Assembly (NCBI GenBank): GCA_951406725.2
Contig: OX597816.1
Span: 167,028,001-167,092,000 of the forward strand
Direction: 5' to 3'
Length of the DNA stretch: 64,000 bases
From: Octopus vulgaris
Taxonomy: Eukaryota
Translations under genes and position numbers: made by a program
Notes under the pieces: generated by a model
The model's database searches: none
Seen by the model: the letters and a program-made list of their open reading frames with translations, nothing else
What the model was told of the DNA's origin: nothing
In this document: positions 1 through 64,000 of the stretch, piece after piece
Layout of the letters: every line of letters starts with the position of its first letter
Numbering within the stretch: the stretch's first letter is position 1

Positions 1-211
1 CATCCTTCTTTTCTCTTTTTGATCTTGTTCTTATTCAACCATGGCTGCCTCTGCATAATTATTTGTGTTGTTGTTTACTTTGTAAAACTGTAAGGGGAGA
101 GGGCTGTTAGCACATCATCCTCTACCCACATTTCTCACATCCACATCTTTACCATATGGGGCCCTAACAAAATCCGATAATAGGTATGGAAGGAAATCTA
201 TCTAATTACTT

Positions 212-809
212 ATCTCTTTATTGCCCACAAGGGGTTAAACATAGAGGGGACACACAAGGACAGACAAACGGATTAAGTCGATTACATCGACCCCAGTGCG
301 TAACTGGTACTTATTTAATTGACCCCGAAAGGATGAAAGGCAAAGTCGACTTCGGCGGAATTTGAACTCAGAACGTAACGGCAGATGAAATACCTATTTC
401 CCTTATTACCCACAAGGGGCTAAACACAGAGGGGACAAACAAGGACAGACATAGGTATTAAGTCGATTACATCGACCCCAGTGCGTAACTGGTACTTAAT
501 TTATCGACCCCGAAAGGATGGAAGGCAAAGTCGACCTCGGCGGAATTTGAACTCAGAACGTAGCGGTAGACGAAATACCTATTTCTTTATTACCCACAAG
601 GGGCTAAACACAGAGAGGACAAACAAGGACAGACAAACGGATTATGTCGATTACATCGACCCCAGTGCGTAACTGGTACTTAATTTATCGACCCCGAAAG
701 GATGAAAGGCAAGGTCGACCTCGGCGGAATTTGAACTCAGAACGTAGCGGCAGACGAAATACCGCTAAGCATTTCGCCCGGCGTGCTAACGTTTCTGACA
801 GCTCGCCGC
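212..809 (-). mobile_element. tRNA-derived SINE family B (Meta-domain-like body), trimeric copy
   Basis: One head (ggcgagctgtcagaaacgttagcacgcc, B box gagttcaaattcc) plus three tandem ~190-bp body/tail units. 18-bp TSD aaatctatctaattactt at 194-211 and 810-827. Confidence 0.9.
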
Positions 810-1459
810 AAATCTATCTAATTACTTGTCTCCTAAAATCAGGCACAACTTGGCGGTCGGTCGACTTACAACACCGTTCTTCGTCTTGAGTTTACTTGGT
901 AGAATGTGCTTGTTAACTCGACAAGGTCAATGTGAGCTCTGATTGGCTGTATGCAAATGAGTTCATTGCTGGGGCCCCGGAAATCTAGTGCGAAAAAACA
1001 AATTTCGCCAGCAGGACGTTAAATGACGGAACTTGAGCATAATAATGAGATAAATATAGGTTTTAGTATTAAAGTGTTAGTTTTGTCACCTTTTGACAAA
1101 GATTTCTTTCGGTTAAATTTCCAGGGCAAATTAAATATGCCTAACAATGAGGAGCAAATTAACAAAGATTTAATATTCAAACGTAATCCGGAGGGCAGAC
1201 AATGAAGCTATCGTATTTCTAAAGCATACTATAAGTATTGGAATAGCAGACTTGCAGTCGCTATAATTAGAGTAATCAAATTAATGAAATTTACTCGTTA
1301 ATTTACTGAGAATTGATGTCAGTAAACCGATACAAGTTTTCGAGAATAAAAATCCGGGTTGTTTTCACTTTTTCAAAGATGAAGAATATGAACAACTTTA
1401 TCGCTTTAGTCGCAATCAAAAACTAAAGTGAGACTATGGGGTGACAGCACTAAATAGTG

Positions 1460-1615
1460 TATGACTGTGTAGTAAGTAGCTTGCTTAACAATCACATGGT
1501 TCCGGGTTCATTCCCACTGCGTGGCACCTTGGGCAAGTGTCTTCTACTAAAGCCTCGGGCCGACCAAAGCCTTGAGTGGATTTGGTAGACGGAAACTGAA
1601 AGAAGCCCCCCGTCG

Positions 1616-1664
<49 letters not shown>

Positions 1665-1868
1665 TTTGCGTCTCCCCCCCCCCACGTCGCTTGACAACCG
1701 ATGGTGGTGTGTTTACGTCCCCGTAACTTAGCGTTTCGGCAAAAGAGACCGATAGAATAAGTACTAGGCTTACAAAGAATGTCCTGGGGTCGATTTGCTC
1801 GACTAAAGGCGGTGCTCCAGCATGGCCGCAGTCAAATGACTGAAACAAGTAAAAGAATAAAAGAGTAA
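1460..1868 (+). mobile_element. tRNA-derived SINE family A (CORE-like accttgggcaagt, internal TG microsatellite)
   Basis: Matches about 15 other copies in the window; B-box-like gggttcattccc; gtaaaaga tail repeats. Confidence 0.9.
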
Positions 1869-1882
1869 TACAAATTTCTTAC

Positions 1883-1931
1883 TAGTTCAAATATACTTGA
1901 GGTATATTGGAACCTGTGAAAAAGTCATTCA
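1883..1931 (-). CDS. Candidate phase-1 coding exon (VNDFFTGSNIPQVYLN) of the signal-peptide gene
   Basis: Two in-frame acceptors (ttcatgattacag, gactttttcacag) and donor CTA|gtaaga; open in the microexon phase. Squeezed between two TEs, so weak. Confidence 0.25.
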
Positions 1932-1994
1932 CTGTAATCATGAAGAAAATTTCTCTATGACGAAATACAATTTTACACACAAATGCAAAACAAC

Positions 1995-2617
1995 ACCAAA
2001 AGCACGCGGAATTCTGTTCTTGATTCGACGGTCATTCGGAATGCTCACAGCAGCCATATTCCTACCACTCTATGTCACGCTGGTGAGACCCATATTGGAA
2101 TACGGGATTCAAGCCTCTTCTCCTTATCTCCTCAAAGACATACAGCATCTCGAAAGAGTCCAGAAGCTGGCTACCTGCATGGTTCATGGTCTCAAAAATT
2201 TGTCCTATGAAGAAAGGCTGAGGACGCTCGACCTTTATTCCCTAGAAAAACGCCGCCGCCGTGGTGATCTCATTCTCGCCCACAGCATCATAAGCGGAAA
2301 GTGTAACCTCTTGAAAGAGCTGTTCTTCACTCCTGCTCCAGTGCGTCGGCTACGGGGTCATTCCGAAAAGCTCTACCTGCGACGATTTCATCTCAATCGA
2401 AGGAGAGGAGCTTTCTCCGTCCGGGTTGCGGATCCGTGGAACAAGCTGCCAGACGAGATGGTGAAGATGCCGACGACCGCTTTGTTCAAAGCCTCCCTTG
2501 ACCTCAAGTGGCCTGAACTCTTTACAGGAACACCACCCTGTACTTAACTCCATGTCCCCCTACATGGCCTTGCTATTTGCTTTTGAGCCAAATTAACTAA
2601 CTAACTAACTAACTAAC
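1995..2617 (+). mobile_element. CR1-clade LINE, 5'-truncated 3' fragment (RT C-terminus and 3' UTR)
   Basis: LYVTLVRPILEY...LERVQ...SYEERLRTLDLYSLEKRRRRGDLI motif; (taac)n tail. Confidence 0.9.
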
Positions 2618-2885
2618 ACCACACACTCGCCTCCCGAATTTCGTTTTCAATACAGTATGTGTGATTCTTTGTTTACTCAAGGACGGTACACTACGTATTT
2701 TCTTTTAACGTATTTTAATTAATGTGTTATACAGTCAAGAACTGTATTTTTGTCTATTAATTTATTCATTTTAGGCGTGAAATGCTTATTTTAGCACAGA
2801 AACAATTAAAATCTAAAAAATATAAATACCTAACGGCCGCACAAACCCGCGACATACTAAGGAGTCCGCAACATAAATTTACTTA

Positions 2886-3183
2886 TCACCGCGATCACCG
2901 TGACCGACCAGGCTATCAAATGTTGCTACACATCGCTGGTCACAATGCGCTTCACATTGTTTTAGCCTTAAAATGACGCCACCCCGCTGGCTGAGCGAGC
3001 AGGCCAACAGAAGAGAGGGTGAGAGAAAGTTGTGGCGAAAGAGTACAGCCGGGATCGCCACCACCCCCTGCCGGAGCCTCGTGGAGCTTTAGGTGTTTTC
3101 GCTCAATAAACACTCACAACGCCCGGTCTGGGAATCGAAACCGCGAGTCCGCTGCCCTAACCACTGGGCCATTGCGCCTCCAA
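2886..3183 (-). mobile_element. tRNA-derived SINE family C, tail type X
   Basis: Head tggaggcgcaatggcccagtggttaggg...ttcgattccc; TSD aaatttactta at 2875-2885 and 3184-3194. Confidence 0.85.
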
Positions 3184-3289
3184 AAATTTACTTACATTAG
3201 CCAGAAAAATCCGCGATGTACTGAGTACGAATTAGGTGAACCGCGGTATGGCGAGTGATTACTGTATGTGTGTGTGTGTGGGGGGGGGG

Positions 3290-3423
<134 letters not shown>

Positions 3424-3687
3424 CGTGTATATACATGTTATTGGATATGATTGCCTTTCGTTCATCTTGTTACATTTTCTCAAACTGTAGAACTTGAATT
3501 TCCCAAGACAGTTTCATGTCGAGAAGTCAAAGTGTTACAACTAGAAGTTGTTTGCCGATTTTTCATATTCCAATTAGATTTTGCTGAAAAAAATTCGTCT
3601 CCTCCTAATGAAAACCACGTGTTTACCCAAAACAAAAATCTATTTTAATTCCGTTGTTAAACAGAGCTGTGCTTTCTGGTAGGTCTT

Positions 3688-4136
3688 CTACAACTGGGCT
3701 GCAGAAAGAATGTTTATGACGATGATGGTAGTGATGGTGCTGCTGCTGTTGCTGTTGGAGATGATGATAGTGATGATGATGGTTGTTGTGGTGGTGGTGA
3801 TGGTAGTGGTGGTGGTGGTGGTCGTCGTCGTCGTAGCAATAAGAGGTGGGGTAAATGATAACGGTAACGATAACATTGATGGCAATGGTGGTGGTGGTGG
3901 TGGTGGTGGTGGTAGTGGTGGTGGTGGTAGTGTGATGAAAAGGATGTTGACAATGATGCTTGTACTGGTGATGATGGTGGTGGTAGTGGTAATTAATGGT
4001 ACTCCCACTAGGCAGGCGATGTCGGGCGTCGCCGTTCGCGTTGCGGTAGTAGCGGGTCCACCTCCCGGTCGTTTCGGCCCGCACGGTTCCTCTGAGGGTG
4101 CTCTTCGCCGAGTGTCCGAAGCGGCCGGTACATTCA
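3688..4136 (-). CDS. Candidate exon (CpG-rich, then Thr/Pro/His low complexity)
   Basis: Acceptor ctaattttttcatag at 4137-4151; phase-1 frame open to a stop at 3688. Openness is partly explained by trinucleotide repeats. Confidence 0.25.
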
Positions 4137-4562
4137 CTATGAAAAAATTAGATGGTGATGACTGTCGTGTTGATGTGAATGGCCGCAACGATAAGGACGA
4201 GAGCAACGGTGAAAATAATTCATTCTTTTATTGGTCACAAGGGCTAAAATAAATCAAAACATTACAGGACAACACAAGACGACATACAAAGGGTTTTGCG
4301 AAAAAAAACCATTCGTGTGAAAATTTGATAACAATAAAACAATGTAAAAAAAATCCCAATAGAGAGAGGCGCTTTAAAAGTTACTCGTGGAAAAACCCAT
4401 AAGAGCCCTTCTCCTTTTATACATTTTTTTACAGGTGTTTTCTCAGAATTGGTCCATCCAAACTGGCCATTTTTCCGACATCTACCCACCTTTCAACAAA
4501 TTTGCTAGAAGACAACACTTCCCTCTCTACCCTCACTTCCCTTTTCAAGGCGACGGTGAAAA

Positions 4563-4952
4563 ATCTTTTCTACTCCAGGCACAAGGCCCGAAATTTTGGG
4601 GGTGGGAGCCAGTCGATTAGATCGATCCCAGTACGCAATTGGTACTTAATTTCTCGACCCCGAAAGGCAAAGTCAACCTCGGCGGAATTTGAACTCAGAA
4701 CGTAAAGACAGACGAAATACCTATTTCTTTATTACCCACAAGGGACTAAACACAGAGATGACAAACAAGGACAGACAAACGGATTAAGTCGATTATATTG
4801 ACCCCAGTGCGTAACTGGTACTTATTTAACCGACCCCGAAAGGATGAAAGCAAAGTCGACCTCGGCGGAATTTGAACTCAGAACTTAGCGGCTGACGAAA
4901 TACCGCTGAAAATTTCGCCCGGCGTGCTAACGTTTCTGCCAGCTCGCCGCCT
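4563..4952 (-). mobile_element. SINE family B, dimeric copy (head-body-tailA-body-tailB)
   Basis: Same unit junction aaagaaata|ggtatttcgtc as the 212-809 copy. Confidence 0.85.
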
Positions 4953-5057
4953 TGCAACAGTGGAAGTAATGATAACCATTATGGTGATGATTTTGATGCT
5001 AATAACACTATAACAACGATATTTTTCTTTTCTTCCTTTTTTTTCTTCTCTATAATG

Positions 5058-5238
5058 GAGCGTGGATATGTGGTAAGAAACTTGCTGACCAACCAAATGG
5101 TTCCGGGTTCAGTTCCACTGCGTGACACCTTGGACAAGTGTCTTCTACTATAGCCTCGGGTCGACCAAAGTCTTTTGTGTGGATTTGGTGGACGGAAACT
5201 GAAAGAAGCCCATCGTGTATATGTGTATGTGTATGACA

Positions 5239-5330
<92 letters not shown>
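5058..5330 (+). mobile_element. SINE family A, 5' half
   Basis: Homology to 1460-1868; ends in the internal microsatellite. Confidence 0.85.
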
Positions 5331-5333
<3 letters not shown>

Positions 5334-5466
5334 GTGAGAATTTACAAAAAACAAAAGACGAAGACGGGTGTGTAAACAACAATCAGATATATTAGTTTAA
5401 CGCTCGGGAAATGAGAAAGTCTTTTATGTTTCGAGCCTACGCCCTTCGACGGCCTACGCTCTTCGC
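5334..5466 (-). mobile_element. Penelope-like terminal fragment with degenerate hammerhead-like motif
   Basis: Minus strand gtcgaa-gggc-gtag-gctc-gaaacata; inserted at the microsatellite of a SINE A. Confidence 0.45.
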
Positions 5467-5558
5467 ATAACTCAGTCGGACATTCATAAATTGATTGTGT
5501 AAGATGAAATATAAGAACATAGTTAGATAGTGTTGAGTCCAGTTGTGTAAGGACTATG

Positions 5559-5632
<74 letters not shown>

Positions 5633-5649
5633 GTGTGTGTGTGTGTTTT

Positions 5650-5790
5650 GTAGGGTTGACTTCCATATTGTTCTAAGACCGTCTATAGTTACCGAAGCCT
5701 TAGCAATGCGAGATTTAATATCTTTCTCAGTGGTCACGTTATTGATGCCTAGGTAAGTAAACATTTTTCAAGGGCTTCTATTTGATAGTC
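5650..5790 (-). mobile_element. RTE-clade LINE RT fragment
   Basis: FTYLG...DIKSRIAKA...LRTIWKS motif. Confidence 0.75.
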
Positions 5791-6765
5791 CTGATTTCAC
5801 CTGCAGTATATACGTATGTATAAAAAGGTAATCTTAATATTTAAATTAACGTAGCTGTATTGTTAGAACGCCGAATACTGCATTATTTACCTTGAGTGGA
5901 CCCTTCATATGAACGCATAGTGCATAAAAGCACACGTTTATATCGTTGACAGACGAGAATCGTCTACTACGGAAGTCGGAACTGCTAGATCACGTAATTT
6001 CGACGTACTTCATCTCTTCAGTGACAAACGTCCGCTAGCCGCGTAGCAGCTAAATCTCACTACCAACGATATATAAAATTCCAGTGACTTTTCAGGCACC
6101 GATGTCGCAGACAACCAGAGGATTTATTAAAAAATAACTATTAGCGACAAGAGCAGCATTAATACGAAAGGCCAATCTTTAAATCCAATTTAACCTGGAT
6201 GCTTTGCTAGAACGCCGGGTACTGCGGAATTCACCTTTTAGAAGACACATATACATACATATATACATACATACATACATGCATGCATGCATGCATACAT
6301 ACATACATACATACATACATACATACATACATACATACATACATACACACATACATACATACACATATGTACATACACACACACAATTCAGAGTAAAGAT
6401 ACAATGTATATTCCAGTTTCGCTATACATACGTTAATATAGCTACAGTCAAATAGATACTTGAACTAAAACTTCTAAACAACTATTAACGTAACTAATAA
6501 GCCGTGTCAGGAAGAAATCTCAAAATCACAGGGTTCTCAGTTCAATCCCGCTGCAGAGTGCTCTGACTAAGGGACTTATGTCATGGCCTCAATTATCACT
6601 GAAATTTGGAGATGTTAGCTCTCACCCGGTTTAACATGGCATAGGGTGTCCATTGTGTTGTAAACTATGGGACCAGGACACAAATCTGAGAGTAACTTGC
6701 CTCCACCAATGTCTGAGACACTGATGTTACGAGAAGGGGTCGTAAGTGCTGCCATTTATTCATAT

Positions 6766-6821
<56 letters not shown>

Positions 6822-6840
6822 TTTACAACGGAAGTAAAAA

Positions 6841-7265
6841 GGCGGCGAACTGGCAGAAACGTTAGCACGCCGGGCGAACTGGCAGAAACGTTAGCACGCC
6901 GGGCGAAATGCGTAGCCGTATTTCGTCTGCCGTTACGCTCTGAGTTCAAATTCCACCGAGGTCGACTTTGCCCTTCATCCTTTCGGAGTCGATAAATTAA
7001 GTACCAGTTACGCACTGGGGTCGATGTAATCGACTTAATACCTTTGTCTGTCCTTGTTTGTCCTCTGTGTTTAGCCCCTTGTGGGCAGTAAAGAAATAGG
7101 TATTTCGTCTATCTTTACGTCCAGAGTTCAAATTCCGCCGAGGTCGACTTTTCCTGTCATCCTTTCAGGGTTGATGAATTAAGTACCAGTTGCATACTGG
7201 GAACGATCTAATCGACTGGCCCCCTCCCCTAAAATTTCAAGCCTTGTGCCTAGAGTAGAAAAGAA
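6841..7265 (+). mobile_element. SINE family B, dimeric copy with duplicated head segment
   Basis: Head segment repeated twice; near-TSD ttttacaacg(g/a)aagt on both sides. Confidence 0.88.
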
Positions 7266-8429
7266 TTTTACAACGAAAGTTGATAGTGGCTTCGAAGTTT
7301 CGTCCTTATCAAACTATCTGAAGAATTATATTAAGCGTACACATGTCTCTGGAATACTCAGCCACCTACAAATTAATTCAAGAGCAGGTAATTCAGCTGA
7401 TCGAATAACTGAATTCTCCTCGTCGAACGATGGAGAGTGATCGGTCTCTTCATTTTCAGTCTTACGTAATAACATGTCCGGCCAATATTACCTTGCTTGG
7501 AAACCGGTGAAGGTTGGCATCTGGGGAAGCATTTGGCGGTAGAAAATCTGCTTCAACAGATTTCGTGTGACCCATGGAAGCATGGTAAAGTGGATGTTGA
7601 TTTATATAAGATTTTGTAGAGGTCATATATGGTTGTATAAATGATTATACACGCACACGCGCGCGGATACACCCACAAACGCACACACACAAACACACAA
7701 ATGCACACACACAAACGCACACGCACGCAAACGCACACACACAAAAACACGCACATGAGCACACACATACACGTACAAGCACATATACACGCACACATAC
7801 ATGCACACACATCGTTTTGAAAAGATTGAAATGTAATCCGATTAATGTGTTTAAAAGATGAAAGGATCATACTCTGAATGACCGGATTGGGTTTGACCTG
7901 GGGTTAAACAATATCAACAGCAACCACCACCAATATCACCACCACCACCACTACCATCATCAGTCTTCCCGTGACACTATCTACTGATATGAATGACCAA
8001 TGTTAATTAATTTTTTTAATAAATGAACTCGTAATCATATGATGAAACTTTGGTAAGAATGCTTACCGCCTGATGCAACAGCTATTATTTTTCTAAATAC
8101 AATTCCTAACTTTTGAATCTCTGTCAAATGTTTCCTGTCGAGAATAAATAGATACGTTATTATTTTAGAAATTTTTCTTAAACGCTTTATAACGCATATA
8201 TTTCAATATTTCAATGTTTAATTTTAGAAATGCTTTGAATTATTTTTAAAAGTTTGTTGATGTTGATGAGGAACAACAATGTAGGAATGTAACTCCAGTT
8301 TATATCATTGAGTCCTACGGCAAAATTTGGTTCGCTTTCGGTCGTTTCCCTTAAAGTTGTACTTTCCAAGAAGCTATCAGCAACGTTGAGTGTAACCATA
8401 GCTCTACGTAGTTTTATTATATATATATA

Positions 8430-8728
8430 TTGTTCCTTCTGGAGCCACACCAGGCTCATAGGGCCGGTTTCCGGTTTCCTTGGCGTATAGGATTCCCCAC
8501 CTGGACAGGACGCCGGCCCGTCGCAGGTGAGCTGCAAGATGTAGGAGGAAAGACTGAGAGAAAGTTGTGGCGAAAGAGTCAGCAGAAATTCGCCATTACC
8601 TTCTGCCGGAGCCGCGTGGAGCTTAGGTGTTTCGCTCATAAACACACACATCGCCCGGTATGAGATTCGAACCCGCGATCCCTCGACTGCAAGTCCGCTG
8701 CTCCTAACCACTAGGCCATGTGCCTCGA
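8430..8728 (-). mobile_element. SINE family C, tail type Y
   Basis: tRNA head at the right end; closely similar to 43190-43492. Confidence 0.85.
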
Positions 8729-8780
8729 CGGGATTATATCGTGATACTGCAAAAACGGTATTATTTTAAAGAAAACTTAC

Positions 8781-8792
8781 CATCTTTGGTTT
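8781..8792 (-). CDS. 12-nt microexon (phase 1-1, adds E-T-K-D)
   Basis: Minus strand gatttttctgttttcttcag|AAACCAAAGATG|gtaagttt: consensus acceptor and donor, frame-preserving, in phase with exon 18992-19052. Confidence 0.7.
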
Positions 8793-10261
8793 CTGAAGAA
8801 AAACAGAAAAATCATTTCTTTTGTTTCGAGTTAAAATATTAACATAAGTGCTTCCATATGCTCAGCAGAACACAGTGACACACCTGCTGGGATGACTTTT
8901 ATCAGAGATCTGCTTAGTCAGAGCTGACAGCAGACTTACGGAATAAGCATTTCTGTGCCTTGTTACATTTTTATTTCTTATTGCCATGGCCTTTTAAAAA
9001 CTTTTTTCACATTTACGGACTCAGCAAAAACATTTTTTTTCAAAATTTCAATTTCTATTCCAAATACTCACGATTAAAAAAACACAAAGGCGGAAGCCTG
9101 AACTACGACGGGCTTATATCCCACCGAGGATGTTTCCAGTTACATTTGGGTACAGCCGAAATTACGAGGATGATCCGATTCTTGACTGAAGATTGAAGGC
9201 TTCGAATGTCCCGTCCGTGTTTTTTGTATCGTCTTCTAAATGTTTTGCGTTCTTGTCCCAGTTTGTATTTTTTTACATGCGTGTCCCCCTCCTCCTTCCT
9301 TCTTCTTTGCCTATAAAACAAAATTCCTTTACACGTGGTTCTTACTATTTGAAAAGACTGCCTCCACGCGCTGATACAATACTTTTCGTCTTCGCCAGCA
9401 AAAGGCTTTTTCGTTCGTCCCCCTGTGTGGTTGATTTCCTGTATCGTATTCTTTTTATTTTCTCGTTTTGTAACTAATTGTATTTTTTGTACATGTATTT
9501 TTATTTTTGCAGTTTTATTGTTTGTCTATGCCAGAAAAAAAGGCTTTTTCGTTCGTCCTCTTGTGTGTTTGTTTTTGTACATGTATTTTAATTTTGCAGT
9601 TTTATTGTTACGTCTTGTTTGTGTTCGTACTCATTTTGCCCCGCTGCTTGGAATTTTATTTTAATTCTCTCGCAGGAAGGCCTATTGGATTAGTGTTCTG
9701 TCTATGCCTTCGAAACATGCCTGACTCCACTAGCGACAGCTGATGACGGGGATTTTGTCCTTGTGTAGCTCGTCCTGTAATTGTTTTTCGTTTTCTTGTT
9801 TTTCGTTTTCCGTTTTCTTGTTTTTTGTTTTTTTCCGTTTCTACGTCTTATTGTGATGTCCTGTACTCACGTATAATTATTTATATATGCATGTATATAT
9901 ACATGTAGATGTAGGTACGTACATATATGTTTGTATGTATGCATATATTTTTATTTATCACCTATATATTATATATATATATATATATATAGCGACACCC
10001 GTACCCTTTTGGTCTTATATATATATATATTCGGTACTGTTCCTCCATCCGTCGAGAGGTAAATATCAGGATTTAATTGTGCACTTCTATTTATTGGAAA
10101 TCTTACGTCTGACAAATGTTTATAAATAAGTCTTGAACAGGACCCATGGTCATGACCATCCAGCATCAGGCAATTTGGAGGAAGCTTTAAAACCTATATA
10201 TATATATGTAGATATAAATTCATTTATAGATTTTCTATAGAATTCAGTGCCAATGAAAAAA

Positions 10262-10396
10262 AAAAAACAGGAGTGGGTTGGCGGCAAGGATGGCACCCGC
10301 TCGCAAAATATCTGCTTCGACGAAATCCATCTGATTGTTGCAAGAAAGAAAAAGCAGACACTAAACCTTTGATGATGACGATGATAATAATGATGG

Positions 10397-10438
<42 letters not shown>

Positions 10439-11159
10439 CGACGACGACGACGACGGTGGTGGTGGTGGTGATGAGCTGATTTTAGCGCCATAGTTTGATG
10501 GGATAAATGAAGAGAGCTAAGTTTTGTTTGCTGCTGTTTTCTCTCTCACCGATGAAGAAGTCAGGCGGTCATTCATTTCTTTGCTTTGTGCAATATAAGC
10601 AATTGTTACTTTTAAAATGTCTTCAGAAACTCAGCGCATTCAATTCAAGGTTTACTATTAACTGGATTGAATATTCGTCTTTCAATTTATCTTTCACGCA
10701 CGCGCTCACACACACAAACACTTACGCACGCGCGCCCACACACACAAACGTATGTGTGTGTGTACACCCGTAACCTATTTTTTCTTTCTCCGATCGCATT
10801 GTTTATAAAGACATATTCGTATACGATTCATCGTAACTTACAGTGCTGGCACTGTATTCTATAGAAAACCTATAAACTTGTGTGTGTGAACGCGTGCGTA
10901 AAAGATGGATTGAAAGACGAATATTCAATCCAGTTAATGTACAGAGTAAACCTTGAATTGAATGCCTTGAGTTTCTGAAGACATTTTAAAGTAACAGTCG
11001 TAGGAGTGGCTCTGTGGTAAGTAGCTTGCTTACCAACCACATGGTTCCGGGTTCAGTCCCACTGTGTGGTACCTTGGGCAAGTGTCTTCTACTATAGCCT
11101 CAGGCTGACCAAAGCCTTGTGAGTGAATTTGGTAGACGGAAACTGAAAGAAGCCCGTCG

Positions 11160-11246
<87 letters not shown>

Positions 11247-11935
11247 TTGTCCCCCCCAACATCGCTTGACAACCGATGCTTGTGTGTTTACGTCGCCGTA
11301 ACTTAGCTGTTCGGCCTAAGAGAATGATACAATAAGTACTAGGCTTACAAAGAATAACTCCTGGGGGTCGATTTGCTCGACTAAAGGCGGTACTCCAGCA
11401 TGGCCACAGTTAAATGACTGAAACAAAATAGTAAAAGAGTAGAGCAAGTAATGAATGACCGCTTGACTTCTTCAGCAGCCAACAAAACTTAGCTCTCTTC
11501 ATTTATCCCATCAAACTATGGCGCTAAAATCAGCTCATCATCATCATCACCATCATCACCACCACCGAACCCTATTGATCGTTTTTTTTCTCCTCTTCCC
11601 CTTTTTTACTCTTTTTTCTTCTTTTTTCCTTTTTCTTTTCTTTTGTTTCTTTTTTTCTCCTTTTTTTACTCTTTCACGATCCCTTTTGATCGAAAACCTA
11701 CGCCACTTTTTTTTGTTGTTTCTCTTGTTTTTTTTCATCCCCCAAAAGAAAAGCTCTACCTTGTAATTTGTCCCATCTGTGTGCGCAGCCCTGTGTGGCC
11801 AATAAAGAAACTTATCATAGTCATCAAAGGTTTAGTGTCCGCTTTTTCTTTCTTGCAACAATCAGACGGATTTCGTCGAAGCAGATATTTTGCGAGCGGG
11901 TGCCACCCTTGCCACCAAACTGCACCTGTTTTCCA
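10262..11935. repeat. Fold-back inverted duplication (arms ~10262-10735 and ~10878-11935)
   Basis: e.g. gagctgattttagcgccatagtttgatgggataaatgaagagagctaag (~10483) is the reverse complement of ~11488-11536. The right arm carries later insertions. Confidence 0.9.
11000..11443 (+). mobile_element. SINE family A, full length, inserted in the right arm of the inversion
   Basis: Homology to other copies; absent from the left arm. Confidence 0.9.
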
Positions 11936-12204
11936 GTGAGATTGCATTTCTTTACCGCTGGATATGTTTGCACCGAACACCGGAAGCGAGCGTCACTCTC
12001 ATACCGCTTGCCTGATAGTGACACTCGTTTACAGCTATCACGTAACGTGAAATCAAGTAAGCACAAACGTACGCACAGACCTCTTAACCACGTAGCCGTA
12101 GCTGCTCATATAGAAATATTAAGACGCTATAAGCTAAGTACAGGTCATCGGTGAATAATTACGAAACAGCATTGGCTTTTAGTGTGCTTAGGTAGGCATG
12201 TCGA

Positions 12205-12437
12205 AAGGTGGCGAGCTGGCAGAAACGTTAGTACGTCGGGCGAAATGCTTTGCAGTATTTCGTTTGCCGCTACATTCTGAGTTCAGATTCTGCCGAGGCC
12301 GACTTTGCCTTTCATCCTTTCGGGGTCGATTAAATAAGTACCAGTTACGCACTGGGGTCGATATAATAGACTTCATTCGTTTGTCTGTCCTTGTTTGTCC
12401 CTTCTGTGTTTAGCCCCTTTTGTGGGTAATAAAGAAA
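12205..12437 (+). mobile_element. SINE family B monomer
   Basis: TSD taggtaggcatgtcga starting at 12189 and 12438. Confidence 0.9.
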
Positions 12438-12449
12438 TAGGTAGGCATG

Positions 12450-12832
12450 TCGAGGTGCAATGGCCCAGTGGTTACGGCAGCGAACTCGCGGTCATAGGAT
12501 CGCGGTTTCGACATCCTGACCGGGCGTTGTGAATATTTATTGAGCGAAAACACCTAACGACCACATGGCTCCGTCAGGGAGGGTTGGCGAACCCTACTGT
12601 ACTCTTTCACCACGACTTTCTCTCACTCTTTCTTCCTGTTTCTGTTGTACCTGTATTTCAAAGGGCCAATCTTGTCACACTCGGTGTCACGCTGAATCTC
12701 CCCGAGAACTACGTTAACGGTACACGTGTCTGTACTGTGCTCAGCTAGTCACATGTTAATTTCACGAGCTGGCTGTTCTGTTGATCGGATGAACTGGAAC
12801 CCTCGTCGTCGTAACCGACGGAGTACCACGAC
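12450..12832 (+). mobile_element. SINE family C, tail type Z
   Basis: tRNA head; TSD aggtaggcat repeated at 12833-12842. Confidence 0.88.
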
Positions 12833-12947
12833 AGGTAGGCATAATATTGAGTCTCCACTCCTTCAAAGTACCACTTTGGTTTCTCGTGAAAATAAGCTGT
12901 TAATAAAGACTTTAATAAAATATTTGGAACATTGTCCTCATATCTGG

Positions 12948-13372
12948 CGCAGGTATGGCTGCGTGATAAGAAGTTTACTTTCCAACCAAAATGGTTCCTG
13001 GTTCAGTCTCTCTGCGTGACATTCCTGGGCAAGTGTCTGCTACTATAGCCTGGGCACGACCAAGACTTTGTGAATTAATTTGATAGACAGAAACTGAAAG
13101 AAGCCTACCATGTGTGTGTGTGTGTATGTGTGTGTGTGTGTGTGTGTGCGCGTGCGTGTGTGTGTGAGTGTATCTTTGTTCCCCACCACCGCTTGACCAC
13201 CAGTATTGATGTGTTTACGTCCCCGTTACTTAGCAGTTTGGCAAAAGAGACCAATAGAATAAGTACAGGACTTTAAAAACAAAAACATGTACTGAGATCT
13301 ATTCATTTGACTAAGATTCTTTAATACGGTGCTCCAGCATGGCCACAATTTGATAACTAAAACAAGTAAACA
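12948..13372 (+). mobile_element. SINE family A (diverged)
   Basis: Homology to other copies. Confidence 0.8.
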
Positions 13373-13489
13373 GAGTGCACAACCAGGAAATAAGTTGTAG
13401 GTGCTATTTACATGCAAAAGAATACCCTTGAGAGCTAACAAAATACACGTTGATCTCCATGTCAGTTTATGAACACATCAAAAGCGTAT

Positions 13490-14500
13490 ATTGTTTAAGA
13501 AGTTCGTTTGCAGCCAGGTGGTTTCAGAGTCAGTCCAATTGCGCGGCACCTGGGACAAGTGACGTCTATTATAGCCCCGGATCAGCCAATACCTTGTGAG
13601 GAAATTTGATCGACGGAAACTGTGTGGAAGCCTGCTGTACAAGATGGAGACGAGTACCAACGTTCCATGCGGCAGGCTTGATAAGTGTATAGATTTCTCT
13701 CGGCATGAAACTAATGGCAACCTCGTTATCCCCAAAATAAAGAATATATACCGCAATGCAGTGCTGAACACTCCTCGATGTATGTATGTATGTATGTATG
13801 TATGTATGTATGTATGTATGTATGTATGTATGTATGTGTGTGTGTATGCGCGTGTGTGTGTATGTGCGTGTATGTGTGTGTATGTATGTATGTATGTGTG
13901 TGTATATGTATGTATGTGTGTGTGTATGTGTGTGTGTGTGTGCGCGCGCACGTGTGTGTATTTCTGATTGTGTTTTTCTTCCTACCGCTTGCCAACTGAT
14001 GTTAGTTTGTTTACATCGCCATAACTTAGCGGTTCGGCCAAAGGAATCGACTGAATAAGTATCAAACTTAGAAATAAGTACTGGCATCGATGTGTTCAGC
14101 TAGAACTAGACCAACTCGAATTACATTGTGGGCCACTTTAATCAGAGAAAGGTTTTTGAGGGTAACTTGTATACGGAAAGAATTGAAAGCATTTTGCTTT
14201 CTCATGCTTATATTATTACAATAATGAACGAATGATCGTTGATTCAATATGAAACATTATCGTTGCAAAAACAGTAGTATCTTTCTTTTTTACTTTTCAT
14301 TACAATCTTGAATTTTTTATAATTTTTTTTTTAAATATTCGTTTAAGTAAACCCATTTCAAGAAAGTATCAAGTGTGCTGCAAGATAAAAGTCTGCGGGT
14401 CACATGCGACTCGCGGGCCTCAGGTTGGCCAGCCCTGGCCTAAACCCTTTAAGACGGTGCCCCCAGCATAGCTGCGATCCAATTATAAAAACAAGTGATA
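13490..14500 (+). mobile_element. Old SINE A interrupted by microsatellite and a hAT-like MITE (~14105-14437)
   Basis: SINE A segments at 13490-13635, 13980-14100 and 14445-14500; MITE end gcgggcctcaggttggccagccctg. Confidence 0.6.
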
Positions 14501-14515
14501 TATACATGCGTGTAT

Positions 14516-14554
<39 letters not shown>

Positions 14555-15170
14555 CACGCGCACACAGAGAAAACGCTTCCACCCCCAAAAAGTAGGATTT
14601 TTCTTCGCGTGGAATCAACTCCCCTGATCCCCTACTATACCGCAAATCCCTTAATTTGGTGATTCGGAAACCCGTCCGGATTTTTGGGAAAACCTTTTCC
14701 TTTTTTTCGTTGTAGGTGCTATTTATATTACGGTGAATTCCTAATATAACTCAAAACCCTTTTTTGTCCGAAAAACGGGGGTGGAACCCTTGGAAATTTC
14801 GGTACATTCAAATATTCTTTTAATTGAGCACTAGCCTGAAGGGGTTAGTCTAACAAATGGACCCCGATATTTACCTTTCCTTCAGGGCCGTCTCAGCAGC
14901 ACTATAGACCCCTGGCCAATTCACTGCACCGAGTCCTATAGTATTTATTTTATTGACAGCATTCCTCATAATACACATCTAATAGAATTGGGCCCCTTTG
15001 ACCCTTGAGGTCCTCGGGCAAACTGCCTAGTGTACCCATGCCTTAAGAATCCACTCTTCCATTCTGGTACTTTATCAATGTCTTTTTGCCGAAACTGCTA
15101 ACTGCTAATTTGTGAGAACGTAAGGAAACCATCACCGGTTGTCAAGTGATGTGCGGAAAAGAAACGAAGA

Positions 15171-15174
<4 letters not shown>

Positions 15175-15204
<30 letters not shown>

Positions 15205-15343
15205 GTACATAGTCATACATACATACATACATACATACATACATACATACATACATACATACATACATACATACATACATACACACACACACATACATAC
15301 ATACATACATACACACACACACATACATACATACATACATACA

Positions 15344-15377
<34 letters not shown>

Positions 15378-15470
15378 CACACACACACATACATACATAC
15401 ATACATACATACATACATACATACATACATACATACATACATACATACATACATACATACATACATACAG
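15175..15470. repeat. (CA)n/(CATA)n microsatellite
   Basis: Direct reading. Confidence 0.97.
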
Positions 15471-15751
15471 GTATAGATATATGTACACGCACGCATATAT
15501 ACACACATGCTCATTGGAGCCGAAACCTGGAGCTATTTATTATATATGTATACATTTTATACACACACACGCATATACACATATCACTTTTAAATATTCC
15601 TCGTTAACAGCCACGAGTTCCCGACCACAGGTGTATTAATTAATCTGTTCATATGTTTGCTGTTCTTTCAGGTGAGAGAATTTGCGGTGGTGGTAGTGGT
15701 TTGGCGTGGTTGGGAGTCGTTGCAATGTTTCTATAGGTTTTATTTCATATC

Positions 15752-16080
15752 TTAGTTAAGTTAAGTTAATTTTTTGGCTCAAAAAGCAAAAAGCAATGCC
15801 ATGTAGGGGGACGTGGAGTTATGTACAGGGTGGTGTTCATGCAAAGAGTTCAGGCCATTTGTGGTCAAGGGAGACTTTGAACCGAGCGGTCGTCGGCACC
15901 TTCACTATCACGTCCGGCAGCTTGTTCCACGGATCCGCAACCCGGACGGAGAAAGCCCCTCTCCTTCAATTGAGATGAAATCGTCGCAGATAGAGCTTTT
16001 CGGAGTGACCCCGCAGTCGACGCTCTGGAGCAGGAGTGAAGAACAGCTCTTTCGAGAGGTTACACTTTCCGCTTATGATG
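15752..16080 (-). mobile_element. CR1-clade LINE 3' fragment, same family as 1995-2617
   Basis: Reverse-complement match to ~2285-2600; (taact)n tail. Confidence 0.9.
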
Positions 16081-16200
16081 TTGATCTGTGGTTTTTATAA
16101 GGGATCCAAATTGGTGCATTGGTCTAGGGGAGACGTGCGATAATAGTTAAAGTGTTAGTAGGTAGATAAATAGACAGACATAGTTAGGTATATCCTTTTC

Positions 16201-16329
16201 AGCGGAGGTAAAGAATACGTACACCATCTGTTTTCGGTGTAACAAAAACCCTAACCCTAACCCTAATCCTAACCCTAAACCCTAACCTTAACCCTAAACA
16301 CCGGGTGTACGTATTCTTTATTTTCGCCT
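16201..16329. mobile_element. MITE with internal telomeric (CCCTAA)n repeats
   Basis: TIR core taaagaatacgtacacc / ggtgtacgtattcttta; 8-bp flanking duplication tccttttc; about 8 CCCTAA-like units at 16249-16297. Confidence 0.8.
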
Positions 16330-16592
16330 TCCTTTTCTACACTAGGCACAAGGCCCGAAATTTTTGGTGAGAGGGTCAGTCGATTAGATCGACCCCAGTA
16401 CGCAACTGGTATTTAATTTATCTGTTTCCTTATTACCCACAAGGGGCTAAACATAGAGGGGACAAACAAGGACAGACAAACGGATGAAGTCGATTACATC
16501 GACCCCAGTGCATAACTGGTATTTAATTTATCGACCCCCGAAAGGATGAAAGGCAAAGTCGACCTCGGCGGAATTTGAACTCAGAACATAAA
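16330..16592 (-). mobile_element. SINE family B, 5'-truncated dimer
   Basis: Body-tailA-partial body-tailB; flanking duplication atagttaggtatatc. Confidence 0.8.
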
Positions 16593-16641
16593 GATAGTTA
16601 GGTATATCGATAGATAAATAGATAGACAGATAGGTATATCG

Positions 16642-17008
16642 TGACACTGTCGGTTACGACGACGAGGGTTCCAGTTGATCCGATCAACGGAACAGCCTGC
16701 TCGTGAAATTAACGTGTAAGTGGCTAAGCACTCCACAAACACGTGTACCCTTAACGTAGTTCTCGGGGAGATTCAAAGTGACACAGAGTGTGACAAGGTG
16801 GGGGCCATTGAAATACAGGTACAACAGGAACAGGAAGAAAGAGTGAGAGAAAACTGTGGTGAAAGAGTACAACAGGGTTCACCACCGCCTCCAGGAGCTT
16901 TAGGTGCTTTCGTTCAATAAACACTCACAACGCCCGGTCTGGGAATCGAAACTGCGATCCTATGACCGCGAGTCCGCTGCTCTAACCACAGGGCCATTGC
17001 GCCTCCAC
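16642..17008 (-). mobile_element. SINE family C, tail type Z
   Basis: Homology to 12450-12832. Confidence 0.88.
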
Positions 17009-17309
17009 AGTTAAGTATATAGAAAGATAGAAAGAGAGAGAAAGATAAAATTGTTAGATCAGCCATGGATCAGAACTGGTGAAACGTTGGACAAAATGCC
17101 TGATGCATATTAGTTACGGTCCTTTATGTTCTAAGTTCAAATCCCGCTGAAGTCTGTCTTTGCTCTTTGTCCATTCGGAGTCAATAAAAAAACAGTACCA
17201 TTCAAATATTGGTGTTAATATGATAAACCTAGATCCCGAAACAGACCTGGAGTAGAGAGGGGCATTTACTTGATGAGGTTGAAAACGGAAACGGAAAGAC
17301 TGACGAACC

Positions 17310-17340
<31 letters not shown>

Positions 17341-17381
17341 CCGAACAATTAATCAAACAATCGATTAGTCATTTGTTTAAA

Positions 17382-17654
17382 GGTACTAATTAAGAAGAGT
17401 GGTCCCGGTGCGCGCACTCGCGTACTCACGCATCCGCGCTAGCTAGTCGTGACTAGTCGATCCTTACTTTGTGTTTTTGTGTTTTATTTACTTTGTTTTT
17501 AATAAATTATTTACTTTGTGTAGAAAAATTATTTATTTTGTGTTTTATTTACTTTGCTCGGTAGTCGTTGTAGGATCGACTAGTGACGACTAGCTAGCGC
17601 GGATGCGCGAGTACGCGAGTGCGCGCACCGGGACCACTCTTCTTAAGTAGTACC
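17382..17654. mobile_element. Mutator-like MITE with ~83-bp TIRs
   Basis: Near-perfect CpG-rich TIRs (ggtactaattaagaagagtggtcccggtgcgcgc...); perfect 9-bp TSD ttgtttaaa at 17373-17381 and 17655-17663. Confidence 0.88.
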
Positions 17655-17774
17655 TTGTTTAAATAGTTAACCAATTGATAAATGATAATAAAGTGAAATA
17701 GAACCAGTGTGCGTGTTTATTATTGGCATAATCCCGAGATACAACAAAATGAATTAAGAGAAGACATACATGCA

Positions 17775-17970
17775 TACTTACCCAAGTTTGCCCCCCCACC
17801 GGATTTTGTTACCTCATGATTTACAGAAAAATGGAAAATTTCTTTTCACAACAAATATAATCGGAATCTACACAATCTGAAGCGTATTCATAGAAGATTC
17901 TATTTAAAAATATCCATTTTTCTGAAAGTTATGAGGAAACAAAGTCGGGGCGAGCACACTTGTGTAGGTA
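17775..17970. mobile_element. MITE family E (related ends at ~20597, ~21905-21950, ~27410, ~29985)
   Basis: Inverted ends resembling gactttgtttcctcataactttcagaaaaatgga. Confidence 0.6.
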
Positions 17971-18192
17971 CGCCGAAACACACACACACGCACTCTCACA
18001 CACACACATGCAAAGCATATGAGGTAAGTAGGGGTCAACCGAAACATTGTTTTGAGGGGCCCGTGTCTGTCTACTTGGTCTCTCCCTAAAAGCATGGTCA
18101 GCTTTAATGTTGAAATACTCTTCCCCTCTACGCGCCAAATAGAGACCCCAAAGTATTTTTTGTTCCGCCTTGTTTCTTTCGGAAGACCTGTT

Positions 18193-18298
<106 letters not shown>

Positions 18299-18497
18299 TG
18301 TGTGTGTGTGTGTGGTTACGAAAGGCGGAGGATGACCAGAGAAAAAGGGGGGAAACAGAAAGTGGTAGATATTAAGTAGATTATTTTGCGGTAAACTGAC
18401 GGACAATCAAAAGGATTACTGAATATAGATAGACAGTTCTGGTGGTTAGATATAGATACTCGGAAGAGAGAGAGAGGTAGGGAAGGAGGGGGTGAGA

Positions 18498-18635
18498 AAT
18501 AGATAGATAGATAGATAGATAGATATACAGATATGTTTCTTTATTAGCCACACAGGGCTGCACACAGATAGACAGACATATAGATAGATAAATAGATAGA
18601 TAGACAGATAAACAGATATAGATAGATAGATAGAC

Positions 18636-18689
<54 letters not shown>

Positions 18690-18691
18690 AG

Positions 18692-18722
<31 letters not shown>

Positions 18723-18788
18723 AAAAGAGATAGATAGATAGATAGATAAACAGATAGATAGATAAACAGATAGATAGCTATAGATAAT

Positions 18789-18869
<81 letters not shown>

Positions 18870-18930
18870 TAAATAGCTAGACTGATAGAAAGATAAATAA
18901 ATTGAAAGATATATAGATAGGTAGACAGAC
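18498..18930. repeat. Degenerate (GATA)n array
   Basis: Direct reading. Confidence 0.95.
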
Positions 18931-18991
18931 ATAAAGAGATCACACAAATTGAGTTTAAATTTTTTTTAAAAACCAGAAAAGTTTTTCTTAC

Positions 18992-19052
18992 CTGACAAGC
19001 CAAGAGCCAATAATGTAACTATCCAAAAACTTAATTTCCTTAAAGGATCCAT
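18992..19052 (-). CDS. First coding exon of a secreted or membrane protein (signal peptide MDPLRKLSFWIVTLLALGLS)
   Basis: Good start context caaacgATGG; basic n-region then hydrophobic h-region; consensus phase-1 donor CAG|gtaaga; unique sequence. Too short for the ORF track. Confidence 0.78.
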
Positions 19053-19779
19053 CGTTTGATATATATTAATATATATCTGTTTAACAAAGTGTTCCTTTCA
19101 TTAAAAGTTCCCGTATTATCGATTAAGTAATCAAGCGCGAAGAAATCTAATATTCTATGAAACAGAGAGAGTTTGTAAGATTTCTAACATTTGTGTTATA
19201 TTTTATATTCATAGAGTCTTGATATTTCACACATAGATGTTTGTCATTGTTAAGAACAGAGCAGGGCTTTCCCCCAATCCAACAGCGGACGTTATCTGAG
19301 TGTAAGTGACTGCGGGTATAGTTATATATATGAGTACATATATATACTTATATATACCATACTTATGTATTTATTTATTGTGTGTAAACTTACAGAAGCA
19401 TTAAATTGTCATTATATGTGTATGTATAAAAAGAAAGCAAAATATATTTACTGAAAATATAGAAAGAAAGTTATTTATACAAGTGTATGTGTGTTAACTA
19501 TTGTATATTAGAAAACTATGTCTGTGTGTATTTGTTATGTATTAAAAGAAGAAAAATATGTGTATAATCTTTATATGTATAATATGTGTGAAAGAGAAAG
19601 AGGAAAAAGTATAACAGTAATTCTATTTATTATTATTATTACTATTATTATTATTATTAAATGTTAATCAAAGTGATAAATGCCCTTAACACATATATGT
19701 GTGAAAATCGAGCGGGTAAGGTGATATTGGAGAGCCTATATATATAGATAGATACAATTTTATATATATATATATATGA

Positions 19780-20300
19780 TGGTGTCACTGTAGCGTGTGA
19801 TGTAGAGAAGGTCCGCCGACTGGACACCCGCTCAGAGAAACAGTAAAAAAACTTGTGTTGTCTCTTTCCTTCTCTGTCGCGGTAACGACTGCTACCGTCA
19901 CCCCGACAACGACGACGGAGGGGTGGAAAAGGGGTAGCGCTTTTGGGGGATGGGGTGGCGTCAGCAACGAAGTTAGCGGGGTGGTGGTGGTGATGGCGGG
20001 AATAGATATTGCTGTATGGTGGTGACGGTGGGTGTGGTGGTAGTGGTGGTGGTGGTGATTGCGTTGGCGGTGGCGGTGGGGGAATATATCTGCCGCGGCG
20101 GTGATAGTTATAGCTTGACGGTATGGTGGTGGTGGTGGGGGCGCTGAAAGCTGTGTTAGTGGTAGTGGCAGTAGTGGGGAGGGATACGGCAGTTGTGGTG
20201 GTGTAGCGGTGTCGGTGGTGGACATGACGGTGGGGGTGTTAGCTACAGGGGTGATGGTGGAGGACATAGGTGGGCGGCGTCAACAACGCAATTTACAACC
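19780..20300 (-). promoter_or_regulatory. CpG/GC-rich region, candidate proximal promoter of the signal-peptide gene
   Basis: CpG-rich unique sequence ~0.75-1.2 kb upstream of the ATG, separated from it by TE-free AT-rich sequence. Confidence 0.4.
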
Positions 20301-20780
20301 GCGTGTGTGTGTGTATGTGTGTGTGTATGTGTGTGTGTGTGTGTGTGTGCAGTACATATATTTAGCGTATCTTCTGTTTCAGGCGTTGGACTACGACCAT
20401 GCTGGAGCACCGCCTTTTAGTCGAATAAACCGACCTCGGAATTTATATTTTTACTCTGTTACGGTTTTTTTTTTCGAATCGCTAAGTTGGGGACATAATC
20501 AAACTAACACCGGTTGTCAAGCAATGGAGGTGGTGGTGGTGGTAGTAAAACACACACACACATCCACACACTCACACATGGATATATCTGAGCATACCTA
20601 CAAGTGTGCCACTCTCGACTTTGTTTCCTCATAACTTTCAGAAAAACGAATATTTTTTAACGATAGTGTAGATTGCAATTATATCAGAATATAGCTTCGG
20701 AAAATTCACACGAGTTAGCTTTGTTTCCTCCTAACTTTCAGAGAAACGGGCATTTTTCCATGGAATCTTCAATAAATACG

Positions 20781-21180
20781 CGCTGGAGTGGCTGTGTGGT
20801 AAGTAGCTTGTTTACCAATCACATGGTTCCGGGTTCAGTCCCACTGCGTGGAACCTTGGGCAAGTGTCTTCTACTATAGCCTCGGCCGACAAAAGCCTTG
20901 TCAGTGGATTTGGTAGAAGGAAACTGAAAGAAGCCCGTCATGTGTGTGTGTGTGTGTGTGTGTCTGTGTTTGTATGTCTGTGTTTGTCCCCCCAACATCG
21001 CTTGACAACCGATGCTGGTGTGTTTACATCCCCGTAACTCTAGCGGATCGGCAAAAGATACCAATAAAATAAGTACTAGGCTTACAAAGAATAAGACCTG
21101 GGGTCGATTTGCTCGACTAAAGGCAATGCTCCAGCATGGCCGCAGTCAAATGACAGAAACAAGTAAAAGAATAAAAGAAT
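20781..21180 (+). mobile_element. SINE family A
   Basis: Full-length homology. Confidence 0.9.
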
Positions 21181-21329
21181 TTTTTTTTTATATTTTACAG
21201 AATGTGTAAATTACGACTATTTTGGGACTTAATGTGAAAAGAAAAATAGTGAACACGCACTGACACAATTTTTTTTCGAAATTTCAAATTTCATTTTCTG
21301 GATATATTTGATGTGTGTTGTATTCCATC

Positions 21330-21842
<513 letters not shown>

Positions 21843-22051
21843 ATTCCGATACAATCGTAATCTACAACATCAGAAAAGCATTTGTAGGAAATTTCATTAA
21901 AAAATAACCATTTTTCTGAAAGTTATGAGGAAACAAAGCCGGCACGTGGAAATTTTCCGAAACTCCTCTCCACATCCCTGGAGAATTTTTTTTTTTCACA
22001 ATAAATTTCCATATAATCAGAATCTACACTCTATGAAATGTATTTGTTATT

Positions 22052-22405
22052 CTTTGACTTTTTTTTACTTGTTTAAATCATTTGACTGCGGCCATGCTGG
22101 AGCACCGCCTTGAAGCGTTTTAGTCAAACAAATCGATCCCAGGACTTATTATTCTTTTGCCGAACTGCTAAGTTACGGGGACATAAACACACCACCACCG
22201 GTTATCAATCAGTGATGGGTGGAGGACAAACACAGACACAAAGACACACATACACATATTCCGATAGGTTTCTGTCTACCAAATCCACTCACAAGGCTTT
22301 TAGTCAGCTCGAAGCTATAGTACAAGACACTTGCTCAAGGTGCCACTAAGTGGGACTGAACCAGGAACCATATGGATGGGAAGCAAGCTTCTTACCATAC
22401 AGCTA
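22052..22405 (-). mobile_element. SINE family A
   Basis: Reverse-complement homology with internal deletions. Confidence 0.85.
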
Positions 22406-22414
22406 TTTTTCTGG

Positions 22415-23382
22415 AAATGCAGCTGCGAATTCAAAGGACAGCAAAAGTATTTGGTGTCTTGGAGTCACGCGTTTGGTGCCAAGAATACAAAGCTGGCTCT
22501 TTACAAATCATTTGTCTTACCATTCCTGTTGTATTCCTGTGAAACTTGGACTTGTTATGAAAGGCATTTTAAATTTTAAATAGAACAATTCCACCAAAAA
22601 TGCCTTCATCGTATTTTAAAAATTAAATGAAGTTCTTTTTCCTCCAAACACAGATGTCCTTGCATCTGCAGGCATCACCTCAATTAAAGCTATGATTTTG
22701 AGGAACCAATTGAGATGGTGTGGCCATATTGTTCGAATGGCAGATGAACGCATGCCGAAACAGCTGTTTTATGGTGAGCTTGCAGAGGGGAAACACTATC
22801 GGCGTAAACCTAAAAAAAGGTTAAAGGATGGTATAAGGACAACTATGAAGTCACTTGGAATGGTTCCAGAAAATATAGAAACCCTTGTTTCGGATCGAGT
22901 TGGATGGCGAACAAAGGTTTGGAGTGGAGTGAAAGCATTTGAAGAGGCCAGGAAACGCAAGTAAGACTCAAAAGAGATCTAAAGAAGAATGTAACAATTA
23001 AGAAGGTGAATGGCAATGATCCTTTTTGTGTGCACAGTTTTGTGTCAGATCATGCCTGTCTTTTGTTGGCCTCAAATCTCATCTGCGAACGCTTGGAAAA
23101 CGAACTTCCACTAACTATTCAGTCTATATCTCTGTGCACACCTTTGAATGCAGTGTATGCCAGAAGGTTTGCAAATCCAACGGAGGCCTCAAAAGACATG
23201 TTAAGACCCACAAAGAGCAGAACTTATCTACAGGTCTTGGTGGTCCAAATCAGGGGTTCAATCAATGTGGGTGTCTTTCAGAACATTGTTTGGTTTAAAA
23301 AGCCACAACCGCTGCCATGATGGTGCTTTGGTGTGGGTACAGGAGGTAGTGAAACTCTGTATAAGGAGTAGACAACCACCAT
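22415..23382 (+). mobile_element. RTE-clade LINE 3' fragment with three C2H2 zinc-finger motifs
   Basis: TKLALYKSFVLPFLLYSCETW; QLRWCGHIVRMADERMPKQLFYGEL; then three CxxC...HxxxH-type units; stops and frameshifts. Confidence 0.88.
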
Positions 23383-23536
23383 ATGTTTATGTATGCGACG
23401 GTCTTCCACAGTTTCCGTCTACCAAATTGACTCACAAGGCATTGATTAGTCCAGGGCCACTAACTCGGGGACGAAATTTACTTAGGGGGCGCAAACCCAG
23501 GCCCAAAATTTTTTTACAAATAAGGTCATGTTCTTT

Positions 23537-23912
23537 TTTATCCCCTCCGCCTGAACGAAGACGGAAGTATTGTTTTTCAGTCGCGTTTGTTTGTTTGTTT
23601 GTCCGTGGACAAGAACCGCTGGATGGATTCGGATGAAACTTTCAGGGATGTTTGGCCTCGTGACTGGCACAAACTGATTAGATTTTGGGATTGATCCGGT
23701 ACCGGACAAGGATTTCTGGATTATTTTTCGTTTTTTTTTTGTTTTTTTACTTAATTTTTGAGAGTGGTCAGGTTCATTTTTAATCTTCTCGTTTGTGAGA
23801 GCAGTCGAGTTTATTTCAGATATTCTCATTTCAAAAATCATCTCCAGCTAATCATTGAGAGGACGTTGGTGCTACCTTGGCGGAGGTTTGCGATCTCTGA
23901 GTCCTCTTCTTC
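23537..23912 (+). mobile_element. Helentron-associated non-autonomous element (HINE/DINE-like) nested in a hAT-like MITE (~23452-24082)
   Basis: Subterminal inverted cctccgcc / ggcggagg, (gttt)n near the 5' end, T-rich insertion site. Confidence 0.65.
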
Positions 23913-24883
23913 ATTTATGTTCTTTGTTCTTTAAGAAGAAACCTAATTCAAGCTACCTTTTACAAATTACTTCTTACTCACTGTTTCCTAAACCTGAGAA
24001 AAGTTAATAGGGGTGCAAATTTTGATTTTGCACCCCAAGAAAATTTTAGGGTTGCATGCGCACCCCCTGTTCCCGGGCCCATGTCCAGGACTGAAGAAGA
24101 CATTTGTTGAAGATATCGCATAGTGGGACTGAACCTGACACCACGTGCTGCAAAGCGAGTATCTTAACCACACGGCCATGCCTTGCACCTGCAGCGTAAG
24201 CATGTGTGTGTGTGTGTGTGTGTATACTCGCGCGCGCGTGCTTGGGGTGTATATTTATTACGCGCGTGCTCAACAATTACCCGAAGGTAATTTTTAAAAT
24301 GAGATTGCGGTGGTAAAAGTAAGTGGTGGTGGCAGCGATGGCGTGCAGAGACGGTTGTAGTGGCTATGATGATGATGACGACGACGACGACAATCATGAT
24401 GGTGATGGTGGTGGTGAGGATGTTGTCATTGTTGCTAGTGGGGGTGGGGGATGAAGGTGTATCTTAAAGTGTTGTCCTTTGCTACCAAACGAACAATCAA
24501 CAGTCAACCAACAGAAGTGAGAGAGAATGCGGTGGAGGAGGAGGAGGAGGAGGTAGTGTGGTAATGGAGGGGAAAGGAGAGAGGAGCAAGTGATGTTGGC
24601 GGTGGAGGAGGTAATGCTGGTGGTGGCGGTCGAGAAGGCGCTGGTGATGGTGGGGTATAGCGGTAGCAGAGAGGGTGAAGGGGGTGATCGTGGTCGTCGT
24701 CGTCGTGATGGTGGAGTGGTTGTTGCTTAGTTCAAGGTATCAACCTTCGACCAGCACACCTACGATCAAGGACATTCTAATTGTGACCATCCCGTCCTTT
24801 TATTAATGTTTGAGACAATAACATGTGGTTTAAATGAAATTTGGCTGTTATTACTAACATGTCCAGCAACTACGCAGGTGTTC

Positions 24884-24938
<55 letters not shown>

Positions 24939-24940
24939 CA

Positions 24941-25410
24941 TACCGTAAATCCTCGAGTGTAATCCGCATTTTTTCCCAAAATTTAAAGGTCAAAATCCCT
25001 AGTGCGTACTATATACGAGGGTAAAAATGAAAAATATTTTCTAAGCAATGTCCGAGTCTCTATTTGCTGTCTGACAATGTTTAATCAGACGCATTTTGTG
25101 ATGTTGGGCGCGAAAATACCTTAAGCTAAGCCCGAAAGCAATGAAGTCATAAAAGAATCATCCATAACTTGCAGTAAGCAACATTTATTAAAATAAAAGT
25201 ATTCAGAACACAGAATAACATGTAACAAAAACAATTTGCAAACATATCTACATTCCCATATAACAGTTAAGAACATCGCCATTATCGTATTACGCATGCT
25301 CAGAAGTGTTTGTTCGACTAGGTGCTGCTGGTTTAATTACGCATGACTCAAGTTAGAGAAGGGGTGCGTATTATACTCAAGGGCGGACTATACTCGAGGA
25401 ATTGCGGTAT
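24941..25410. mobile_element. pogo/Tc1-type MITE
   Basis: TIR taccgtaaatcctcgagtgtaatccgc / gcggactatactcgaggaattgcggta; TA context. Confidence 0.8.
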
Positions 25411-25502
25411 ATAGGGAGAAAGAGAGAGAGAGAGAGAGGGTGGGGGAGATAGATAAATAGACAGACATATATATATATATATATCCGTGTGTGCGTATAT
25501 AT

Positions 25503-25835
25503 ATGGTGGTTATCTACTCCTTATGCAGAGTTTCACCACCTCCTGTACCTACTCCTTAGCACCATCATGGCTGCTGATATGGCTTTTTAAACCAGACAAT
25601 GTTCTGAAAAGACACCCACATAGATTGCACCTCTGATTTGAACTACCAAGAGCTGCAGATAAGTTCTGCTCTTTGTAGATCTTAAAATGTCTCTTGAGGC
25701 CTCCACTGGATTTGCAAACCTTCTGGCATACACTGCATTCAAAGGTGTGCACAGATACATAGGCAGAATAGTTGGTGGAGGTTCATTTCCCATGCGTTCA
25801 CAAATGAGATTTGAGGCCAACAAAAGACATAGCAT
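25503..25835 (-). mobile_element. Second copy of the RTE zinc-finger 3' end
   Basis: FECSVCQKVCKSSGGLKRH...CNLCGCLFRTLSGLKSHISSH; reverse-complement match to 23050-23382. Confidence 0.88.
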
Positions 25836-26036
25836 CGACTACTTGTTGAATCGTTGAGCACTCTCAGTGATTAAATATCTCGCTTCGATCAGTAATGAAA
25901 CCAAAGTGAGTGCTGTCTGGAGATGGCCCTTGATTTTACTGACCTTGAACTCCGACTATCCTCACTGGATGCGTTTCTGGCTCAGACGAGCTAAGATTGT
26001 GTCCATCTATGTATATGAATGTGTCTAATGACAATA

Positions 26037-26407
26037 AGGAGCACTCCGTCAGTTACGACGATGAGGGTCCCAGCTGATACAATCAACGGAACAGCTTGCT
26101 CGTGGAATTAACGTGCAAGTGGCTGAGCATTCCACAGACACGTGTACCCTTAACGTAGTTCTCGAGGAGATTCAGCGTGACAAGGCTGGCCCTTTGAAAT
26201 ACAGGTACAACAGAAACAGGAAGAAAGAGTGAGAGAAAGTTGTGGTGAAAGAGTACAGCAGGGTTCACCACCATCCCCTGCAGGAGCCTTGTGAAGCTTT
26301 AGGTGTTTTCGCTCAATAAACACTCACAATGCCCGGTCTGTGAATCGAAACCGTGATCCTACGACCGCGAGTCCGCTGCCCTAACCACTGGGCCATTGTG
26401 TCTCCAC
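26037..26407 (-). mobile_element. SINE family C, tail type Z
   Basis: 14-bp TSD gtctaatgacaata at 26023-26036 and 26408-26421; empty site in the paralogous unit. Confidence 0.92.
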
Positions 26408-26827
26408 GTCTAATGACAATATGTTTCCAGGAATGGGGTTAAGCATCCAAATTTATTCAGGTACTCTAAAGGTAGTTTTCACTACCTTTAGAGTACCTGC
26501 AGAAGGTACTCTGCAATTATCTTTCATTATCTTTCAAAAGTAGACTTTGTTTTTTAGTGATGTATAAAGTGAAGTGACCACTTTGTTTCTTTGGCCATTT
26601 CTGGTCAATTTATGTACCAACAGTTGCTATATATATGGTGTAGATAAACGAATAACTGTCCTTATGATATAATAGAATAGAAAGAAAGAAAAAAAGAGAA
26701 AGGAATGAAGCAAGAAAAAAAAGAAAGAAAGAAAGAAAGTGAGGAAGGAAGGATGGAAGGAAGGAAGAAAATGAGATAGGTATGTAGATCGGAACATATA
26801 CCGTCTGCATGATTACATGCATACATG

Positions 26828-26879
<52 letters not shown>

Positions 26880-27086
26880 ATATGTGTGTGCATGTGCATG
26901 TGTGTGTGTAAATATGTATATATTAGCCACACACATACACACATGTACACACACACATGTACAACGCAGGGGCTCATGTTCGGACCACAAATAACACGAA
27001 CCATTGAAAAGTCTGCACGCAAGGTGCTGGGAGTTGGGAAGATGATCTGAATGAACGGGCGTGTCCATAGGATTTCACGCACGAAT

Positions 27087-27123
<37 letters not shown>

Positions 27124-27524
27124 GGAAATACACTTGGATGCATAGACACATACTGATACACACGAGCGAACGTCGTCTCTCATTCATCTAAATGCACGCA
27201 TGTGTGTGTATAGGTATGTATGCATATGTATGTATACAGGCACCCATATGTACATCAATGTTTTGTGTTTGTTGAGCCTACAGGAAATGGAAGTGCCCAT
27301 GGCCTACGCAATCTCTCCAAGGCTGGTGAGTTTGATGCTTGTTAAGGTCCTGTTTAATCTGTTGTAAGTCAACACCTGCAGGAAAGACATAAGCAAGGAG
27401 GAGGTGACATACCTACACATGTGTACCCCCCACCTGTCGACTTTATTTCCCTATAACTTCCACAAAAATGGATATATATTCTAGGAATGCACTTCAGATG
27501 GTGTAGATTCTGGTCATATTGGAA

Positions 27525-27900
27525 CTTACTCTTTTACTTGTTTCAGTCATTTGACGGTGGCCATGCTGGAGCACTGCCTTTTAGTCGAGCAAATCGACCC
27601 CAGGACTTATTCTTTGTAAGCCTTGTACTTATTCTATTGGTCTCTTTTGCTGAACTGCTAAGTTATGGAGACTTAAACACACCAGCATCGGTTGTCAAGC
27701 GATGATGGGGGGACAAACACAGACACACAAACATATACACACACATACATATATATATATACATATATACGAAGGGCTTCTTTCAGTTTCTGTCTACCTG
27801 AGGCTAGAGGAGAAGACACTTGCCCAAGGTGCCACACAGTGGGAATGAACCCGGAACCATGTGGTTGGTAAGCAAGCTACTTACCACACCGCCACTCCTA
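27525..27900 (-). mobile_element. SINE family A
   Basis: Reverse-complement homology. Confidence 0.88.
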
Positions 27901-28457
27901 CACCATTTGTTTAATTCCCAGAAACACATAGTGCCAACTACTTGTTGAGTTGTTGAGCACTCTCAGTGATAAATATCTTACTTCAATCAATGGCCTAACC
28001 ACAGTGTGTGCCACTTGGGGTGGCCCTTGAGTTTTCTGACCTTGAACTTCCACCATCCCCCCACCCACTCACTCACGAGATAGGCTTCTGAATCAGATAA
28101 ACTTAGATTGGCCACCTGTGTATGTGTGTGTCTAACTGCAATATGTTTCATGGAATGGAGTTATGTGTCCAAACTTATTTGGGTATTTTTCAGCTATCTG
28201 CAGAAGGTACTCTGCAGCTAACTTTCATTATCTTTCAAAGGCAGACTTTTGTTTGTCAGTGATGTATTAATATAAAGTGAAGTGACCACCTCGTTCCTTT
28301 GGCCGTTTTTTTTTGGTAAATTTATACACTAACAGTTGCTATATATATATAAATATATATCGTGTGGATAAAGGAATAACTGTCCTTATGATATAATAGA
28401 AAACAAATAAATAAATAAAGAAAGAAAGAAAGAAAGAAAGAAAATGAGATAGGAATG

Positions 28458-29434
28458 TACTTAGTATAGCCATAAATACTGTTACAAAATAAAACTTGAA
28501 TTTCAGGATAATGAAACTTTGAACATTTATTTGTGGGCTGAACAAAAAAATAGATTCACTAAATTCATTCAAAACGACCCCCCACCACCACGACTCTGTT
28601 GTCAATACAATGCTTCAAATGCTCAGGCCATTCGTCCATTGCAGTATGCACAATATTACCTGGAAAGTTGGTCATTGCAGTAACAAGAACATGCTTGAGA
28701 GTATCCAATTCTGACCACAGTTTGTAACCCAGAGGATTCAAATCCGGACTCCCAGATAGCTATTCCATTGCCTTCAAGAAGCCAGGAACATTTTGTGAGA
28801 GCCACTCCTGAGTAACCTTGGCTTTGTGTGCTGGGGCTGAGTCCTGTTGGAAGCCTCACATAAACGAAGCTCAGTCACCCTTTCATAAGACACACCTCAC
28901 CAAACCATGACTGAGGCAAGGTGATGGCTTCTTTGAACTTGGTGAATGACCTCAGAAGCTTCCTTAGAGCTGTCAAGGCAGCGAGCTGGCAGAAACGTTA
29001 GCACGCTGGGCAAAATGCTTAGCAGTATTTTGTCTGTCGTTACGTTCTGAGTTCAAATTCCGCCAAAGTCGACTTGGGAGTACCCACAGTGCGAGGACAA
29101 CCTTCCCTTGGAATGTCATTGAGAGTCTGATGATCTACAAACATCTTTATGGTGCGATTCTCTTTACAGAACATTCTGCTAATTCTAAGTGGTACAAGCA
29201 GTTTGAAAATGATGGCCGCATCATGACCTGCCTTGTAAAAACCAACAACAGTTATACGATTTTCTTTGATATTTCATTCCATTGTTAGATAGGAAAATTA
29301 GATCAGTTAATACCTGAAATTCAATGCAGAAGTTTATTAGCTAATGACTGATACAAAGGAAATGCATTTTAGGTGCAAAAACCTATGAAAGATTAAAGGA
29401 AAACATTTGTAACCGTATTTATGGCTATACCTGG
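28458..29434 (-). mobile_element. Degenerate Tc1/mariner (maT-like) transposon with a SINE B head inserted at ~28975-29075
   Basis: TIR gtatagccataaatac.gttacaaa; minus-strand FQQDSAPAH and SPDLNPLGYKLWSEL; TA empty site in unit 1 (~26785). Confidence 0.85.
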
Positions 29435-29628
29435 TAGATCGGAACATACCATCTGCATGGTTACATGCTTACACTCTGTGTGTGTGTTTGTGTGCATATG
29501 TATTACACATACACACACGTTTGAACCGTGGAAAACACGAACCATCGACAAATCTGCACACAAGGTGCGGAGAATTAGGAAGATGATCTGAATGAACGGG
29601 TGCGTCCATAGGATTTTACGCACGAATG

Positions 29629-29671
<43 letters not shown>

Positions 29672-29767
29672 GATATATATATAGACACATGTTGACACTT
29701 ACAGCCAAAGTACCCTTTTTTATAAATACACTTGCATGTGTGTATGTATATATATATATATATATGT

Positions 29768-29820
<53 letters not shown>

Positions 29821-30343
29821 CACACACACACATGTACATCAATGGTTTGTTGAACCTGCAGAAAGGGGAAGTGCCCACGACCATCGCAGTCTTTCCGAAG
29901 CTGGTGAGTTTATGCTGTTAACATTCCATTTAATCTGTTGTAACTCGACACCTGCAGGAAAGACGTAAGCAAGGAGGAGGTGACATACCTACACAAGTTT
30001 CCCCCCACCCTCCGACTTGCCAGGTGATCAATAAGTAACTGAATTACTTATTGGTTGATTCCACAAAAATGGATATTTTTTTAGTGAAATTTTCTACAAA
30101 TATACTTCAGGTGGTGTGGATTCCAATAATATCAGAATTTATAGTTAAAAATCACTCTCGGTGACTAAATCTCTCCTTTATAGGTGCAGGAGCAGCTGTG
30201 TGGTAAGAAGCTTGCTTCCTAACCACAGGGTTCCAGGTTCAGTCCCACAGCGTGGCATCTTGGGCAAGTTTCTTCTACTGTAGCCTCGGGCTGACCAAAG
30301 CTTGTGAGTGGATTTGGTAGACAGAAACTGAAAGAAGCCTGCC

Positions 30344-30408
<65 letters not shown>

Positions 30409-30496
30409 ACAAAAACAATTGCAGCGTGGGAGGTGTTTATAAGCCATTTAAGAAACACACAAAAGCCGTTCGATTCACTCCAACATTTAAGTTTAA

Positions 30497-30547
30497 TTTG
30501 TCAAAATATTTTCATCGCTTTGAGACCGCGACCTGTTCACTGACAAA
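30497..30547 (-). ncRNA. Minimal type I hammerhead ribozyme motif, G3:C8 variant
   Basis: tttgtca-GTGAACA-g-gtcgc(ggtctcaaa)gcgat-GAA-aatatt-t-tgacaaa. Confidence 0.6.
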
Positions 30548-30567
30548 GTCCGTGATACAGCACGGAC

Positions 30568-30617
30568 TTTGTCAGTGAACAGGTCGCGGATTTTAGCGAC
30601 GAAAATATTTTGACAAA
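30568..30617 (+). ncRNA. Minimal type I hammerhead ribozyme motif, G3:C8 variant
   Basis: tttgtca-GTGAACA-g-gtcgc(ggatttta)gcgac-GAA-aatatt-t-tgacaaa: 7-bp helix I, 5-bp helix II, palindromic helix III. Confidence 0.65.
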
Positions 30618-30757
30618 TTAAACTTAAATGTTGGAGTGAATCGAACGGCTTTTGTGTGTTTCTTAAATGGCTTATAAACACCTCCCACGCTGCAATTGTT
30701 TTCGTTTCAGCACACGATCTCAGATCAAATTACTTGCTATGCGAGTACATCTCCGTA

Positions 30758-30851
<94 letters not shown>

Positions 30852-31574
30852 TGTATGTATGTATGTATGTATGTATGTATGAATGAATGTATGTATGTAT
30901 ATATGTATGTGTATGTATTTGTGTGTCTGTATTTGTCCCCCCCCACCACCACCACCATCATTTAGCAACCAATGTTGATGTGTTTACATCCCTGTAACTT
31001 AGCGGTTCCGATTCAACAAAAGAGACTGATAGAATAAGTAGTAGGCTTACAAAAAACAAGTCCTGAGGTTGATTTGTTTGACTAAAGGTGGTGTTCCAGC
31101 ATGGCCTCAGTCAAATGACTGAAACAAATAAAAGAATAAAAGAAGATCAGTGATGTAGCCAGAATGCATGCCAACCGAGATGGCCCTTAATTTTGCCATC
31201 CCCAGAACTGGCACAACCACCTACCCTCGTTCCCACTGGCTACACTTCAGGCACAGACTTTTATGTTCTGAGGTCAAAATTTCACCAACGTCAACTTTGC
31301 CTTTAATCATTTCTGGATCGATAACATTTTTGGAGCAGTGTGGAAATGGTGTGTTTTACTCAAGGGTACAAATGCAACGTCCAGTTCAGGAATCGAACCC
31401 ACAATTTTACGATCATAAGTACAGCACCCTAAGTATTAAGCCTCCATGCACATATAATTACTTATACATACACACACATAATTATGTAAATGTACACACA
31501 CATACAACCATAATTATGTATGTGAGTGTGTGCATGTTTGTGTGTTTACATGCACATACATCATCATCATCATC

Positions 31575-32647
31575 ATCATCATCCTCATTTAACGTCCGCT
31601 TTCCATGCTAGCATGGGTTGGACGGTTCAACTGGAGTCTGGGGAGCCCGAAGGCTGCACCAGGCCCAGTCAGATCTGGCAGTGTTTCTACAGCTGGATGC
31701 CCTTCCTAACGCCAACCACTCCGAGAGTGTAGTGGGTGATTTTATGTGCCACCGACACAGGTGCCAGACGAAGCTGGCGAACGGCCACGCTCGGATGGTG
31801 TTTTTTATGTGCCACCGACACAGGTGCCAGACGAGGCTGGCAGACGGCCACGCTCGGATGGTGTTTTTTATGTGCCACCGACACAGGTGCCAGACGAGGC
31901 TGGCAGACGGCCACGCTCGGATGGTGTTTTTTATGTGCCACCGACACAGGTGCCAGAGAAGCTGGCGAACGGCCACGCTCTGTGCCACCGACACAGGTGC
32001 CAGACGAAGCTGGCGAACGGCCACGCTCGGATGATGTTTTTTATGTGCCACCGACACAGGTGCCAGATGAGGCTGGCGAACGGCCACGATCGGATGGTGT
32101 TTGTTACGTGCCCACAGCACGGAGGCCAGTCGATGCGGTACTGGCTACGGCCACGTTCGGATGGTTTTCTTGTGTGCCACCGGCACTGGTACCACAAAGA
32201 TACAAATTCCATTGATGTTCATCTATTTTGATTTGGTTTGATTTTCACTTGCCTCAACAGGTCTTCACAACTGTCACACACTTGCCTCAACAGGTCTTCA
32301 CAAGTGTCACATACTTGCCTCAACAGGTCTTCACAAGTGTCATAAGAAGGAAGGTATGCACAGGTGGACTGACTACGTCCCAGGTAGGGGCCACGGGTTA
32401 TGGCCTGACTAGTCTTGCCGGGTCTTTGGATGGTGTTTTTATGTGCCACCAACACAGGTGCCAGATGAGGCTGGCGAACGGCCACGATCGGATGGTGTTT
32501 GTTACGTGCCCACAGCACGGAGGCCAGTCGATGTGGTACTGGCTACCGCCACGTTCGGATGGTTTTCTTGTGTGCCACCGGCATTGGTACCACAAAGATG
32601 GTACCATTGATGTTCATCTATTTTGATTTGTTTTGATTTGATTTGAT
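31575..32647 (-). mobile_element. SINE-like family D with expanded internal minisatellites
   Basis: Tail (gat)n and core gttggcgttaggaagggcatccagctgt; ~62-bp units x5-6, 32-bp units x3 and a ~215-bp duplication. Confidence 0.8.
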
Positions 32648-32649
32648 TA

Positions 32650-32683
<34 letters not shown>

Positions 32684-32920
32684 TATATACATACACACAC
32701 ATGCATATATATATACATATAGATATACAAACACACATACATATATATATATACATACATATATATATACATACATATATAGATGCATACATGTATATAT
32801 ATACATAAATACACATATATGCACATTTTACACATACATGTACATACATACTTACATACGCGCATACATACATACATACTTACATACATACATACATACA
32901 TACATACATTCATACATACA

Positions 32921-32954
<34 letters not shown>

Positions 32955-32960
32955 CATACA

Positions 32961-33346
32961 CTAGCAGTATCGCCCGGCGTTGCTCGGATGTAAGGGAAAT
33001 AACTATATAAGCATTTTTAGAGAGTTATAGCCAAAAAATAGCAAAAAAATGCTTGAAAAAAAATTAAGGTAAATTTTTTTTTAAATCGTTGACACATCGT
33101 AGATATTTTTAGAGAGTTACTTCCCTTATATAAAAGCGAAAAAAATGCATTAAAATGGAAAAATATGATGGTAAATTTTTTTTAAATCGTAGACTCATTG
33201 TAGACGCGCGCTAATACCCAGAAGGGCTCGATATGAATCACGACTATAAGATACCCGCTTTTGGTTAAACTGCACCGCAAAATGTGGGAGTAGTTAGGAA
33301 TCTAAATCGTAGGAGACAGACACACAACTTCACTCTTATATAAAGA
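32961..33346 (-). mobile_element. Non-autonomous Helitron
   Basis: Minus strand 5'-TC...imperfect GC-rich hairpin ccgagcaacgccggg...CTAG-3', inserted between A and T, no TSD. Confidence 0.8.
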
Positions 33347-33834
33347 TGCTTTTTTTTTCAGTCATAGAGTTAGATTTATGAAGGTCTTCAGTAGAAAATC
33401 CTTCGAATTCTGACTCGCTGCTTGATATAATGAAATTCGTATCCATTTTTTGTCAGAATTACAAATTTTGAAAACACAATAGGAACAAATTTCGGAAAAA
33501 AATCTCCCATAATTCACGGAATTAAAATTACACTTCGATTTTTGTACAAAACTGTAGTTGAAGTGTTTACGAAGTATAATACGTGTTTTCACGAATGTAC
33601 TAAAGAGATTTGCTCTGATATTCTCATTTAAATATGAATAGGTAAATTCGGGCGGTTTGGTAACGAAAGGGTTAAACGGATGCATACATTTATTAATCTC
33701 TTATTATAATAACTATATATAAGTGTCGTCTGTTTATACATAAACACTGTTTCATACTGCAATTATATATACATATATCTATATATAATATTATATAATA
33801 AAATATATACAGAGTAAAATAAAAACCAATTTAC

Positions 33835-34340
33835 CTTTTCTGTATTGTTATAGCAATTCCACCGTCCGTGTGTCTTTGCAAATGTGTTGGAATGATAAGT
33901 GAGTTGTGTTTTGGCGCCTTTTTTACTAATAACAAACACACACGTGTTTGTATGTAGTTGTTTGAAACGTTTGTGTTTGCCACTCTCATATATGTATGTG
34001 TATGCGTGTGTGTGAGGAATGACACACACACACTCACGCACGCACACATGTACATCAATGCTTTCGGAGTGATATGTTAAAATATTGAGTTTTCTCGAAT
34101 TTTGTCTTAATTGGTGGTAAAATTGAAAGAAATTTTTTATGTCATCACCCACTGAAGTACTATGAAAAATCATGGGTACACTCTAATTGAAGAAATTGTG
34201 TGAGGAGTAAATCGTTATGTATTTATTTGTTTCTGTTTGCTGTTTTTTTTTTTGAGTAGTGGTTTAAGGTACACTTCTCTCGTTTTATCGAATTAGTTTC
34301 ACTTTAATCGCTGCAAACGTGCAAAGAGAAAGTCGCAGAA
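33835..34340 (-). promoter_or_regulatory. Candidate distal promoter / non-coding first exon
   Basis: Donor AAG|gtaaat at 33835/33834; TE-free, CpG-retaining unique block. The 5' boundary is a guess. Confidence 0.3.
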
Positions 34341-34659
34341 ATGAGTGATAGCGTGAGTGAATGAGATCGCTCCCTTTTTGTGTGTGTGCGTGTGCGTGTG
34401 GTGTAAACCACATTAAGAAAAGCATTTGACATACACACCAGAATGTGAGTTTTCTGTAAATTTTGCTTAATTGGAGTTTAAATTTTAAAAACTGGACCTG
34501 GCATGACCCGATGCATTCTACTCTTAAAAATGCTAGGTAAATTGTAATTGAAGAAATCCTATATTGTAGATTTCTATAAGTTACAAAGGGAGGCAGATCA
34601 AATCTGCCTTTTATAATAAGAGATACATACACACACACACATATACATACATACATTCA

Positions 34660-34693
<34 letters not shown>

Positions 34694-35045
34694 CATACAT
34701 ACATACACACACACACACATACATACATACATACATACATACATACATACATACATACATACATACATACATACATACATACATACATACATACATACAA
34801 ACATACATACATATATACATACATATGTAGGTGGGATATTGTAATAAACACCAGAATACATTCCGACACAAAGGGAGCATTAATTGTATACATTACAAAG
34901 CCTGCTGAGTTTGTACATACATTGTTACATGTTTATGTACATATGTGAATATATGTGTACATGTGTGCTTATGTGAGTGCGCATGTGCATATGTGTAGTG
35001 TGTGTGTGGACATGTGCAGACAGACAGACAGATACACACATCATC

Positions 35046-35076
<31 letters not shown>

Positions 35077-35439
35077 GTTTAACGTCCAATTTCCATGCTA
35101 GCATGGGTTGGCCGATTTGACTGAAGGCTTAATAAATGAATTGCCCTCGGTTGCAGCAATGAGCCAGCAGTTGTCCAGTTAACAGAATTAGTTCATTTGT
35201 TGTTGCCGAAGATGACCAGTGGCATCACATGGATGAAGAAGACAGAGCACAGAGTGTCTAGCTGTGACCAATCAGTCCGAGGCACACTCAGAAAGCTCTG
35301 CTGTAGGGCGGATACTGAGGGTTTGTTGGGACTGAAGGCAAGGAGTTGGCTCTGAACATTTGTAATTTGCATTTTCTTTGTGCCCCTGCAATCTTGTTCT
35401 GTTTGTAGTATTAGTGAGATAACTGCAGGAGTATTGCTT

Positions 35440-35800
35440 CTGAACCACATGGTTCGGGGTTCAGTCCCACTGCATGTCACCTTGTGCAAGTGTCTTCTAC
35501 TATAGCCTTGGGCCGACCAAAGCCTTGTGAGTTGATTTGGTAGACGGAAACTGAAAGAAGCCTGTCGTATATATGTATATATATATATGTATGTGTGTAT
35601 CTGTGTTTGTCCCCCCACCATCGCTTGACACAGATGTTGGTTTGTTTATGTCCCCGTAACTTAGCAGTTCGGCAAAAGAGACTGATAGTTTAAGTATTAA
35701 GCTCACAAAGAATAAGTGTTGGGGTCAATTTGTTTGACTAAAAGTGGTGCTCCAGCATGGCCGCAGTCAAATGACTGAAACAAGTAAAAGAATAAAAGAA
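35440..35800 (+). mobile_element. SINE family A
   Basis: Homology to other copies. Confidence 0.88.
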
Positions 35801-36117
35801 CATCGTGAAAGTCTAGGAATATTGGTTTCAGATTTTGGCACAAGGCCAGCAATTTCGAGAGAAGGGGTTAAATCAATTACATTGACCCCAGTGGTGACAT
35901 TTAGTAGAGATGACCCGGAAGTTGTTCCTCTTCAATTACTATCGCAAACAGCAGTAGCTTTCTTCAACCGAATACAATTCGTTGATTGGTTGAAATTACC
36001 CAAAAACGACAACTTTAACATGCAATAACTTCTAAAATACAAAATTTGATCAAAAACGCTCAGAGTAAACTATCTTCTACGTGAGAAATTCTACCAGTGT
36101 TTGAAGTTTCAGACTGT

Positions 36118-36336
36118 TTCTCTTTTACTCTTTTACTTGTTTCAGTCATTTTGACTGCGGCCATACTGGAGCACCGCATTTAGTCGAACAAATCAACCCC
36201 CAGACTTATTCTTTGGAAGCCTAGTACTTATTCTATCGGTCTCTTTTGTCGAACTGCTAAGTTACGGGGACGTAAACACACCACCATCAGTTGTCAAGCG
36301 ATGTTCAGGGGACAAACACAGACACACAAATACATG

Positions 36337-36375
<39 letters not shown>

Positions 36376-36376
36376 G

Positions 36377-36444
<68 letters not shown>

Positions 36445-36610
36445 CATATATACGATGGGCTTCTTTCAGTTTCCGTCTACCAAATCCACTCACAAGGCTT
36501 TGGTCGGCTTGAAGCTATAGTAGAAGACACTTGCCCAAGGTGCCACACAGTGGGACTGAACTCAGAACCATGTGGTTGGTAAGCAAGCTACTTACCACAC
36601 AGCCACTCCT
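36118..36610 (-). mobile_element. SINE family A
   Basis: Reverse-complement homology. Confidence 0.9.
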
Positions 36611-36989
36611 AAAAAAAATTAATTTTAAAAATCTATGATTGAGATGGAATAGATCCTTAACTGGTAATTATTTTATCGATATAGAAATAATGAAAGGCAA
36701 AGTTAACCTCGGTGGAATTTTGAACTCAGATCATGAAGCTGGACAGAATACTGCTAAACATTTTTCCCGGAGCGCTAACGATTCTGCTAACTCGCCGCCA
36801 TGATGTTTTTGAAACAATAATGATGAACTGAGGAACTTGACAGTTCGAGTTTACAAGGAATTGTATAAAAAAAAACTGGAAGAAGAACTTTTAGGAAGAT
36901 AAAAACTAGAACGTAATCCTATTTTTATTAGTTGTTTAAAAAGAAAAGCTGTTAACCATATATACATGCCTGGGAAGATGTGTTAGAGG

Positions 36990-37247
36990 GGGTATATACA
37001 TATGTGTGTATATTCATGGACACATATACACATGCTTACATACACACACATACACACATGAAGACATATACATACGCATACACATATACACATGCAAATG
37101 TACATATACATAGACACGTAAACACACACATGTATAGACACATATCCACATACATACACATGAATACTCACATGCACTTATACACATGCATACATATACG
37201 TGTGCACACACACACATGTATATACACACACATGCACATTCACATGT

Positions 37248-37309
<62 letters not shown>

Positions 37310-37537
37310 GAACACACACACACAAACACACACATATACACACACCTGTATAAACAGGTATAAACGTACACACACTCATATAAACATGTCCATGTATACA
37401 GGTATAGACGCACACACACACACGTATACATGCACGCACACACATGTACACACACACACACACACCCATTCACTCACAAACACTTTTAGATCCTTCCGTA
37501 CACACATATACATACACATACAATCACATACACTCTT

Positions 37538-37574
<37 letters not shown>

Positions 37575-37990
37575 ACACCACACAGATGCTGAGTAGGACA
37601 GTAAAAGTGCCCAAACAGTGTTTTTGCGTACAACTAGTTTTGTTGAATCAATAAATTAAAGTGTTTATACACATTGCTATACATATGTGTATAAACAGTG
37701 GTCCGTTCAACAAACAGACGGCAATTTTCTTTAACACCCACCCACCAGCCGACCCCTTCTTTTCCTACCTCAGATACCCGACTTTGGGTCTTTCCCAACT
37801 CCACTACCCTCATTTCAATCTTGAACATACAATACATTATCTCGGGTAATTCAAAACTATTTGTCTGGTTCAAATAAGGAACATTAGACAAGCCGATTGT
37901 ACACTTAAATTCATGTATGTACGCATGGAAAAATACATACATACATACATATATATATATATATTTATATATACACATACACACACACAC

Positions 37991-38086
<96 letters not shown>

Positions 38087-38142
38087 CGGATATATAGCAT
38101 ACACGCACATATACGCACACGGCAGTAACTCCGCTGCCGAAT

Positions 38143-38220
<78 letters not shown>

Positions 38221-38610
38221 TATGTATATGTGTATATATATATATATATATACATATGTATGTATATATATATATATGTATGTATACATGTGTATATATA
38301 TATATATGTATATATATATGTGTGTGTGTGTATATAGATACACGCACATACATATATAATCCATAGATACATATATGTGTATATATATATAAATATATAT
38401 GCACACACTCACACGTACATACACATATATATACTTTCGTATGCATGTACACACACACACAAGCACACATGCATATATATACACCGACACATGCTCATAT
38501 ATACTTACAAATACACATACATATATACCCACAAACGTACACATACACATACACCAACTTTCATACACACACACACGCATACATGCACACACACACACAC
38601 ACATACACAG
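36990..38610. repeat. Large compound (TA)/(CA) microsatellite field
   Basis: Direct reading; a short unique island lies at ~37590-37910. Confidence 0.95.
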
Positions 38611-39799
38611 ACTCCATGCCACAATGACAATCTCAATACACCCACGTTACATCATCAAGCAAACACCCTTATCTGAACATCTCGACAACCAGCCAACAAA
38701 ACACAAGATGAAAAATAACATACCTTCTGTGTACCCCATGGTTTTTGACCGTTTTGTTCTCTCAGATAGCGACAGGGGAATCTAGACATTTGAAAACCTC
38801 AGACCCTGATAAAATCACAAACACACACCTCAAACACCTACATCATCTTCAATCCCTGGACATTTCTGTTTCGAAAGCAGGAGCCATAGGATCAGTTTCT
38901 ATGATGTATAAATGGCCAAGATCACAACATGAACCAGATTCCCGTCCATTCGAAGTTATTCATTTATAGCTGAGTCAACTAGAGAAATCGAAAAGGAAGT
39001 ATTTTGCATCACCCGGGCCAGGAATTGAAACCACGATCTTGTAATCATGAGCACAAGACCTTAACCATTGAGCTACAAGCTTCCACACCTGAAGAAATCA
39101 TTATACTCACCAACATGTACCACTGCTCATTCTAACAATGTCAAACTCCCATGTTCCAAAAGATGGGCAAAAATTATACTATCTCCAGAGCCCAAGTGGT
39201 GTTGTTACCTTACCAAACCAATTTTTAGAAAGGCTAACACTCGACCTCACTAATCCCCGCATATTCCTCTCCTAATCATATTAAGCAGCCATGCTGGGGT
39301 ACCACCTTGAAGGGTTTTAATCCAGTGAATAACTACTTGTGCTTAAGACTGTTTTACAGTCTGACATTTATTCAATGATTTTCTTTTGCTGAACTGTTTG
39401 CTAAGCTGCAGGGATGTAAACAAACCAACACCGGTTGTCAAGTGGTTAGGGTGTCACACACGCACACACATGTATGCACATGCACACGTACACACATGTA
39501 TGCACATACACACATACGCACGTATGATGGGCTTCACACCAAATTCACCCATGTGGCAATGATTGGCGCGGGGCCATAGAAGAAGGCACTCATCCAAGGT
39601 ATTGCACAATAAGACTGAACCTGAAACCACGTGATTGCCAAGAAAGATTCTTAACTACACAGCCCTACCTGCACTTAAACTCACAATCCTAACACGGAAC
39701 ATATATGATGGTTTCAACAACTACAAACTCACTATCCACACTCATACAAGAAATACTCTGAATAAAAACCTAAAGAAACAACAAATAAATGCTAGTTTA

Positions 39800-40520
39800 C
39801 AAATGACTCCTCGGGCCAATGTTCTCAACAAATCTCTTCTCTGTTTTCTTTCCTCGATCCACGCTTGCTCCCCTTTGGTAGGCAACATTCTCTCTTCTCC
39901 AGCATAGACTAATTCCAACAGGGAGATGGATGAAGCTCTATTACAGTGGAGAGAGCTGGGTTTGTCAGTTCCGGTTACAGTAGAGGATAGACGGAAACAG
40001 AGAGTATGGGACAATCTGCATTCAGGTGTCACTTTGGACTCCCTCCTGGATCAATCTGATCAATTTTCAAGGTGTCACCTACTTTCAGCTAGTGCAAAAT
40101 TCTCAGGGGACTGTATTGATGCCCTGCCTGGGGCCAACATTGGATGTCTACTCAGTCTAAATGAACTCTGCATCTTCATTGCATTCAGAGTGGGAGCTGA
40201 TGTCTGTAGGGGACTGAGATGCTGCTGTGGTAGGCCCTTCAACCCCACAGGTCTTCATGGTCTGTCTTGCCACCTAAATGCTGGTCACTTCACTCATCAC
40301 ACCTGAGTTAAACTTTATCATTAAGCGAGCCCTGACTCTGATTAATATCCCTTCAATTCTGGAGCCGTCAGGGTTATCCCGAAGTGATGGAAAGAGACCA
40401 GATCATCTTACCCTCTGTCCCTGGGTTAGAGGTAGGTGCTTCATTTGGCACACCACAGTCTGCAACTCCTTTGCTCTCTCCCACATCCTGGATGCTGCAG
40501 TTAATGGGGGGGGGTCACAT
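39800..40520 (+). mobile_element. CRE-clade (restriction-like endonuclease) non-LTR retrotransposon C-terminal fragment
   Basis: Zinc knuckle C.CG...GLHGLSC, then ELNFIIKRAL...LEPSGLSRSDGKRPD.LTL.PW..G; frameshifted. Confidence 0.8.
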
Positions 40521-40679
40521 CCTTTCTCTAACACTCCTTAGAACGTACACACACACGGGCGCACACACATACATATGCACAAACGCATGCACTCACACTC
40601 GCGTGCATATGTAGACACTTGTACACATGCATATACATGCATGCACACACAAAGAAACACATACACACACACATTTCAT

Positions 40680-41030
40680 CATCATCATTGTTTAACGTCC
40701 ATTTTCCATAGTGGCATGGGTTGAACAGACTGACTGGGGTCTGGGAAGCCAGGAGGCTGCACCAGGCTCCAATCTTGATCTGGCAGTGTTTCTACAGCTG
40801 GATGCCCTTCCTAACACCAACCACTCCGAGAGTGTAGTGGATGGTTTTTACGTGCCACCGGTACAGGGGCCAGAGGGGGCTGGCATCGACCATGATCAGT
40901 TGGTGCTTTTTATGTGCCACCGGCATGGAAGCCAGTTAAGGCGACGCTGGCATTGGCCACGTTCGGATGGTGCTTTTTACGTGCCACCAGCATGGGGATC
41001 TCAACTACAATTTCCATTTTGATTTTGGTT
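40680..41030 (-). mobile_element. SINE-like family D
   Basis: Homology to 31575-32245 with fewer internal repeats. Confidence 0.8.
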
Positions 41031-41036
41031 TTGATA

Positions 41037-41070
<34 letters not shown>

Positions 41071-41214
41071 ATGTACTATATGTATATATTCGCGCACGCT
41101 TACATGCCTGCAGGCAACATATATATTACATATATGTATGTGTATGTATCTATGTATATATATATGTATGTGTGTATGTATATATATATACATATATATG
41201 TACATACATGGAGG

Positions 41215-41269
<55 letters not shown>

Positions 41270-43189
41270 CACACATATATATATATATATATATACACAT
41301 ATGTGTGTATGTGTGTATGTGTGTATGTATATATATATATATACATACATGTATAGACGAAAGCATACATATATGTGTATATGTGTGTGTGCATACATGT
41401 GTGTGTGTAATAGGGCTAAATTAAAGGTTTTCACGGCTGAAAGCAGTTTGTCTTACAAAACACAGCATGTGGAGGAATTAACGATACTTTACGAAACCAG
41501 CCTAATATGTTTGTCTAAACACCATCGCTTCCTTCCACCTAAACCCACAGGATGCATTCCGTTAGAGGAAGGAAGACCTGCTAGAAATAGCAGCAGACTT
41601 TCTTGGATTTTCTCTCAAATCAACTCAGACTGTCTTGGAAAATGTAAGGCACATTCACTCATGTAGTCCACGGTGTACTATGACTGAAAAATAAAAAGAG
41701 ATGGTCTTCTGAAATTGTAGGATACATTCCAGCAAAGAAGGAATAGCTGCTGGAAATAGCAGCAAATTCTCTCTCAAATCAATGCCGGCCGTCTGAAAGA
41801 ATGGAAGATGTATTAGCTAAAGTAGTCCAGGGTAGGCTATGTTTGAAAAACATAGATGAGTTGGTCGCAGTTGGAATATTTTTTCTTGTTAGGTTTACTC
41901 AATGATGGAAGACCTGGGGTTAAAAAACAGCATTACCAAATTATCCATATTTTAGCGATGACTCTTGATAAAAAAAAAAAGACGTATTTGGTTTCGTCTG
42001 AACTTGAACCCAAAATGCAGACTAACAAAGTACATCCATCCTCATGAGTCACTGATTCATTCTTCAATGATCTAGGATAACACAGGATGCTCATTGTGAA
42101 CAGTGTTACACTTATCACAAATTGATCTGTGATAATACGGGTTGGCGATCAATCAAAATTTCTGTTTGGACAGCAAAAGCACCCCCTTCCCCCAGTGACC
42201 ATTTACACTGCTCAGGACAACTTTTGGGGGTCTCAGAAAGAAATTTATTCCACCCCCCCACCATGTTCTATGATTTATCACTAATTCATTTATCGTGGTG
42301 CTTCTTGTTTCGTTTCTTTCTTAAGCAAACTTATAATAAATGAAGACACATAACATCCAGCAAGCTATGGTTTGAGCTGAGGCTATAGTAGAAGACACCT
42401 AGTGTACCTCACAGCGGAATTGAACCCGACACTACATTGTGTTGAAGCAAGCTTCTTAACCAGACACCCAAAACTCAAATCAGTGAAGGACTCTCAACAC
42501 CGACAGTACGTGAGGTTCATGGAAAAGAAAAAAAAAAAGAAAGAAAACCCTAGAGTTTTTAAGTAATTTTAATCAACTAGATCTAACACATGTATCTAGA
42601 AAATGTGAGGAGAGCCTTTTCCTGTTCCTTTCCGCTTATTTTTGTGAACAAGAGTTTTTAGCAGTGTTTATTAATTAAAAATAAATTTTGTATTAGACTG
42701 TCAAATGACAAGGATATGTGGGTGTGACTAGAATTTAGTTACTTATTAACCCTTTCGATATCAACCATCTGAGACCGTCTCTGACTCTATAACACAAACT
42801 TCCTGTCTGGCATGATCTAAATTTAAACCTGCCATCAAAAGGCAATGTATTTCAACAGAAATATTGTAACAAACAGTGGCTTGGGAACCAAAGAAATGTG
42901 TTGGGAGTGCAGATATGGGTTCAAAATTTTTTACAAACAAGGTGGACTTTTTTCAATTTTAATATCTGTTGTGGCAGACGCCCCCAGGCAAGAAGTGGGC
43001 TGGTCCACAACTAATAAATAGTGGAGTGACACAATCAGTAGTGTCAGTTGGTGAAGGTATGCCATTCAGACCAGACATGTAGAGATGACGAAATACATCG
43101 TCATCATGGGACATATCAATGGCAACGAGGGTTTGAACTATATCATCACTGGGAAATGTCAATATCAAAGCAAACACAGGTATGATAAT

Positions 43190-43492
43190 TGTTTGTTCCT
43201 TCTTGAGCCGCGCCTGGCTCATAAAGGTTGGTTTCCCGGTTTCCTTGGTGTATAGGTTCCCCACTTGGACGGGACGCCAGTCCATCACAGGTGAGCTGCT
43301 AGATGCAGGAGGAAAGAGTGAGAGAAAGTTGTGGCAAAAGAGTCAGCAGAAGTTTGCCATTACCTTCTGCCAGAGCCGCATGGAGTTTAGATGTTTTGCT
43401 CATAAACACACACATCGCTCGATCTGAGATTCGAACCCACAATCTCTCGACTGCAAGTCCGCTGCTCTAACCACTAGGCCATGTGCCTCCAT
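43190..43492 (-). mobile_element. SINE family C, tail type Y
   Basis: TSD ggtatgataat at 43179-43189 and 43493-43503. Confidence 0.9.
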
Positions 43493-43726
43493 GGTATGAT
43501 AATAGTTATTGTTATTTTTATATTTGTGAAAGGGCTCAAGTGGTCCAAAATACCTCCATCTCATTAGAAATATAGCTCTTGTCTTTTGCCAGCTGTCATA
43601 TCATGGATGGTAAATTGATTTCCAACATAGAAAAGCCTGGTGGGCGAGGGAAACAGTCTATTATATCAACTCCAGATGGATGGATGGCAAAGTTGAACTC
43701 TTTGAATTAAATTAAATTAATAAAGG

Positions 43727-44058
43727 AGGCAAAGTGGCTGAGTTCCTTTCGAGCATTGGTCTTCTTGGAAGCAATGACTGAGACATTTGGCATTATGTTG
43801 TGTTTGAGAAGACACATCAAGCTGAGCAAAATCGCACTTGTGGCAAATACTGGTGTCATGCAAATGGCACCTGTGCTGGTAGCACATAAAAACACCCATT
43901 ACACTCGTGGGGTGGTTGGCATTAGGAAGGGCATCCAGCTGTAGAAAACCATGCCAAATCAGACTGGAGTCAGGAGCAGCCTTCCAGCTTACCAGCTCCA
44001 GTCAAACCATCCAACCCATACCAGCATGGACAAGGGAAAAATAATAGTAATAATAATG

Positions 44059-44090
<32 letters not shown>

Positions 44091-44330
44091 CATCGTTTAG
44101 CATCCGCTTTCCATGCTGGCATGGGTTGGACGGTGCAACTGGTGTCTGGGAAGCCAGAAGGCTGCACCAGGCCCAGTCTGATCTGGCAATGTTTCTACGG
44201 CTGGATGCCGTTCCTAACGCCAACCACTCCATGAGTGTAGTGGGTGCTTTTTATGTGCCACCAGCAAGGAAGCCAGTTGGGGCGGCGCTGGCAACGGCCA
44301 CGTTCGGATGATTCTCTTATGTGCCACAGG
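43727..44330. mobile_element. Two family D copies tail-to-tail (+ 43727-44040, - 44090-44330) around (TAA)n
   Basis: Core aggaagggcatccagctgtagaaa and its reverse complement. Confidence 0.8.
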
Positions 44331-44374
44331 CACCTGATGAAGGCTGGAGGGTATATCAGCTGAAACGTTGTGTT
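44329..44374 (+). ncRNA. Minimal type I hammerhead ribozyme motif (canonical core) in a Penelope-like fragment extending to ~44460
   Basis: ggcac-CTGATGA-a-ggctg(gagggtatat)cagct-GAAACGTT-gtgtt. Confidence 0.75.
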
Positions 44375-45049
44375 AACAACAAACAAGATGAGGACAAATA
44401 CCCGTCAAATTTAAATAATGTAAGTAATGTACATAACTCCTCATCTCTTAAATATAGAAAAAAAAGGGATGATAAATAGTTTTATAAAAGCATTAAATAT
44501 GCAAGTCTTTATTCATCATCCAACATTAATCGAACATGATGAGGTAATTTAAAACGAAATTTCTTAGCGAATTTTCCTACCGTAAAAATGTTTAGGGTGA
44601 AAGTTTCTATGACAACCTCAAACAATTAGTGAAAGCAAGGTGAATGCTACCAAATCGGACTTGTTTACGATTGACAGCTATTGCATAAACCCTACTTCCT
44701 TGGTTCTCAAGTGTTGCTCTGTAGATTTATAGAAATATGATTTAAGATTTTAGACAGTCCATGGTAAGGGTTGAGCATCTTGAATAATGTGTTATACATA
44801 ATTTTGTTATACATAAGTATTCCTCACCATTGTCATCATCATCATTGCCATCATCATCATTGTTGTCATCAGTATTATTATTATCGTTGCCGTTGTCATC
44901 ATTATTATCATCATGAACGTCATCATTTTTTTAATGCCCACCTATTCATCCTTGCATGGATCAGATGGAATTTATTGAGGCAGATCTTTTGGGCCATTCT
45001 TGCAACATTCACCCACCTTTTAACAAAATTGCAGGGTGGCAGAATTTCT

Positions 45050-45600
45050 CTCTCCACCTTCACTTTCCTTCTCAACTGAAACTTGAAAAAGATGATGAGG
45101 ACTTGACCAAAGAGGAAAATATCTTTCTTCAGCCCTTTCAGTCTGGTCCACCACACAACCTCTTTTGCTAAGGCTATCAGGTAAAGAAAAACAGCCTACC
45201 TTTCCTGGCCAAAGGAAGGTGGCAGGGCTATCTTCATAATGGACTCATCTGATAGCTAGATTTGTCCCACATGTAACAGCAGGTGTTCGACATAAATTCC
45301 CAAGTCAGAAATACTTAGCACTTGATAAGGGCATGCAGAATGGTTTCATCACTCTGCACGTATCTCAGACAAGCCTGGCTGACTGCATTTCCCTACCTAT
45401 AGAGTTTATCCCGAACAGGCAGTGCCCCACGGTAGCACTGCTAGGCCAAGGATTTCTGGAAATTATCCATAGGCCCCAGCCTGAAAGTTCTCCGGAACAA
45501 ACCAGCCAACTCATTCTCATCAACATCCAGAGTCTCCCTGAGAATGTTGTCGCACTTACCCACCACTAACCCCCTATAGAATGCCTGAATAGAACTTCCA
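45050..45600 (-). mobile_element. Tx1/L1-clade LINE C-terminal (zf-RVT-like) fragment
   Basis: Minus strand ...CYRGALPVRDKLYR*GNAVSQACLRYVQSDETILHALIKC. Confidence 0.65.
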
Positions 45601-46323
45601 CTGACCACATCACCCAACTGGCAGAGATGTGTGAGTGCCTAATGACACTCTAGGTGCCAGACACCTTGCTTTGGTCTATGTTTGATCAAGGATTGCATCT
45701 CAGTAAAAGATGAGCTGTAGGAAATTGTATTTGACAAATGGCAACCACATCCACTCACCATCTAAGAAATGCTGGAGATGATGATGATGATGAAGACTCA
45801 TATGTCAAAGATAATTCATGAGCATTCAGTGTTTGCTGGATGACCTGCACAAATGATTTGTTTATAGTGATCAAATGAATGTGCCGTACATTAGCTCACT
45901 CCCTCCAACAAATTGACGTTACCTGAACAGGTGCACGGTGTACCATGTGTCAGGTGACAAAGTGATCTCAAAGCAACGTTAGAGTTTTGCTCAAGAACAC
46001 AACACACCAAATGGTCTAGGAATTGAAATCACAATCTCATGATCGTGAGTATAGCACCCTAACCACTAGGCCATGTGGCCTCACGATAATAATAATAATA
46101 ATAATAATAATTTTGGCATAAGACCAACAATTTTGAGTAAGGGGATGTGTTGATTACATCGACCCCAGTGTTCAAATGATACTTATTTTATCAGTCCCTA
46201 AAGGATGAAAAACAAAGTCGACTCTGGTGGAATTTGAACTCAACATAAAGACCAAAGAAATGCTACTAAACATTTCACCTTGTGTGTCTACGCAGCTCAC
46301 CACCTTAATAATAATAATAATAA

Positions 46324-46397
<74 letters not shown>

Positions 46398-47126
46398 GCT
46401 ACAACAACAGTAAAAGTGAAAACATCTTCCACTTGAGAAGTTTCAGCAGAGCTCCCTATATTTCTAACAGCATGTTCAGAAGGTTTAAATATCCGAACTT
46501 CCTGTCCCCTCACCATACCCCTTTATAACCCCATCCCATTAAATAGCTCTCAGATTTCATGCTTGTGAGAAATCATAACTGGAAGTATATAGTTTGAGAG
46601 AGAAAAAAAGTGGGGTAAGAAATGAGAGCCCACAAGAGAAGCAGAGATTTAATAAACAGTCGACCCAAGCCTCTTCTTAAATGGTTTTTCTCTTAATTTC
46701 CTATTATTTAATAGATTTTGAAACATAAGTCTATAATAATTTTTTGGTTCAGTTATTTTATTTTAGAGAGGACAAGAAAATCTATTTCTTATTCATTTAC
46801 TTTGTAGCTATAATAATTAAAATTAAGCTTTAGAACAGTGTTATGTTTCTTACTTTGTAAGATGGCCCGCAGGCAGAATCGTTAGCTTGTCAGGCGAAAT
46901 GCTTAGCAACATTTCATCCCTATTTATGTTATGAGTTCAAATTCTGCTGAAGTCAACTTTGCCTTCCATCCTGCCATGGTTGATGAAATAATTACCAATT
47001 AAGCTCAGGGGTCAATATTCAATATAATTGAATTAACCCTCTCCCAAAATAGTTCAAGCCTTGTGCCTGTAATAGAAAGTATTATTTCTTATGTTGTAGT
47101 TAATAAAAGAAATATAGCTTTGACAA

Positions 47127-49024
47127 TATGAGTGGTTGCTGAAAGTTCCTGGCTTTGGGTAAAAGAAAATACAGGAAGATCAGTTAATTATGATTTTATT
47201 CAACATATATCCCCACTAAGATTCACAAACTTATTGCAACAGTCCATTAGTTTTTATAAGCCTTGTAAAAGAACTCAGAAGGTTGGGTCTTCAGCCAGGC
47301 ATCTATTGTAGCAATCACTTCCGAATTGGAGTGAAATTTCATTCCCTTGAGATGTTTCTTCAGTTGTAGAAAGAGGTAAAAGCCGGAGGGAGCCAAGTCT
47401 GGAGAATTAGGTGGGTGAGCTACCAATTCAAAGCCAAAGTTGCATATTTTCTGTTTAGTTTCATATGTTGTGAGTGCTGGTGAGCTGTCCTGCAAATATA
47501 GAACACCATGGCTGAGCTTTCCACAAGGTTTCTGCTTCAAAGCTTTATGCTGTTCATCCAAAAGAAGCATAGTATTCTGCATTGATGGTGCGACCCTTTT
47601 ATGAGTATTCCGTATTTGTCCCAAAACACTTAAGTTAGAATCTTTCCAGCTGACTTTGGGGTCTGAAACTTCTTAGGATGCAGTGAACTACTGTGGTGCC
47701 ACTCCATTGATTGCTACTTGGTCTGGGGATCATAATGATGAAGCCAAGTTTCATCCAGGGTCACTAAACAAGCCATAAAATCAGCTTTTCCCTGCTGCAA
47801 ACCAGTCCAAAATTGCCTTTGATGTCACTCAAATGCACTTCTGATCTGTGTTCAGGCATTTCGGCACCCATTTTGCAAAAAGCTTTCTCATGTCCAGGAT
47901 ATTGTGAATTATGTGGCTAACTCCTTTGCAGGAAATCCTCAGAGTCTCAGACCTGAGCTGAAATCCTGTGGTCCTCAAGAATCATGATAAATTTTGTGTT
48001 AGTCAACATTCTTTACTCTTTTACTCTTTTACTTGTTTCAGTCATTTGACTGTGGCCATGCTGGAGCACCGCCTTTAGTCGAGCAAATCGACCCCAGGAC
48101 TTATTCTTTGTAAGCCTAGTACTTATTCTATCGGTCACTTTTGCCGAACCACTAAGTTATGCGGATGTAAACACACCAGCATCGGTTGTCAAGTGATGTT
48201 GGTGGGGGACAAACACAACCACATAAACACACACACACATACATATATAGATATCCATATACACAACGAGCTTTTTTCAGTTTCCGTCTACCAAATCCAC
48301 TCACAAGGCTTTGGTCGGCCCGAGGCTATAGTAGAAGACACTTGCCCAAGGTGCCACTGGGCAAGTATTGATTAAGTGTTGGCATTGTTCACTGTGGTCA
48401 CGGAAGTTGACCATCCTGACTGGGGTTCAACCATGATCTTGAAATGACCAGTCTGAAACCTTGACACCCAGATTTTCACTGTGGAGTAAGATGGGCAGCC
48501 ATCCTTCAAGACTTCCTTCATCTTGCCATAGATTTCTGCAGCTCCTTTGCCTTGCAAAAAGAGGAACTTCATGACTGCTCATACTTCAGTTTTACCAAAT
48601 CCACTGTAGGAGCTGCCATCATGCATTAAATCTGAAAAAAAGAGAAAGATATATTGTATACCATCATAATTTTTTGCAGGATTGGCTGTGTGGTAAGTAG
48701 CTTGCTTACCAACCACATGGTTCCGGGTTCAGTCCCACTGTGTGGCACCTTGGGCAAGTGTCTTTTACTATAGCCTTGGGCCGACCAAAGCCTTATGAGT
48801 GGATTTGGTAGACGGAAACTGAAAGAAGCCTGTTGTATATATGTATATATGTGTATGTGTGTGCATATGTTTGTGTGTCTGTATTTGTCCCCCCAACATC
48901 GCTTGACAACCGATGCTGGTGTGTCTGCGTCCCCGTAACTTATCTGTTCAGCAAAAGAGACCGATAGAATAAGTACCCTTTCATGATATCCTTAAAACCA
49001 TGTACTTTATGGTGCCCCCTCGTA
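47127..49024 (-). mobile_element. Degenerate mariner transposon with two SINE A insertions (48012-48357 minus; 48676-48976 plus)
   Basis: HPPNSPDLAPSGFYLFLQLKKHL (C-term); MKFLFLQGKGAAEIY...PSYSTVKIWVSRF (HTH); diverged TIR-like ends ta(t/c)gag.gg...aaagt.c.tgg. Confidence 0.85.
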
Positions 49025-49928
49025 ACATGTATGCATTTTGATCTGAGATGGGCCTCATCAGAGTTATGTCGAACAACAACATTTTTGAAAAACTAGTTTA
49101 TCAAATCAGTAAAATTACTGAAGAAGTGAATAAAACCACAAGAGCTAGGATGGGGAGTAAAAACTGTTGACCAACAATGACCACCATCCAAGAACAGGAC
49201 CAGTCTCTCACCTGCTGACAGGTTTCTAAAGAATTTCTGTAAATTTCGCTCAAGTAGATTACTGGCAATTATGGCTGAAGACACTCAAGGTGAGATTGAA
49301 CCTGAAACCATATGGTTTCAAAGTGAACCCTAATGACACAGCCATGCCTGCACCTATGGATGGGATTTCTAGCAAATTGATCAATCACATAGAGCTGTCC
49401 TCGTTGGCTCGACCTTATTGCGTGTTTCCCTGTTTGAGTTTAATTACACACACAGAGATAAATAAATGTTTAATGTTTGGAGAGAATATGAGCTTCCACA
49501 GGGTGTGTATGTGTGTGTGTGTACATGTACAGAGAGGGAGAGGGGGGAGAGGGAGGAAAAGAGAGAGAGAGAGTTTCAGACTGATAACTTGAACAACACC
49601 ATGTCTGGTTATCTTGTTCTAAATACTGAAAGAAGTTGCCACACCTGACGACCAGCCATAGTCACACGCGATAAGGAGGGAGAGAAAGAAAGACGGTAAG
49701 GAGGAAATAGAGAAAGTATATATTGTTAGAGTGTGGAGTGATGTTGGTGGCGTTCGCGGCAAGGCCAATAGCGAAGGTGTCAGCTTTCTCTGCTGAAGGA
49801 TGGTTTGTTTATAGAGAGAATTAGTCTGAAGTTAATGGTTCAAGATAAAAAATGCTATGTACTCTAATTTTAGAAATAATGAATTGTAACCACAGCAAAT
49901 TTCATTTCATGGCGAAATCAAATTTCGA

Positions 49929-50165
49929 AGGTGGCGAGCTTGCAGAAACGTTAGCACGCTGGGAGAAATGCTTTGCGGTATTTCGTCCGCTGATGCGTTC
50001 TGAGTTCAAATTCCGCCGAGGTCGACTTTGCCTTTCATCCTTTCGGGGTTGATAAATTAAGTACCAGTTACGCACTGGGGTCGATGTAATCGACTTAATC
50101 CCTTTGTCTGTCCTTGTTTGTTCCATCTGTGTTTAGCCCCCTGTGGGCAATAAAGAAATAAAAAG
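49929..50165 (+). mobile_element. SINE family B monomer
   Basis: Head, body and tail A. Confidence 0.9.
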
Positions 50166-51154
50166 AAATAAAATTTGATTTCATGGTGAAGGAACATGAA
50201 ATGAAATGAAATGAAAATGTGCCGGGCTCATGATCATAAAATCGTGTGTTCAATCCCTGGACCAGGTAGTGATTCTGTACCTCCATGTGTCTTTGCGCAA
50301 GACTTTTTCATGTTGCTCACATTACTCAGCTGAACTGAGGAATGGTCGAGTGTTGGTGCAGGCCTCTCTCCACTTCAGCCATCACACTGTGGCTATTCTA
50401 TTGGGTCAAAGGTGAGAGGGCTGAAGAAGTCTATGTCTGTTCCCAACAACATTGGTACCTGTGAAAGCACATGCTTATAAGTCATCCTTGATCCTGAGTG
50501 ATGGCTGAAATTAATTCTCCAAATTTGTTGTTATCTCCTCAATGGCCAATCTCTGCAAATTCCTGATCACCTATAAGCACCACTATCTTCTACTCATTCA
50601 ACTATATCCTATTCCATCCACTTCTATCATTCCATTTATATCTCTCATTCCGTCACATACTCTGATCACCATCCAGAGGAAGCACACTCTTTCTTGCTCT
50701 CCCTCTCATCTCTCTCTCTTCCCCTTTCCCCCATCTTTCAGTTATTGAACAAGCCATGCTTAGTCGGGACCTAAACATGATCTCTCTTCGTGGGAATCTC
50801 GCTGAGTTCAAAACAGATATTTCCAGAATGGTGCAAAAATGGATAATTATGAAAGAATTAGAATAACTTCACTGTTAGTAGCTTTTCAAAGTTTCTTTGC
50901 AATTAGTGTATGAGGCATCTTTATATAATAATAACCGATATAAATGCTGGTTGGTTGGTTGAATTCTCCAGTCATGCTTTATACCGTATACAGTAATCAC
51001 TCACTATATCATGGTTCACCTATTGCGCACTCAGTATACTGTGGATTTTTCTGGCTAATATATACTCTTTTTTTCTTTTACTTTTTTACATATACATATA
51101 CATATATATATATATATATATATAATACATATATACATATACAATATATATAGT

Positions 51155-51488
51155 GAAGGCGCGTGGAGTGGTTAGAAGCTTACGATCGTAAGGTTGTGAG
51201 CTCGAATCCCGGACCGGGCTGCGTGTTGTGTTCTTGAGCAAGACACTTTATTTCACGTTGCTCCAGTTCACTCAGCTGTAGAAATGAGTTGCGACGTCAC
51301 AGGTGCCAAGCTGTATCGGCCCTTGCCTTTCCCTTGGACAACATCGGTGACGTGGAGAGGGGAGGCCGGTATGCATGGGTGACTGCTGGTCTTCCATAAA
51401 ACAACCTTGCCCAGAATTGTGCCTCAGAGGGTAACTCTCTAGGTGCAAACCCATGGTCAGTGTCTGACCGAAGGGTGTCACCACCACC
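51155..51488 (+). mobile_element. CORE-type tRNA SINE
   Basis: tRNA head then ttgtgttcttgagcaagacactttatttcacgttgctccagttcactcagctgtagaaatg. Confidence 0.75.
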
Positions 51489-51527
<39 letters not shown>

Positions 51528-51539
51528 CATGTAAATATA

Positions 51540-51666
51540 CCGGGTGTCCACAAAGTCTTGGTGCATGGGGATTAACACATACTTTAAGAAATTATTATTT
51601 CTTATATTTAATTCTTTATGTTACGATTTTATTTACTCCATGTACCCAGACTTTGTGGACACCCTG
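51540..51666. mobile_element. Tc1/mariner MITE
   Basis: ~30-bp TIRs c(c/a)gggtgtccacaaagtct.ggt.catgg with TA duplication. Confidence 0.85.
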
Positions 51667-52219
51667 TATATTTACATACACACATATATAGTGTATAAGA
51701 GGGGTTATAGTTTTTGTTGTTACCTGGACAACAGCTGCCTTTAGTGAAGCTATAGTATTGTGAAGATGTTGATTAGTCTCCCTTCCAACAATGTCACTCC
51801 AATCGACCAAGGTTCATGATTTAAATCTGGCAAGTTTGGAGGCCTCAAGTTTGATGTTACATGATTGTAAAGATTAGCAGCTCTTCACTCTTGGTGGAAG
51901 AAATCAATGATCAAAGGCATTCCAACCATGACTATCCTTTCTCTTACACTACTGATCAACATGCTGGTTCCCCATGTACTTTTAACAGTTATTTTGTTAG
52001 CCCAGGTATTTCAAAGAAAGAACCCCCCACCCAACCACCAAGTATATGGGATGTGTAAGGGGTGTTTTTTTTAAGGGTCCCATAGTAAAAGCACATCATC
52101 CTTCAATGAACGCTGTAAGTCATTTCAAAAAGAGTACAAAACAAACAATAATAGCCATGACCCCTTAAAGAAGACTTTACCTCTTGACTGTCTCTTCCTT
52201 AAATAATAGAAACACTAGA

Positions 52220-52710
52220 GTGTTTGTGTGTGTGTGTTCATTTGTGTATATGTAGTTTTGAGTGTGTTGTATGTATGTATGTGTGTGTATATGTGTGTGT
52301 TATATGTCTGTTAGTGTCTATATGTTTGTAGTTCTTGTTGGTTGTGTGTGTGTGTGTATGAGTGCGTGTGTGTATGTGTGTGTGTATGAGTGTGTGTGTG
52401 TGTGTGTATCCATTTGTGTATATGTAGTTTTGTGAGTGTGTGTCATGTACGTATGTGTGTGTGTATATATGTATGTATTATGTGAATGTTAGTGTCTATG
52501 TATGTTTGTAGTTCTTTTCAGTTATGTGTGTATGTGTGTGTGTGTGTGTGTATGTAGATGTCTATGTGTCTGTTTGTTCAATGTAGTTTTGTGTGTATGT
52601 GTGCATATATGTATGTGTATGTATGTATAAATGTGTGTGTTATGTGTCTGTTAGTGTGTCTGTGTATATTTGTTTTTCTCGTTTGTTGTGTGTGTGTGTG
52701 TGTGTGCTTC
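52220..52710. repeat. TG-rich array with ~170-bp higher-order triplication
   Basis: Blocks atgtagttttg...tgttagtgt...tttgt recur three times. Confidence 0.75.
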
Positions 52711-53029
52711 TCACCCACCTTCACACTTCACTGAACTTTACCTGGAGATGAAACACTTACCTGTGTTTTTCCAGGTGATTTAAAATCATTTAAATCTCTC
52801 CACCATGATATAGCAGTTAAATATACAGTATTGCTATTGTTGTTGTTGCTCCTATCACTTCTATCACTGTCAGTATTATTATCAGAATCTTTGGTGTGTC
52901 AGATAAAATGCTTAGTGTCATTTTCTTCCGGCTCTCTATGTTCTGGGTTCAAATCCCGTCGAGATCAACTTTGCCCTTCATTCTTTTGGGATAGATAAAA
53001 TAACTGCCAGTCAGGAACTGGAGTTGATT

Positions 53030-53522
53030 ATTTACAATGGATAGGTGTCCTCATCTTGTTTGTTGTTATCACAACATTTCGGCTGATGTATTCTCCAGCC
53101 TTCATCAGGTGTTCTGGTGGCATATCAAACCCAACCCTTTATTTAACTAATGGGATACACTGTTCTCATTGTAAATAATGTACCTAATTCCTCATCCCCC
53201 AAAATATAGTGTTGATATTATTTTTCAAGTCCCTGCCTGCGATTGAACTTAGAATCTGAGGGTTAGTAGCCTGTGCTCTTATCCAGTATTAAGAAAAGAT
53301 AAAATACTGGGTTTATAAGCCCTAAAATTCACTCTACAATTGTCCACTGGCATATAGCATAGTGGATAAGAATGTGGTCAAATAAAGGGCTGAGTTCAAA
53401 ATCCCACCAGAACACCTGAGAATACATCAGCCAAAACGTTGTGATAACAACAAACAAGATGAGGATACCTGCCCACCCATTGTAAATAATGTACCTAATT
53501 CCTCATCCCCCAAAATATAGTG
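53030..53522. mobile_element. Head-to-head inverted tRNA-headed hammerhead (Penelope-associated) element inserted in an old SINE B
   Basis: Minus arm: tRNA-like 53288-53228, hammerhead 53113-53068. Plus arm: tRNA-like 53349-53405, core-deleted hammerhead 53411-53445. Tail shared with 44375-44460. Confidence 0.7.
53068..53113 (-). ncRNA. Minimal type I hammerhead ribozyme motif
   Basis: aacac-CTGATGA-a-ggctg(gagaatacat)cagcc-GAAATGTT-gtgat; one probable CpG decay in helix III. Confidence 0.7.
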
Positions 53523-53619
53523 GAGTCAATGATATTGACTCCAGAGAGTCATTGACTTTCTCTCTCTTCCTAAAATTGCTGGTCTTATGTCAAGATTTGA
53601 AACCATCATTATTATTATT

Positions 53620-54000
53620 AAGGTGCCGAGCCGGCAGAAACATTAGCACGCCGGGTGAAATGCTTAGCAATATTTCGTCTGTCTTTACATTCTGAGTTCA
53701 AATTCTACCGAGGTCGACTTTGCCTTTCATCTTTTCAGGGTCGATAAATTAAGTACCAGTTGCATACTAGAGTTGATCTTATGCCTAGAGTAGAAAAGAG
53801 TATTGTTTGCATATCAGATAAAATGTTAGGCAATATTTCTTCTGACTCGTTGCATTTTGAGTTCAAATTCTGCTGAGGTTGACTTTGTTTTTCATCCTTT
53901 CAGGGTCAATAAAATGAATACCATTTGAAAACTGGAATTGCTGCAATCAGCTTCCTCCTCCTCAAAACTCCTTGTCTTGTACCAAAATTAGAAAGAATTA
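53620..54000 (+). mobile_element. Two adjacent SINE B copies (tail B)
   Basis: Homology to other copies. Confidence 0.75.
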
Positions 54001-54659
54001 TTGTTGTAATTAACAATGCTTTTTTTTCTTTTACCAATCTCAGTTTTATTTTTTTTGTTGGTACTCTTAGTAATGTCTTTTGAGCAGACCAGTGGTCAAT
54101 AGCCTTCAAGGATGAAATCCAAATATGTATCCCATTGATTTACAGTCGATAATCTTAATTGTGGAAGGATATAATGGAAGATGTAAATAATTCCATTGTG
54201 GACTACTTCCATTTTTTAAATACTTTCATTAAGCAAGTGTGGATCGGGGGGTGGGGCTGAGGGGTACGTGCCCCGCCTCAAGAAAAGAAGTGCACCCTTC
54301 TAAATAATGTTATTATGCCCTTTTCTTCTGAAATTGTATTTCCTTCTGACATTGTGTCCTCCTTTCAAAAAATTCCTGGGATCACACCTGTTAATAACTG
54401 ATGAAGTAAAATATCTTCAGATATATTAGATGCACACAATTTCAGTGGCATATGTCCAGGAATAGAAATTTTTGGTACATTAAACCATGTATTATAGGTC
54501 CAATTTTGAATAGTTTCCATGGTGAATTTTTAACCCTCTCTCCACATTTAAAAAAAAAAAAAAAAGGTGCATTGTGTATGCCGTCAAATATGGTAAATTA
54601 CAAAAATAATCAATTGAATATTGTTGTTGTTTGGTGTTAACAAGCAAACAATATTGATT

Positions 54660-55440
54660 CACCTAGTTCAAATCGGTAAAATGATAAAGTTGGGTAAGTG
54701 GGTTACACATGAATTCAATGAAAATCAGAAACAGCAATGTTTGGAAGCCTGCATTATGCTACTTTCTTGTCACAAGAATGAATCATTTTTGAATTGAATT
54801 ATAGCATGTGACGAGAAATGGATCCAATGCAACAACCATAAGTATTCAACACAATGGTTGGACAAAGACGAGCCACAAAAACACAGTTCAAAAAGCAAAA
54901 TTCATCAAAAGAAGCTGATGGTGTGTATTTGGTGGTCTGGCACAGGTGTGATCCATTATGATTTCATTAATCATGGCCAAAGTATACTGCAGACAACTGG
55001 ACCAAATGATGCAGAAACTTACAAAAAACGGCCTAGATTAGTCAACAGATCCACTCCTATTTTATTGCAAGACTACACACGACCACAGATCGCAAAAATG
55101 ACATTGGCGAAACTACAGGAGTTGGGAGTTGGAAGTTTTCCATCATCCACCATACTCACCTGAACTTACCCCCACTGACTACCACTTCTTCCAGAATTTG
55201 GATAACTTTTTTGATAGGAAAAAAATTTAATTCCAACACTGTAAAGCAGGCCTTCCAAGATTTTATTGACTCTAGATTGCCAGGCTTTTACAATTCCAGG
55301 CTGGACAAGCTACTGCTGAAATGGCAAAAGTGTATTGACAATATGGGTGCATACTTTGATGAATAAAACTATTCCTTGTATTGATAAAACATGAGCAAAC
55401 TTTTTTCTTTTCTAAAAGTTTCATACTTGACGACCTAATA
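54660..55440 (+). mobile_element. Mariner transposase relic
   Basis: LGKWVTHE, CDEKWI, KKLMVCIWW, HPPYSPELTPTDYHFF; end gacgacctaata. Confidence 0.9.
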
Positions 55441-55499
55441 TCTCCATCATCAGAGCTGACTTGAATTTCTACAACAACATTAGCAACAGCAGCTAGCAT

Positions 55500-55845
55500 T
55501 CCTTTGGTTACAATGGTATGTGTTCCAGTTGACCCAATCAACAGAATAGCCGGGTCATGAAATTCACATGCAAGTGGCTGAATAATCCACAGGTACACGT
55601 ACCCTTAATGCAGTTCACAGGGAGATTCAGTGTGACACAGACTAGCCCTTTGATAAGGCTGGCCCTTTGAATTACAGGTATGACTCCTTTGAAATTCAGG
55701 TACAACTCATTTTTGCCAGCTGGGTGGACTGGAGCAACGTGAAATAAAATGTCTTGCCCAAGGACACAATGTGCTGCTGGAAATCGAACTCAAAACCTAA
55801 CGATTGTGAGTCAAATACTCTATCCACTAAGCCACACACCTTCGG
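55500..55845 (-). mobile_element. CORE-type SINE carrying tail type Z
   Basis: CORE block ccttgggcaagacattttatttcacgttgctccagtccac joined to the tail seen on family C. Confidence 0.7.
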
Positions 55846-56006
55846 CAAGCAACAGCTATATGATCCATCAAACAATCAGATGGAAATTGGTGTGTAAAGA
55901 TTGAGTGTGTGTGTACGTTATAACACCTTTTAAAACGCACTGTCTAAATATTTACTAACTTTACACTCACATTGATGTATCCTTTTTGCCTTTATGACGT
56001 GTGTGT

Positions 56007-56080
<74 letters not shown>

Positions 56081-56512
56081 TATACACATGTATTCTTTTT
56101 CTGCACCTGTTTTGTAATTGGATATAATCAACCTCTCTGTTCTTATTTCACCTTCTTTAGTGCTTTCACTGTCAAACATTTGTTTCTTTTTTTTCTTTCT
56201 GTTCTCCGAGGCAAGTTTCTCTTTACAAAAACCCACAATCAAACAGAGCCGTGTGGTTTGGATTACAAATAATTCCAGGCCTATCATTAGCGGTAATTCA
56301 ATCGCAAACAACAAAACTTCTTTCAACTGAAAGTTGTTGGAGCAGAATATTTGCAGCATGTGTGTACATGTATCTATGTGTATGTGTGTGTGTTTGCACG
56401 CACGTGCGTGTGTGAGTACATATGTGCATGTGTATGTATATGTATGCTGTACTGCAGAAGACCCATCAACCCATGGCAAAATACACCATGATCATATATA
56501 TATATACGTATG

Positions 56513-56546
<34 letters not shown>

Positions 56547-57034
56547 TGTATGTATGTATATATGTGTGTATGTACATATATAGATATGCATGCACACACA
56601 CACACATATATTTGCTCCCTGTCAGGCTCTACTTACATCCTCCCCCTCTCACCTCGGGCTCTGCTCTGTACATCACTCGACCAACTCCCATCTTATTTAT
56701 TCTAACTCTCCTTCTTTATAACAGACCACCACTCTCCTCTAAGTAACCTCTGTTGCCACCCAACACCAGCCCTTATCTTTACCTCACTGCCTACCCTTAT
56801 ACCTCTTGGGTACCCTCTAACCTTTCTTTCTCTCACTGCATTCAATTACGGCTCCCCTTACCCTTCTCTTCTCTTCCCTTAATTATGAATGTCCCTTTAG
56901 AGCCATAACCTTGCAAGTTCCTGGTACCATGAAAAAGGACCTAACACATTCTGTGTATGTGCATGTATATATATTTATATATATGTATATATATATGTGC
57001 ATGTGTACATGTGTATATTTATATATATACATAT

Positions 57035-57198
57035 AGGTGCAGGTGTGGCTGTGTGGTAATTAGCTTGCTTGCCAACCACATGGTTCCAGGTTCAGTCCCA
57101 CTGCATGGCACCTTGGGCAAGTGGCCTCTACTATAGCCTCGGGCTGACCAAAGCCTTTTGAGTGGATTTGGTAGGTGGAAACTGAAAAAATCCTGTCA

Positions 57199-57234
<36 letters not shown>

Positions 57235-57506
57235 TGTATGTATGTATGTATGATGTATGTATGTATGATGTATGTATGTATGTATGTATGTATGTATGTA
57301 TGTATGTGTTTATGTGTCTTTGTATGCCCAACAATGCTTGACAACTGATGTTGGTGTGTTTGTATCCCCGTAACTTAGCAGTTCAGCACAAGGTACCGAT
57401 AGAATAAGTACTAAGCTTACAAAGAATAAGTCCAGGAGATTTGCTTGACTAAAGGTGGTGCTCTGGCATGGTTGCAGTCAAATGACTGAAACAAATAAAA
57501 GAATAA
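57035..57506 (+). mobile_element. SINE family A
   Basis: Full length, CpG-decayed. Confidence 0.9.
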
Positions 57507-57509
57507 CAG

Positions 57510-57569
<60 letters not shown>

Positions 57570-57572
<3 letters not shown>

Positions 57573-57775
57573 TTCTTTATTGCCCACAGGGGGCTAAACA
57601 GGAACAGACAAAGGGATTAAGTTGATTACATTGACCCCAGTGCATAATTGGTACTTATTTAATCGACCCCAAAAGGATGAAAGGCAGAGTCGAATTCGGT
57701 GGAATCTGAACTCAGAATGTAATGGCAGGCAAAATACCGCTAAGCATTTTGCCTGGCATGCTAATGATTCACTCA
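57570..57775 (-). mobile_element. SINE family B monomer
   Basis: Reverse-complement homology. Confidence 0.85.
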
Positions 57776-58225
57776 ACATGCAGGAATTGAACACCTGTTT
57801 TGTATATCTTTATCTACCTCTGAAGAGATTCGACTTCCAAATGATTTAAAATTTTAATTAATTAATTTTCTGAAGGTCCAAATTGAAACAGATGTAAGGG
57901 ATGTTGGGGTGGGGTGGGAAACAGAGACACACAGGTACATATATATACATCACTATCTATACAACATCCCCCTACTTTCCAACCTATTATCCCACCTGAA
58001 CCATCTCTATCTACTCTATAGCAAGATACCTGTGCTTGTTCTTTGATATACTTTTAACCTCTCAACTCCTGGCATGAAACCTCACCCATCTTAAGTATTA
58101 GTTGCTTAGTTGAAGGGTGGGGCCCTTTTCATTTTTCTTTTTTTCTCATCTTGCAAGTTACCTAACAGCCTCAATGGTGCCAGTGGCATGAAAAACGTAC
58201 CCAGTGCATACTGTAAAGTGGTTGT

Positions 58226-59334
58226 TGTTAGTATAAAAATAGGATCACATACGGTCGTATCGTATAGGGAATACAATCGCACGCGATCCCATTCTTAATG
58301 AGATATTACAGACCATATAATACATGCAGCGGCGATAGCACACAAGTGTCATGACAACAAGATTTCTTTTTGAATTATATACATTATTTATTTTACATAT
58401 TTTACAATCCTGTTGGTTGGAAGTTTGTAAGTGTTCCATGTTTGTGTCTGTGTGTTCGTGAGGCATAAAAGGTACTGACCAGAGTAATAACAATGGAATT
58501 TGGTTCACAGTTCATGTTGTTGGTATCAGCCTAGCAACATGTAGTAGCAGATGGCTTAAGGTAGTTCTTAGAATAACTAGAACTCAAGGACAGATAATTG
58601 ATTTACCGTTTATGAGGTACACGGAGGGTAAGAGTTCTATATCAAGATGTTGCGTCTCGTAGTTGAGATTAATTGAATCACTTGTTGTGTTTTATCTTTC
58701 TCTTGATATGAATATACTTCCAGATATATTAACTGTAGCCATTTTTCCCGTGGTGATATTTTCACCTAACCTCTATAGTTGAATCTGTAGTTGTCTTGTG
58801 TACGAATTAAATCTTCGATGTTTGGCGATGAGTTGTGTCTGTCGCTTGGTTTTTGCTGTGTCTTCATCATATATTCTGCTTGGTTATTTTTCTCTTGATA
58901 TAATGGTGGTCGCCTGCCTTTCGAACTGGAACATGGTCGAGTATGCTCTGTGTGGTCAGAGGTTCGCCCTGAGAAGGACTTGAACCAAAGACGAACTCTG
59001 TGGTCAGAGGTTAGTCCTGAAAAGAACTAAAGACCTAAGACGGATATTTGTCTGAGAACACTTCTTTTATAAGGTTTATGTGGCTCAAAACTAACTTCAG
59101 AAATGGAAAGCTGTGATTGGCTGCTTGGAACAATGGCGCGAAAATAAGCGGAGGCAAATCGCGTCACATGACAACCGGCGGTGCGAACGTAGTAGAGACC
59201 ACGTGTCAGCCAATCGGATTAGTGTTTACAACAATGTTAAACTAGCCGAAGATGTTTGTAATCTCGAACGAGATTATTCTTAATACTCTTCTCAAAGAGT
59301 GAAGATAGCAATGAGTGTAACGATATTGCTAACA
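58226..59334 (-). mobile_element. Probable solo LTR splitting a family D element
   Basis: TG...CA termini with short inverted repeat tgttagta / tgctaaca; CCAAT boxes (~59117, ~59210); minus-strand TATAAAA (~59065) and AATAAA (~58388). No clear TSD. Confidence 0.6.
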
Positions 59335-59580
59335 TTAGAAAGGGCATCCAGCTGTTGAGATCATGCCAAGACTGACACTGGAGCTAGGTGCAGCCCGGCA
59401 GCTCACTGGATTCATTTTTTTGTTTTTTGTTTAGAAATAACATAAATGTCCTGGCATTTATTGAAACTGGGCATGGCTTCCCAATGGACCGTAAGCAAAC
59501 AATATCATCAGGAATTGTTTACAATTAGTGGTCATCTTGATATTTCTGTGGATGGAATTTGCTGTGCTGAAGATTCATCA

Positions 59581-59584
<4 letters not shown>

Positions 59585-59668
<84 letters not shown>

Positions 59669-59735
59669 CTCTCTCTCTCTTTCTCTGTCTTTCTCTCTGT
59701 CTTTCTCTCTCTCTCTCTTTCTCTCTCTCTCACTT

Positions 59736-59771
<36 letters not shown>

Positions 59772-59852
59772 TCTCTTCTCTCTCTCTCTTTCTTTCTCTC
59801 TCTCTCTCTCTCTCTCTCCTCTCTCTATCTCCCCCTCTCCCTCAAACACACA

Positions 59853-59897
<45 letters not shown>
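59585..59897. repeat. (CT)n followed by (CA)n
   Basis: Direct reading. Confidence 0.97.
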
Positions 59898-60416
59898 CCT
59901 ATAACATCATGTTAAGTCTGTTCCAATTCTAACAAACAATTGCAACTTTCAGTAGGTTTGCAACGGACACTTCTGATTGGCTAAAATTACATAAATTTAG
60001 AGGCTTGTAATTGTTTTTATTACTGGTTTCAAGAGAAAATGGATATGATTTCTGTCATCAGCATGCAAAAACTAAATCAACATAGAAAATTTGAAACAAT
60101 TCTGGTGGTTACAAATAATTTAAAAAGGTGCAATAATTTTGAAAATAATGGAGACAATTAGGAAAATAACTCATTATTAGGTTAGTGTTAGGTGTAAATT
60201 AACAGGAAATTTTGATGGATGGTTTTAATTTAGATCAATTTAAAACAGGAAGTTTGTTTCAAAGAACCAGAGGCAGTCTGTAACAGGTTGGTATCAAAAG
60301 GGTCAAATACCACTGGTGTTTTTTTAATGTTTTATGCTAAAACCATTAGTATGAGTGTCTGTATATACAAAAAGACAAAAAAATGAAAATGAAAATCACA
60401 TATGCAAACACACATT

Positions 60417-60466
<50 letters not shown>

Positions 60467-60702
60467 ATGCTTACTACTATAAATATATACAGGCAGCACC
60501 TCCGCTACCACAACTATATCTCAGACATAAATAATCTTCTACCACTGCCACCACTATAGCCACAATAATGCAAAGATGATGGTAATATGAATTTAAGGTC
60601 AGCTATACAAAAAAAAAACAAGACAGTGTGACCTGCTACTTACCCAGATGGCAATAAACAACAGCAACAATAACAACTATAACAGCAACAAAATTGTGTG
60701 TA

Positions 60703-60758
<56 letters not shown>

Positions 60759-60857
60759 TGTATATGCAAAAACAACAACAACAAAAAACAAGTACACATA
60801 CATAGGCACTAACCCTAACCTTCCTACTCACACCCATAACTTACACACAGCAGTCAT

Positions 60858-60926
<69 letters not shown>

Positions 60927-62865
60927 AGCACATACATACTTAAATGCATAGAAATATGGGCGGGAAAAAAAATTGATGTTTAACTAAATGAGGTAAAATT
61001 TGAGCTGAATCACTTTGGAAAAGTGGTGGTACTTAGCCAGTGAAATTCTCTTCCCTCAAGAGAACCTCTCATGGTTTTAAATAATATCAGAAACTTAGGC
61101 TTGACTATCAGCAACAACTTTTTGGTTATCTCACCCCCATTAAAAATTCACCATTAAAAAACTGGGTTATCTCTCCACTAAAAAAATTGGGTTTATGTGG
61201 CAACAAGAGATTGGATTCTTCCCAAAGGAACAGTTTAGGTTTGCCTTCTAGGGCCCCAACTTTGAGCTGGAGCATTACCTGCGGGAGGCATACAGCCTGG
61301 ACGGGGAGGAAGGATAAACAGGCTTTAGTGCCTAAATGTTTATTGTATATTATTGTTAATCTATGTATATAAAACTCAACTTGTGTGTCTGTGTGTTTAA
61401 CTTCCCAGCACATTTCCTCCTAGCCAACAAATCGTAGAACCACCAAAAATGGGTCACTTAAAGTTTAGGCGAATAAAAATTGAACTGTGCTATTTCTGTT
61501 CCGAAATTCATCTCACAAGTGCAAAAATCCATAATGTGTTTGTTTAGGCCTTATCCCATACATTGAATAGTGAACTTTACTCAGTCAGCTGTTTGACATG
61601 AACTGTGTTCACCACGCGTGCAAGCATGCGTAAATTGCATGAAAAATAAAAAATCAAGATATAAAAATGAATCACCGTAAACATTGTAGAAATTCGGCAA
61701 AGAAATGAATTTTCGGGATGTAGCCTGGAGGGTTTTTTTGTATTAATCGTTTGGACTTTGTGAACACATACCAATTGTTTTCATAACATTTTTAATGCTT
61801 TGAATTAAATGTGACCATTTTGCAAAGCTGGGCAATACTGCTAGTTGAAAATAAAAGTAAGAGGCTTAGTGCCTCATTTTTTTTTTTTTTTGAACTGTAA
61901 AAAATGGCTCGTGAATGAAATTATAAAAGATCAATGTTCTCGGGTAAGCAGTGATTGGCGGGGGTCGCTTGTTGCCCTCATTTATCATCATTTTCATTTG
62001 TCATTTGATATAACATTATGTCTATGTCCAGCCCATAGCTTCCCTTCTAAGTAAGGCCTTTATGGACAATATAATGTGTGTGTGTGTGTGTGCATGTACA
62101 CACATGTATTCTTGCCTGGACATCATGTAGTAGTTGTAAAGGAGCATTACCATCATACAGGTGTTGTCTCTAGTTTTCCATAGAAAACATGTCTGGTCAT
62201 AGGGAAATATTACCTTGCTTGGAAGCAGGTGAGGGTTAGCAACAAGAAGGGCATCAAGCCATAGGAAATGTGCTCCAGTAAATGGTTGGATGGTTCGACT
62301 GGGGTCTGGGAAGCCAGGAGGCTGCACTAGGCTCCTGTCTGATCTGGCAGTGCTTCTACAGCTGGATGCCCTTCTTAACGCAAACCACTCCGTGAGTGTA
62401 GTGGGTGCTTTTTACGTCCCATGCAAATATGGAAAACTGTTTGTTAAGTAATGAAGACGATGATAATGAACTTTTCCAGTTGGTTCTTTGTTTTGATACA
62501 AATGCACAGCATTTTATGGCAGAGTCATTGATTTTAACTTATTTTCATAAAATATACTGACATCAAAATACTGTATTACATTTGAGGAAGGTTTATTAAA
62601 GAAATTATTCAGTTTTAACTCTGACATTTCATTGAAAACCACTGACAATTTTGGCAGTTACATAGGACTTTGAAGAAATTGTAATATGATAAAATGATGC
62701 ATATTGTTAAGGTCATTGTTGATGATTGCCAAAATTTGAAGTGTTAGTTGAAAGGTATATAGTTTAATGTGTGTGTGTGTGATTTAAACAAAAAACGACT
62801 GAGTTGTTTGTGGAAAGAGAAATTATTCAGGAAGTAACATGAATGTCTGTCTACATATATATATA

Positions 62866-63645
62866 TACATGGTCTGATCAATAAGTATTCAGACTGTTGG
62901 TGTAGTAACGAAGCTAAAGTACAGAGAGTGAAGCCCCTTGGCACAGATTGACCTTGAACTCTGCTGTGCATACACACTAAGTTTTAATGTTCTAGATCAC
63001 TTCTGCTATTTACAGCAGTGCTAGGAAGGAAGGTGTGTAGTGTGTGATTGTCGTATTGATCATGACAGAGAAAGTTGAGCAGAGAATCTGCATCAAATTT
63101 TGCCAAAAGCTTGGCAATACCTGCTCAGAGGCCTATGCAAAGTTTTCAAAAAGTTTTTATCATTCTTGACACAATCAAGGAGCTCTTGTGCAATTGAAAC
63201 CCAAGTGTCCTTTTGGTCAGCTGAAAACAGTTTTGGCACAAACTTGGCCGACATGCGTCTCATACCCAAATCTTCAGTGATTATAGACTGAACTAAACTG
63301 TAAGTAATCTGCACAGCCTCTGATAACTCATGGATGGTAATTTGACAATTTCGCCTCACAGCTGGACACACATCTGCCATATCTTTCTCAGTTCTGCTAG
63401 TTACGGGTCTCCCAGAATGTTTGTCATTATCGACATTTTTTTCAGCCATCTTGGAAATGTCTGAACCACTCATACTCCCCTCCATACACTTTCTGCAGCT
63501 TTGCGCAGGCCTCTGAGCAGGTATTACCATGACAATTTCTCTGTCATGGTTAATGCAATGATCATACACTACACACCTTCCTGCCAAGCACTGCTGTAAA
63601 CAGTGGAAGTGAGCTAGAATATTAAAACTTAGTGCACATGCACTG
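62866..63645. mobile_element. Mariner derivative with two inverted 5' ends (fold-back)
   Basis: Plus MTEKVEQRICIKFCQKLG at 63062; ~62960-63140 is mirrored at ~63500-63645; minus HSGRPVTS...LGMRRMSAKFVPKL. Confidence 0.8.
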
Positions 63646-63788
63646 TAACTTAGTGGTTTGGCAAAAGAGACTGATAGAATAAGTACTAGGTTTACAAAGA
63701 ATAAGTCCTGGGAATCGATTTGTTTGACTAAAGGCGGTGCTCCAGCATGACCACAGTCAAATGACTGAAACAAGAAAAAGAATAAAAG
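63645..63788 (+). mobile_element. SINE family A 3' fragment
   Basis: Homology to other copies. Confidence 0.85.
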
Positions 63789-64000
63789 CATATACATGTG
63801 TGTGTGTGTGTGTGTGTGCGTGTGTGTGTGTTTATGTGTGTGGTTGTATGTATCATTGTCTAGATGTCACATGATGGTTGTGATTGAGAATTATCTTCAT
63901 CATACAAGTGAGGCTGTTTGTTTCCTTGTCTACTGTGAAAAACATGTCCAGCTTGGAAACAGGTGAAGGTTTGCAACAGGAAGGGCATCCAGTTGTAGAA

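What the first reader, a model, noticed from the sequence alone, without database searches (positions are those of the whole stretch)
30405..30755. Palindromic Penelope-like insert carrying two hammerheads with a swapped G3:C8 catalytic core
Seen: each arm of a ~290-bp palindrome folds as a minimal type I hammerhead (7-bp helix I, 5-bp helix II, GAAA, self-complementary AATATT helix III), reading outward. The core is GUGAACA rather than CUGAnGA. The arms differ mainly in loop II while helix II pairing is kept. Established: C3 and G8 form a tertiary Watson-Crick pair and the double swap restores cleavage; Penelope-like elements carry minimal hammerheads with palindromic helix III thought to act as dimers. 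Inference: a natural compensatory-variant ribozyme family that CUGAnGA-based searches would miss. I cannot tell whether it has been described.
Basis: partly seen in the sequence, partly recalled or inferred. Interest (0 to 1): 0.82.

Follow-up and report, generated by a model that had tools for sequence, protein, structure and literature searches.

The report
Octopus retroelement hammerhead, swapped core pair
This palindrome is a truncated, back-to-back insertion of a young Penelope-like jumping element whose thousands of copies carry a hammerhead-ribozyme fold with two paired core letters swapped (G3:C8), likely a slow natural variant whose cutting is untested and probably not needed for jumping.

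Summary
Both arms read as minimal type I hammerheads with a GUGAACA core. The arm is the pseudo-LTR of a young Penelope-like element with an RT plus GIY-YIG ORF and a Neptune-type linker. About 7,500 genome sites match its core pattern (control 3), and 64 of 71 sampled copies are G3:C8.

The palindrome is ordinary Penelope architecture: 63 of 100 copies have an inverted partner. Read through, it folds into one hairpin that buries both ribozymes.

Copies rarely start at the predicted cut (1 of 100); 36 start 19-26 nt upstream of G3, often after an extra G, so the templates were mostly uncut. Older relatives keep the helices but show C:G, U·G, C·A and U:A at 3:8, so strict pairing is not enforced in this lineage.

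Lab G3:C8 swaps rescue cleavage in part, and natural U3:A8 is published. I found no natural G3:C8 in nine literature searches, but could not read Lünse 2017. This scan noted G3:C8 before in phage and protist DNA (unchecked notes). Verdict: new variant of a known kind; cleavage untested.

The parts
30348..30405 (.). (TA)n tract, left flank of the insertion
   Evidence: sequence; most other copies also sit in (TA)n
30409..30553 (-). Inverted, 5'-truncated pseudo-LTR copy without the tail
   Evidence: 95% to the element in L101; same layout in long palindromic copies L033 and L035-L037
30497..30547 (-). Minimal type I hammerhead fold, G3 at 30540, C8 at 30535, U17 at 30504; loop II patch from another subfamily
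30554..30756 (+). Pseudo-LTR plus tail of the young Penelope-like family (short solo copy)
   Evidence: 98.6-99% to both pseudo-LTRs of L101; 40 near-identical copies scored of 1,342 candidates
30568..30617 (+). Minimal type I hammerhead fold with G3:C8 core; predicted cut after 30610
30575..30581 (+). Core GTGAACA: G3 at 30575, C8 at 30580
   Evidence: G3:C8 in 64 of 71 sampled copies
30604..30609 (+). Self-complementary helix III hexamer AATATT
   Evidence: self-duplex only -0.2 kcal/mol
30667..30756 (+). Start codon and first 30 codons of the element's ORF, cut off here
   Evidence: the ORF continues from this ATG in L103, L104, L115, L116 and L120 and in L101
30706..30756 (+). Tail of about 50 nt, present on one arm only
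   Evidence: 3' ends of 100 copies: 54 at G3+183..188, 37 at G3+120..129
30757..30815 (.). (TA)n tract, right flank

Best explanation
The locus is a truncated, back-to-back double insertion of the pseudo-LTR of a young Penelope-like retrotransposon into a (TA)n tract, and the G3:C8 hammerhead fold is the family-wide form of that element's minimal hammerhead, likely a slow, dimer- or protein-dependent ribozyme whose cutting is probably dispensable for retrotransposition. Shown: the linked RT/GIY-YIG ORF, the partial-tandem layout, the copy number, the copy ends and the fold prediction. Inferred steps: (1) transcription likely starts about 22 nt upstream of G3, with a cap. (2) The element's endonuclease nicks (TA)n, and reverse transcription likely starts inside the RNA about 185 nt downstream of G3. 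(3) It runs through the uncut hammerhead to the RNA's 5' end, giving ~205-nt solo copies. (4) A second copy primed on the other strand near +125 makes the palindrome. (5) Cleavage after U17 would need a second hammerhead or the element's protein, and would remove the capped 58-nt leader ahead of the ATG. (6) The swap probably arose from a C3:G8-type ancestor through unpaired intermediates that were tolerated because mobility does not depend on cutting. It arose in a U17 background that avoids a G3-C17 trap. This particular copy is probably inert.
For: PLE identity: 998-aa ORF with YVDD, a C-x3-C-x2-C linker and GTVY..YIGET; homologues named RT-domain or GIY-YIG-domain proteins, best Octopus vulgaris 57%; pseudo-LTR on both sides of the ORF in L101 and L100. 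Inverted partners in 63 of 100 copies, matching the architecture described in PMC8557442 (passages). Uncut templates: 84 of 100 copies start at G3+27 or earlier, 36 at -19..-26, 1 at the cut. An extra G precedes the AG in 23 of 34 copies that do not continue into the upstream template. Fold: helix I pair probabilities 0.70-1.0 and helix II 1.0 from the putative start. Hammerhead identity: extra nucleotide after A9, G10.1-C11.1 pair and palindromic helix III as in PMC4209133 (parts 1-2 of 4). Across families, helix II and helix III change on both sides (rows picked by core patterns). In vitro, C3G/G8C partly restores a PLE hammerhead that needs protein, and cleavage is not needed for insertion (PMC11167929 passages). 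The G:C swap was the only rescuing double mutant in that region of the core (PMC9901934 passages). G3-C8 is more active without C17 (PMC3884650 passage, 'data not shown'). U17 is in 89 of 90 family copies and 49 of 60 older S2 copies.
Against: No cleavage data. Older relatives S2 show U·G 50, C·A 16, U:A 14, C:G 11 and other 9 in the first 100 of 133 hits (counted by hand), and C·A clusters on a rough tree (9 changes against 14.9 shuffled, 0 of 500), so non-Watson-Crick masters probably spread. Inside the family, core and helices are not clearly more conserved than the spacer and ORF: columns with more than 10% minor allele number 2 of 39 against 13 of 120. The helix III self-duplex is only -0.2 kcal/mol, and G3·U17 pairs with probability 0.67 in the monomer. 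Minimal PLE hammerheads cleave poorly even with the normal core. Homology outside the hammerhead is modest for S2 (E=0.016, above 500 shuffles) and not shown directly for S1. The start site and cap are inferred from DNA ends only; the same spot also looks like a splice acceptor.
Confidence: 0.62

Rival explanations
1. The motif is a hammerhead relic kept for another role (a binding fold for the element's protein, or internal promoter sequence); positions 3 and 8 drift, and G3:C8 pairs by coincidence.
For: U·G and C·A classes in S2; uncut templates; the motif lies in the first 65 nt after the inferred start, where Drosophila Penelope has an internal promoter (PMC2377424 passages); weak helix III; Naiads spread without canonical hammerheads.
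Against: Between families, the core positions seen to vary are 3, 7 and 8, the ones that hammerhead biochemistry allows, though the other core letters were fixed by my search patterns. Helix III changes on both sides and stays self-complementary. G3:C8 needs two transversions from C:G or from U·G. Positions not fixed by the pattern (U16.1, U17, helix I 3' strand) are kept in 44-54 of 60 S2 copies.
Confidence: 0.25
2. It is an efficient ribozyme that normally processes the element's RNA (for example into circles from tandem arrays), and the swap was selected to keep full activity.
For: Head-to-tail arrays with 166-209 nt spacing exist elsewhere (L041, L042/L062, L117) and would supply cis dimers; G:C rescue in vitro. 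Cut RNA may simply not be copied into DNA.
Against: Only 1 of 100 copies starts at the cut and 3 within 3 nt of it; same-strand pairs were found in 1 of the 81 sampled loci; rescue is only partial in a PLE hammerhead.
Confidence: 0.11
3. The palindrome or the odd core is an assembly artefact or a chance match.
For: Raw reads for this locus were not checked; the left arm is a mosaic found whole only at this locus among the 40 candidates scored.
Against: Thousands of exact genome matches against controls of 0-3; the GTGAACA core is in contigs of four runs under four organism labels; inverted pairs are the norm.
Confidence: 0.02

Closest known systems
Minimal type I hammerheads of metazoan Penelope-like elements (Cervera & de la Peña 2014, PMC4209133)
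   Same: In pseudo-LTRs; extra nucleotide after A9; G10.1-C11.1; palindromic helix III; thousands of solo motifs; pairs on opposite strands 100-700 bp apart are mentioned; a natural U3-A8 core variant is reported.
   Different: G3:C8 instead of C3:G8 or U3:A8; no GUGAnCA core in the two searchable supplement files; helix I is 7 bp and helix III a 6-nt palindrome.
PAc Poseidon element of Anolis (Frangieh et al. 2024, PMC11167929)
   Same: Hammerhead at the pseudo-LTR/ORF junction; internal RT initiation defines the tail; AT-rich targets; uncut RNA is the main template.
   Different: PAc has C3:G8, and G3:C8 was an engineered rescue; its ATG lies inside the hammerhead, whereas here it is 57 nt after the cut; this element has a Neptune-type linker.
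Neptune-type EN+ Penelope-like elements (as described in Craig et al. 2021, PMC8557442)
   Same: RT then GIY-YIG with CCHH, CX2-5CxxC linker, microsatellite targeting, partial tandems, inverted 5'-truncated copies, tail at one end.
   Different: Clade placement was not tested by a tree with references; the tail is about 50-60 nt rather than 30-40.
Natural hammerhead core variants (Perreault et al. 2011, PMC3088659)
   Same: 3:8 covariation seen in nature.
   Different: The passages read report U3:A8 only.
Non-LTR retrozymes
   Same: Short tandem arrays with type I hammerheads occur in this family elsewhere (L041, L062, L117).
   Different: This locus is an inverted pair, not a tandem array.

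Membership tests
EN+ Penelope-like element (Neptune type) | Single ORF with RT followed by a GIY-YIG endonuclease | tested here: met
   P0002, 998 aa, motifs seen by inspection; named homologues. Pfam returned 0 families for the 524-aa piece P0001.
EN+ Penelope-like element (Neptune type) | Pseudo-LTRs from a partial tandem | tested here: met
   L101: 3'UTR-hammerhead-ORF-3'UTR-hammerhead-tail
EN+ Penelope-like element (Neptune type) | Inverted 5'-truncated copy and a tail at one end | tested here: met
EN+ Penelope-like element (Neptune type) | CX2-5CxxC linker and CCHH motif | tested here: met
   seen in alignment A2; definition
EN+ Penelope-like element (Neptune type) | Insertion into microsatellites | tested here: met
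   (TA)n flanks here and in most copies
EN+ Penelope-like element (Neptune type) | RT phylogeny places it in Neptune rather than Nematis | not tested
   no named reference set was fetched
Minimal type I hammerhead of PLEs | Helices I and II around the core, type I order | tested here: met
Minimal type I hammerhead of PLEs | CUGAnGA box | tested here: not met
   GUGAACA; U4, G5, A6 and A9 kept, 3 and 8 swapped
Minimal type I hammerhead of PLEs | Watson-Crick pair possible between 3 and 8 | tested here: met
   G:C in 64 of 71 copies; older relatives are mixed
Minimal type I hammerhead of PLEs | Extra nucleotide after A9; G10.1-C11.1; GAAA; UH site | tested here: met
   the left arm has G·U at 10.1-11.1
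Minimal type I hammerhead of PLEs | Self-complementary helix III for dimer formation | tested here: met
   AAUAUU, but the duplex is only -0.2 kcal/mol; two-sided change against relatives
Minimal type I hammerhead of PLEs | Site-specific self-cleavage | not testable with these tools
   indirect only: no pile-up of copy 5' ends at the cut
Rfam hammerhead families | Covariance-model match | tested here: not met
   no hammerhead among 73 matches at E<=10 in 29000-32000
Non-LTR retrozyme | Head-to-tail monomers, each with a hammerhead | tested here: not met
   inverted pair at this locus; arrays at other loci

The most novel reading that the evidence does not exclude
Octopus genomes hold an active natural G3:C8 hammerhead in thousands of copies, together with a fossil series of the same ribozyme at C:G, U·G, C·A and U:A. 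This would record a catalytic-core base pair crossing its fitness valley in nature. The copy ends add genome-scale evidence that Penelope-like elements copy capped, uncut RNA, so the hammerhead would be a brake on the mRNA rather than the maker of the template.
Probability: 0.3. Interest if true: 0.72.

Novelty: new variant of a known kind. Interest (0 to 1): 0.5.

Why it matters
Descriptor searches fixed on CUGAnGA or U3:A8 miss this family, so some elements scored as lacking hammerheads may carry swapped cores. The element is young (many identical copies, near-intact ORFs) and has relatives with other 3:8 states. That makes two open questions testable on natural sequences: what Penelope hammerheads are for, and how a paired catalytic core changes in evolution. 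The single locus is an ordinary dead copy.

Tried and rejected
Rfam scan: no hammerhead, only microsatellite-driven miRNA hits. Pfam on P0001: none. Search for a second G3:C8 family: 317 hits against 153 control; in the 100 listed, the excess is a recurring SINE-like repeat plus mutated copies of this family, so no second family was seen. Metagenome pattern scan: one hit, inside bacterial-looking coding sequence, treated as chance. Sequencing runs: no RNA holder listed; the four runs laid are contigs and say nothing on RNA ends, splicing or level. Spliced-leader idea for the 5' pile-up: a branch-point-like hexamer and an AG acceptor precede the hammerhead, but no shared upstream exon or matching donor was found, so I prefer a start site. 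The S1 flank profile did not beat 500 shuffles against the window copy. A dimer energy was set aside because the test structure left a long loop unfolded. Lünse et al. 2017 is not held. No earlier notes of this scan exist for this genome or sequence.

Full report
OBSERVATION. On the + strand: helix I 30568-30574/30611-30617, core GTGAACA from 30575, an extra G, a 5-bp helix II, GAA, AATATT and U17 at 30610. The - strand arm has the same layout from G3 at 30540. Each arm alone folds helices I and II (z -2.41 and -1.36). The whole stretch folds as one hairpin of -251.8 kcal/mol, so a read-through RNA holds one hammerhead paired to its antisense. Rfam gives no hammerhead hit. The left arm equals the right arm except for a loop II/11.1 patch and one distal base. 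That patch is the common form of another subfamily, so the arm is a mosaic, not evidence of covariation at this locus.

WHAT IT BELONGS TO. The window lies in a 2.8-Gb genome. The best named protein relative is from Octopus vulgaris (57%), so I infer an octopus. An 18-letter pattern with positions 3, 7 and 8 free has 7,523 matches (control 3), the core-to-GAAA pattern 6,727 (control 0, older relatives included), and a downstream 20-mer 10,518 (control 0). Following copies upstream gave a ~1-kb 3'UTR and an ORF ending in a GIY-YIG domain. L099 holds a 998-aa open stretch with YVDD, a C-x3-C-x2-C linker and GTVY..YIGET. L101 shows a partial tandem, 3'UTR-hammerhead-ORF-3'UTR-hammerhead-tail, with the ATG at the place of window 30667; its ORF is broken. 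Pfam found nothing for the 524-aa piece, so the domain calls rest on motifs and named homologues. Long palindromic copies of up to 5.3 kb exist, and 63 of 100 sampled copies have an inverted partner within 400 bp. Inverted 5'-truncated copies, a one-sided tail and microsatellite targeting are described for these elements in PMC8557442 (passages). The palindrome is therefore ordinary. Contigs of four public runs under four organism labels carry the same GTGAACA core.

COPY ENDS. I took the first 100 matches on C1 of an anchor lying downstream of the cut and mapped their ends against L101. 3' ends: 54 at G3+183..188 and 37 at +120..129. 5' ends: 36 at -19..-26; 16 at -7 (many probably reach further, hidden by subfamily differences); 5 beyond -36; 1 exactly at the predicted cut (+36) and 3 within 3 nt of it. 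In all, 84 start at +27 or earlier. The sample holds some duplicates (L180/L181 and a palindromic unit repeated at seven loci). Among 68 distinct copies with an intact leader, 44 keep the AG at -22/-21. Ten of those continue into the template; of the other 34, 23 have a G before it where the template has T or C (11 of 19 outside palindromes). I read this as the copied cap of a transcript starting at -22, which is inference. The same place looks like a splice acceptor, but no upstream exon was found. Either way, the RNA copied into DNA was mostly uncut. This agrees with the Anolis PAc element, where RT starts internally, uncut RNA is the main template, and the hammerhead needs protein (PMC11167929, passages).

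THE CORE. G3:C8 is in 64 of 71 copies with both positions aligned; the other seven are single copies. Inside the family the only common helix changes are two wobbles. Columns with more than 10% minor allele: core 0 of 9, helices 2 of 30, loop II 4 of 8, spacer 4 of 36, ORF and tail 9 of 84. That is weak evidence of constraint.

OLDER RELATIVES. S1 has a changed helix II pair and C17. It is C:G in 5 of 7 entries of the unbiased list (hand count; the other 93 entries are G:C in 86, none C:G). PLE protein matches lie beside 4 of 30 S1 loci, and its helix I is imperfect next to the core. S2 keeps helices I and II and U17 and has a different helix III. No PLE ORF was tied to S2 itself. A profile of its downstream flank (21 of 25 rows; four S1-like rows dropped) hits window 30681-30750 at E=0.016 and above 500 shuffles, while the S1 profile did not. 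On 24 rows chosen by core patterns, 6 of 13 pairs change on both sides, including 3:8 and 15.2:16.2; the choice of rows biases this. With 3 and 8 left free, the first 100 of 133 S2 hits are U·G 50, C·A 16, U:A 14, C:G 11 and other 9 (hand count). On a rough tree of 85 copies without the core, C·A clusters (9 changes against 14.9; 0 of 500 shuffles), while U·G and C:G mix; the bootstrap had not settled. So masters without a Watson-Crick 3:8 pair probably spread. This offers a route to the swap, and it also weakens the claim that G:C was selected for cutting.

WOULD IT CUT? For: C3G/G8C partly rescues a PLE hammerhead; the G:C swap was the only rescuing double mutant in that region in a full pairwise scan (PMC9901934, passages); G3-C8 does better without C17 (PMC3884650, one passage marked data not shown), and this family has U17 in 89 of 90 copies. 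Against: minimal PLE hammerheads are weak even with the normal core (PMC4209133, parts 1-2 of 4); the AAUAUU duplex is -0.2 kcal/mol, and G3·U17 forms with probability 0.67 in the monomer. I put measurable cleavage as a dimer or with protein at about 0.55-0.6, and a routine processing role at about 0.1. Tandem arrays that could supply cis dimers exist (L041, L062, L117) but were rare in the unbiased sample (1 of 81 loci).

NOVELTY. Natural U3:A8 is reported in PMC4209133 and PMC3088659 (passages). Nine searches showed no report of a natural G3:C8, and the two searchable supplement files of PMC4209133 lack GUGAnCA (one file was not searchable). Also seen as passages: PMC6765202, PMC8495972, PMC6155905, PMC10085705 and PMC2377424, and part 1 of 5 of bioRxiv 10.64898/2026.07.22.740005. 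Lünse et al. 2017, the largest survey of these ribozymes, could not be read and may hold the variant. Przybilski & Hammann 2007 was seen only as a reference. Unchecked notes of this scan report G3:C8 in phages and in protist Penelope-like elements, so the swap may recur; I did not test them. Verdict: new variant of a known kind, interest 0.5.

Noticed in passing
L101:4195-4222, just upstream of the hammerhead: A branch-point-like hexamer, a pyrimidine tract and an AG sit right before the spot where most copies start; Drosophila Penelope has an intron ending at helix I. No donor or upstream exon was found.
   Followed up: partly
L041, L042/L062, L117: Head-to-tail arrays of the pseudo-LTR with 166-209 nt spacing, separated by (TA)n: retrozyme-like, natural dimer substrates.
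   Followed up: partly
L116: Two tandem units with G3·G8 and a broken helix II lie directly upstream of an ORF start.
   Followed up: no
L169, L173, L212, L213, L216, L217, L222 (G000:C1): The same palindrome centre recurs at seven distant loci, as if an inverted pair had been copied as a unit.
   Followed up: no
window 17257-17749: Decayed copy of the older S2 family (U3·G8 core), interrupted by a ~240-bp insert with inverted ends (about 17395-17645).
   Followed up: partly
window 44329-44375 (+): A descriptor match with a canonical CTGATGA core, a 6-bp helix II and a weak helix I; it may be a chance join of two repeats.
   Followed up: no
window 31745-32599: 63-bp tandem-like repeat family (6 copies of an 87-nt register).
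   Followed up: no
G000, one search list: A very common SINE-like repeat contains a GCGAAA stretch, and its point mutants mimic the G3:C8 descriptor; a source of false positives.
   Followed up: partly
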